Program-made: the position numbers and the translations under genes
Shown: piece after piece, positions 1-64,000 of the stretch
How positions within the stretch are numbered: position 1 is the stretch's first letter
How the letters are laid out: each line of letters starts with the position of its first letter
NCBI GenBank assembly: GCA_046563655.1
Contig: CM102283.1
Coordinates: 8,742,001-8,806,000 of the forward strand
Direction: 5' to 3'
Source: Yuukianura sp. NJ FZ-2021
Taxonomy: Eukaryota
DNA: 64,000 bases
The notes under the pieces: generated by a model
Database searches by the model: none
What the model was told of the DNA's origin: nothing
What the model saw: the letters and a program-made list of their open reading frames with translations, nothing else

Positions 1-574
1 CTGTGCGTAAAAATTCATAACCACAACCTGGTGCTCTAAATTTTAATAAACATTAACTTTACAACGTCAAGGACTTGACACTTGAGTGTTTTTTGAAAGA
101 GTCCAGATTTTATGTTTTGAATTTCTGTTTTTTTTTTAAGATTTAGTTTCTATCATTCCAGACTTGCGCTTCTCTGCCCTTGTTAGAAACGCAGAAGGTG
201 AAAATCTAGTTATGGAATCTAGATTTTCAAAAAGTGAGTACAATGAAATCAAATTCTAATCTCAATTCCAAATTTTCATGTTCACTCTTAATGTACTATC
301 AGTTGAACATTCAAAATTACATTAGAGAGTAATTGCAAACCGAAATATAGAGAAAAATATAGAATATAAATGTACATTCTATATTTATATTCTATATTTT
401 GAAATAAGGAAGCGCCACACTTACTACACAGTTTACACGAAGAAAATTTTACAAATACTAATGAGTTATATGAATGTCAAACTCGTGAGTGGTGTTAAAA
501 TCAGAAAAAAAAATTCCCGCCCTAATTTTTCCGATTTGTATGAAAATTTGGGGTATGGTAGTCCCTACGGGATA

Positions 575-680
575 GCAGTTTATGCGCAGTTAGTGCGCAC
601 TTTCTGCGCAGTGAGTGCGCACTTTCTGCGCAGTGAGTGCGCACTTTCTGCGCAGTTAGTGCGCAGTTTATGCGTAGTTC
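575..680. repeat. Short TGCGCA-rich minisatellite (~22-bp unit GCGCAGTGAGTGCGCACTTTCT, ~4 copies)
   Basis: Repeats read directly; they account for the overlapping ORFs 461..730 and 522..728. Confidence 0.8.
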
Positions 681-900
681 ATGCTCAGTTTCTGAACTAC
701 GCAGATAAAATGCTACTCTTTGAGTCATAGTTAGTCTATTGTTAGTGAGTCCACACTTGTAATTTTATTTTAATAATTAAAACTATGTTTTATTTATGTC
801 GTTATCATCTCACGTTTCACCACCCTACTTATGGCAACATTTCGGTGTTAGTCCCGAAGTGCCCGGAGGATTTCGGAAAAAAAAAGTTTCCAAAGTACCA

Positions 901-2756
901 GAAAATCACTCTTTCTAAATAACATAATTCGAAATTCCAAAAAGTTAAAAGTTTACTATGAAAATCACTCTTTCTAAATAACATAATTCGAAATTTCAAA
1001 AAGTTAAAAGTTTAGTAGGAAAATCACTCTTTCTAAATATAATAATTCCAAATTCCAAAAAGTTAAAAGTTTAGTAGGAAAATCACTCTTTCTAAATAAC
1101 ATAATTTCAAATTCCAAAAAGTTAAAAGTTTAGTAGGAAAATCACTCTTTCTAAATATAATAATTCCAAATTCCAAAAAGTTAAAAGTTTAGTAGGAAAA
1201 TCACTCTTTCTAAATATAATAATTCCAAATTCCAAAAAGTTAAAAGTTTACTATGAAAATCACTCTTTCTAAATAACATAATTCCAAATTCCAAAAAGTT
1301 AAAAGTTTACTATGAAAATCACTCTTTCTAAATAACATAATTCCAAATTCCAAAAAGTTAAAAGTTTACTATGAAAATCACTCTTTCTAAATAACATAAT
1401 TCCAAATTCCAAAAAGTTAAAAGTTTACTATGAAAATCACTCTTTCTAAATAACATAATTCCAAATTCCAAAAAGTTAAAAGTTTACTATGAAAATCACT
1501 CTTTCTAAATTACATAATTCCAAATTCCAAAAAGTTAAAAGTTTACTATGAAAATCACTCTTTCTAAATAACATAATTCCAAATTCCAAAAAGTTAAAAG
1601 TTTACTATGAAAATCACTCTTTCTAAATAACATAATTCCAAATTCCAAAAAGTTAAAAGTTTACTATGAAAATCACTCTTTCTAAATAACATAATTCCAA
1701 ATTCCAAAAAGTTAAAAGTTTACTATGAAAATCACTCTTTCTAAATAATATAATTCCAAATTCCAAAAAGTTAAAAGTTTACTATGAAAATCACTCTTTC
1801 TAAATAACATAATTCCAAATTCCAAAAAGTTAAAAGTTTACTATGAAAATCATTCTTTCTAAATAACATAATTCCAAATTCCAAAAAGTTAAAAGTTTAC
1901 TATGAAAATCACTCTTTCTAAATAATATAATTCCAAATTCCAAAAAGTTAAAAGTTTACTATGAAAATCACTCTTTCTAAATAACATAATTCCAAATTCC
2001 AAAAAGTTAAAAGTTTACTATGAAAATCACTCTTTCTAAATAACATAATTCCAAATTCCAAAAAGTTAAAAGTTTACTATGAAAATCACTCTTTCTAAAT
2101 AACATAATTCCAAATTCCAAAAAGTTAAAAGTTTACTATGAAAATCACTCTTTCTAAATAACATAATTCCAAATTCCAAAAAGTTAAAAGTTTACTATGA
2201 AAATCACTCTTTCTAAATAACATAATTCCAAATTCCAAAAAGTTAAAAGTTTACTATGAAAATCACTCTTTCTAAATAACATAATTCCAAATTCCAAAAA
2301 GTTAAAAGTTTACTATGAAAATCACTCTTTCTAAATAACATAATTCCAAATTCCAAAAAGTTAAAAGTTTACTATGAAAATCACTCTTTCTAAATAACAT
2401 AATTCCAAATTCCAAAAAGTTAAAAGTTTACTATGAAAATCACTCTTTCTAAATAACATAATTCCAAATTCCAAAAAGTTAAAAGTTTACTATGAAAATC
2501 ACTCTTTCTAAATAACATAATTCCAAATTCCAAAAAGTTAAAAGTTTACTATGAAAATCACTCTTTCTAAATAACATAATTCCAAATTCCAAAAAGTTAA
2601 AAGTTTACTATGAAAATCACTCTTTCTAAATAACATAATTCCAAATTCCAAAAAGTTAAAAGTTTACTATGAAAATCACTCTTTCTAAATAACATAATTC
2701 CAAATTCCAAAAAGTTAAAAGTTTACTATGAAAATCACTCTTTCTAAATTACATAA
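901..2756. repeat. 59-bp satellite array, ~31.5 copies
   Basis: Unit GAAAATCACTCTTTCTAAATAACATAATTCCAAATTCCAAAAAGTTAAAAGTTTACTAT shifts one base per 60-nt line. The first five units carry variants; the rest are nearly homogeneous. Confidence 0.98.
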
Positions 2757-3067
2757 CGCCCCAATGAAACCCACCAAAACGTGATCCCACCGTTCGTGGC
2801 AACATCTTGGTGTAAGCCCGAGGCGGCAGAAGGTGTCCATTTTCAAAACTAAAACTAACTCAAACATTGTATAAAACAGCTTTTTTTTTCAAAACTTTAC
2901 AATTAATTATACAATCCAGTTTTTATTTAAAGACCAACATAATTATAAGGTTTGGGAAAATTGAAACATTCGGTTACTTTTGCGAAACCAAGTTAAAAAA
3001 AATTTCAGGGTTAGAATTTAGTTTTTTTTTTGTAATGTTTTGAGGTATGAGTTTTTGAAATGTTGGT

Positions 3068-4352
3068 TTAGTTTGACTTTTTGGTTCCAAAATGTTGGAT
3101 GATGTAGTTGGCAGCATTTTGATTGAAGCAATCTTTTTCGACATACTGTTTGAGTGGGGTGTCGGAGCGAAGATGGACTTGAAACATCACAAATGAATGG
3201 CGAATGATCGGCTCATAGGCAGAAGACGACAAGTTTTTACGCAAAACTTTAAATGGACGGCGAAGTTCATACAGAAATTTCGTGTTGTTGGACAAAAACA
3301 AAGTCAGAATTTTGAGTTCCGTGGTAGATTCCGTCAGGAGGAAGTTTGACTTGCGCAGAAGAGCGATTTCAAAAATTGTGAGTTGCGTGGAGTGAATCGT
3401 GCGCCACTTCTTCGGTAGCTTCAGATTTTTCAAAAATGTGTTGATTTGAGTCAACTGCTTCCCAGTTTGTGATAGCAAAGCTTTCAAATGGCGGAGAATC
3501 ATGACGAGCAGCGCGAGTTTCAAATTTGGCGAAATTCTGACCAGTTTGACCAATCCATCTGCAACGACGAGTTCATCTGCTTGCGTGAGTCCAATCTTGA
3601 CGTCGGCTGCATCATCGGAAGCATTCGCTGCAACAAATTTTTCAAAATATCAAAATTTGAAAAAAAAAATTTAAATTTTGAAATTTTTTGTAGTAAGTAC
3701 CGTCCAAGTTGTCTTCATGATTTTGGTTTCGCGTCATGGTCCACCGTCGCAGCGAACCGTCATTTCGGTCTTGGTCGACATACGGCCCAGCTCTGAAAAT
3801 TTTTTTGGCCGAAGCCGCTAAAGTGTCGACGAAACCTTGGTGTCGTTCCGACTCAAGCCGAAACGCTTTGAGATCTTTCACAATTTGATCCAAATTTTTC
3901 ATGACATAAGAACAAGTAGGCGTGTCAAATGTGTCCCATGGCACAACTTCAACAAGTTTGACAGCCAGGATAAAAAATGACGAAATTCGATTGATGTTGC
4001 CAGAGCGTGGCCGTTGGTCCACGAGCCGATAAAAACCACGGCTGATTTGTCCCATTTCGTCCAGGATCTGGTACACGCTGCGGCTGAATTGGACGACGGA
4101 CCAAGATTGCTTGTAAACTGATTTGCGACAGTTGAAAAAGTTTGTAGGCGGGTCAATTTGAGTAAAAGTGGAAGGCAAGTGACCTCTGACCTCGTCCAAA
4201 ACACATTTCTTCCAGTTCGGTGGCGTTTCGACTCCAACTTCCGAAGTTCCAGAAAGTTTCAAAAAAGCGTGACAGGTTGGAATAATTTTCAGGATGTTGT
4301 CAAATGTGTATCCAGGCGGAAAGTCTTCCTGTTCATTTGCATTGGAAGCCAT
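3068..4352 (-). CDS. Unrecognised two-exon protein, ~403 aa
   Basis: Exon 4352-3701, GT-AG intron 3700-3628, exon 3627-3068. Splicing joins the 236-aa and 161-aa ORFs in frame (..NLD-ANASDDAADVKIGLTQADELVVADGLVKLVRISP..). No family recognised. Confidence 0.75.
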
Positions 4353-4532
4353 TTTCCCAAAAGGTCTGTTTAAAAGTTGCGTTTTTTGAAATTCAAATCT
4401 CCCGGATCCAGTTGTTCAAAATTTGAATCTTCCGGAAGCTGTTTCAAAAAGTCGGAAAATTCCTGGAAAGTTTTATGCGCTTCCTGTTTGTTATTTTACA
4501 CTTCTAGTTTAACTTATCCCTAAGTGCTTCTC

Positions 4533-4546
4533 GTTACCATAACAAA
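4533..4546. promoter_or_regulatory. RFX X-box-like element upstream of the orphan gene
   Basis: GTTACCATAACAAA, an imperfect match to GTTRCCATRGYAAC, ~180 bp upstream of the ATG at 4352. Confidence 0.45.
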
Positions 4547-5187
4547 TTCAAAATTCAAACAAATTTTTAAAAATGCAACATTTTTGAAAAACTTCCTGAA
4601 TGCTTCTCTTTGATTCGCTGAATTAAACAGAGTAGAAAAAACTAACATTTGCGGTCACTGCCCTTAAAAGGTGTTTAAAAAGCTCAAATTTTATTAAGCA
4701 ATGACATCAGCATGTTTTTGAAGACAAAATTTTTCTAGAAATGAACACAAAATATTGTTTAAAAACTCTTCTAAACTAAACTCTTTAAAAAACTAAGCTG
4801 CATTTAAAAAAAATACAAATATCAGTACTTTTTTGAGTAAGGTAAACCTAACATTTTTAAATAAATGGAAAAACAAGATAGTCGGTAGTAAAATTTTTTG
4901 TGTTCTAAACGTGACTAAAAGCTCATCTTTTTCAGTTTTTTAGCAAAAGCTGCTACACGTTGATTAGCGTTTTCAGCTCTAACATAAGCCGATGACCCGG
5001 AGGTCAATGACCGTAGAAAAAATTCAAGCTGAAAGTTTTTCAAATTCAGGCAAAATTTCTTTAGCATGAAGTTGTTTTGCTTGAAAATTTGAAATTTCAA
5101 GCTGGATCTGAAATTTTCTACATCGCTGCTGCTTGTGCGTTAAGCTCGCTGCCCTAATTTGCATTCCTGAAAGTGACTTTTGTTTTT

Positions 5188-8140
5188 TCAAAGGTCAACA
5201 ATAGTTCCACTGCCGCTGACTGTTCCGGGTACTTTGACCCCAAATCTGCCGGGTATCTTGCGGGACACGTTGTGAATTAACCCGCGACACGACGAACTAA
5301 ATTCATCTCGCATTTGGTAAAGTTGGGCTCTGAATTTATTTCCACATGCGCAGTAAATGGCACAGTTCACAGAAGAATTGAGAGTGATGAGAAAGTTGGA
5401 CACGTTTTCCATGTCTGAAATTATTTTCCAAAAAGTTCATTAACACTTTACCACAATTAATTAAGCTAAAAATTAACTTTAAATAGTTTTTTTCAGAAAC
5501 TTTTGCGTTTTTTTGAGTTATTACCTATAATGAAGAATTTCCACATGGACTCCATGAGGTTTATGACCAGAGCCAGCGTGTTGCAGACCAAAAAAGTTGC
5601 CGTGACGCAGAATAAAACAAGTGCAAAAGAGTAGTCACGCGTGGGATGACTTGCGATGATTCCGTGTCGACTTTTGTTAGATCTTCGAATCTAAAGATAC
5701 AAAAAATTGTATGAAAACAAAGTAATCATCATCTGTCATGTTGACATAAATGTCACGTCCAATTACGTCACAATTACACATCAGGAAATACAAACACACA
5801 CAAAAACACATAAAAACATCACGGAAATCCTAAAACTAACAAAAATTGAGATTTTTTTGAGTCGCTGAGATCTTTCTGTTTTCTATTTTCGCCAAAAACC
5901 AAAAATTAATTTCAAGGTTTTCAGAATTTTGCAGCCTACAACAACAATCTCAAAAACAGGAACTAAAACGAATTAAAATTTTTTGTCCAAGTTTTTTTTT
6001 TTTATTAATTTTATTTTGTGCTAAAAACTTCCGTTTTTACCAGAAACTTTATCATTTTTGGACAAAAAATTCTGCTCCAGAAATTTTCCAATCGCTTACC
6101 AGCTTAACTAAATCAGTGTTTTTCAATTCCCAGAAAAAGCTGCTAGTTTCATTCATTCTTAAGCAAACACTAACATTTTCAAAGAGCAAAAAAAGACTAG
6201 AATAACAAAACTATGTTGTGACTCACCGTGAGATAAATGTGGATGTTGAGTGTAAGTAGAATTACAAAGGGGAAGAGACACATTATGACCAAATAGCCCC
6301 AGTTGATGTAATACTCAATGTAGAGTGGATTTAGTCGAAATTCAGTAAAGTTCAACTGGTAGGCCATGATCACTTGAGGTAAAGTCGGTGACCCCGTGCC
6401 ATTCCTGGGGTCGGGGTCACTCATGACATAGATGGGATCCGGAACAGGACAGAGTTCAAACCACCTAGAAACAAATTTTATACTATGTAAACGATCAACT
6501 TTAATTTGAAATACCGTAAAACTTCTAATAAACTGCCGGGCGTTATTCAAAATTTCAGGTTTGATCCTGGCATTTCGGAAAGACCGGCGTTTATGAGAAG
6601 TTTTACGGTAAATGTTTTACCTTGGAAGGTTGTACAGAATTGCAAAGAGGAAGATGCATGCAGAAACGATTTTAGTTCGTTTCCAAGTGCAGAGGTAACG
6701 AGAGCGCAGAGGACAACAGACGACGAGGTAACGTTCCACGGTCACGGCAATCGTAAAGTAAACTGAACTCGTCTGGGCTGTAAATTCAAAAAAAAAAAAG
6801 ATTTTCTTTATTTTTGCTAGCAAGGTTGTAAATCTTTTGCAAATTGGATCAAAAGTGCAGCAGCAAACAAAGTTTTTGGGGGAAAAGAAAAACGCCACGC
6901 CCACGTTTTGCCAAAAACTTTAAATTTAGATTTTCAGAAATACTGAGGTTGTAAAGGCGGTCATGGAAAAATTGGACACTGAAAAAGAATGAATCATTGA
7001 ACAAGCAAACAGATAACCACCCGAGTTTTTCATAATTTTTAGGATCAGGAAGTGAACGAGCACTTGAAATTTTGAACACCAAATATTTCATTTATTGTAA
7101 AAAAAAAGTCAATAGAAAAAAATCTCTCTTTGCTCTCACTTTTTGGGAGATTAGCAAATTCGGACTTTTTGAGCCAAAACGAAAACTCGTGAAGCTTTAT
7201 GAGATTTCTAAAACAATCAAGGCTAAAAGTGGAACAGTTTTTGAAAATAAACAAACGCTTAACATTCAGCTTCCTTTGAACTTTTTTACAAAGTAATCAA
7301 ACTTTGTAGTTCCGAAGTAGAAGAACTGCGAACTTTCTCGATCATGGCACTCTTTTCTCTTTGACTTTCTTTACAAATTTAGTTTGACTTTCAAGTTAAA
7401 CCTATTTCAATTTCATTCATTTTCGTTTCAAGAATTCGACAATTTCTGAAATCAAAGTCAAAAAAACATGATTTTTGTTCGGTTGAATTTTGGATTTCCT
7501 AACGAGTTTGCATGTTTTAAAAAAAAGTGATCTGGATATGTCTCAGAGACTCCGATTTTCAGTGTCTGAGCGGATAAAGTTAATCAATTTCAGTAACTTT
7601 TTTTTACAACTTTTTTTAGCACAGTTTTTGTGACGTGACTGGTAATTCCCCAAAAAATCACTCACCTGTAATTGCTAGGGCGTAGACGGAAGGTCCCCAT
7701 GCTGGATAGAAACTCTGCATGAACGGATTAGATTCAATTACTTCCAGGAAATTAAAAAGTACTGGCAGTCCAAACAGCATCAGAGAACACAAGATTAAAA
7801 TGGAGTCAGACAGTGTCAATCCAAGCAAGAGACAACTGATGGACGACTTCATCGCACTTCTGGACAAAACACAAGCACTAACTGCATTCCCAATTATTCC
7901 AAGGAATGTGACCACTGTTATCCCTATGCCAACCACAATGAACTCCAGAACCACTGAATACTCCAGGTCACCATCCGCACTCCCTCCCTCCAGGTCACTC
8001 CCTCCTCCTCCTCCTCCTCCGCCTCCGTCAAATGCACTGTTTAAATGGAGGTCATAGGAGTTAATTGAAGAGACACTGGTGGTTTCGTTGTTAATTATCC
8101 AGGACATGGCTTCCAGGGGAATCCCACTGTTTAGATCCAT
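5188..8140 (-). CDS. Class A GPCR, divergent FMRFamide-receptor-like paralogue (5 coding exons)
   Basis: Exons ~8140-7666, 6777-6621, 6464-6227, 5690-5525, 5414-5188. Motifs: TM1 GIIGN, TM2 LTLSD, TM3 VTVERY, YNLPRWFE, TM6 FLVCN, TM7 NSSVNCAIYC. Confidence 0.9.
6514..6608. mobile_element. Tc1/mariner (Tc2/pogo-like) MITE in GPCR intron 2
   Basis: TIR CCGTAAAACTTCT..CCGG / CCGG..AGAAGTTTTACGG with TA on both sides; same termini as 16215-16371. Confidence 0.8.
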
Positions 8141-9196
8141 AACTTCCTAATGGACACCCACTGTGTCATAGGGTGTGACACTTTTCAAAAATTTGGAAAT
8201 TTGAAAATTCAAAAATTTGAAAAGTTGAAAATGTAGAAATTTGGAATGTTGGAAACTTGAAATGAAAAATTGGAAGTGACAAAATACACCCTCACAATCA
8301 GTCAAAACGTCTCTCGTCGAAATTTGTCTTGATTCCAAAGCCGAGAACTTTAATCATGGCACAAAATCTCCAAATTTGTCAACTTTTCATTCTGAAATTT
8401 TTGCAAATTTTTTGACGAGTTTGCACTTTTGGACGAACTTGCTGAACCGTGGAAGATTTGCAACTGAGGAAATTTTTTTATAACTCCGGAGTTTATACAT
8501 GAAAAACCAAAAGCGTAGGAAGGTTTAGACGAAAACAGAAAAGAAGTTCAAATAAAAATCGAAATCTTGAACAACGTCACAACCACTTTAGCCACTTTTG
8601 CAACTTTTCGCAAAACTTCTTCTTAACAACTTGCAAAAAATCTATTTTTTGCAAAATGTAAGTGATCTTCTCCCGTTGCAATCTGTGACTCTTCTGCCTC
8701 AATATCTTCTGTCCCCCTTCTTATGACTACCAGAGTTAAGCAGCGAAAGGCTCAACAAAGCTTATGTGGAAAACCTAATTCTTCGAAAACCACTACCGCC
8801 GCAGATTACTACAAAAAACATTCATCGCGGCATATGAACTACTAAAACAACAACATGCAAAAGAACGATTTGCAAAAAACGATGCAAAAAACTTGTTTTG
8901 CAACTAGGCTTTTGATATAATAAGAGAGATCAAGTTAATCAATAACTGCGTCAGTTAGGCTATACACGATCCATCATACTAAAAAGTTTTTAAAGTCTTG
9001 CGTAAGAACTTAAAATTTTTGGAGTTTGAACAAATTTTTCAGTTCCGCGTGAAAACTGAACAAAACATTGCAAAATGACGCAGGTTTAATACCATTTTGT
9101 AGTTAGATTTTAGTATTCACTATAGCAGTTGTTTATGATATTTGAAATTAGCATTTTAACAATAGAAAAAAATTGCAAAAAAGAAATTTGCTAATT

Positions 9197-11985
9197 TCAT
9201 TGTTGATTCTGTTTGGGTGATGTTTTGGTTGATTGAGCAGAATCCCAACAAGCGTCCCACGTCAAACCGTCGTTGGATTCTGCGCATGCTGTTTCTTGAT
9301 TGGCGTCACTTTCAACTAATTTTAAGTTGTTTAGAAAATGTTGTTCGGTGACATTTGATGTAAGGTCAGCAGGTTCTTCGAGTACATCGTTTTGATTGGT
9401 ATTACAATTTTCCAATGCGTCTGCGTTGCAAAGTTCTTGTTCAAACGGATTTGATTCCTTTTCTGATTGTGAGTCAATTTTTTCAGAAAATTGGAACCGA
9501 CTTGCCAGAGAAACTGGTTCAAGATCTTCAGAATTTTCTAGAAAAGATTCAAAATTGTCAAATGCGTTGAGCTGAGATTCAGTGAGGCCAAAGAGTGGAG
9601 TTTTGTAATCTTGGAGTTCTTGAGCTTCGAGGTCTTCTATTTTCTTAATTAATGGACTGTTACTTGGAACTTCTTCAATCGGTGACCTCTGACCTTTACT
9701 TGGAAAAGTTTCATTTCGTGACATTTGACCTTCGTCGTCACTAGGGCATTCGTGGAAAGATAGAGAATCGTCCGTATCGTCCAACAAGCCTGGAATCACT
9801 TCAAAGCTCGAGCCACTGCTACAGCTCACAAAGTCATCCACATCTGAATCTGGTTCCTGAAGGTCATGACCTTTGACCTCGTCTTCTGAAACTTGCCCTT
9901 TGACCTCGTCTTCCAGAACGTGACCTTTGACCTCACCCTCTGAGAGTTGACCTTTGACCTCGTCTTCTGGAATATGAGCTTTCACCTCATCTTCGGGAAT
10001 TTGAACATTGACTTCGTCTTCTTCCGGACCATCGTTTTCTGCTGGAGGTAGAAAGACCTTGGCCAAGGTCGTTCGGAGCGACACTAGTTTTGGTTGAGTA
10101 GGCAGTGCGACGTTTTGATTTGAAGTGTCGTCGAGGTCAATATGACAAACTTCTTTTTTGAGAAAATTCTGAGCATCGGTTTTGACTTCCCGCCAAAGTG
10201 AGTCATCGAGGTCAGGAAATGAGGTTTCATTGGCTGGAGCTTCAACCAATGAAACTTGACCTTCAAGTGATTCTTCAACGCCAAGCGATTCTTGAGAAGT
10301 CGGTTGTGGACCAACTGGAGGCGTTGAAATTCTGAGCAGTGCTTCTTGTACATTGGGATCCGGAAATAGGTCAATGTTGTTTCCGTTGTAATCACCGCCT
10401 GCTTGCAATGCTTCATTCAAATTCAAATTCACGCGGTGCTGTCCATCAGCTTCTGCGATTGCGCGGGCAGCCTCTGCTGCTTCGGCCTTCAACCGAAGTT
10501 CTTCCTCTTTTTGCTTCTTCTCTGCAATTCTTTTGTCCCGCATTGCAATGAGGTCTAAAGGTCACAAAAAACTTATAAAAATTTATGATTTGCAAAAAAG
10601 TTTCCAGACATATTATTTTTTTTTGTAAAACTTTTTTATGATTTGTGAAACTTTTTATATTTTGTGTAAAACTTTACTGTTGACGCTGGTCTGAATTTTT
10701 TGATGCTCAGCTTCAATCCATCGCTGGCGCTCAGCATTTTCAGCCTCTCGACCACCAATTGCCCTTGAACGATTTCAAAAACTTTTTTGTAGTTTTTTGA
10801 AACCTCAAACTTTTCAAAAACCTTAAAAAACTTGGTTAACAAAAACATAAAATTCAAATTGTCACGTACCAGGCTTTACAACATGCACGCTCTCTGTCAA
10901 AAATTGGACGATCATCAAGATACTTTAGGTTTTCCTACAGAAAGACAAAAATGTCATAAAATTTTAACTTTTTGGAACAACTTTTTTGAACATTTATGAT
11001 TCATCAATTTTTTTTTTTTGAAAATCGATTCTTACACATCGGTTGATCATGTTTCTTCTGTAGTTGTCAATGTTCCGAATACATTTGTTTCCCATTAGAT
11101 TCAAGACACTCAAGTTTTTCATTTTGGACAAAATGTCAATCACTCCAGGATCTTCTAATTGGTTGTGAGACAAATCCAGAATAGAGAGATGTTCACATTC
11201 AACCAAATGCTCAATCGATTCAAGGCTGTTCAAGTTGTTATGCGAAATTTGAAGCGTGTTTAGTTTTGGAATGCAGGCTATTTGAACATTAAAAAAATAT
11301 TAAAACGATGGATTTATTGACTAAAAAGTTTTGAATAGATTTCTTGTTTTGAAAAAAATAAAAGTTTACCCAAGTTTTCAATTTTTGTGATCAAGTTGTT
11401 ACAGAGGTTGAGTGTGTCTAGTTTTTGGAGTTTTTCCAAATTTTCAATTTTTCGAATCAAGTTTTGGTGCAAATAGAGCGACCGAAGTTCCAACTGATTA
11501 TCCAAATTTTCAATAGCACGGATTCCATTGGACTCGAGCCACAGACATTTGAGTCCGGTGTATTCCTCTAGATTTTCAATTTTTGAAAAACCTGCCAATT
11601 TCAGTTAGATTTATGGATTTTCAAACATAGTTTCAAAATTTAAAAAAAAAAACAAAATGAAACTAACCTTTGAAATGAAGATACAAAACGTCGTTGAGGT
11701 ATGGCGTCGCGTACAGCTTGAGTTCCTTGCAGTGCTTTTTCAAAAATTCAGGAGTAATTCTGTAAAAATGGAAAAATTTAAATTTTAAAAACATTTTTTT
11801 GAAAGTGAGTTTTTGAAAAACCTTGGTCCCTTGTCTTTTTCACTTTCAGTTTCCTTTGGTTTAACTTCGGCTTCTACTGGAGGTTTAGAAGCTTTGACGA
11901 TTCGAACAAGTTCAGGCAGTGCCAAATCTTCCTCTACTGGAGGAAGCAATACTCCTACTTCTGCGGCGGGGTCACCCGATGCCAT
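9197..11985 (-). CDS. DNAAF1: Dynein axonemal assembly factor 1 (LRRC50/ODA7), 7 coding exons
   Basis: Spliced product contains [58 protein letters not shown]22-type LRRs, the LRRcap [38 protein letters not shown], and a long acidic tail. Confidence 0.93.
9861..10025 (-). repeat. Coding tandem repeat in the DNAAF1 tail (27-bp / 9-aa unit EDEVKGxxx, ~6 copies)
   Basis: [54 protein letters not shown]. Confidence 0.85.
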
Positions 11986-12845
11986 GTTTTTGCTTTTGAC
12001 CTTTGACCTGACCTTAGCAAAAGTAGTTCAAAACCCCACAGTGTGCTGAATGTCGACCTTCCTCAGTCAAAATCATCACAACTTCAGAATTTTATTTGGT
12101 CGCTTCGTTTAGTAAAGTAAATGAAACATTTTGCAAACAAATTTTGATATGCCAACCAAAATGAAAACGAATTTTAACTTCTGTAATTTCACAACTTTTT
12201 TAATTTTGAAAAAGTTTGTTCAATCTTTCCTCGGTTCTGCGTACAGCCTCTATCGAGCGGACAAGGAAAAACAGCGACGTAGAACCAGTGAAAGTTTATA
12301 ACTTCTACAAACTCCAACACCGTGGCTCTGCATGTACCAAAATGAAAATTTGTTTTTCGAAATTTGGAAATTTTGAGAACACAAAATTTCGAACTAGTCT
12401 TTGCTGCACAAGTGCCTGGTACCTACCGTCACAGTCTATTTGCTATAAGTTTGAAATCATTTAAATTTCTCAACGGCGCCAAAATTTTTTTTTTCTAATT
12501 TCAAGTAAAATGGAGAAACAGGGAAGGTTTTTCTCAAAATTTTCTCAACCAAAACGAAATTTTTCCCCGCATTTTTTGCACCAATCCTGTTTACGTTAGG
12601 GATTCGCACTTTTTTGCGTGGAAACAATGAGGTTAAGGAGGCCATCCGCCACACGCGCTGAACTAACTGACCGCAAAATTCAAGTGTCCAGCAACCTTCA
12701 GCGTAAAGAGGCTGATTGTGCAAGGATTTGTTATGATTCCCCAATGCCATTCCACTGATGAATTTGAACCACGCACTGAACCACTTACACTCTCCAGCAT
12801 CCTACTTGCGTCAGCATAAATAAAACGCACTTTCTCCATTCCAGC

Positions 12846-13089
12846 CAAGGTTTGTTGACTTTGATTTTTTTAAACATGTTGTGTAATACCGTATGTTTCT
12901 TCGATTTTGCAAAAAAAAAGAAGAGTATCTTTCATTTCATTGTATCGTAGTCATAGCAGTACAGCCGAATTTTTTGAATTTTACGTACAAATTTACGTAC
13001 CAATTTTTGTTTTTTCATTTTTTTTTCTCAACATGCTAGGTAGCACTCAACCTGTTAAAAAAATCATTTTTCGTTGTCAAGAAACCTTG
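12846..13089. mobile_element. MITE with CAAGG...CCTTG ends and 8-bp TSD (P-superfamily-like)
   Basis: Imperfect ~45-bp TIRs; flanks ATTCCAGC / ATTTCAGC (one mismatch); second copy at 17793-18058. Confidence 0.75.
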
Positions 13090-13570
13090 ATTTCAGCCAA
13101 ATAAGTCCCACTTGGTCCACAGAGCCCTTCAAGGGCTCATCAAAGTTTCAGTAGATGGAAACTTACCCTTGGGAGGCTCAAGCGAAGGGCCACAAAATGA
13201 AGACTTATGGCAATGACCCAATCGCATCTGTATCCCTTACGCACTTTAGGATCAAAAAGTTTTTGCATAAAACGCGCTAGAAACAAAGTTTTCGCATGGA
13301 GAAAGTCCAAAATAGGGAGAAAGTGCGTATAGTTTTATTTCTTTCGAAAATAGGTTATGCTTTCTCTAAAAATAAATTTTTGGATCCCTTCACTTTCACT
13401 TTGGCATTGCATTTTTCTTATTTTTTGGCTTGCGGGATCTCGTTTCAGATGAAGTTTACTTTTTCAGTCGTTTTTCCACAATTTCGCAAAATGTGAGGCC
13501 ACGGTGGAAGTTTAAAAATCTAAAAAAGTACAAAGAAAAATGTTTTTAACAAGTTGCGAAACTAATATGC

Positions 13571-15603
13571 TCACATACACTGTTTCCTCCTATTATGAAA
13601 CTTTTTTTGAAAACTTTTTTTTTGAAAAGGTTTTTCTTTAAAAATTACCTTAGGTTCAGGAACTTTTTCAGAAGTTTCAATTTCCGAAACCCGCTGATCC
13701 ACTGTTTCTTTGTCTCCGCTTTCGTCAGGTTGTCCAAATTCAGCACTTTCTGGACCAGACTGTACTTTTTTAATTCCATGGCTGGTGGGCATCATTCCTT
13801 CAAAAGATGACGATGACTGTACTTTTTTGCCAAAAGTTCCACCAGTGGGATCCAAATTTGTCAAATTCTGGAATCCCTGAAATCCTAATCCCTTGTAAAT
13901 TTTGGTTTTTGAATTTTTGGCATTGACAAAGTTTGAAACTGAAGATTCGCGCCCTGCGGCTGGAAGATTTAATCCTTTGTGGTCTGTTCCATCATGATCT
14001 GTTGTCATCATGGCCAAATTGAATTGCGGAAGACTAATTTCCTGTGGTTTGACTAACTTTGTTAGTTTGAGGTCATGTCTTTTGGCATGTGCAAGGTCAA
14101 ATGCTGTCTCTTGTATGATTGGATTAGAGTATTGACCAATCGTGTTGATTCGGCTGAGACGCCGATTAAGTTCGTCAGCAGTAGAAGTATTTTTGTTGAT
14201 CAAGTGACTTGGATAGAGTTGCTCAAACAGGTTACTCTCTGATCCTTGGCTGAAAGTCTTCGATTCACTGGAATCGACCAATCGCGTGTCAGATAACTTT
14301 TTGGCGCCAAAACTGGACATGGACATGTTTGAAGTGTTTGAATTTGCGAGGGCATTTTGCACTGTCATGGAAGCCAAGCTACGACGCAAGTGCAGAGCCT
14401 TCATTTCACAAAATTTGGCCATGAAACGGCGGGAATTGTCTGAGTAAGTTTTGCCATCAAGCGTTTCTAGTTAAAAAGTGTCACAGAACAAGGTTTTTTG
14501 AAAATTTTGTAAATTCGAAATTTTGAAAAGTTAGAAAAAGTACCAATGCTTTGACAATGTCCAATCACTTTTTCTTCGTACTTTGTTGACTTGGCTACAG
14601 GATTTCCTCTGAGGTCAACGACCTTTAGTTTTTGCAGCGTCATAAGCGTAAGCGCTGTTCGTTCCAGGTCATTAACAGCGTTGTGCTGAGCCTCCAGCGA
14701 TTCCAGATTTCCCATTCCAGCCAAATCGTCTAAGCTACTGATACCGTTTCCACTAATGTTCAAAACTTTGAGGCAAGTCTGTACAATTAAAACAAAAATT
14801 TTGAAAGATTTAGAAAATTTTAATTAAATTTTTTTTTACCGAGAGAGTGTCTAAAGTCGTGGGGTCAAAAATGAGTTGTTCTCCTTTTCGAAGTTTTTGT
14901 TGCTCAATGTGCAGTTCTTCCAAATTGTTCATCAGATGCAGGCCCTCTACCACCATAATTCCATTTTGACCTAAGTAGCTTCAAGGTCACAAAAAAAAGT
15001 TTCAAAATTCGAAATTTTGAAAATTAAAAATTTCGAAAAGTTTACAGTTTTCGAAGTTTTCGGCATGCAAGGAGTCCAGTGATTTTGTCTAAGCGATTCC
15101 GTTGCAAGTAGAGAGCTTCCAAATGTCTAGCATTTTCTAATCCAGTGATTTCTCGGATCCGATTGTCGTACAAGTACAGCACGGTCAAGTTCCGGAAGTG
15201 ATGGAAGCTTCCCTGTATAAAAACATATTAAAATGTATTAAATAATATAATAATTAACTATTATAATATATTTTATAACTTACCAGAGTGTCGATTCCCT
15301 TGTTCTGCAAGTGGAGATGCGTTACACGTGGAAATTGTTTGTCAACGTCCACTGGTTCCCGTTTGTCACAGTTGACACTTGAGATTCCTTGCATCAAAAT
15401 ACTCCGATTCAAACGCACTTCCTGTAAAAATCGATTTTTTGATTCAAAAAATCGAAAAATTTTGTGTCATTTTTTCGAACTTCTCTTTTTAAAGTCATCT
15501 TCGACTCAGTTTGTGACGCTTCTGGTTTTTTCTGTGGTTTGTCGCCATCACCACCAGCTTCATTGTCCGATCCTGACCCAGTTGCTGACCTTGACCTTGA
15601 CAT
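13571..15603 (-). CDS. PPP1R42: Protein phosphatase 1 regulatory subunit 42 (LRRC67/TLRR)
   Basis: Spliced product: VRLNRSIL..RVTHLHLQNKGIDTL, NLTVLYLYDNRI, LYLGQNGIMVVEGL, LHIEQQKLRKGEQLIFDPTTLDTLS, LNISGNGI, VDLRGNPV..LDGK, collinear with PPP1R42 as I know it. The 3' end is uncertain because a possible donor at ~13648 could add a short terminal exon. Confidence 0.88.
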
Positions 15604-15841
15604 TTCCAAGCAAGGTCACAGATTTTCAGAGGTCAAAGGTCACAGATTTTCAAATTCTCCTTTGAGAAAAAAGTAAGCAATGAATGAATTCGAAATGTAT
15701 TTCTAGAAGGAGAAAGTGTGTGACTTATTTTGGTTTTCAAAATTCAAATTCCAAGTGCTAACGAAAATCTTGAGAAAAACCGGAACGACTGTTTTATTGA
15801 TCAAACATTATTTTGTATTGGAAATCCGACAGAAAGCCTCC

Positions 15842-15855
15842 GTTGCCATGACAAC
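15842..15855. promoter_or_regulatory. RFX X-box
   Basis: GTTGCCATGACAAC, a near-canonical X-box ~240 bp upstream of the PPP1R42 ATG. Confidence 0.8.
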
Positions 15856-16214
15856 TCGAATTTTGTTCTCCCGCTTCGTAGCATCCTTTCATGAAAGTTT
15901 CTCTGTCATTGTCACGGGCGTTTGCCGCACTTCCTTCCGGTGGAAACGAACTTAACAAGAGCCCATAAAGAAACGAGGTCAATTTTACACTTGGCGGGAC
16001 TGACACAAACTTTAACAAGCACAAAGTTTAGCGTGGGAGTGTTTGAAATTGGTGTCCCACCGGTGGTGCTCGTGGTGGCTCTGTGTTTAAAACAAGGTGG
16101 GACCCATTTCAAGTGATTTTAGACTCTCGCGGGAAAAATACTACACACGCCACTTAATAGTTTGGTTCCTTTTAGAACAAAAAAACTTGTCATTGCTTCA
16201 TGTACTTACGGTTA

Positions 16215-16371
16215 CCGTAAAACTTCTAATAAGAGCCGGTACCAAAGTACAAGCCAGGTCACAAATAATAGTCGCGTCTACAGTACAATCCTGATTTCCA
16301 GTACACGCTTCGTTTAGAGAGGTAGAGGCTAAAATAAATAGGAACCCGGTATTCTATCAGGAGTTTTACGG
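16215..16371. mobile_element. Tc1/mariner (Tc2/pogo-like) MITE, second copy
   Basis: TA|CCGTAAAACTTCTAATAAGAGCCGGT ... CCGGTATTCTATCAGGAGTTTTACGG|TA. Confidence 0.8.
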
Positions 16372-17792
16372 TATTGCATAAAGTGAAAGTGGTCTCAGTA
16401 GAACCATTTAGTACGTCTATTAGCAAATGGGCTTCTATAGGTTCTGTATTAAAAGTTTGTTAATCATGCGTAAGTGCGTCTAGGAGCCATTCAAGGGCAT
16501 CACACGCGTGGAGAAAGTTGATCAAGATGGACGGAGGTTTTTAAATGCGTGGAATGCGTTTGAGAGCGGCCGCTTTTTTATGACCCAATTCAAAATTGCC
16601 ACCAAATTCCCTCAACGACAGTCCTCTGAATCTTGAATGCATAAAAGAAAACTCCCGCTTTTTTAGACGCTAGAAAATGGTCTGAAGGCGTATCACCACA
16701 TTCCCTCACTGTTGTAAATTTTCCAAACTGTCGGCTTCCCTCTGTCACCCACCAAATGATTTGTGCGTAAGAAGCAGGAATCCGGAAATTCCAAGGCCAA
16801 ATGAGCCACGACAAGCTTTTGCAAAAAACAGCCTAGGAAAAACAGTTTCGTTTTCGAAGAAATTTTTTGTGTTTTGGAAACAAAGAACCAGAATTTTAGT
16901 TTTCCATAAAAATTACGGTAATTACTTTCTCCTTGGTGGAATTAGTGTCATGTCAGTTTTAGAACAAAAGTTTTTTTTCAAAATTTTTGAAAACTTTATA
17001 CCGCAAGCGCAGCTGAGTGATTTGAAGGAATTATTGCCATATTGGAGGTTCTAAATTTTGAATTTTGCGTTTGAAGTTTTTTAGAATAGGTTTTGAACTT
17101 TTTCAAAATGATTTATTCAATGGAACGGAAGGAAAAGACACTTTTAAACGCCATAATGTCTACGTAATAGTTTAGAAAGTGTGTCTCAAATGTAGAACTT
17201 TGGCATGGAGGTCAAAGTTCAAAAAGCCCGCCAAAATCCTTATGCCCATCAATACAAATCATCGGCTTTCTCCTCCAAAAATCAATTTGGCTTCAGCAAA
17301 CTTTCCAAGCTCTTTTCTAAACACCGTCGTTTTGAAAAGAAAACTGAAATTGACAAGTCAGCTTAGAACTCTGTTTGAACAAAATGGAATTTTTCCATCA
17401 TGGTTTCCAAGAAACAATCTTAGAGGATTGAAGAAACTTGAAAATGGAGTTCAGAGTAAGAGGTTTTGAAAATGTTGGTTGATGCGAATTTGATGTTCTT
17501 GTGACGAAAAGCGAGTGAGTGGCACTTGAATTCAAATTTGCAAAGTACATTTAAATGTTAGTGCAAGATCAAGTCTGTGTATCTTTTCGCTTAACTTTCT
17601 CCAATCCCACAAGGAATTCAAAGTCCACTTTCACTTTTTTCTGCTTCCACGCGCCAAGTTAATTTTTTTCACTTTCCCGTCTTTTTTGTATCTTCGTGAA
17701 GTGGAAAAACAGAAAATGGAATCCAGGAAATTCCCAGCGGATAATGAGAAACAAAGTGAAAGTGGTTTCACTTACTAGCCCAAAGTCAGAGT

Positions 17793-18058
17793 TAAGGTTT
17801 GTTGACTTGTGATTTTCTTTAACAGGTTGGATAATACCTCATTTTTTCTTGATTTTGCAAGAAAAAGTATATTTTCATGTCGGTGCATCGAAGTCATAAC
17901 AATACAGCCAACTTTTTAAATTTTTCATACGAATTGCTACCAATTTTTCGGATTGGTACTAAATTAATACTAATTTTTTTTTTTTGCTTTTTTGTCGACA
18001 AGCGAGGTAGTACCCAACCTGTTAAAGAAAATTAACTTTTCATTGTCAAGGCACCTTG
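17793..18058. mobile_element. MITE, same family as 12846-13089
   Basis: Alignable over its whole length, including both TIRs; no TSD recognisable. Confidence 0.7.
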
Positions 18059-18812
18059 ACTTTCATTGTCTTTTTATGATTCTAAAATTCAGCAACTTTA
18101 TTTTGAGGGAGAAAGCTTACTTTTTGAATTTGAGAAAGTTGTGATGTAGCGAAAACAATCAGTGTAACTGTTGCAGTAACAGTAAAAAGCTCGATAAGTT
18201 TTGGCAGTAATTTTGAAATCCAATTGGTCGTGTAAGGGCTGAAGTGGGAATTGAACCATGGTGCCATTGGTCCATTTAACATTAGCCTTTCTCTTCTGAC
18301 CTCGTGCTTAGGCTGCGTTACCTAGCTTGATTCGTTGACAGAATGGAAGTGTTGTGGTCCATGAGGTCAATTTGTCACTGTCTTCTTCTTCTCATGTCCA
18401 ACTGATTTCTACTGCTGTCAGTCCACTCTGGAAATCAATGAGCCCTTAAGGGACCCATTTCCTACCAAAACCAACTGGGTCAGTACTAGAGTAAGCATCA
18501 CAGTAGCCTTCTGGAAGCTACTCGATTCTTGGCTTCTACTTTGCTTACCTTAACAAGCTCAAATGTTAAGCTAGGCCACCCGATGTGCTGGCAGCATATG
18601 CTGCAAGGTGCCCAGTGGTGCGGAAGAACGAAATGAGCCACACCATGGAGAATGGCGACCTGCCACAAGGAAATCAATAGGATCCAGCCACTTAGATTCT
18701 TTTGCCACAGCCTTCCCATGTCACTGTCAAGAAGTGTCAGAGGATTTGAAAGGGCTCAGTGGGCCCTTACCATTAGAGGAATTGAGAAGAAGCCTTAGCT
18801 TATGGTGAATGC

Positions 18813-18923
18813 AACCTAACGTGATAACGTAACGTAAAAGTTAGGCTAACTTCATGCAAAAGTTAGGCTAACGTAATATAAAAGTTAGGCTAACCTAATG
18901 TAAAAGTTAGACTAGCCTAACGT
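18813..18923. repeat. Degenerate AACCT/AGTTAGGCTAAC tandem repeats
   Basis: AAAAGTTAGGCTAAC recurs about every 22 bp. Confidence 0.65.
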
Positions 18924-21900
18924 AAGTGAAGCCTCGCACCTTCCATTTCTCCCAGGTTCCAGGTTGGCATATTTCTAACAAAAAGCTGAATTGACGTAAA
19001 CACATTTTCAAATTTTGGCGGGAAAAAGAACCCACCTTTGATAGAATCGATTTCTCAAAACAATGTCTCAATCCAAGCAACCGCTAAACTGAAGAAATGT
19101 TCAAGGTCAATGGACTTCAATTTTTAAAAACGATTTTTCATCAAAGTAAACATTACGGCGACAAATTTTAGAATTTTTCAAAAGTAAAAGATTAGGAACG
19201 CTCAAGATCAACTCAAGATAACTAAAAATTTCAGAACGCGGAGAAGCATAATTTTCTATTTGTTTTTGTTTGGCGCAAGTGGTTTTGCTAGTTGTGTTTG
19301 ATCATAAAACTTCACCAGTATGAAACTGACGCTATGTTAGTTTTTTTGAATTCTAAAAAATTTTAGATTTAGTTTTCTCAACAAAATTCTAAGAATCAAT
19401 TCACATAAGTTTATTTTTAAAGCAAGGTCATCGTCATCTTCCGTTTTTGAAAAAATTGACGAGATTCAAAAAAAGTTGGAGCGTGTGTTTGAATTATGAT
19501 TTTCAATTTTGGGTGAGTGATTTTATAAGCCTATACCGTACTTGAGAATGAAAAAAAGAGAGACAATTTCCATAATTTATTCACAAGATCAAAAGAAAGC
19601 AGCGGAAGAATATTTCAATAACGCTTAAAAATTCACAGTAATCCTTTTCCTCAGAAAATCGGGTTGATATTTTTTCAAAAAATGAGATTCAAGGAGACCA
19701 AACACTTCAATAATATGAACTGATCTTTGAATTTTCTCAAGTAGAGAGAAGATTTTAGTTCTACTTGAGAAGATGCAAAAATCAGGTAAGATCCGTTGAG
19801 ATTTATCTGTTCAGTGACCCTTGAACTATCTTTCAACTTTCAAAATTTCAAGTAAAATGACAAAAAACCGTAATGAAATGAGATTTTTTGAAGAAGTATA
19901 TTGAAAGTGAAACGGGGACAATTTTCTTTGAAGTGTCACAATTCGTAATATCATGAAATTTGACAGGTCAAATGAAAACCGCAGAGAGGTAGTGCAGGGA
20001 GCACCCTTAAGGAGCACACAAACTCTTTTGAGAAGAAAAATATCATAGTGAAAGTGCAAGAAATTCGGAATCAAATCAATCACAAGCGGTCCAAAGTGCA
20101 GACTTTTTAGGTTGAAAAGAGAAAGTAACTTTCACTTTCGTTTTTAGAAGTTTTCACCAAAAAAAATGTTTTAACACTTTTACTTGGTTTTCAATTTCGG
20201 AAGTTCCCACAGTTTCCGTTTAAAACTGCCATAGAGTTGGTGGTGCCAAAAAAAAGAAAGTGCGTTGGCGCTGCAGGGTGCTTTTCTCTTTACTTTCACT
20301 TTTTCTTTCAAAACAAATCGAAACCGCCAAGAAGATTCTCGCTTTTTTCAATTTCGAGTCTCTGGTTTGAATTTCTCTTTAGTGTGGTGTTCTTTGTGCT
20401 CTTCTTATTTACTTTTTTTCATTTCTTTTGTTTTGGTTTTCTCGCTCCGCTTTCACTTTTTCGAAAAGTGTTTAACAAAAGGTGTTACATGCTTTTATTT
20501 ACTAAAGAAAAAACTGTGGGAAAAAATTTTTGAAAAGAAAGAAAATTGGTTTTCTATTTACGAGTTTTAATTAACAAACCTACGCTTGCAGAAATAATTT
20601 GAAATGAAATTGTAAAACTCGTTTCGGAATTTGCAAAACTTTGTGAGAAGAAAATACTTTCTCTTCTTCTTTTTTGAACAAAGTTTGAATGTAAATGAAA
20701 AGTAAATCGAATTTCGTGCGTAGATTTTGAAATATTTTTTGGATTCATGTCAATGGACTTTGGCACTTGTCCACTACCATATCTCATACGATATATTGCA
20801 AAAAAAAAAGAAAAGAAAAAACTTTATGTGTGAAGACTTTTTTTTGGCGGCAATGTTGCATGTGTATGGCATGGCTAAACCATTTTTTATTAACGTTTTT
20901 TTGGAAAGACAAAATCGGTTTTGGCAGACACCGGATTCTTTGTTTCCGAAAATCTTGTTAAGTATTTTCATGACAAATCGGAGAAATCTTTAGAAGGAAT
21001 TTGACCTACATTTTCATTTTTGTGTTTGACGGGATTCAGGAATGTTGGAGCCAATTTATCAAAATTTCGAAATCAGACGGTTTCTGTTTAACATCTAAGA
21101 ATCAAATGACCTGTACATTTTTGGCTTTTGTTCCTGCCAAAAATTTTGTAGCCACAAAACTGTTATGTTGGGTATCACTTTAGCATGAAAGTTTAGAACC
21201 AAACAGTTGATGAGGGTCATGACAATGTCGTCGTTTTGATGTGAGTGACAATGGCGCCAATTCTGTTTTGCTGAAAATACGTTACAGCCACTGAGCATTT
21301 TCAAATTCCTGTCTTTATGGTTCGTAACTGTTACTTTTATAGGTGAAAGTAACCTTTCACCTTGTCCTACCTCACTCGACCATAAGCAGTCATGCACCAT
21401 AACATAACTTTACCAAAGTACAACATTGTTCTAAACAAGCCCATTTTGAAAAACTTGGTGCATCGTGACCACTGACTTTGTTGAGAATGAATGGACTTCT
21501 TTCGCGGTTTTCTGCACTTTCACTTTTAGCTTTTCAATTTTCCAGACGATTAGACTGGAGCACTCAGCCAGTCGTTTAAGAATCTCCAAATGACCTTGAA
21601 TTTTATATGCAACTGAAAGGTAAAAAGTGAAACTACTTGGTCATAACGGTATTTTATATGACGTCATAACGATATGTGAATCACTACAATGTTAGATAAC
21701 GGTAACTGCTTAATGTCTAAGAGTATTCCCAGGGTTAAGACCATTTGTTTAAAAAAATTGTCCGAAATCATTCAACGCGAAGTTCTGCATTTCAAAAAGT
21801 GAAACCATTTTTTTAGATTTCCGAAAAAGCGTAGAAACGTTATGTAGAATTAAATTACTGCTATTTTGGTGATTTTTTTTAAAGGGAAAGCTGAGATGTT

Positions 21901-23904
21901 TAAAATTCAAATAAGCAAAGTTGGTCTAAGTTTTTTCAAGCGAGTGAAGGTGATGTAAAAGTTCAAAAAAAGTTAGCCTGTGTGTGTTTACTTAAAAATT
22001 TAAATATGAAAAAATGACTTTCACTTTCTGCAAAAAGTTTTTCTACTTAAAATATTACTAGCGATTTGAGGTTGACGCGTCGTTGCGTTTTTGCGGTAAA
22101 AATCTGGTTTTTAAATTTTAAAAAATTTATAACTTTCTCTACTTTCACTTCCTTGTTTTTACTCACATCAGCACTTTTTCCTTTCATGGCATAGACAAAA
22201 TGCACAGTTTAAAACAAAGCCGTATTCCCATTTCCGATTCCCACCGCTGCGTTTTCTGCACCAAAAAGCTTGTTACGCCAAATAAAAAATTCAGACAGAA
22301 TTTTTTTCTACTTTCTCTTTCCAAACGAATTTTCTCTCTTTTTCCAAATTCGAAGAATTTCATGCAAGAGAAGAGAAAAAAGCGAAGCCAAAGCGACAAA
22401 TGAGCGGAACGGAAAGAAATTGAGGTTACGGAGATTTCAATTTTTTTTGTTCTTCGAATTGTACAAAATGCAAGAAAGTTTGAAAAAAAGTAAAGACCGT
22501 AAACAAGTTAAGGCGGGATTGTTTGAAAAAGCGGGCATTTTGTGATATTTTTGGTACCAAAACGTAAATCCCACACAAATCCTATTGTAGTATGAAAAGC
22601 TCCTACTTTCTTCATCCTTCCAAACACAATGTTAGTTGCTCCCTTTGAGATTTTTAGATTCCTTGGGAGAATCCAATAGTTTTTTTTTCTTCTATTGTAG
22701 AAAAAGCGTCGCCTTTCTCTTTTTAGTGACAATTGGACTTAAGGGCCTAGAGACTAAAGTGAAAGTCCTTCGCTGACGAAAATGAAAGTAATAAACATGA
22801 AGAGAAAATTAAACGAAGCCTTTCTCCTAGGTCTCTGCCCTCGTAAAACCAAACCTCTTTTTTCTGTTTTGCTCCACTTCGACATAGTTTCAGACCAAAA
22901 TTTCTTTAAAAGTATCACTTTCTCCCGCTTCCGTCTTAACATTTTCCACAATTTCTTTATTTAATTCACACTTTTGATTTAGTTTTAAGGACTTAATGGC
23001 GTGCGATAAACAATTTTCTTAAAAGTAGGAAAAATGGACAATAAAATAAATTAAGTTGTAACCTAAAACGGCTTTTTACAAAAAAAAAGATTGTTTTAAA
23101 GAGGAGCGAAAGAAATGGATTTGAGACTTTCATTTAAAAGTTTTTAAAAAAAAATTAATAAACGTGTGCATAAACATCAAAAAACGCTGGGCCGATTTTC
23201 TAATACTTTAAGCTCACAGGCTCGAATACTACTTTTTTCAAAACTCTCAAAATCTATTAACGATAGACTACGTTTCTTCTAAAATTTTATACACCGTTTT
23301 TAATAACTTATGAACATCAAAGGAACTTTTTGCTAGAAACCGAAAATTACTATACGGAACGCTTTAAACTTTGCTCCAACAAAAATAAAATTTAAAACTT
23401 TTTTCACTTTCTCTCTTTACCTTTTGAATTTTTAGAAAGCAAGACCCTGGAGAATCCATTTTTTCTAAATTTTTTTTTTTCATTTTTTTTTCTTTTTGGC
23501 ACAATCTATTTTAATTTTTGACGGTTGTGTGTTTCGTAACGGTAGGACTTAAGTGGCCGGTTGAGTGCAAGTGGCAAACTCCATGATGTTTGCCAACCTT
23601 GAAGTGAAAGTTTCCGCTCTTTTTGGATTTTGGATTAAGGTAGTGCCAAAACGTGACTAGAAATCGGTTGAGCTCATTTTTGCGGTTTTTCAGAAGAATT
23701 TCAGATTTTGATGGAGTTACGGAATCCATTTTGATCTAAGCTGCTACCGTGGTGGTCGTAATCACTTTCCAATTGACTCTGGAGCAGCGCATACTTCGAC
23801 TGGATTTCTGGACAAGATGCTGGATCAATATTTTTACCACCGGATGCCTCTAACTAGATTTCTGGACAGGATGCTGGATGCTGGATCAATATCTTACTTG
23901 GAAG

Positions 23905-26900
23905 TTAGCAGTTGGGTGAAGGGGGGCCAGGGGGACTGGAGTTCTTAGTGTTTGGAAATGTTTTTCCATTGTTGTTCACAAATTGGCCAGGAGGAGGTGT
24001 GTGATGATGGTGACGGATGAAGTGGTTGCGATGGGACCCTTGAAGGGCCACTGTCCCTGACACGGTTCTGCTCGCCCTGTAGTTGCTTAGTCTCCGATTC
24101 TGTTTGTCCAGGGACAAGTCAACAAGGACAGTCCCCCCTCCGTTGGCACTCGTCAGACAACTGTGGTTGTTTCCAACGGAGGCTAAACTGACTTCTTCAA
24201 ATTCGGCTCCTGAAATAACAATTATGTCATTGGTTAGCCAGGTTAGGTTGAGGTAACATTTGGCACGGGTCATTGACTCAAAAAAATTTGGTATTTCAAA
24301 GTGAACTGAGAGCTTTGTCATTTACTGGTTTTGGGAAATGTTTGGTAACGTGTAATTTCAAAATTGGAAAAAAATAGGTTATGTCAAGAAACTAAGAAGG
24401 AAAGGTTAACTTTGCGCAAATTGTTTTCGGAAAAATTGAAAATTATTCTACGAATTCAGGATATCCCTATTTTGCTGTAAAGAAATTCCACTCAAATCAA
24501 AACCTCATTTCGGTTTCCGAACACGCGCTAAATTTACTTTTTTTGAATTCGGCCCCTGGAATAACTATAATGTCATAGGCTATGGGCTTGTCTGAGGTGA
24601 CATAGGGCAGGGGTCATTGAGCTCAAAAAACAATTTCAAACAATTTTCCATTTACTTGGTTTGAATTACTGGGTACATCTAATTCCAAAATTGAAAAAAA
24701 AGACTGATTTTGCCAAGAACCTAACAAGGAAAAGTTAACTTTTCGAATCGTTTTTCGGAAAAGTAAATTCTACTATTGAAAGTTATTCTACGAATTCAGG
24801 ATTTCCGGATTTCGTTGTATAAACTCCGCTCAAATCAAAATCTCATTTTGGTTTGGCGCTAAAAACTGAAATTTCTCAACTAAAACCATCTCACCATGTT
24901 GACTTCTGAGGAAGTTGGACTTCCTGTAGAAGCTGCTTCGCATGGATTCTGTTCTTGGACCAATACGACACCAGATGAAGTCGCGACACATGCGACATAA
25001 AAGTCGTCGAAACCGCTCTCCGCATGTGCAGTAGATGACGAAGTTAACAGACGAATTGAAGACAACTAAGAAGTTGGAACACTGAATCAGCTGATCCACC
25101 TCCATGTTGTAGAAACTCTCCAGAATGTTGTTCACGAGTGGCAGAATGTTGCACACCAAGAAAACGGCAACGACGCAGAGCAACATTGTTGCCAAACCCA
25201 TTTCGCGACGTTGCAATTTAGACAAAACTTGTCTCTCTCTGTTTGCTTTCCGAACCTGAAAATTTACATTCAAAATTTCGAAATTAGGACAGATATGATC
25301 CTTGAGGTGATCAATCAATTTAGAACATCATTAGCAAAGTTTCTAAAGCCGACTTAAACTGTAATCCCCTTTTGTATAGTAAATAGCACCGTAATTAATT
25401 TAGTTTAGGTTGACATTCGATTTTTGTTCTAAAAAAAACATGTCTGACCCACTTTTCAAATTTAATTAGAAAGCGTGTCGTTGTTTAAAAAACAAATCTG
25501 GGAGGTAAATTGCAAAACAGAAGTAGAAATTTTTCAGACAGAAATGGATGGAGTTTCACTAGAAGTGACACTAAGGACTTCCAGCTTCCGAATCGTTTAT
25601 ATTTTTGAAAAAGTGAGCGCACTCTTAAGCGTCGTTTTGAATTTGAATAAACTTGATTTAAGCTCCTCGTTGTTTCACTTTTCCGCTTGTTCTTCCTCCT
25701 GTTAATCATGTTTAAGACTCGTCCTGTCACTTTGGAATGGCAAAAGAAGAAAATAGTAACCTAGAAACCTAACTTTTTAGAAAAGCAGCACTGAATCACC
25801 CTAACCTAGTCCACTTGTTTTGTTTTTCAAGCGTAGGCGAGCCAAAATATGAGTCAGCGTCATATTTCACACTTAATGGTAAAAAGACATTATGGGCCTT
25901 AAATTATGACACGCCGAGGCACAACAAAAGGCATGTTGAGCCGTCCATGGTCCCTTGGCCAAGGGCCACGTCCTTCGAACGAAGCGAAAGCGAAAACGGC
26001 GCTAAATTTTGAGCGAAAGAAACTCTAATGGTGCTCACATCCCCTATTGGGCTGATACAAAGCAGAAATTGCAAATTCTTTCTCAAACTTTTTCTCTGAA
26101 AAAAAATTTTTTACCCTAAATCCCGGCTTATAGCTCGCACACTCGTCTATACCCCGCAGTTAGAAAGTTTAAGTAGTTTTAATAATTTCCAGACATAAGA
26201 AAAATATTTTCTCTCCACGTCCCCAATGTTAAAAACAAATTTTAGGCTTTTTTTTATATTAAATATTTATTTATTTTCTCATACCCTTAATATGAAGTAA
26301 GTAAATATTTCAAGGTTTCTGGAAAAAAGATGTTGCATGTTTAAATATTTTGCCTCTTTTAAAAAAATATTTTTCTCATGTTTGATAATTTCTAAAACCA
26401 ACAGTTGTAACGGGTAGCGTTCCTTAACATCACGATTGTTATGAGCCAGGATTTAGGGTACTTGCTAATAGCCAGGATTTAGGGTAATTTTATTTAAAAA
26501 GTAAAAATGTACTCACATGGTGTCCATGCTTACCATGCTCCCACTAACCTGTCGATAGATGGCCCAGTTGAGGACGACCAATCCACTGAACGGGACCAAG
26601 TACATGACAATGAAGTATGTCCAGTTGACATAGATGTTGATATAAGTTGGATTTTCGCGTAGTGGACACATGTAGTTTTCAAAGACGGTTGCATTGAGGT
26701 ACAAGTGGAATCCTTTCGTACAGGTACAAACTTCAAACCATCTCGATATGTTGTACAGAATTGCTCCAGCAAAAACCGTCCCCACGCCATATCTCGCTCT
26801 ACGCCAAGTACACACGGAGCGGGCTCGGAGTGGATGGCAAACGGCGACGTAGCGCTCTATAGTCACGGCCAAAGTTATGTAAACGCTGCAAGTTTGGGCT

Positions 26901-27870
26901 GTAATGCTGATTGGGTAGAGATACGGGACCATGAGGGGGTAGTACACATGGCGGTACGTTTTGAGTGTTCCGGTAAAGTCGGACATTGCCGTGAGACCGA
27001 AGATCAGAGCCGATATGGAGATGAGGAGAGTGTCACAGAAGGCGAGGGCGAGCAGGAGACAGGTCACTGGATAGAAAATTTTATGAGATTTGGCTTGTTA
27101 TCTATGGTGGCCCCATAGTACCAATGCTTTTTTGGCACGTTGTAATTCAAAATAACATTTCCAATTGCATTTCATTGTAATTGCAATTGCAACTGCATTT
27201 TCATCTCAATTTCAATTGCAATTGCATTTTCATTTCAATTTCAATTGAACTTTTATTTTTTAAATAGAATTTGAATTAGGAGTCCAGACGATCCACGTGC
27301 ATTTTAATTTTTAATTTTAAATAAAAATGCAATAATTGTAGTTGAAATTGAAATGAAAATGAAAAGGCAGTTGCAATTGAAGTGGAAGTAAAATTGCAAT
27401 TGCTATTGAAATGAAAAGAAAAAGGAAAATGCAATTGCAATTGACATTGAAATGAAAATCCAATTGCAATTGAAATGTCTTTTGAATTAAAACATGCCAA
27501 AAACAGAATTGGCATTCTGGGGCCACCATAGTTAGGCTAAAACTATTTCTAGAATCAAGATCTAACCTGAAGATTTCATCTGCGGACGTGACAAGACGAC
27601 AGCACTTAGAGTATTTCCAATTATGCCTAAACATGCTACGATGATGATTCCGAGTCCTTTGATTATAAAGTCAAAAGTGACAGAGAGATGCTGCGGAGTA
27701 CTTAGCGTGTGGTCCAGTATGACGTACTCGCCAGCACAAAAGTTTTCACTGGAAGTGGAGTTGGATGCTGCCGGTGGGTCACCAGTGGTGCCACCAAAGA
27801 TGCCTTGGATGTAAGTGGAGATGCGACTGGTGGAATTAGATGTCAAATCCATGTCAACTTCTTCGTCCAT
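23905..27870 (-). CDS. FMRFaR: FMRFamide receptor (class A neuropeptide GPCR), 4 coding exons
   Basis: Exons ~27870-27567, 27066-26549, 25255-24895, 24209-23905 join in frame. Diagnostic stretches: VLSRPQMKSS, TAQTCSVYITLAVTIERYVAVCHPLRAR, VRKANRERQVLSKLQRREMGLATMLLCVVAVF, NSSVNFVIYC. Confidence 0.9.
24197..24865. repeat. Diverged ~345-bp tandem duplication forming FMRFaR intron 3
   Basis: 24197-24530 aligns with 24545-24865 (shared AATTCGGC.CCTG.AATAAC, GGGTCATTGA, TTATTCTACGAATTCAGGAT, CTCAAATCAAAA.CTCATTT). Confidence 0.85.
26112..26486. mobile_element. Probable MITE in FMRFaR intron 2
   Basis: TACCCTAAATCCCGGCT at 26112 is inverted to AGCCAGGATTTAGGGTA, which occurs twice (26444 and 26470). 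Confidence 0.6.
27102..27531. mobile_element. Foldback-like palindromic element in FMRFaR intron 1
   Basis: Perfect terminal inversion CTATGGTGGCCCCA / TGGGGCCACCATAG, followed by long imperfect inverted arms built from CAATTGCA/TTTCAT subrepeats. Confidence 0.85.
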
Positions 27871-30479
27871 TGCGAGGAAACGGCGAGAAAGTTTTCAGCA
27901 GCGGAAACTTTTGAAGTTCAAAATCTGTTAACCAAATTACAAACTTTTAAACTTTAAACTTGAAAAGAGGATTACTTAAGTGCAGATAAGAGACGCGTTT
28001 GGCGGGAACTTTTTTTTGAACAGGCTTAAAATGGCGGATGTTTTTGTAAGTACGAAATGTTAGTGTACAAAAGTTGGGCTGTAAGTCTGTAAGGTAGGTT
28101 CAGTGGCAAATGCCATGTTTAGATTTAGATTTGTGTATTCTCGAAAGTGAGTTTCATTGCCAAAAATACTTGGAAACTTTCTGGTTTTTAGCGGCACACA
28201 AACTTTTCCTTTAGCTTCCCTAACTTTTTTCAAACTTTCTCTTTTCAATACAAACTTTCTTTGGAAGTGCAACAACGCGGAGGCATCTTAAGCTTTTTTT
28301 TCAAAAACCATTTAAAAGGTTCCCGCTTTTTGTGTAAAGAAAACGGAATGTGAAAAGAACCGTGAAAAATTGGCCTGCCTTTATGAAGAAAAGCCAAATG
28401 AATTTTTTGGAGATTCTTTTTGTCCAAATATTTAACAAAACGTTTCTTCTATTTGTGTGTGTTTTTGCCTCTAGTCAATGTTTCTTTCTTAGAAAAGTAA
28501 TAATTTTGCACAGATTGAATGAGAAAAAGGATGTGCAAGAGGATATTCAAAACATGTGACTGGATCAAACGGAGCGCGAACTTTTGAACTTAAGATTTTG
28601 AAACAGGACATGATTTTTTTGTACTGGCACGATGTTCAAACAAAGCAACAAATAAAAACAGTGACATTTTTCTCCATTCATTCTTCCAAAACACGGAATT
28701 TTGATTTAAAAAAAAGTTTTCAAAAAAGTTCTCCTTTTCTATTTCCTGTTTTCTAATTTGGCTCCCGCACGTATTGTCCAAATTGAACGAATTTCATGCT
28801 CATTGATTTCAAAAATTCTAAAATTTTGAATTCCAGGGCAAATTTTGAAAATCTTCAGGCCTGAAAATTTTGAAAATAACCATTTTTCAGAAAATTTCAA
28901 TTGAAGTAGTGAACAAAAGTGACAGTTTCTGGTGTAATGGAAACATCGGTCAGTTTCAAAAATGAGTGAATCTTTAGACTGGTGAAAGCTGAGAGCTTAC
29001 GATGGTGTGAAAAGACAATTAGAAATTTCACACTTGTCACTTTCACTTGACCTGTTTTGTCACACGCACTTCAAATTGGATTTCACGCACCAATTGTTCA
29101 ATACACGCACAAAACACTAAATATACTATGTTATTAGTATGCTGGACAAAGGAAAGTTATCGGTTTCCACATGACAAGTTTCGTCTAAAAACTGATCAAA
29201 TTAATACCAGTTGTGACCACAAAAGAAACATTGCGTGTAGACAGTTGCGTACGACATAAATCATTTTTCAAAAAAGTTCGGCGCGAAATGTCTTTTATGT
29301 GTTAAGTGGTTTACGTAGCATAATACTACGGTGGCAGTCCAACCATGGATTAACGTCGTATCGAAATAAATTTTGGTTGACAAGATTAATTGAGCACATT
29401 TTTTCAAATGGAATAAAAAATTCTCTTGCAAAATCCATACAAAAAAAAATCTTTTCTCCAGAAATTCCTGGGATTAACTTGTTTTCATTGGCGCTATTTT
29501 TTTGAAAAGTGACTATGGGTGGTAACGCATGTTTTTTAAAAACTTTTTGTACCAAAAGAGGTCAAAGGTCAAAAGGTCATTTCAGCCACTTTGCTGGAGA
29601 CCTGAATTCTAAAATTGAAATTTTAGTAAAAATGCGTCAATAGGGAGAAGATTGGAAATTCTTACTTCATTGGTGTCTTCTGCTCAAAGCGTGCAAGGAT
29701 TTACGGGAAAAGGAAAAATTTACAATCTGGTTCAACAAAACATGAGAAAATAGGCTTATTAAAATACGGAACTTGAGTGAAAGTTGGTGAATTTATTCTG
29801 AGCACGGGAATAGTGTGGGTGATGATCCAGAAAATATTATGGAAAATGAGGAAAAATTGCTAGAACTTGAAATTTCAAGAGTTATTGTTAAAGACTAAAC
29901 GCAAAACAAAAGCTAGAAGGAATTCCTGTTTTGTTTTAAAGTGAAAACTTCGCCATTGAAAGGTCCAACATTTCAGTAATAAAGGAAAGCAAAGGTCTTA
30001 AAATGTCAACAAAAGAAAGTCAAAATGAAAGACAACAACAAACAATTTTTGCCTCCACTTCAACGTTTTCTTTTCACTTTGAAATTGAAACCGAAGACTA
30101 AAGAAAGTTTTCGTTTCTTTTGTTTAGAAAATAAATCTTGTTTTTGTTTTGAAGAAACAGAAACCAGTATAAAGACTTCTTTTTTGAAAAGCTTTTTTTG
30201 AAATTCTAGAATTTCAAATAAAAAAAATCTCTCGTATTCTATACGGTACAGACTTACGGTTAAGAGAAGAGTAAAAGTAGCCCATTAAAAAGAAAAAAGA
30301 AGCGAAGAAACCGGAAAAATATCGCGTTTTAACCCATGGCTGCTTTGTGCTCTCACTTTCACCAAAATTTTGAACCAATGAAAGAAAAAATGATAAAAAA
30401 AACGAAACAGAAAAAGTTGAAAAGAAACTCAGAAAGTTGAAATCAATTCCCATCATTCCACTAAAAGCTTACAGGATCC

Positions 30480-31347
30480 ATTCATGCTCGTAAACATAAT
30501 GCCGGATCACGGTGATCCGATCATGAAAAGTTGAACCGATCACCCTGATCCCTATACATAATGAGTCTCGAGGTCATCGGTGACCCGCTCACGTAAACCT
30601 CGGATCAAAAATTTGTTTGATCCCTCGCTCAGGGTTATATTCGTATACATAATACAAAAAAGTAAACCGGATCACTATGATCGGGATCAAAATTCGTGAC
30701 CCTGGTATAGGGGTAGGTTCACCACTTGATTCAACTGGAATTATTTTAATTTTTGTTTAGTATATTCTTTTCCCACGAGTTAAGCGTTCAGTTTTATTAA
30801 GGAGTTTGCGTTATAAATGTCAGAAAAAACTTTTAGAATTTATAGAACTGCGCAGTGCGCAGTACTTGCGCAGTGCGCAGTACTTGCGCAGTGCGCAGTA
30901 CTTGCGCAGTGCGCAGTACTTGCGCAGTGCGCAGTGCTTGCGCAGTATATGCACAGCATGGCCGCATTTTGCCCCATTAGTTTCCTATTTTGTTCAGAAA
31001 TTAATTGAATCATTAACTATTTCGTTAATTACTTTAATAAAACACAACAAAAATGGTGTTGTGTTATAGAAAGTTTGAAAACTTTGCCACCTGAAAATAA
31101 AAGGAGCATTAAACTTGTCACATTTTTAATCAACATAATACATTGTTGTTGAAGTATTTAAATGTGGCATGTAAAAATGAGTAATCCGATGATCACGTTC
31201 AGGTGAACCGGATTTACAAATCCACCGCTCAAGATTATATTATGTATACCGTTCACGGATTAGTGTGATCCTGACCCCCGGATCGGTCTCACCAAATCCT
31301 GATCCGTAGGTTACGGGTGAACCGTCATTATGTATACGGGCATGAAT
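30480..31347. mobile_element. Non-autonomous TIR element (~870 bp) with GATC-rich subterminal repeats
   Basis: ATTCATGCTCGTAAACATAATGCCGGATCAC is inverted to GTGAACCGTCATTATGTATACGGGCATGAAT; TACATAAT/GATC motifs recur inside both ends. Confidence 0.8.
30848..30945. repeat. 18-bp minisatellite (TGCGCAGTGCGCAGTACT, ~5 copies) inside the TIR element
   Basis: Read directly; it produces the spurious LRSAQY and AQCAVL ORFs. Confidence 0.92.
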
Positions 31348-34300
31348 TTTTTAGTAGATACTGCTCAAAGTTCCAGCCCAATCGCTTCTAATTACTTTCG
31401 GCCTTCAAACTCAACCAGGCATAGGAAGTGTGGTTTCCTGGTTTAAAAAAAAGTTTGCCCTTTCACTTTTTTTTTTGAAATTTAGTAATTTATTCTTCAT
31501 TTTGATGACCTTTGAAAAGAATAAACCAAAAATTCTTTTTATTTAAAAAAAAAAGTGAAATCCAGTGAAAGTCAATCACTCCCCATCACTATTTTTTGAA
31601 GTTATTACAAAGTCAAATTGGATATTTCAAAAACTCAAACTTTGAAAGGCGGGATATGAAGCGACTTTCAAAATTTTCAAAAGCTGTTTCACTTTGCCGC
31701 CACAAGTTTTCTTGGGAAAACGTGCTTGGAGTGATTCAAATATCCCGGGGGAGAAGGGAGGTGGTGAAGGTTCATGTGGTAGAACGCTGCATTCCAATAT
31801 GCACTTCACAAAAGCTTTCCTGATAAACAGGATAGCTCAGTTCCTGCTTTTTTAAATCTCTCGCCATTCAAAATTTGCGGGTATTTCAAAAAATTTAAAT
31901 TCCGAACCACTGCGTCGCATAGAAAACCAGAAGTGGGAAATTGAATTTGTTCTAAACATATGCAGCTTCCACTTTTTGAAATGATTAACTAAACTTTTTG
32001 AAATTCTAGTCTCGCAAAAAAATGTGTTTGAAATTTTTTACCCGGCGGCAAAATTTGAAAGTGGATCTCTTTAGTCCTGTTTTTTGAAAGTGGCTTTATA
32101 AAAAACATAAAGTGGATTAGCATGTCTCTTCGAAAAGGATCTGCTGTTGCTGCATCTTTGGATTTTCGTGGGCATCTTGCTTCAAGCATTTTCAGCTGAT
32201 GGTTCAATGTCTATCCAAAGAATGGTAGTTTCGACACGTTTTTAGACATTTTTTTTGAAAAGGCGAAGCGCTTCACTTTCTTGATTTTGAGCGACGTTTG
32301 AGACTATAGAAAAATTCTGTTCTAGAAAGCTGGTTGAATTAAGACTTTCACTAACCTAGTCGTGTCTTAGACACAGAATCCCCCAAAGTCTTTTCCTAAG
32401 AATTTCATCTCATAATTTTTTCATTTTATGAAAACCTTCAACTTACTTCTTCTTCGTTCTTTTTCTTATGAAAGTAAAACAATAGTTTTTCCGAAAATTA
32501 TGAAAAAATGAGTTAAGCCCAATTTTTTGTCTCTTAGCAGCTGAGTTTGTCATGCGGTGAAAATTGACTTTCTCTTTTCTACTTTCCCTGACACGTCTTT
32601 CATTATTCAGTTGTGGCTTCTGTGGCACAAAATCCTCATTTGTTCAGCTTCTTTTAGCACAAAGCGCGGGAAAAATGACATCTTGAAGAAGATTAAGAAT
32701 AGAAAAAAAATCGCGATTTTGGAAAACCGAGAAAAAAGAAAATTGAACAAAGCGGCTTAAAATATATTTTTTCCTTTATATTATTTTATTTTGTATTTTA
32801 AACTAAAGCTGAAATTGGAAATTGATTTGTACGTTTTTCCGTTTTCGTACTTCGGTATACCTTCCTTATCAAAATGTAAAAAAGTTTACAACAAAAAAAG
32901 TTTTCGACATTCAATATATTTCTTCAACCAATGTGTTTTTTTGACAACTTTCAACATCCAACTTGTAGACGTCACATAAACAGTTGTGTGTAAAAAGTCT
33001 TTCTTTAAAAAAAACATGACGTCCTACGCAGTACTTTCTCCACACTTTGTTTTGTGTTTCAAAAGGCTCAGAACAAAGCTTCCTTTTAAAACTTTTGAGT
33101 TCTTTTTTGTTCAAAATACAAAGCTCCTCTTGAGACCATCCGGTTTCACTTGAGAAACACAATCAAAATTTCGATAAACTGAAAATAGTGTTAAAGTGTT
33201 AGCTTTTGAAAGAAGCGTCGAAAAGCCCAAAGGTCAGCGTTCCACCAAAAGTGCCAAAAGTCTATTGTTTAATAGATTAGAAATGATTTGTGGTGAAACA
33301 CTCATTTTGAGCTTAGTCATTGTTTCACTATGGTCCAATCCGATAACATTCAATCCAAACAACCGCACTGGAAAAACGCCTCAGGCTAAAACCAGAAAAT
33401 CCAGTTTTCTAGCGGCTTTACTAAAATATATTAACAGAATGAACTGAAACAAATTAAACAATGACATTGAGCCATTTCACAGTTTGTAACGGTGGCCTAC
33501 TTTCACTTTCTAAAAAGCGTGGGAAAATGTGTTTTAAACGACACTTACACTTCCTGCATGGCTCTAAACCTTGGTTTGAATTGCAGTAGGAAGTGCGTGT
33601 ACATGTAAAAAAAGCGCGAAAAATAAAAATTTTAAAGTGAAAGTAGACAACTACAGTCTTGCTCCAAATCAAAAACAAACAACAAGTTCATTCGATCCGG
33701 AAGAATTTCTTCCGTTCTAATCAAAATTTGAATGTCTTCCGTTCCATTTTGGAAACTTTATAAAATTTTAAATTATTGCGAGATAAAGTGGAATAGTTTC
33801 GGTTTAACAAGTGATGGTTCCAAAATCATGAAAATTTTACAACCTAAAGTTAATGTATGTTTTTGATGATTTGCTGTTAGAGTAATTGTGAAAATGAAGG
33901 AATGTCATTGAACTACTTTTGTTAATTGACTCCATCTGTTTCCAAAAGCTTCTTTTGCAGAGCTCAGAACGTGATGTACCAAAAAACAATAGAAAGTGGC
34001 TAGAATATCCGCCAACTCCAAAGTTTAATTCAGTTTTTGACAAGAGTATTAACGATGTTCATTCGCCTAATCGTAACGAGTCTAAATCCCTGGCTTACAC
34101 CCCCATCTGCTCAATGGTTCACTTAAATCCATTCTACACAGCACTTGATCACGCATGGTCTGGACAGTGAGACAAATTGTAGCAGCGGAAAAAACGAAAT
34201 TTAAAAGTATTTTTAAGTAACTCCACGTGGCACGCACTAAGAAAGGTTTTGTTATTCGCAGCAGAGATCATTAACTTTCGGTTTAAAAATCCTGAAAGCA

Positions 34301-37300
34301 TTACGCACTTTTACGTGACCTGGGATTTTATATTCAGTAGACTAAAGATTATGGCTTATCTCGCAAACGTTTCTAAAAAAAAAGAGAAAGTAACTTAAGA
34401 AAATTGGCTTAGAAGGGAAATGCAATAAGAGAAAGTAGGCTTAAGTAATTCCAAAGTTTTTAGATAAAAACATTAAGCCTGGAAACAGAAAAACGCACTT
34501 TTTTATGTAATTCCTACGCCTTATGCGTAACGCACTAACCCAGTTTATGCGAATTTGTGAATTTTTGTTTCATAATCTCAGAAAAATTGAAGCCAAAAAA
34601 ATTATGAGAGTTTTATATTTTTTTTTTGCTTAATCTTCAGGAACGTTAAGAAAATACAAAAGTAGTAAAAGCCTAGGAGAAGAAAAATTTAAAAGAAAGT
34701 TGAATTGGAAAAAAAATCTTTATAGTCATTAATTGTTTCTATCTTCAAAAAATCTGTGCCACAAATTTAAAATATTTTTGGAACGTACTGTACATCAGCA
34801 TTTTTTTTGGGAAGAGACTTTTACATTTAAAAAGATTGAGTAGGACATGGACGTTGTAAATTATTGTGAGTGGAAATTTCAAATACTGTCAGACAAAAAG
34901 TAAAGTTTTCGAAATATTTTTTTGGCACTTAGACACTAAGTAGTAAACTAAAAGTTAGAAATAGTTTGTTTCTTTTTTGAAAAATGGCATAACTAATTTG
35001 TCAAAATTGGAACAAAGATGGTGCAATGAATTCCATAGTCTATGGATATTACAGAACTCACAAAGCAGAAGATCAATGAAGCCTAATTCCTCCATCTTGA
35101 CACAAAGAAAATGAAGAGTGTAGGAAAGTAGAGCGGAAAGTGTGATTGGATTCAAAATAAGAAGTCTTCTGGGGCGTAATTAGAACTTTTGTAGAGACTC
35201 TAGGGAAAATGATATCTTAAGTTTTCAATGAAAAGGCGCTAGATTTGAAATCTGGTTAGACTCAGAGAATGGAACTGTTAATTAGCTTCATCTTCAGCCA
35301 TCTCCACCCAACTTTCCCTCACTTTCTCCATCTTCGTAGTAACTTCCGCCAAAACCTAAATTTCTTCCACTCCGCAGCTCAATTTTAGTGCAGCAGCTTC
35401 CTGTTTTCGGAGATTTTCCAAGGAATCTGTTGGAAGAGGCTTACAAGCTCAGATTTTGTCAATTGAAACTAATTCCAAATGGTAATGCCCATGTTCACAA
35501 CATCCGAAAGTCAAAATCAATGTACTAACGTCATTGCCCTTATGCCCTACGCCTAGTGTCACGATAAGGTTCTACCATAACCTAGCCTAACATAAACAAC
35601 CAATCTTATCTATTGATTAAGTTCAGCAAATCGTGAATTTTGAAAAGTTTAGTGACCGCGCATAAGCTTTTTACGCTAGGTGCAATCTGCATTTTCACTG
35701 ATTTTCTTTCTAAATAGATTTCAAAAGATATGATACGAATGCGGTAGCAACAGGAACAAAAAAATGGCTAATTTTGGCACTTTTCCAAATTGAAGGTCAA
35801 AGGTCGCAAAGTTCAAACTACTAAAATAAAAGTGCTAAAATTCAAGATTTTCAACGCCGAGATTGGAAAGGTCAGTTTCTAAAATGCAAAAGTTGTCAGA
35901 AGCATTTCAGAATTTTTTTAAAAACTAAAAATTTGTCAGTTTTTTGTCCTTTTTTTCAAATTTTTTTGCAGTTTTAATGCGGACAGATCAATCTCTTGGA
36001 ACCTGGATTCGGCACAGACAGTTTCCAACTTCTTTTGTAAATGGTACAAATTCATCTTAAAACTCCTGCTTTTCCAGACGAGAGATTTGAGAATTACCTT
36101 CATGCGGCTAGTAGCAATGTTTTCACGTACTAAAACTCTATAAGTACATATACTAGTAAAAGAGATAAATCTGAGAGTGCTTTCACCGCATGAAAAATTA
36201 CTCTCTACAGATTTTCCTCCAGAAGATCCTACTGGATTAATAGCTATCCATTTCAAATTCCCTTTACATCAAATCCTCACAAGATTTGAGCCTAAACTGA
36301 ACAGAATCAACATTTTAGTCCCAACCTCAATCCATGTTAAGCTTCAACACAAAAGGACAAGGTTGGGAACCAAAACGAATGTCTCTGTATGCGGTTGGAG
36401 TTACACTAATAATCCAAAATACACAAAACTTTAGAAATTATTTTACACAAAATTCATCTTTTATAACTTAAACTTTCCACCTCCAAATTCAAAAGGAGTG
36501 GGAACAGGAATTGTGATACTAATTGGAAAAACATACACGGAATTTCTACTTTTCCACTTTCACAGTTTCAGACAAGCGTCAAATCCTATTTTGATTTACA
36601 ATAAATTCTGATTTCATAATCTGCTTAGATGCACGAATCCTCTTACACTAACTAAGCCTATTTTTTTTAAATTCTTCTGAAACTGAAAAGAAAGTCGCTG
36701 TATCAACTTATAGTAAAAGCCAAGAAAAATTGAAACTTTCTTTTTGTTAAACTTTTTTTTATTGATAGCAAATATGATGTATCGGAAAAGTTGAAACACG
36801 TACACATGTAGAAAACTAACACACGTACACGTGTAAAAGAATTACACGTACACTTTCCTAAAAGTACCCACGCGTCGTCTGCATTCGAAGGAAAACTGAT
36901 ACTATAAACCAAAAAATACTGAAAAATTGATAAGTTTTCAACACAACGGAGTGCTTTCTAAAAATTTGTTAAGAAAATAAAGAAAGCGGGATTTAGGTTT
37001 CCAAAAAATCGTCAAAAATTCTAAGAAAATTTTAGTCCCGTTGTGCAATTCTTCGTTTTCAAGAAAACTGAGAGATCAGGTTACCTAGTAAAAGTATTGT
37101 TCAGGTAGTGACAACCGAGACTAAAAGGTTTTATGTTAGTCCGAGTACTAAGGTTGAACAAAGTAGTTACTCCCTCCAGTATTGATGCATCACCCTTTTG
37201 TCCTTCGAATGGACTTCAATCACTCAACTACCCACGACTTTCTATCTCCCACATCCAGACTTTCTTCCTGTCCAAGGAGAAAGTGATCTCCTTTGAACTG

Positions 37301-37307
37301 AGAACAA

Positions 37308-37382
37308 AGGTTAGGTTCACGTTACGTTAGGCTTATGTTAGGTTCAGGTTACGTTAGGCTTATGTTAGGCTAAGGCTAGGTT
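37308..37382. repeat. GGTTA/GTTAG-type low-complexity tandem repeat
   Basis: GTTAGGTTCA.GTTACGTTAGGCTTAT occurs twice, with AACCT-type periodicity. Confidence 0.6.
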
Positions 37383-37543
37383 CAGTGAAAGTCCGACTCT
37401 TATCAACAAGAGACAAAGGGACATCCGGATGACTACGTCTGAAGTGGGCAGCTTAACAGAAACTAAAATCTGAAAACTTGGGTGTTCTAATCCTATTCCA
37501 TTAAGAAGCTTTAAAACCTGTTCTATTTGAGTGAAAAACGGAA

Positions 37544-37680
37544 GTGGAATTAAGAAATGGAATTTGTGGATTGTGGAATTATGAAATGGAATTTGTGGAT
37601 TGTGGAATGAAGCTGGAATTTGTGGATTGTGGAACTAAGAAATGCAATTTGCGGATTGCGGAATCACGATGGAATTTTTG
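37544..37680. repeat. Degenerate ~28-bp minisatellite (GGAATTTGTGGATTGTGGAA core)
   Basis: 4-5 degenerate copies read directly. Confidence 0.75.
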
Positions 37681-38501
37681 GATTCCAGATGATAAAAAAT
37701 TCAGTTTGTCAAACAAAAAAATCACAAAGTTCAGGAGGAAGTGTCACTTTGGTAAGTAAGCCTTAACTTCTTCTGCTTCCGCTGTGACAATAATGTGGCA
37801 TATAACATTTCCTTCCTCTCTTTTCAATTTTTTAGCGGGAAACTATGGAGATGTCTCAGGAAAAGGGCGTGTCACGGTGTCTAAAACCTACACGGTTTGT
37901 ATGAAACATCGATTATTACATTACCAGTGAGCAGATTCTCTTCCTGCTTCATAAGAAATTTTGCCTAGCGACACTGTCTTTTGGCATTTTTGAAAATTCA
38001 AAATTGAATCTTCAAGTTTAAAAAAGCAATACGTTGGAAAACGGAAGACCCGGAACCCATGCAAGTCTATATCTCAAAAAGTTAATCAGATTCTTTTGTT
38101 CAAAGTTTTTTTTTTAAATAGGATAAAAAATAACCTGAAAAAAAAACTTCATGGACATTGTTGTCTGCAATTGCCAATCAGACCTACATACATTTTAAAT
38201 AACTAGCTCAATGTGTCCTGAATTCAATATTTAGATCAACCTAAACAATAAGTTAAACTATTTTTTGGCGAGAATTTTGATCAGTCTACATTTCACTTTC
38301 CGCTTTTCAACATCAAAGTTTTACTTGAATCCAATTTTTGGTTTGCGGGTAACTCAGCTTTAAGTTAAGTTAAGCACTGATTTAAAATAAAGCAAAAGTA
38401 GCTTGAAAAAGTTATTTCTAAGTAAAAAAATATACTCTTTTGAGTGGAATTTCTTTTTAGAGGAATTAATCACTAAACCACAGAAGTGGGTTTTAGTGGC
38501 G

Positions 38502-38716
38502 TAAATCCGAAAAGTAGAATTTAACGAGCTGCGGAGAAAGCAGTAAAAGTGGGCAAAGGTGGAGGTAGCCCAAGGCTTTTTCGGAAAGAAAGAAACTAAA
38601 TGGAGGTGTTAATTACTTAATTTCTTCCTACGCAAAACTCTATGTAACTTCATGGTTTCCAATAATGAAAGAGGAGATGAAAGTTTTCTCAAAAATTGAA
38701 AAGTTCAAAAGAATTT
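38502..38716 (+). repeat. ~215-bp direct repeat, copy 1 (upstream of the CAP gene)
   Basis: Aligns end to end with 39878-40091 (GGAGAAAGCAGT.AAAGTGG, GCCCAAGGCTTTT, GGAGGTGTTAATTACTTA, CAAAAATTGAAAAGTTCA). Confidence 0.85.
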
Positions 38717-38858
38717 GCTAATAAAACACAAGCTCAGTCCAATTTTCTCCTTTAAAATGATTCAAATTAGTAGTTGCATTAGGAATGCTCTAGTTTTGAA
38801 AAATTTCACCTAAGAGCGGCTTTTTAAAAACTAACTTTTTTTTTCTCTTCTGTAGAAA

Positions 38859-39395
38859 ATGAAACCAGTTTTGGTGGCTCTGTCGACACTCATGGTGTCA
38901 ACATTTCTGTGCCCGGTGGTTGGTGACATGAAGAAATCGTGGCTTACAGACATTAACTTAAGACGCACCATACACAACGCGACAAAGTTAACGTGGAACG
39001 ACAATTTGGAAGTGGCTGCGCAGAAGGTTGCGAATAACTGTCGTATTGAGGTCACCAAAGATACACTACAACTGGGACGCACTGTGTCCATTGAAACGCG
39101 GATGGCTTCTTATCATGGACTAATTCCGAGTGCTGTTAGCTACTGGCACAACAGTCATCGGAACTACGACTATCGTTCTCCTGGATTCGCCTTGAACACA
39201 CAGTACTTTACGCAACTCGTTTGGAAGGGAAGTACAGAAGTTGGATGTGGAATGCACTTATGTGACGCTGGAATTATAGCGGAGAGTAATGCAACTCTTA
39301 TGGTTTGCTTGTACAGTCCACCTGGAAACGTGCCAAATCAGTATCAAGCCAATGTTGGAATTTACCGCACCAAAGGTCGCCCTGGCCATTATTAA
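38859..39395 (+). CDS. Secreted CAP/SCP/PR-1 domain protein (Pry/GAPR-like), single coding exon, 178 aa
   Basis: Signal-peptide-like N-terminus; LTWNDNL; YDYRSPGF..FTQLVWKGSTEVGCG (CAP1); MVCLYSPPGNV (CAP2). A splice acceptor just before the ATG implies a 5' UTR intron. Confidence 0.92.
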   Translation: MKPVLVALSTLMVSTFLCPVVGDMKKSWLTDINLRRTIHNATKLTWNDNLEVAAQKVANNCRIEVTKDTLQLGRTVSIETRMASYHGLIPSAVSYWHNSHRNYDYRSPGFALNTQYFTQLVWKGSTEVGCGMHLCDAGIIAESNATLMVCLYSPPGNVPNQYQANVGIYRTKGRPGHY

Positions 39396-39475
39396 TCCTG
39401 AAAATCTCAGGAGCAGTTACAACTTCAGTAGAGATTTCAAAAAGTAAAATTTCAATTTTAAAAACGGACTTATTA

Positions 39476-39747
39476 GGGAGGTTGCGTTTCAAATCATTTA
39501 TAGAATTTATAGAAAGTATAGAATTTCCCGCCCCTTTTAACACCCCTCCACCCGTTTTGTTACGGCTCTCGCGATTGGTCGATTTCAAATCCGTGACGTC
39601 ACTTTCCTAACTTTTTTTCATTTATGGCATTTATAGAACGTGTTTATAAATTTTTGAGATCCGAAAAGTTTAAAAAGTGACGTCACTTCTTACCGTAAAT
39701 TCTATACTTTCTATAAATTCTATAAATGATTTATAACGCAAACTCCC
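39476..39747. mobile_element. MITE with ~52-bp TIRs
   Basis: GGGAGGTTGCGTTTCAAATCATTTATAGAATTTATAGAAAGTATAGAATTT and its near-perfect reverse complement; TATTA on both flanks. Confidence 0.88.
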
Positions 39748-39877
39748 TATTAGTTATACAAAGTAAGTCTTCGAAGTAAAGCCAAAAAATGCTGAATAAA
39801 TCCTAATCAAAATCAATCTGAACAAAATACAAATCTTCAATCATTTTTTTAAACTAATACCACACAGTAGCAGGCGA

Positions 39878-40091
39878 TAAATCTGAAAAGTGGAATTTGA
39901 CAAACTTTGGAGAAAGCAGTGAAAGTGGTTAAAGGTGAGAAGCCCAAGGCTTTTCCAGAAAAAGAGAAATTAAACGGAGGTGTTAATTACTTATTTAGTC
40001 TCCTTCTACACTAAATTCCACGTATTTCTTTCTTTCCAATAAGTGAAAGAGGAGAAAGGTTTTTCAAAAATTGAAAAGTTCAGAAGAATTT
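39878..40091 (+). repeat. ~215-bp direct repeat, copy 2 (downstream of the CAP gene)
   Basis: See 38502-38716. Confidence 0.85.
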
Positions 40092-43000
40092 ATATGCATT
40101 TGAGGCTAAACCTTAAAAGTTCGAATTTTAAAGAACTGAAATTTCAAAAGAAAACTTTCCTCAAGTGAGGAATTCGTGAAGTGTATAATTTCAAAAAAGA
40201 ATTTGGAAGAATTTGGACCTAAATTGGAAAAGTTTCGTTTTCTGTATTTGGATGCTTACAAAACTGAACCGCCTTCTGCCTCATTTTAAAACAAACTTAA
40301 ACTAGGTTTCTTAGTACAGCTACTCTTTTTAAATCAAAAGTTGTGACTTTTGCTTAACCCAAAGCCTTAATTCTCTGTTTTTGAATTCTGTTTGAAAATT
40401 TCTTTTCCCGGGCATTTTACGACTCTCTTGCGGTCAGAAAATGGAATTATTTTAACATAATAATTTCTCAAGTTGCACTAATTACAACTTTACATAATTT
40501 AAGTTATGCACTTGAAAAGTACATTTTCGCGTCTCTTTTGGCAAAAACCCACAAGAAGCCTAACCTTGCAATATGTTCTCAAACTACAAAATTTAAAAGT
40601 ACCTTAAACTTCAACCATCGCAATTTCAAAACAATTGAGCAAGTCCTTAGTTGTTTACCAGATTTTAATGAACTTAAAAGGAAAGTTTGCAAAAGCAGTG
40701 AAAGTGCGAAACTTCAAAGTTAATCATTAGTTTATACATAAGTTTAAAATGAAATATAGACTTGGCACGACTTTAATGTTTCCTGCGCCTCAGTTAATCT
40801 CAAAAGGCCAGTTTATCTGGTCTTTTTGATCACCAGTAAATAAGTGTGACACAGTCCGTCTGACTCCGGTTTCTGAACAGCCAATTTCAAAAAAGAGGAA
40901 TTCGCGGGTTTAAAATTTCGAAATTTTGGCAACTGTTATTTACTCTTGTTTATGTGATCTGATTATCTCGGGACTGAATGAAATCAACAGAGTACTCAAA
41001 AGCACTCCCACTTACTTCCTTACAAAAACAGATACTGTTTGTGTTTACACTTATTAACGAAAAATTCCAACAAGTCCAAAGCAAAACAAAAAACTGAAAT
41101 TTTTTTAAAAAAATGAACAAATTCTAAAACATCTGTTTTGGCTTTTTATGAATTTTAGTTTTAAGCTTCAGATTTTGTAAATGTTTAAGTTAGGAACCGA
41201 TTTTCTTTTACTTTCTCCATTTTTGCTGGCTATTATTTTTTTCAAACCATCGCTACTTTTGTACATTCGTTTTCGTCTTTTCATGTTTAAAATATAGATT
41301 GATTTTGACTTCCACTTTTTGAAAACGATAAAATTTTAGTTTATACGATTGACGTAAGAACTAGAGTGAAGTTGACGTAGGTTTCTGCTTAGGTTGAGTG
41401 AAAATACTAAAATATGTTATGATCTTACTCCAATACGCCCTCTAAAACATAATTGCATTTGTGCATTACATGGAAAAATAACGTTCTCCCAATTTTCGAA
41501 ATCGAAATTTGAAATAACCGTTCATAATGGAATCCATCGTGTTTGGATACAAAGTCAATAGGAACTGAACATGCACGGCGCAAGCGCAGAAACGCAAGAA
41601 CTCACGAGTTTACTCTCTTTCTAGCTTTGGAGTTAAACATTTTTGCATTGTGAAATTTTTGCAAAAGCTTCTTACGTTTTCTGTCGTTTCCAAAAATGCT
41701 TCCCAAGAGAAACTTTTTGTTTTTCGAAATTTCGGAAGGACGATGAACTCAGAGATTAGCTTTGAGCAAATCCACAAAATCTGAGCCAACTTTCACTTTC
41801 TAGCTTTCTAATTTTTCCAGTCCAGAAAACACCACAACAAACTTAAGCCTTACGGACACTTCAAGAATTTCTTTCAAAAGTTCTAAGAAAAGGCATTTCA
41901 AAAAATCTCGATCACACCAAAATCTTAAATCTTACAAAAAATATTGTCATAAAAAACTGTCACAAAACAAAACCCAATGTACTTTCCGTCAACAATCTTG
42001 AAAGATGTCAACAACAAAAAAATCCAGGACAAGTGTCTCCGTCTTTTTAGAGATTCAAATGGTCCACTTCACTTTTGGCTTCATTCTGACTTATACACTT
42101 TTTCAAAATAAAAATTGGAACTGAAATAGCAGAAAAATAAAAATAAAAACTGGCGAATCCAAAAATCCGAATGGGAGGCTGTAGAGGACACTTTCAAATT
42201 TTATAGAATTTGGCAACTGGAAATGTTTTATATTTTTATCACAACCAAACACTTTACTAAACAGGCAAAAAATACTTTTTAAAAAAGAAACTTGTCTAAA
42301 AAAAACTCGGATTAGACACTTTGTCCAATGCAAAAAAAAAAGACAGAAAAACCTCGTTTCAATTCGGATTTCAACGGTTGATTCGATTTGACAAAATTGA
42401 ATTTACTTTGTCAAAAGAATTCCACACTGCACAAAAAATTCCGTTTTCTAAAAAAAGTTTAGTGTTTGTTTAAGAGTTCACTGGGTTAAGGTTATGTTTA
42501 GAATAGAATTACTTGACTACTGCAACTTTTTAGTATTGAAACTAAATCAGTTGACATTCGCACTTGCAAAAAAGTTTTTGCACTAATGAAAATCCAATTT
42601 CAAATTTTGCAAACTTTAAGCTCTAATCGTGTAATCCGCGTCTGGTGTCTGAGAAAATGGCAACACGAAATTTTCATGATGCGTTATTAAAGGCATTACA
42701 AAAGTCAAGGTTTTCTTTTCGTTAAATTTAATCACAAAGAACTTCACAAACTGCTTCTCAGCAATGAAAAAAAAATACTTCATTGAAACCAGTTTTTGAA
42801 AAAAGTCACACAAAAAAACTCCCAAAAGTTGCACTAATTTCTAGTTTAACACAGTTCTCTCGGTAGCTTTTGTGTCTATATTATGACGCGTGTCATTGCT
42901 GGTTCGCAAATTTTCAGCAACTGAAATGTGTTTGATGCTTTTAATTAACTTTTGCGTAATTTTCCCAAAAAAGCTTACAGAAGCTAAACATGTACTTTTT

Positions 43001-46000
43001 GGATTAACAAATTAACTTTGACTAATTTGTGAATCATAATTTGTTCAAAGTAAATTGAAACTTTAACTCACCAGTTGAACAGAAGTTGACACTGCAGCAA
43101 CAGCGATCTTTTGAATTACTTTCTTTCTGGAAGATGAATCACCGGAAACTTTACGCTGATGCTGCCGATGCTTTCTAGAATCGCTTCCGCTGTTGTGTTA
43201 GGTTGCAGCGATCAGTTATGTTAGATTGGCAGTATTCAGTTTTTAAGTACTTTCACCTTGTCACTCTGTACCTTCTGGAAATGATGGTAGTAAATTGATC
43301 TGCTAAGTCATTAATCATTTGACAGGACAAGAGCCTCTTATGAGCAGTTTCTAATTAAATGAAGTCATTCATCCTCCCCACACAAAATAGAAATGGAAAT
43401 GAGACGTGACGTTCAGAAAGTGACGCTTGTTGCTTCAACCAAGTTTTTAGAACAACAATGGCCAAGGGATTTGTGTTCTCCGGAAGCACACTAAAAACGC
43501 ACTACTTTGGGAGTTAAAAAGCGGGAAAGTTTGAAATTCAAGTAAAAGATGTTTGTAAGTAATGCTTTCACCGGAGATTGATTTCTTCTTTTTTTTTAAA
43601 ATGTTTGCACACCAATTTGTCTTGTGGATTGAGTTGTCAGTGTCCAAAGTGGTTCTGATGGTGCGATGCTTATCTTGATATTGAATGGCGATTTTTGTAG
43701 AAAAGGCGGGAGAAAGTAAACAAGTGAAAGTTTACTTATTTCTTTAATTTCCGATTAAGAGTTTAACTGTAAACGGTAAGTTTGTTTGTTCTGAGTGATC
43801 GTGTACAAGGTATCCAATAAACTTTTAGTTGATGAGAAATTGAACAATTGAAATTCTGTGCACACGAGTAGATTGTGTAAGAATCAGACGAAAAAGGAAA
43901 GTTTTTGATCTGCGTCCAACCCTAAGCAGAGGCTGACTGAGAAGAAACGACTGAATGGAGTCAGGGTTAAGAGAGAGAATTTTCATGGTTCGTTCCAAAA
44001 GAGAAGAGCGAAATACCCGGGTATCCTGAATATCGAAGCGTCGTCCGAAAAAACCGAAATGACAATGACGCCTCCTTTCCAGGTCCACGTACACGACACT
44101 TGTTGCCAAAATAGGTACACAGTTGAACTCAAAAAACGCAAATTTCAAGAAAATTTTGAAAATTTTTGAAAATTTAAAATTTTTTGCTGACCTACGTTTT
44201 GGCATGCGCGTGACACCGAGTAAAAGTTTCTTTGAATTTTGAGTTTTTCTTATGCCACTTTCACTTTTTCTAAGAATCTCCACTCTATCGTCTCTGTCGA
44301 CCAACTCAAAAATTTAAATTCAAGATCAAGCAAAGATCGAAAGTAGAAATCTTTTGATCTTAAGAAGAAGATTGACGTTACAAAGCAAAGCAGCTTGTGT
44401 ATTCTGTCCAAGGAATGTTTAAGGAGTCCTTCTGAAGGGATATCTCTGAGCCCTTCAAAGTGTCATTGGTTGCAACATACAAAAGGAGTAAGCTCACTTG
44501 AATGCATTTTGAACAAAGTTTTATGTAGAGAGGAGCTTTTAAGATATCCAATTTCCATTCGACATGATTAGAAAAGTTGGAAGATATGTGTTGTAGTTGG
44601 CTTGGAAAACGCTGAAACGTAAACACGATTCTCATTTCCATTTTCCTAAATCTTCTTTTCTGAATCCGAATAGCGAATCCTTCGTTGTGAGAAAATAAAA
44701 GCAAAAAATAAAAATTGGAGCAAGGAATTCTAGTTAACATGCGTTTTTCCATTTAGATTTTGAAATAGAATCGAAGGAAAGAGGAAAACATAATCCGAAA
44801 ATCGGATATGAAAAAAAGTAAAAGTAAAATGACTCACAGCTCATCTTAAAAAACGAAGGCGCGTATCCCATTTTTTTCATTTTTTCGTTTCGATTTAACT
44901 CCAAACACAAAAGTTCCGAAAATACTAAAAAAAATTGGGAATTTCGTAAAAAATGTCATTTTTTCAATGTCACTTTTCCAAACGACTTTCATTTCCACTC
45001 AAATTGTGGATCTCGTGTGAAAAACTTTTTGAATTTAGAAATCCATTTTTTTTTCAACTGAACTTTAAAAGTTGGAATGTCTGAAATTTTTGGAATTTAA
45101 AATTTGCGTTACATTTTCAATGTTTTTGCGGTCCGAAACCTATTATTTTGAGGCCATTCAAAATTTTTCAAACAACCATGTTCTATCTACCATGAAAAAT
45201 GTTCAGAACGCGCGTTTTTTTTTGAAAATTCGGTTTACAAAAACACTGTAGTAGTACATAACCTTTGCTAAGATCAAAATTATGCAAGGAAAATCCAAAC
45301 GCGATATGAAAAATATGAAAATGGAAGAAGCGCTGTAAAAGGAATCACAATTCCCGCCATCATAATAATGATCACCACCGCATTTTCTCAACTTTCTCCA
45401 ACTTTTGGTTTGAAAGTGGCAAATACGCAGAAAGCTCAACTTTCACTATACTTTAAGTTGACATTTCAAAATTACACAAAAGTAGAACCTATGGACTCCC
45501 TCGAGTTTCAAAACGTCATTTCCCACAATTGCTCCAGTTTATTACACTTCTCAGACGTCATAACACTTACTACATTGGCCAAAACGCGGTACTGGAATGA
45601 AACGATTTTGGCCTAGGTTAGGTTTCCAAACGATAAAATTTCTAGTTTGGTGAATAACTCTGAATTTGTAATTAAATCGGACGTGACAGGAGCAATTTGA
45701 ACATAAAATTGCTACTTTTTTAATTAACGGTGCAGTTCAAATTAAACTGGCGGCACGTGGAACATGAACTGCAATGTTATTGCAGCAGAATCAACTTTCA
45801 CCTTGATTAATTCACTTTTGCTAAAAGTTAGTTTTTTGCTAGTGAAAGTTCTACCTTAACATATGAAACTTTTTTTCTTGGTAGCATCGGAAACAGAGAA
45901 TCAAAGAAACACAATTGGATTCAGACCAGCGCCGAATCTCAAATTCAAGCCGAATTAATCGAATTAGAAATTTAGTGCACTAAAAACCATTAGTAGTGTT

Positions 46001-48135
46001 CAGACGCGCAGTTTAAATGTTCCCGCCAATGTCTGTGCTGTGATAAGTACACTTAAGGGACCCTCCACGTTTAAATCTTCCCGCCATCAATGCAACAAAG
46101 TTGCAAAACGCTTAATTTCCTTTTGCGTGACCTTCAACAGCAGTCAGGGTGACCCTAAAACATTGCAAAAAACAATTGAAAATTTTGAAATTTGCTAAGT
46201 ACTCCAAGATTTACAACTAAAACAAAACTCGTTTGAGCAACAAAATGAAGTTTTATGAGTTTGCTAAAACCAGCCTCCAGCTAAAGGCCAAACTCAAAGT
46301 TTAAGCAGAAAAAGTTCACTTTCTTCTTTGGATTTTAAAGTCAACTTCCGTTAAAATTTTATGATGTTCCTAAAAGAAGGTTCTTTATTTTCAGTGCTTA
46401 AGAGAAAAGCTAGAGCAAGCACAGCATTTAAACAAACTTTTTAAAAAGCCGAACACTGTTTGAACAAACTTTAAAACAAACGTAGCCCAGACCAGCTTCA
46501 ATTGAAGGACCTGGAGGGAGTAACTATGTAGCTTCTAAGTTGAAACTAATTTCACAATCTGTACAACTGTAGTTTTCATTTAAGAAAATGACATTGTTGA
46601 AAAATAATTTCAATTTCAAAAATGGAGAAAAAGAAGCCTAGGTTTTGCGAGGGAAAGCATCGACGTTATCGTAAGAGGAAAATCTTGACAAGATATTGCG
46701 GAAATTCCAAGTTCTGTCAACATGTTTTGGCACTTTCTTTCAAATCAGTTTACAACGTTAGTAGTAAGTGCCTACAGTTAGGGTATGTAGGCTACACCTA
46801 CTCGTTTTCGATAATGTTAGATTAATAAGGCGAAGAAGAGGCTTTTGGTAGAATTTTTCTGACAGCCGTCAATTTCAATTTTTGAAAACCTGGAGAAAAT
46901 TTTGAAGAAAATGACTTTCCCTGAAGAGCTTTCACTCATGCCTGACTATTCTAAAATCTAAAAGCGAAGGAAATAATAGCAAACGTCTTCAGCAGCCTAT
47001 CTGACGAAAAATGATCAAATTATTTAAAAACCTAATGAAACTTCATTCTTTCTAAGAAAGTTGAAAGGCTCAGTTCAAACTAATTTTAACTGAAATTGAA
47101 AAGTTTAGCTAACTTTTTTTTAGCAAAACTGATTTCAGTTCTATTTGTAAAATGTTGAGCGTGAGCATGAACTGATTACATTGAAACATGCAACTGGATG
47201 AGACAGTTGAGAATTATATACAATGGAACTCCATGTAGGTCAGGATTAGTTACGCCATAAGCCAGGTCAGGCTCAGCTAAGCACGAATCCCGGAAGAGAC
47301 TAAAGATTCCCAGAAATCCGGGAGTTTTCAAAAAGAAACACCCAAAAGTTCATTCAAACCGAAAGTTATAGACTTTGGGATAGTCTCTAGGATTATAAGG
47401 CTTAAGAAATGGAACTAAAATTCTTCAACTTACAATAAATCTAGTCTCGGATAAAGTTGAAATTATAATGAATTTTCTACTTTCCTTTTTCATCTTAACT
47501 CCAGCTCGAATTTTCATATTTGATTGAACAGCATGAAATTTTGTTCAGTCAAAATCACAAAGGTAAAATGAAATTTTTGTTGGTTTCAAAGAAAATGAAA
47601 AATTTCACAGGAATAATCAATATTGTTCAAGGCAACACTTCAAAAGGAACCTGAAATACAAAAAAAATCAAAAGTTATTTGCATGAAAATTAAAAATTTT
47701 TGAAAAGATGTGGATGACATGTCGGTAAAATTGAAATGTCTGTCCAGAGAGGAAATGAAACACCACTCATCACTTTCTGCTCGTGTTATTGGATGGTAAC
47801 CATCAAAATGTCTCTTGACGACACTATTGAGCTGTCACTTTCATGTCATGTTATTAGTACATTTTGGAAAAAGCTCAAATTACTAGCTTTTTAACATTGG
47901 ATCGTAGATGGCACGTGGAACGGATCCATTTCTGAACATGAAATATGAAAGTTACATCTTTTGGTGTTTTGGTAAAAATAAACACAGGCTAAACGCAAAA
48001 TGTAAAACCACAACAACATTTTTCTTGGATGTGGCGGTCGTCGCAGTAAAGAAACAACACTGTGTCTCATGGGTGCTATTCAAAAAGAACCGCCAAACGT
48101 TCATTTGTCTTTACAGCAATCAGCACAGCAAAGAT

Positions 48136-49038
48136 CATAGAGTTGTCAAGACGACGATTTTTCGTTTTTCTTTTAACTAGAGTGGACATGAGGCATTTTT
48201 TCAACAAAATTTTTGAAGCAAATTAAAAGAGGTAAAAAAACCGATTTCACCTGAACTTTAAGCCCGGTTCTCACGACGAAATTCAAACGTTGTTTCAAAC
48301 TTTCTCAAATTGTTGATAAAAAAAAAGTTAAAAAGACAGTCAAATAATTTTTGACTTCCAAAGGGTGGATCTTTGGTTGGTGAATCGTGGAGCCAAATTA
48401 ACTTCTTGCTAATTAACTTTACTGCAAGTGAGATTTGTAGAGAACGGTTGTGGCAGTACTTTAGATACTTTAGAAGGATATCCATAACTTCTGAGCTACA
48501 GCAGCTTGAACACCCGTGTCAAGTCCATAGTTCCTAAATCACGGGAAAATGACCTGATTTCTGGTAATTTCTACCATTGATAGATACTTATTAGTAAGTA
48601 GATAGTAACTTAGATGTAGATAGGTGGTTTAGATGTAATTAACTTAAGTATCAGTAATTTAATTAGAATTAGTAAATAGTAACTTCAATTTAACTTTTTG
48701 CAAAAGCAATTTCAGCAGCAGAAGCAATTGTTGGGTTGCTGCCGCTGCCACCTCTTCTTGGCACACTACTAGTCACCATTTGTATTATGACAGATATGCA
48801 CGGATATTTTGTCTAAAAAAAGCTGTTTTTCGTATTTTTATTCATAATTTTAGAAATTTTGAAAACTGAAAATCTAAATTTCGTCGTTTGTGTGAACCGG
48901 GCTTAAAGGTCAGGTGAAATCGGTTTTTTACCTCTTTTAACCTCTTTTAATTTGCTTCAAAAATTTTGTTGAAAAAATGCCTCATGTCCACTCTAGTTAA
49001 AAGAAAAAACGAAAAATCGTCGTCTTGACAACTCTATG
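48136..49038. mobile_element. Non-autonomous DNA transposon, 903 bp, long TIRs, 8-bp TSD (P-superfamily-like)
   Basis: CATAGAGTTGTCAAGACGACG... TIRs of ~150 bp; perfect TSD GCAAAGAT at 48128-48135 and 49039-49046; no transposase ORF. Confidence 0.93.
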
Positions 49039-49204
49039 GCAAAGATGCAGTGAAAGTCGTTTGGGGATGAAAAAGTCTACAAAAGTGTGTCGAAATTAGA
49101 AAAAGTTCAAAACGTGGTCCAATTTCTTCCAAAATTTTATGCTTTCTGTAAACAACATTCCGTAAACATTAAAAGATTATGTTTACTAAGATTAGGTTTT
49201 AATT

Positions 49205-50594
49205 GTAAACAGATTTGAGTGATGATTATGAGATTCGGCTACTCTCCGCTCAAAGGCAAAAACTTCAACTGCAAACCAGACGTCACGGAATTACAGGCTT
49301 CGCAGGGATATGTCGAAACACATTTCATAACCTCTAATTTTTAAATGGGATTTTCATCGTAAACAGATTTGAGTAGTGATTATGAGATTCGGCTACTTTC
49401 TGCTCAAAGGCAAAAACTTCAACTGCAAACCAGACGTCACGGAATTACAGGCTTCGCAGGGATATGTCGAAACACATTTCATAACCTCTAATTTTTAAAT
49501 GGGATTTTCATCGTAAACAGATTTGAGTAGTGATTATGAGATTCGGCTACTTTCTGCTCAAAGGCAAAAACTTCAACTGCAAACCAGACGTCACGGAATT
49601 ACAGGCTTCGCAGGGATATGTCGAAACACATTTCATAACCTCTAATTTTTAAATGGGATTTTCATCGTAAACAGATTTGAGTGGTGATTATGAGATTCGG
49701 CTACTTTCTGCTCAAAGGCAAAAACTTCAACTGCAAACCAGACGTCACGGAATTACAGGCTTCGCAGGGATATGTCGAAACACATTTCATAACCTCTAAT
49801 TTTTAAATGGGATTTTCATCGTAAACAGATTTGAGTGGTGATTATGAGATTCGGCTACTTTCTGCTCAAAGGCAAAAACTTCAACTGCAAACCAGACGTC
49901 ACGGAATTACAGGCTTCGCAGGGATATGTCGAAACACATTTCATAACCTCTAATTTTTAAATGGGATTTTCATCGTAAACAGATTTGAGTAGTGATTATG
50001 AGATTCGGCTACTCTCCGCTCAAAGGCAAAAACTGCAACTGCAAACCAGACGTCACGGAATTACAGGCTTCGCAGGGATATGTCGAAACACTATTTCTAA
50101 TCTCTAAATTTTAAATGGGATTTTCATCGTAAACAGATTTGAGTGGTGATTATGAGATTCGGCTACTTTCTGCTCAAAGGCAAAAACTTCAACTGCAAAC
50201 CAGACGTCACGGAATTACAGGCTTCGCAGGGATATGTCGAAACACTATTTCTAATCTCTAACTTTTAAATGGGATTTTCATCGTAAACAGATTTGAGTGA
50301 TGATTATGAGATTCGCCTACTTTCTGCTGAAAGGCAAAAACTTCAACTGCAAACCAGACGTCAGGGAATTTCAGGGTTGGCAGGGATATGTCGAAACACT
50401 ATTTCTAATCTCTAATTTTTAAATGGGATTTTCATCCTAAGCAGATTTGAGTGATGATTATGAGATTCGGCTACTCTCCGCTCAAAGGCAAAAACTTCAA
50501 CCGCAAACCAGACGTCACGGAATTTCAGGCTTCGCAGGGATATGTCGAAACACATTTCCTAAACCCTAATTTTTAAATGGAATTTCTAGTAAAC
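49205..50594. repeat. 154-bp satellite array, ~9 copies
   Basis: GTAAACAGATTTGAGT (or a close variant) recurs at 49205, 49359, 49513, 49667, 49821, 49975, 50129, 50283 and 50437. Confidence 0.97.
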
Positions 50595-50729
50595 AACATC
50601 CAGTAATACAAATTGGCCCTGCATTAACATGTATTAAAATGTATTAAAATTATATTTACTTTAGATATAATTAAGCTATGTATCAAACAACCTTATCGTT
50701 AACGATGTTTTCAGAACTTTTTACTACGT

Positions 50730-53700
50730 CTACAGGTAGAAAAGCGTACTTTGAAGACGATCGGATGGATCTTCTTTCAAAACGTGTCCAATGAATCCCG
50801 CAGCCTTGTGTGCATACTGGAAAAAAACATAAATAAACATGAAAAGTTCATTTCTGAAAAAAATGGCGGTAATGACCTGACACACTGCTGGAATTCGAAT
50901 GCTTCCAGGCCAATTGAAATACGTAAAGGAAGCAGCGTAGGTTGCTCTCTTGATAAATTCAAAATCTCCTACTTCATCTTCCAGCACGACACATCGCGTG
51001 GGTTGAACTGAAACCTGGAACGAGAACAATTCGTCCGAAAAGTTCCATTTTCTGCTTAAACTCACTCGGAAATAGAAATTACACCATTCAGCATTACATT
51101 ATTTCCACGGCTCATCTGGGAAAACAAGAAAAAGTCTTGGTAATCAGTTCGCGTAATCGTGTTATCCACAACTGTGCCAGGAATTGGATTCAAGAAATCT
51201 TCTCCCTAAAATAGAACAAAAAGTAATCAAGCATTTCATGTTCCAAAAAGTGCAGCAACATTATGAAACTTACATGAAGTAGTACAAGTCTATCAGTTGT
51301 GTACTTCTGCACAAGAACTACTGTTAAAGTTGGTCGTGGTGTCGTCAAAAGTTCCAAACTTCGTTTCATTTGGGCTATTTCGTGATCTTTGATAAGTCCC
51401 AAGTACATGTTGGACACTCCATCACGGAAAACGAGAACTCGTGATGGCCAACGTCCACATTCCTTGTAAAATTCAACATAAGCGTCGAAGAATATTGGTC
51501 CCAGAGTGTCACCAGTTTCTAGTCCTGGGTATTGCATCAAAGTACGAGTGTAGTACTTTGTACACTGAGGATTCAGACTGAAAACGATAGCATAGACACT
51601 GGACTGTCTTGTACGTGAGTGGTAAGCATCAATTCCAACTGTCATAATCGCTTCGTCCATGTCCTAAATCACACGAATTTCAAAGAAAAGGACAAGAATA
51701 GATCAATAAATTCTAGTCATGAAAATACTTGGAATTTACTTGCCTCGTCGCGAGTATCCAGAGCCCATGGAGCACCTCCGAGTTTACAGCATATTTGTCT
51801 TGTAATGTCTTTTACCACACCGGTAAATACTTTAGTGGTAAGCGTCTTGGCTCGAATGGCTTGAGAAGGAACGCCAAACTCTACACTGCAAAGACGTTTC
51901 ACGGTTTGATACAAAGTGGCGGGAGAACTTCTCGGTAGAATAAAAACAACCAGCTGATAACTCTGAAAAGTTAATCAGATTAATCAATTAAACCAAGACT
52001 AGTCAGAAGCGTATGAATGGTGGTATGTTTTGGCAAACCATTTCGACTTGGCGTAAAGCCTGTACGAACTTGACTGCTAAAGATTCCCTGTCGCTGCCAT
52101 CCACGAACAACTTTGTACAAATACTCTTGACTCCAACGTACTCCAATCCTGAAGAAGAGCATTCTGCTGCAAACGACTCGCCGAACTTAGCTGCTAGAGG
52201 TGTGTCCTCGATGGTGGAAATCAAAATCCAATGTAACAGTGGCACCTACAAGAAATAATGAATATTAGGCAATAATAGTAAAGAAATACTCCGGTACAAG
52301 GTTTATGTTTTACACAAGCGTAGAATGGAGTGGATCCAGCTGATGTCCGAAAGTTCAGCTGAGCGTCAAGATTATTACGAATTAAAGTGTCACCAAAGTC
52401 AAGAGTAAGCGATTTGTTCATGATGATCCTCGGACCAGGTAAAACAGTTCCTACAACTTCAACAAACGACGATTCAAGTTGAATGTTCCACTGGTTGAAC
52501 AGCTTTTGCACAGTTTGACTAGCTGCAATAATAATTTTGAAGAACTGAAGTTATAATTTGAGAAGATGATTAAAAGTAACTTACATTGTAGTTGATCCAT
52601 GTAGCTCTTCAGAATACAAACCATTTTCTTGGGAGACGGGTTCACATACTTCTCGATTTCGTTGGACATTGCCGGGTTACTCTTAGATTCCTTCAGTATA
52701 TCACATGTAAAGCAGAGTTCTGGAATATGAACTACAAAATATTGTTCTGAGTCCATCTAAAAAAAATCCAAACCGGTTAGCACGAGAAAGAAGTAAGAAT
52801 AAAAGTATGTTTTAGTGGTCAATACATTACAATCATTGGTTGCCGACACTGGTACAAGTTGTTTGCTCCCCTCTTTGGTAGTCGTCCACATTTTGTTAGC
52901 AGGATTGGTTGTGACAAGTCAACAATCTGAATACCGTACTGCTCACGGTAGTAATCCAAAAAGCTTATCTAAATCAAATCATAGCTGTAAGTCGTAAAAT
53001 TAACGGCCAAAGGTGTTAAAAATCTGAACGTTAAGCCAGTAGTGGTAGTACATTCTCGTTGCTGTATAAAAACGTTGACAAAGGGTTCAGATCCCATCGA
53101 ACTTTGTGCACTGGATAAAAAGCTGTTGTCCGAGTAGGAGTACGAATCATTTTGGAAAATACGAGCTTCTCAAACGTGAGCCTTCTAACGTCTTCATCTT
53201 CAGTGTTCACGGATGACCTGTTAAGACATCCAGCATTACCAAAAACCAACAACACAAACGAATAATTCTTACAACAGGTCAAGGAGACTTTGTGTACGAG
53301 TGACACGGAAGGATGGCTCCATCCATAGCATAGGTGCTTGCTCGATCTCTCTTGTTCCAAACCGAATTCCACATTGGATTTCAATCCTTCAAACAAAAAA
53401 TCATACACTTTTATTCGTTGTTTATTATGCCAAAAATAATCTAAGTTACCGAAATTCGGGCAGCTGTATCTTTGTATCGTACACTCCGTCCCCGAGTCTT
53501 CGTACACCTAGAAGTCCAAATCCTCTCCGTACAAGTACCGTTAGAAAAGAATGTGTATGGGGCGATGAGGACGTTGCCGAAACGTCCACTCGTCGGAATT
53601 CAACTTCTACCGTCCGCTCTTCGTGGTAAGGAATCTTTGCACCAAGACGATAAACCTACAAGAATCATACGGGATTAACCAATGACAAAAATTAACTTAT

Positions 53701-54074
53701 ACCAAATTGTTTAGTACCTGCTGTGCACTCCCCCGATTAGATGGTGAAGGCTCTGCGTCAGCAGGTAAGGCAGTAGTAGTAGTCTCAATGCTTCCAGGAA
53801 GGTAAATTACATTACGTAGATCGTCGAACAAGTAGATTTTCCCAAGGACTTCATGGAATTGTTGAATGACAAGCGACCTTCGTACTGGTGATGGTAGTTC
53901 CGGGGTAAATGTAACAGCATACTTGAAGAACAGGTCATTTTCCTTCAAAAACCGAAATCTCACTGAATTTGTTAAAATTCTTTGATTGAAGCTGAAAGTA
54001 AAACGTTTTAATATTTATCAAGATTAGCAAACTGGAGTATGCATGCGGAATGTTTTGAGTTACCGATGGTCCAT
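50730..54074 (-). CDS. Divergent PIWI-clade Argonaute, ~14 exons, ~810 aa
   Basis: N domain ILTNSVRF..KYAVTFTP..IYLFD. PAZ RWDLNPLSTF..ISFLDYYREQYGIQIVDLSQPIL..IPELC. MID LYQTVKRLC..VPSQ..QICCKLGGAPW. PIWI VGIDAYH, FRDGVS, NPIPGTVVD, YFNWPGSIRIPAVCQYAHK, and C-terminal LFYL. All exons can be spliced in frame. Confidence 0.92.
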
Positions 54075-54262
54075 TTTAAATCAAAGTTAAACTGGCACAG
54101 GTCAAATCCAGGTCAGCAGTAGCAGGTTTGTCCGTCCTCAGCTGTTCGTGATTCCAGATTCTAACAGCTGAGTTTACAGCTGAATCTGTCTCATATTTTC
54201 GCGGCAAATTCAAATATAATATGGACTTTGAATTTAGGCGGGCTTTCTCCATTCCAATTTCA

Positions 54263-54277
54263 GTTTCACGTGACAAC
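54263..54277. promoter_or_regulatory. RFX X-box-like element in the PIWI/MORN3 bidirectional promoter
   Basis: GTTTCACGTGACAAC (it also contains the E-box CACGTG), ~240 bp from the MORN3 ATG and ~190 bp from the PIWI ATG. Confidence 0.6.
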
Positions 54278-54516
54278 CACTATTTTTTAGCGTCCTTGTT
54301 TACCAATGTAAAAACAATAGCATGCTTCCTGGTTTTTTCATTTGATTTGATTGACACTGACGACGACAGTTATAAATATCGATTATCAATTAGATTTTTA
54401 TTCTTATTTAGTAGCCACTCATTTTCATAAGCCTAACGGTCATTTTTTTTTCTCCTGATTTTATTCAAAATTCACAAGCTGCTTGACCTTCACTCCAAAA
54501 ACGAAATTCTGACGAC

Positions 54517-55321
54517 ATGCCATATTTAAAATCCCTCAAAGATTCGCGCCCATGGTGGAGAGACGCCATGACGAAAGTTGCCCGGAACGGATTCCGTGCA
54601 GCGACATTTGGAGCCACCTCGGGAGACAAGTATACTGGAGAGTTCAAGGACGATGTCAAGCACGGTAAGCGAACAACTTCAACTTATGTAAATTTTAGAT
54701 CAATTGATTGATGTGCTGAATTATTCATATCCAGGGAAAGGAGTTCAGTACTACTCTAATGGAACGGTGTACGAAGGAGACTGGGCCGATGGAACTCGTC
54801 AAGGTCACGGCATTCTCAGCACCGACTGTGGCCACGGTGTCCATTCTCGAATCTACACTGGAATGTGGCATAACGACAAACCACATGGATTTGGTCTCCG
54901 ACAGTACAAAGATGGCAGTTTGTACAAGGGCATGTTTGGTCAAGGACTAAGACATGGTTATGGATGTATGTACTACCCGGATGGTCGGATTTACATGGGC
55001 CAGTGGACCAATGGGAGTCGAACAGGGGTAGGTCGTCTCATCCAATCAGACACCAAGAACTACTATGAAGGATCTTTCCACAAGGGAGTCAAGTGTGGTC
55101 GTGGAAGATACTACCATGTGAATACTGGGCAAATCCAAGATGGCGTCTGGGAGAGTAACATGGCCAAAGTGTCGCTCATGTGGGACGACAAGCGGACTCG
55201 CCCAATTGCCAAGCATCCTACACCTTACCCCATCCCACCAACTTACCTGGACAAACCTGCCATTGTCCTAATGGAAGCGGCTGTCCCAGTATTCGAACGA
55301 ACTAAAATTTGCAGCGCATAA
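54517..55321 (+). CDS. MORN3: MORN repeat-containing protein 3, 2 exons
   Basis: Intron 54665-54734. MP..W...ARNGFR..GDKYTGEFKDDVKHGKG, MORN repeats, and GQIQDGVWESNMAK..PTPYPIP..P..VLMEA, collinear with MORN3. Confidence 0.9.
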
Positions 55322-55765
55322 GCATTTTCCAAAATTTGTCAAAAACTACCAATCAATTTTTGTGTTTATGTAAAAATAATTCCATTTTAGCCAAATTAAA
55401 AATATTCAAAGGCAGAACACTATACCTATTTAGCACGGAAGTTAACTTTAATAATTTAGATTTTTTTAGAGCTTTGCAAAACAAAGTTGTCAATAAAAAT
55501 TTTAAAAAGTTTTCAACAGAAATATCCTAAAAGTAAAAATTTTTGCAAAAAAAAAATGGCTGAGGTAATGCTGGCCTGACACGCCTTCGAATTTAGACTG
55601 AAATTAAAATAGCTTTCAAGTAACTTAAAATTTAAAAAGGCGAAAAAAAAACTTCCTCGTAAATTCGTAACCATATCCACCTCACATATGCCTTTTCTTT
55701 TTTGAAATTTCGCAGTTTCATTAGGTGTCCATTGACGTTCGTTCAAAGTTGTTGTGAATTTCATC

Positions 55766-57080
55766 ATGCGTCTCTTAGAAAATAACGTCTTTCGATTGTA
55801 TTCAATCTCCGTCAATTTTGCAAGTTTCCTTCAAATCATTCCGTACAAATGGAACAGTCAGAAACAATTAATTGGTCTAAAAAAGTCAAAGTTACAATTA
55901 AAAATTTGGAAAAGTTTAGCATACTTGTCAATTGTCCACCAAATTTTCATTTCAATTAGACTTTACCAGTCCATTTCAGCTCAACAAGAGTCGTTCACGT
56001 ACTACTGTATCCAGGTCACATACTACAACTGGTTCATGGTCCTTGTCGTGGTTCAAATGTCTATTCTTGTGTTTCAAACAGAATTGATGCTATTCTTGAA
56101 TCGGTTTATCCTTTATTGCAACAGACTACAAAGTAAATGACAAAAATTTAAAAAGAAAATCCAATTAATTTTACCAAACTTACTTTTTCTAGAAAAATTC
56201 ATCAAACGCAATAATCCGAAGTCATTCTGGAATTGGCAACTGGAACTGCAATGTGTTCTGGCAAGTTTCAATTGCATGACGATCTTCTGTCCAGTACTCA
56301 CCATGATGATTTTCATTGAATTTCCGCATAACCAACTATTCATAACTTCTGTACTGCCATACGAAAGTCACTGGATCAACGTCTTTTTCGTTGGAATTCC
56401 AGTTAACATGTATTTTAACCTATGTATTTGGGCTACTTGTAACGCAATTGTCCACTTCGTCACACCGTGGGCCTATGTCACAATTTTCCTCAACAATGAA
56501 CTCAAGTATAATCAAAAATAATTTTCAATTATAAACTTGAAACCACAAAAACATTAATTCTTCCTGTTCTAGGGTCAAGGGCAGAAGCAAATTCACAAAG
56601 ATGGGATTTCGGAAACCATGGATGATATTTCACACATACCGATGCATGCAACTTCTAACGAATCAAATCAATACTATGACCAATATTCCTCTCATGATTG
56701 TCAATGACCTCATGGTTATAATGATTGTCCTCTCCAACCTCATTTTAGTTCGATTTCGAGACCGTCTCAATATATTTGCTGTAATTCTGTACTGCATCGT
56801 TGGTGGCTCAGCCTTCATGTATTTGGTAATGACTTACATTAAATTCGGAGAAGTGAATGCCATTTCTATTAAAACAATTAAATCCTTAAAGCGGTATCAA
56901 ATCGGTCTGGAAAACCTTGAGAAAAGAACAGTCGGGAAATACATGAGAAGTTGTGCACCGTTAAAAATACAAATTGGGTCATTCGGTCACTATAAAAAAC
57001 CGAATACAATTAGAATAGTCGGAAAACAATTGACCTACACGCTCAAATTTCTGCTAATGACAAAAAAGTTTTTCAAGTAA
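55766..57080 (+). CDS. Multi-pass membrane protein, insect chemoreceptor (GR/OR)-like, copy A, ~395 aa
   Basis: Exons 55766-56132, 56193-56505, 56573-57080. About 7 hydrophobic segments; the C-terminal APLKIQIGSFG..TIRIVGKQLTYTL resembles the TM7 region of the 7TM ion-channel chemoreceptor superfamily. Confidence 0.75.
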
Positions 57081-57332
57081 AATTCGGAAGCGTCAAAAAA
57101 GTTCATAGAAGTAAGAATATAAGACCAATAATTTATGTAACTGAAAGTGCTAAATTTTTGAGAAATGTTGTATAAAATACTAACAAGGTCAATTCAAATC
57201 CAAATTCTGCACTAGTTTTTAACTAACTAACTGAAAATACTGCATTTTGTAATTAATTACTGTTGATCATACTGTGTAATAAAAATTCCTAAGGTACATA
57301 ACTATTGTTGACTAACTTAAAATGGCACAAGG

Positions 57333-57520
57333 TCATTTCCGCTTAGAAATTGCGGGGAACTTACGATCCAACCAAGTGCCGATTGATTTCATGAAATTTC
57401 TTCCGTTGACTTCGCATAAAAATTGGTATTACGATGGTTTCAAGTTTTGTAGTTCGAGTATTCCAACATGAAACAGTAAAGACGTAGGAGTCGCAAAAAG
57501 CAATTACCATCCTCCATCTG
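57333..57520 (-). pseudogene. Degenerate duplicate of the TMEM135 last exon
   Basis: Aligns with 59609-59930 but has an internal deletion of ~135 bp and many substitutions. Confidence 0.85.
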
Positions 57521-57830
57521 CATAAATAGTTTAGATTTTTTTGAAAGCTACTTTCAAAACAAAGGTCAATAAAAATTTCATAATTCCTCAAATTATATTA
57601 TACTAAAAAGTCAAAAAATTTTTTGCAAGCGACACCCAAATGGCTGAAATATTGTCGACACGCCTACTTTAGACTCAAATGCCGACTTTTAAGTAATAAA
57701 AAAATTTCAAAACTCGAAAAAAGAAATTCCTAGTAAATTCGTAAGCACCTCACATACGCCTTTTCTTTTTTGAAATTTTCCAGTTTCATTAGGTGTCCAT
57801 CGACGTTCCTTCAAAGTCGGGAATTCCAAA

Positions 57831-59359
57831 ATGCGTCTTCTGGAAAACAACGTCCTTCGATTATATTCAATCTCCATCAATTTTGCAAGTTTTCTTCAAA
57901 TCATTCCGTACGAATGGAACAGTCAGCAACAATTAATCGGCCTAAAAAAGTCAAAGTTGCAATTAAAAATTTGGAAAAGTTTAGCATACTTGTCAATTGT
58001 CCATCAAATTTTCATTTCAATTAGACTTTACCAGTCAATTTCAGCTCAACAAGAGTCGTTCACTTTCTACTGCATCCAGGTCACCTACTACATCGGTTTC
58101 TCGCTCCTTCTCGTCCTTCAAATGTCTTTTGTTGCCTTTCAAACGGAATGGATGCTGTTCTTGAACCGATTCATCCTTTACTGCAACAGAATACAACGTA
58201 AATTACAAAAAGCTAAAACAAAATTTAATTTATCGATAACTATTTTCACAAAACTTACTTTTGCAGAAAAGTTCATGAAACGAAATAATCCGGAGTCATT
58301 CTGGAACTGGCAACTGGAACTGCAATGTGTCCTGGCAAGTTTCAGCTGCATGACGATCTTCTGTCCAGTACTCACCATGATGTTTTTCATTGAATTTCCG
58401 CATGCGCAACTATTCATTACATCTGTACTGCCATACGAAAGTCACTGGATCAACGTCTTTTTCGTTGGAATTCCAGTTAACATGGTGTTTAACCTATGGA
58501 TTTGGGCTACTTGTAACGTAATTCTCCACTTCATCACACCGTGGGCCTATGTCACAATTTTCCTCAACAATGAACTCAAGTATAATCATATAGACATGCC
58601 AAAAATATTTAGTTCCCATGCCTGTAATGTCAACAGAATCAATATTTTGGGCTTTTTTATTACTAAGTATTTATTGATTTTCCCATGCTCTTAATGTTAA
58701 TTAAGTAAATATTTTGAGGTTTTTAATGAAAAATATTTAATATTTAAATATTTTGCGGGTTTTTAGTAAATATTTTTGGCATGTCTAAAATCAAGAATAA
58801 TTTTCAATTATAAATTTCAAACCACAAAAACATTAATTTTTCCTGTTCTAGGGTCAAAGGCACAAGCAGATTTACGAAGATGGCATTTCGGAAACCCTGG
58901 ATGATATTTCACACCTACCGATGCTTGCAACTTCTAACGAATCAATTCAATACTTTGGCCAGTATTGTTCTCATGACTGTAAATGATCTCATGGTTGTAA
59001 TGACTGTACTCTCCAACTTCATTTTAGTTCGATTCCGACATCGTCTCAATATATTTTCCGTAATTCTGTACTACATCGTTGGTGGCTCAGGATTCATATA
59101 TTTGGTAATGGCTTACATCAAATTCGGCGAAGTCAATGGCATTTCTATAAAAACAATCAAATCCTTAAAGCGGTATCAAATCGGTCTGGAGAAACTTGAA
59201 AAAAGAACAGTCGGGAAATACATGCGAAGTTGTGCACCGTTAAAAATACAAATTGGGTCATTCGGTCACTTTAAAAAACCAAATACAATTAGAATAGTAG
59301 GAAAACAACTGACGTACACGCTCAAATTTTTGCTAATGACAAAAAAGTTTTTCAAGTAA
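57831..59359 (+). CDS. Chemoreceptor-like 7TM protein, copy B
   Basis: Same three-exon structure as copy A and a highly similar protein. Confidence 0.75.
58591..58787. mobile_element. hAT-like MITE in intron 2 of receptor copy B
   Basis: TIR TAGACATGCCAAAAATATTTA / TAAATATTTTTGGCATGTCTA. Absent from the same intron of copy A (empty site TAATCAAA); flanks TAATCATA / AAATCAAG. Confidence 0.88.
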
Positions 59360-59608
59360 AAATCGATCGCATGTAAAAACAGTACACAAAGAAGTAAGAC
59401 GATGAATAAGTTACGTACTAAAGCGTGCTAAATTTTTAAAAAATGCTCTATAAAATGAGAACACTGTCAACCGAAATTTCAATTCTGCACTAGTTTTGAA
59501 CTAACTAAACTGAAAATACTGCAATTAATTACTGTTGATCATATACTGTGTAATAAAAATGCCCTAAAGCTGGTTAACTATTTTTGACTAACTTTCCATG
59601 GCACAACG

Positions 59609-61623
59609 TCATTTCCGCTTAGAAATTGCGGTGAGCGTAAGTTCCTTGATCATTTCATTTCCTCTTCCATAAGTTTCTCTATCCTCCAGTAGCTTCTTCA
59701 TGTACGGTGTAATCCGTTTCTTGTCTAAAGTTGGCCAGAAATCCTTCATGAGTGAGTTGCTAGCGGTTCCATAGACTGTAGTCAAGTGTCGATTGATTTC
59801 ATGGAATTTCTTGCCAGTGACTTTGCATAGAAATTGGTAATACGATGGCTTCAAATTTTGTGGTTCGAGTATTCCAGCATGAAACAGAACAGACGTAGAA
59901 ATAGCAAAGAGCAAAGACCATCCTCCACCGTAGGCTGAATCGAACCATGTTATGAATCGGTAGTTGTTTTGCCTGTAACAAAAATTAGTTAAATTATGAA
60001 ACTGAGGAATCAAAATTCAAAAATTATGAAATGCAATTACTTACTCGTGAGCTTCCCTGACTACAGATTCCAGCGCTTTGAAGAAGACGTAAAGAGCAAT
60101 CGTCGGGGGAGGACGGAGAAGCGCAAATCCAAAGGCGGAAGTCATTACACCAGCAGCCACGGCGTGAATCGGATCTTCATTTCCCAGAAGCCAACGGAAG
60201 GCACACGACAGGAGTCGAAAGGAGAGGCAGATGGAGCTAAATCCAGCTCCAGTTTTAATGCAATTGTATGAAATTATTGAAGGGCGTTTTAGCAGTGGCA
60301 GCTTTTTAGAAGAACGTGACAGGAGTAGAGACCGAATGAACATGAAGATGTTAATTAGTAATTGAATTCCAATTCCAGCTCCAAATCGAGACAGGAAGCC
60401 CTAAAAAAATACACAGTTTATATCTGTACACAAAGTCAAGATTAGCATCCAGTCTTACTTCAATCCAATAGTCGAAACATGGCTTCCGATGAGGGCAAGT
60501 ATCGTGTAATCGTCCTTCGTAAACCGCAGCTACCATTCGTTCCAAATGACAAGCGATATCTTCCACTTGACGGTGCATCCATAACACAAATCTTATAAAT
60601 CGTGCTCGGTAACTTTCATCTCTCTTTCGATTTGGTTGTGGATTTTGGACAACTTGGCCATTTTCGTTAACTTCCATCGCTGGGCCACCAATCACTAAGC
60701 CTGGTCCGACGTTGTTGACTTCGCGCTGGCCCATTATGGCTTCATTCCTTTCGGCTTCAAGTTCTGGAGCAATGAGAACTTCCTCTTGTGCTGACACTTC
60801 TTTTCGAGTAAATTCTTCCCTCCCAATTATTGTCCTAGTTAACGAGAGACAAAGTTAATTCCACTTAATTCTGAATGACGTGATAATTTGATCAATTATC
60901 AATTCTTACTTCAGTACTGTATTAACTGCATCAGTTGCTTTGTTGTTGGATTTCTTCATTTGATACAAAAGAGTAGTTGTAGAAATGATAAACAAGACTA
61001 GATCGAAGTGCTTAATGTTTTGAACGATCCCTCTGAAAACAAAAGTCCCTCCATTTATAATATCAAACTGATTTCATCTTAGTTAATTTCCATACCTGGC
61101 TCGAAGCATGCGGAATATCGTTTCAAAAGCGACATTTGTGACATATAACGCCAACGCTGAACGTCGATGTGGCTTTTCAATAAGTATGGCAGCATATGAT
61201 CCCAGGAAAGCCGGCAAGTATCCCACACTTAAAAAATTAAAGTGGCCGAAAACTTTACGCAGGAGACAGAATGCCACAACGAAGCCGAATCCATTGACGC
61301 CAAGAAAGGTTGACGACCGAACGACATCTTTCAGTATCTTGAGCACTTCCTCTCTGCTATTCGGGTAGCGCTTACTGGCAAGGAGGGACACCTAAAAAGT
61401 GAAATTAGGCAACCACGATTAAAACAAATTCTGAAGCAGTTAACTAAGAAGCTATATGTTAACGTAAACGTACCACATAACATGATGTATAAATCTTAAA
61501 ACTTTCTTTGAAACAGTGATAGCCTATGCCAACTGCAGCCTTTGTACATGAAGGATTCCATGTGTGACCCAATTCGTAGCAGTTGAATGGTAGTCGATGA
61601 AATTTACTTGCAGCTGGAGCCAT
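59609..61623 (-). CDS. TMEM135: Transmembrane protein 135
   Basis: NCYELGHTWNPSC, ESFKIY, RSSTFLGVNG, YAAILIEKPHRRSALALYVTNVAFETIFRM, HDTCPH..C, EPQNLKPSYYQFL. Confidence 0.92.
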
Positions 61624-62203
61624 ACTTCAATTTCAATTGGATAATCAATCAGTACGAATAAATTCCTTAGTCGCTGGACATGGGCATGGGGTGACAGACT
61701 TGTTGACTGTCAACGGCACAATTACCCAGCATGAACAGCTGATGGTGGATACTGGGCAACAAAACAATAACCAACACCGACAACAACATAAAAAGTGTAG
61801 ACACCGAGACCGAGACCGAATTTCGGTGCATTTTTAGAAACTTTGTTTTAGATTTCTTAATTCAAATTGTGTGAATCCCGCTCCCGCTGCAGTCTCACTT
61901 GCTAAATCTGTCATAGAAAATTGTTTAACAATAAGGTTATGAATGCTGAAATTCTGGACAATATGGACGCATAAAATATTTGTAGGTAGTAATCGTTGTT
62001 TCATTTGTCAATTGCGGTGGGTTTTATCACGTGAGACACTTCCTGGTTGTCAGAAGTAAACTAGTAATTTCCAAGTGATACATTAATTAAATTAATTAAA
62101 AATTCCAGACTTTACGCTAACAAAGTCCAAACTTGCACCAAACATTGCAGTTCTCAGGTAGGACTACTAAGAAGCCAGCGAATTCTTCAGTGTAAAAAAA
62201 AGT

Positions 62204-63157
62204 ATGAAAATGAATTCCAAGATTTGTGTTCTAATTTCAATCTGCCTAATGGCGACAATTCCTATGGGCTCAGCGTTCAAAATATTTGGATTTGATCCGT
62301 TCAATGCCCTGTTCGTTGGCGTCGACTACGTTTTGAACAACGCCACTGAAATCCCGCTTCCGGAGAAACCGAAACTGACCCTAGGAACAATCGAAGAAGC
62401 CCAACATTACGTTCATTTTGCTGCTGCAACGTACTGTGACAACGAGAACCTAAGCGATTGGAGCTGCATCGAGTGTCGACGAGCAAGTCCGGATGTCAAA
62501 CTACTAACGGTCATGACCGATAAGTGGCTAGCGACTCAGGGAATTATCACTGAAAATAAAGTCACGGATGAGGTCGTAGTGGTATTCCGTGGAAGCGTTT
62601 ACTTTATGAACTACGTTCAAGATTTTGTTAACATGGGCAAAGGACCATCGCCCTACGGTGAACCAAATATAGAAATTCACAATGGATTCTTGGCCTCAAC
62701 TGATTCAGTTTACGACGATCTTCTACCAATTGTCAGTAAATTGTACAAAGACAAGCCAAGCCGAACGATTACGTTGGTTGGACACAGCCTTGGAGCATCC
62801 ATGGCCCTCTTGACATATTTCAGACTTCGGCATGACATTCCGGACGCCAAGTATCAACTTTTCAGTTACGGTCAACCGAGGACAGGAAATACCGCATTTG
62901 CAGACTGGTTCAACAGCCAAACGTTGAAGACAGCCAGAGTTGTCAATGGTGGCGACATTACTCCGCATATCTTCCCTGCCTACTTGTCAAATGCGCATGT
63001 TCAAACAGAATTCTGGATCCATGATGGACAAACGACTATTTGCTCGCAAAAGGATTACGAAGATCCAAATTGTTCAAATTCAGTTGATGTCGACGACCTC
63101 AGTACAAAGGATCATTTGAACTACTACGGAACTGTATTGGGATCTTGTACAGAATGA
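62204..63157 (+). CDS. Secreted class-3 triacylglycerol lipase, fungal type, intronless
   Basis: Signal peptide; ATYC, WSCIEC, VVFRGS, HNGF, GHSLG (Ser), YGQPRTGN, GDITPH (Asp), EDPNCSNSV, DHLNYYG (His). Confidence 0.95.
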   Translation: MKMNSKICVLISICLMATIPMGSAFKIFGFDPFNALFVGVDYVLNNATEIPLPEKPKLTLGTIEEAQHYVHFAAATYCDNENLSDWSCIECRRASPDVKLLTVMTDKWLATQGIITENKVTDEVVVVFRGSVYFMNYVQDFVNMGKGPSPYGEPNIEIHNGFLASTDSVYDDLLPIVSKLYKDKPSRTITLVGHSLGASMALLTYFRLRHDIPDAKYQLFSYGQPRTGNTAFADWFNSQTLKTARVVNGGDITPHIFPAYLSNAHVQTEFWIHDGQTTICSQKDYEDPNCSNSVDVDDLSTKDHLNYYGTVLGSCTE

Positions 63158-63304
63158 GAATAATTATGAGATTAACTAATCGGCATTAAAAAAAACAGTC
63201 ATGTTGGTCGTTTATGGTTCCATTAGGATAACAATTTAAAAAAGAATCTAACAATAAGTTATATTTTCATAACGTAAAAATGTATTGAGAAATACTGTCG
63301 AAAC

Positions 63305-63314
63305 AAAAAAAAAA
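63305..63314 (-). terminator. RNA polymerase III terminator of the 5S gene
   Basis: T10 run on the minus strand directly after the 5S 3' end. Confidence 0.85.
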
Positions 63315-63316
63315 GA

Positions 63317-63436
63317 ATGCCAAGAGCACCCGGGGTTCCCAGGCGGTCACCCATCCAAGTACTAACCGGGCCCGACGTTGCTTAACTTCAGTGATCGGAC
63401 GAGAACTGGTGCTTTCAACGTGGTATGGACCTTGGC
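63317..63436 (-). rRNA. 5S rRNA
   Basis: GCCAAGGTCCATACCACGTTGAAAGCACCAGTTCTCGTCCGATCACTGAAGTTAAGC...AGTACTTGGATGGGTGACCGCCTGGGAACCCCGGGTGCTCTTGGCA; complementary ends, and intact A and C boxes. Confidence 0.97.
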
Positions 63437-63594
63437 GAAATGTGACGGGAAAATAGCACATCATAAACTTCGTCACAACCACAACAAAAATCCGTCTGTG
63501 TGAACCCCGATCATCCAGTTTCGAATCAAATATACAAAATGATTATCGTTTTCAGTATTTTATGTAACTGTTTTTGCTCTTTGTAAATTTTGGT

Positions 63595-63610
63595 GGCCCT
63601 TAAAAGGGCC
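63595..63610 (-). other. Replication-dependent histone 3' stem-loop
   Basis: GGCCCTTTTAAGGGCC followed by ACCA, then a purine-rich AAAGAG histone downstream element. Confidence 0.93.
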
Positions 63611-63675
63611 TTTGGTCAAATAGGAATAATGTTGATAAATTAATTTGCATTTGGAGTAGATCTGTGATGTTGGAA

Positions 63676-64000
63676 TTATTTGGAGGAAGTGTATTTGGTG
63701 ACAGCCTTGGTTCCTTCAGAGACTGCGTGTTTGGCCAATTCTCCGGGGAGCAGAAGACGAACAGCAGTTTGAATCTCGCGGGAAGTGATGGTGGTCCGCT
63801 TGTTGTAGTGGGAGAGACGAGAGGCCTCAGCAGCAATCCGTTCGAAGATGTCGTTGACGAAGGAGTTCATGATTGACATGGCCTTGGAGGAGACGCCAGT
63901 GTCCGGATGAACTTGCTTGAGGACCTTGTAGATGTAGATGGCGTAGGACTCCTTCCTCTTCATCTTCTTTTTCTTCTTGTCCCCCTTCGAGATGTTCTTC
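63676..64000 (-). CDS. H2B: Histone H2B (5' end outside the window)
   Basis: [34 protein letters not shown]...AVTKYTSSK. Confidence 0.99.

Follow-up and report, generated by a model that had tools for sequence, protein, structure and literature searches.

The window, that is the whole 64,000-nt stretch of DNA analysed here, carries a PIWI gene on its minus strand (54074..50730), and a divergently oriented MORN-repeat gene (MORN E 1.6e-19) starts ~440 nt away. Once its 14 exons were joined, they formed an uninterrupted reading frame of 2439 nt (812 codons and the stop; Table 1). The introns were GT-AG throughout, except for one GC-AG intron after exon 10 (donor GCAAGT). Minus-strand reading and exon joining showed that the coordinates and strand in the preliminary description of this DNA were correct. 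The start exon of 11 nt, the GC-AG intron and the gene's expression are predicted from the DNA. A second PIWI gene was not found within the window, where a search returned only chance matches at E > 1.

Table 1 Coding exons of the PIWI gene and the adjoining intergenic DNA. Positions are those of the window; E values refer to matches of the named domain profile; L002 is a homologous full-length metagenome locus.
Feature	Position	Strand	Details
Exon 1, coding part	54064..54074	-	M-D-H plus the first two positions of codon 4 (ATG + 8 nt); GTAACT as donor; TGA in frame, 9 nt upstream
Exon 2	53718..53991	-	N domain start (ILTNSVRF...), variable low-complexity linker at end; Piwi_N E 0.17 (weak)
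Exon 3 (N/L1)	53450..53655	-	Gene model and comparison with L002
Exon 4 (L1)	53273..53386	-	Gene model and comparison with L002
Exon 5 (PAZ, first part)	53052..53217	-	PAZ E 0.12
Exon 6 (PAZ core)	52831..52968	-	PAZ E 5.1e-6, 26.9 bits, slightly below the 28.8 cut-off
Exon 7 (PAZ end with IPELC motif; L2 start)	52585..52756	-	Gene model and comparison with L002
Exon 8 (L2)	52314..52522	-	ArgoL2 E 0.082
Exon 9 (MID, first part)	52039..52245	-	Gene model and comparison with L002
Exon 10 (MID 5'-phosphate pocket: Y517, K521, Q533, K559; CKLGG)	51744..51962	-	Piwi E 3e-9; followed by the GC-AG intron
Exon 11 (PIWI RNase H fold core: D584, E621, D653, unusual RDGV-SNMY loop)	51274..51663	-	Piwi E 2.4e-19
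Exon 12 (PIWI)	51098..51205	-	Piwi E 5.3e-6
Exon 13 (PIWI; PTRC replaces the usual PTHY)	50877..51014	-	Piwi E 2.6e-4
Exon 14 (YAHK with H787; C-terminus ...LFYL)	50730..50816	-	Stop TAG 50730-50732
Intergenic DNA, ~440 nt, PIWI gene to divergent MORN-repeat gene	54075..54516	.	No RG-coding frame; space for promoter and 5' UTR

Four of 13 exon pieces matched the Pfam Piwi profile (E 2.4e-19, 3e-9, 5.3e-6 and 2.6e-4) and covered profile positions 1-288 of 302, so that the Piwi identity is not a matter of chance. Exon by exon, Pfam Piwi_N (weak), PAZ, ArgoL2 (weak) and Piwi appeared in the domain order N - PAZ - MID - PIWI. Residue conservation was scored on an end-to-end alignment with 61 reference PIWIs. 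The catalytic columns were assigned through what we take to be the Siwi numbering, which fits the offsets of the structure-chain matches. Results showed that the tetrad fell in near-invariant columns, with D584 shared by 59 of the 61 references, E621 by 55, D653 by 58 and H787 by 53, while the MID 5'-phosphate residues Y517, K521, Q533 and K559 were each identical in 61/61. All motifs named earlier were found, namely VGID (581), GLE (619), RDGV (652), YAHK (785), PSQ (531), CKLGG (558) and Y517..K521, and the retention of the slicer tetrad and of the guide 5'-phosphate residues claimed on their basis is thus borne out.

The rest of the protein was less conserved. As had been described, the N, L1 and PAZ regions were strongly diverged: N+L1 was 24-25% identical to named Ago3 proteins and PAZ 25-31%, whereas the PIWI domain reached 35-42%. 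In a set of 37 named PIWIs, 129 columns showed conservation of 85% or more; the protein kept 82 of these near-invariant positions and lost 47. In PAZ only 15 of 27 such columns were kept, and binding of the guide 3' end may therefore differ. The loop after the catalytic RDGV read S-N-M-Y, where 44-50 of the 61 references have G-D-G-Q. Changes in the loop after the catalytic motif affect slicing in human AGO1. Since S-N-M-Y stands in place of a near-universal G-D-G-Q, the intact tetrad is no proof of an active slicer.

To place the gene within the Argonaute family, we compared exons 10 and 11 with solved structures. Exon 11 matched PIWI-clade chains (MILI, EfPiwi, Siwi and PIWIL1) at 46-60 bits and AGO-clade chains at no more than 34 bits; exon 10 matched Siwi at 39 bits and AGO-clade MID domains at no more than 23 bits. 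The scores of AGO chains were roughly half those of PIWI chains, and assignment to the AGO clade (miRNA/siRNA Argonautes) was rejected. An exhaustive HMMER search with exon 11 returned 512 relatives, so the lack of any match in a word-index protein search with the same exon among longer proteins reflects a limit of that method.

Phylogeny was inferred with IQ-TREE from 40 rows and 861 columns, and was accompanied by a 65-row quick tree and a tree without the long-branched Orchesella cincta row. In the main tree the Ago3/Piwil2 side was parted from Piwi/Aub/Piwil1 at 100/100. The gene grouped with four metagenome loci as a subfamily, which lay within arthropod Ago3 (98/99), the clade that holds the Ago3 of Drosophila, Bombyx and other insects, and within pancrustacean Ago3 (96/92). 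Its sister group consisted of two Orchesella Ago3 proteins (100/99), the unnamed O. dallaii product CAL8111645.1 (P0007) and the O. cincta 'Protein argonaute-3' ODM94354.1 (P0028). The same placement was obtained in the quick tree and in the tree without the O. cincta row (99). A Piwi/Aub/PIWIL1 type was rejected, because the gene lies on the opposite side of the 100/100 split and its product is 25% identical to Folsomia Siwi. The stem leading to the subfamily measured 1.84 changes per column, compared with 0.87 for P0007, which does not fit an ordinary short-branch orthologue. By these trees, the gene belongs to the arthropod Ago3 lineage, where it sits on a long branch as the sister of Orchesella Ago3; the springtail affinity is drawn from the gene tree, in which long branches can mislead.

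Among the four metagenome loci, L002 is full length, and L001, L010 and L012 are partial. L002 was identical to the PIWI gene product at 441 of 785 aligned residues (56%) and shared the position and phase of 12 of the 13 introns. The catalytic D, E and D (and H where covered), the Y-K-Q-K residues and an S-N-x-Y loop were kept in all four. The earlier statement of a highly diverged, lineage-restricted PIWI-clade gene is supported. In the notion of a lineage-specific PIWI, the divergence holds up, but the gene is not unplaced, since it is nested inside arthropod Ago3 next to Orchesella.

Methylated arginines in a disordered leader at the N-terminus are the usual link between PIWI proteins and Tudor-domain scaffolds, and Ago3 likewise binds Tudor through sDMA on its RG region. 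Such an RG/RA leader is a usual, though not strictly defining, feature of the PIWI clade. Tudor proteins bind Aub and Siwi through sDMA on the N-terminal RG region (PMC8249470, PMC7560202). The product of the PIWI gene has only eight residues and no RG/GR ahead of the first N-domain strand. The ATG at 54074 with its 11-nt coding piece and the TGA 9 nt upstream, reported previously, were seen again, with the N domain beginning at residue 9. The stop is in frame with the ATG, which is directly preceded by CTT TGA TTT AAA. With Met absent from exons 2 and 3, no other start would yield the whole N domain. In comparison, the leaders of nine reference rows named Ago3 comprised 138-198 residues with 6-13 RG/GR, and that of P0007 comprised 182 residues with 23. 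The predicted PIWI gene product has no disordered N-terminal stretch of RG/RA repeats that could serve as sDMA sites.

This absence could be an artefact if the 5' end were mis-modelled and a distant upstream or alternative first exon supplied an RG-rich leader, which would leave an ordinary-looking Ago3. The exon model was drawn from DNA, and the first coding piece is just 11 nt long, with a sequence not conserved in the candidate first exon of L002. However, a scan of the minus strand over 54075-64000 (10 kb upstream) revealed no stop-free 40-aa segment with at least 4 RG/GR, and the divergent MORN gene begins ~440 nt upstream. Within this intergenic DNA, alternative ATG-to-GT first pieces in phase with exon 2 encoded at most 12 residues and no RG. 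The leaders of six reference PIWIs gave only scattered matches in the window (E > 2), none of them directly ahead of the gene on its strand, and no match at E <= 1 in L002 or L001. L002 has the same phase-2 intron directly ahead of the N domain, and the region of exon 2 (residues 7-74) is 60% identical between the two; in the 643 nt upstream of the L002 gene, in-phase first exons encoded at most 31 aa with 0 RG, and no RG frame was present. We therefore consider a mis-modelled 5' end quite unlikely. The earlier claim that an RG/RA leader is missing is true for every model that the DNA permits, across the 10 kb scanned upstream and likewise in L002. The leaderless layout is thus conserved, being shared by a 56%-identical full-length gene from another organism.

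The gene might also be the Ago3 orthologue itself of a lineage in which Ago3 evolves fast, with no extra paralogue and an ordinary ping-pong role, Tudor proteins binding another surface or the need for sDMA having been lost. This agrees with the sister position to Orchesella Ago3 and with the lack of a second PIWI in the window. Springtail Ago3 proteins are themselves diverged: P0007 shows just 42-43% identity with other Ago3s and 37% with P0028. The Orchesella proteins and the PIWI gene product have the domain order, tetrad and MID residues in common. P0007, however, is only 31% identical to the latter overall, and retains both the RG-rich leader and a canonical RDGVGDGQL loop, so the canonical form exists in the sister group. 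P0028 as annotated likewise begins near the N domain, but this annotation may be truncated. The stem, about twice as long as that of P0007, also speaks against simple orthology. L002 and L010/L012 come from the same metagenome and are deeply different, which fits paralogues, although two species could give the same picture. Several Ago3 copies are reported for the springtail Anurida maritima (PMC5521735). Taken together, we regard the reading as sole orthologue as unlikely.

To assess constraint, we examined polymorphisms. Among 40 listed of 206 substitutions, 19 were coding: 10 left the amino acid unchanged and 9 replaced it. Counted against 565 synonymous and 1871 non-synonymous sites, this gives a pN/pS of ~0.27, a value that rests on a fifth of the variants and on contigs of mixed DNA. 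Eleven of the 12 indels listed (of 41) were intronic, and the other was a 3-nt in-frame deletion allele at 53718 (exon 2). The polymorphisms listed suggest constraint on the PIWI gene. Synonymous sites are saturated between the gene and L002 or L001, whose amino-acid identity to it is 56-66%. One low-depth contig of run X4 skipped 136 nt spanning the end of exon 2 and intron 2, and may represent a divergent haplotype or a broken allele.

A decaying copy, either a young pseudogene or an unexpressed relic whose frame is open by chance, would be compatible with the 47 lost near-invariant positions, with the altered loop beside the catalytic aspartate and with the possible X4 skip. It is at odds with 14 exons in frame with canonical splice sites, with the same changes in homologues that are at most 56% identical and have open frames of their own, with catalytic and MID residues retained in 5/5 loci, and with listed indels that leave the frame intact. 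On the open frame, the shared changes, the kept residues and the pN/pS estimate from a fifth of the variants, we rejected a pseudogene, and decay of the copy is very improbable.

The PIWI gene is intact, encoding N-PAZ-MID-PIWI with the 5'-phosphate pocket and D-E-D-H, and its product begins with the N domain, without a disordered RG leader. It is probably a functional, selectively maintained Ago3-lineage Argonaute of the PIWI clade, from a rapidly evolving subfamily; among named proteins, those of Orchesella Ago3 stand nearest to this subfamily. Insect Ago3 is the slicer that partners Aub/Siwi in the ping-pong cycle, models of which mostly assume a Tudor link via the leader; it is the sense-strand partner, marked by A at guide position 10. 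PIWI-clade proteins bind piRNAs of 24-31 nt that are 2'-O-methylated. By analogy, the protein would load a piRNA-like guide and slice complementary RNA as Ago3 does in that cycle. With the sDMA-bearing leader lost, Tudor-domain proteins would not dock by that route, and loading and localisation would have to proceed some other way. The subfamily may have originated when Ago3 was duplicated in a lineage akin to springtails, and then diverged quickly. Extra Ago3 copies with faster post-duplication evolution have precedents in Anurida maritima, Acyrthosiphon pisum and Glossina morsitans, and the available parts of these two papers do not mention loss of the RG leader or an SNxY loop (PMC5521735, PMC4824172). 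In the limited collection searched, nothing beyond PMC5521735 was found on leaderless Ago3 or springtail piRNA proteins.

Because the whole leader is lost and the catalytic and guide-anchoring residues are kept in several related organisms, the subfamily could reveal how an Ago3-type slicer behaves without such docking. A bolder version, which we hold to be rather doubtful, is a 'leaderless Ago3' subfamily of springtail-like hexapods that was freed from the Tudor/nuage scaffold, with a working slicer centre, a remodelled RDGV-adjacent loop and PAZ pocket, and a separate guide-RNA population. If this were true, the guides might be somatic or antiviral piRNAs, for example, or might have unmethylated 3' ends, and the subfamily would be a natural experiment on the purpose of the RG leader. 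The gene provides a concrete full-length example for the thinly documented springtail Ago3 expansion; its practical value is modest pending expression and small-RNA binding.

Insect Ago3 proteins are 28-31% identical to the PIWI gene product, whereas identity between a termite Ago3 and sea-urchin Seali is 51%; the product shares the D-E-D-H of insect Ago3 but has no N-terminal RG region. The top solved structures for exon 11 were mouse PIWIL2/MILI (PDB 7yfx, 7yfy; 59.5 bits) and sponge EfPiwi (7kx7; 48 bits). The natural MILI and EfPiwi proteins carry long leaders, unlike the PIWI gene product, and their identity to it is far lower. The MILI chain in 7yfy has 801 aa compared with 1011 aa in 7yfx; judged from these lengths, the shorter chain presumably lacks the N-terminal part, which would thus be unneeded for the fold.

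We set the exons of the window PIWI gene by eye from the sequence and from stop-to-stop frames. Joining the 14 exons gave an uninterrupted spliced frame of 2439 nt (812 codons and a TAG). The 13 introns are each ~60-85 nt long, and 12 of them have GT-AG ends; the other, after exon 10, is a GC-AG intron with a donor of the usual form, GCAAGT (window 51743). The exon 6 donor, GTAATG, keeps the frame open. The preliminary description had placed an in-frame TGA 9 nt upstream of the start, which is correct, as the 12 bases preceding the ATG are CTT TGA TTT AAA. In an exon-by-exon Pfam scan, four of 13 pieces, exons 10-13, matched Piwi (PF02171; E = 3e-9, 2.4e-19, 5.3e-6, and 2.6e-4) and jointly covered profile positions 1-288 of 302. 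PAZ was found on exon 6 with a score slightly below the cut-off (E = 5.1e-6) and weakly on exon 5, and Piwi_N and ArgoL2 gave mere hints. Among solved structures, the catalytic exon matched mouse PIWIL2 at 59.5 bits and EfPiwi, Siwi, and PIWIL1 at 46-48 bits, whereas AGO-clade chains reached at most 34 bits; the MID exon scored 39 bits with Siwi but at most 23 bits with AGO-clade MID domains. By these similarities, the window protein is a member of the PIWI clade.

To place the gene, named Ago3/PIWIL2 and Piwi/Aub/PIWIL1 proteins and the top unnamed representatives were used for two trees, a quick one (65 rows) and a careful one (40 rows x 861 columns, LG+C20 PMSF), which were concordant on the placement of the window subfamily. 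Results showed that the Ago3/PIWIL2 and Piwi/Aub/PIWIL1 sides were split with support of 100/100, and that the window protein and its four metagenome homologues formed a single group (100/100) nested in arthropod Ago3 (98/99) and pancrustacean Ago3 (96/92). Its sister was a pair of Orchesella proteins (100/99), one from O. cincta annotated as 'Protein argonaute-3' and one from O. dallaii, an unnamed product. The subfamily stem measured 1.84 changes per column and the O. dallaii branch 0.87. The O. cincta row was itself long-branched (2.04), so the tree was rebuilt without it, and O. dallaii was still sister to the subfamily (SH-aLRT 99). Since the trees hold the subfamily inside Ago3 on a long stem, the window gene is a long-branch Ago3 derivative. 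Going by the gene tree alone, the DNA probably comes from a springtail or a close relative of springtails.

A word-index search with the catalytic exon returned zero matches, and HMMER, run exhaustively with the same exon against 1.84 billion representatives, found 512 relatives at E ≤ 1e-3 and none at E ≤ 1e-30; full-length matches were just 31-41% identical, even within this best-conserved exon. Compared over their whole length, named Ago3 proteins were 28-31% identical to the window protein, and Folsomia Siwi was 25% identical; as a yardstick, termite Ago3 and sea-urchin Seali are 51% identical. By domain, identity to Ago3s was 24-25% in N+L1, 25-31% in PAZ, 15-22% in L2, 29-32% in MID, and 35-42% in PIWI. 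Across 37 named PIWIs, 129 columns reach 85% conservation or more, and the window protein retained 82 of them (N+L1, 8/16; PAZ, 15/27; L2, 2/7; MID, 10/15; PIWI, 47/64). MID-pocket residues Y517, K521, Q533, and K559 were the same in 61/61 references. D584 (VGID), E621 (GLE), D653 (RDGV), and H787 (YAHK) fell in columns where the same residue occurs in 59, 55, 58, and 53 of the 61 references, respectively; we take these columns to be the catalytic tetrad by Siwi numbering, which agrees with the structure-match offsets. RDGV is followed by S-N-M-Y, where the references have G (44/61), D (48/61), G (49/61), and Q (50/61). The loop after RDGV affects slicing in human AGO1, and an intact tetrad is no proof of slicer activity.

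A scan of metagenome contigs gave 46 loci, four of them (L002, L001, L010, and L012) close to the window PIWI. L002 (4797 nt) spans residues 7-812 of the window model, and its gene model, built from coordinates, has 15 exons and 829 aa, with 441 of 785 aligned residues identical to the window protein (56%). The two genes agree in position and phase at 12 of the window gene's 13 introns; the exception is junction 7, where the L002 model may be off. L002 has one additional intron inside the exon-11 equivalent, with a GCAAGT donor as well (L002 3294). D-E-D, Y-K-Q-K, and an S-N-x-Y loop are retained at each of the four loci, as is H wherever the locus extends that far, so the odd features are traits of a conserved subfamily rather than decay of one copy. 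L010 and L012, near-identical partial PIWI loci from the same metagenome as L002, make up another deep lineage within the subfamily (branch lengths of 1.0 and 0.77, measured from the split in the 40-row tree); relative to L002 they are either paralogues within one animal or from two species. Four copies of the motif AAAACGTCG lie within ~55 nt at L002 60-115; the motif precedes the candidate start codon by ~300 nt and may be a promoter element.

Before the first N-domain strand (ILTN...), the window protein has a leader of 8 residues and L002 one of 37, with no RG/GR in either. In contrast, nine rows named Ago3 have leaders of 138-198 residues with 6-13 RG/GR, and the O. dallaii protein (P0007) has 182 residues with 23; some unnamed rows are likewise short at the N-terminus, possibly as truncated gene calls. 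Between 54075 and the window end, the minus strand had no stop-free 40-aa stretch with at least four RG/GR, and alternative intergenic ATG-to-GT pieces with a phase compatible with exon 2 were all ≤12 residues. The leaders of six reference PIWIs matched the window only at E > 2 and never in the minus-strand DNA immediately before the gene, and gave nothing meaningful in L002, where in-phase first exons were ≤31 residues without RG and the 643 nt upstream of the gene held no RG-rich frame. Because N+L1 is 58% identical between the window protein and L002, exon 2 is translated and needs an ATG upstream; Met is absent from exons 2-3. Only ~440 nt up to the MORN-repeat gene leave room for a promoter and 5' UTR. 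The preliminary description of a divergent PIWI is confirmed as a whole, and its first reading, of a lineage-specific PIWI, is partly supported and sharpened to a leaderless, fast-evolving Ago3 derivative.

DNA contigs from four runs of two studies showed that window 50600-54700 is highly polymorphic, with 206 substitutions and 41 indels in 4.1 kb and contig pieces of 200-900 nt. Among 40 of the 206 substitutions, 19 were coding (10 synonymous, 9 non-synonymous), a rough pN/pS of ~0.27 on 565 synonymous and 1871 non-synonymous sites, which suggests constraint. Among 12 of the 41 indels, 11 were intronic and one was a 3-nt loss at the end of exon 2 (one CAG of CAGCAG). One low-depth contig of run X4 skips 136 nt over the exon 2 end and intron 2, as either a divergent haplotype or a broken allele.

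Judged by its sequence, the window protein belongs to the Ago3 lineage of PIWIs: it is intact and conserved, its guide-anchoring and catalytic residues are in place, and an RG leader is missing. It would bind a piRNA-like guide and could cleave complementary RNA. It may still act in ping-pong, have a role in the soma, or take a different kind of guide. Tudor-domain proteins recruit Ago3 through symmetric dimethyl-arginine; because the leader is absent, such recruitment of the window protein would be impossible. Two reports on Aub and Siwi set out the same recruitment (PMC8249470, PMC7560202). Additional copies of Ago3 are documented in the springtail Anurida maritima (PMC5521735) and Ago3 duplicates in pea aphid and tsetse fly, with faster evolution afterwards (PMC4824172). 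A limited literature search brought up no mention of leader loss in the passages on extra Ago3 copies.

Features of the PIWI locus and its surroundings (window coordinates)
Feature	Position	Strand	Details
PIWI gene	54074-50730	minus	14 exons
First coding piece of PIWI gene	54074-54064	minus	11 nt
MORN-repeat gene	54487-55321	+	Pfam MORN E 1.6e-19; start near 54517
154-bp satellite	49197-50585		9 copies, 96% identity
59-bp tandem repeat	901-2756		31.5 copies, 98% identity
Multi-exon gene, two tandem copies	55736-57080 and 57774-59359	+	closely similar long hydrophobic frames
Tim17/PMP24-family piece, TMEM135	60044-61391	-	TMEM135 E 2.1e-25
Class-3 lipase	62171-63154	+	single exon; E 1e-29
Histone H2B	63679-63999	-	window edge

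The window is metazoan DNA with 36% G+C, and its other genes include rhodopsin-type receptors, LRR genes, and a CAP-domain gene, besides TMEM135, the lipase, and histone H2B. The MORN-repeat gene points away from the PIWI gene, with ~440 nt between both starts, and the intergenic DNA looks like a shared bidirectional promoter. The 154-bp satellite begins ~145 nt beyond the PIWI stop codon, and each copy carries identical short open frames on both strands. The tandem hydrophobic pair had no Pfam match at E ≤ 0.001 and may represent a lineage-specific membrane or chemoreceptor-like family.
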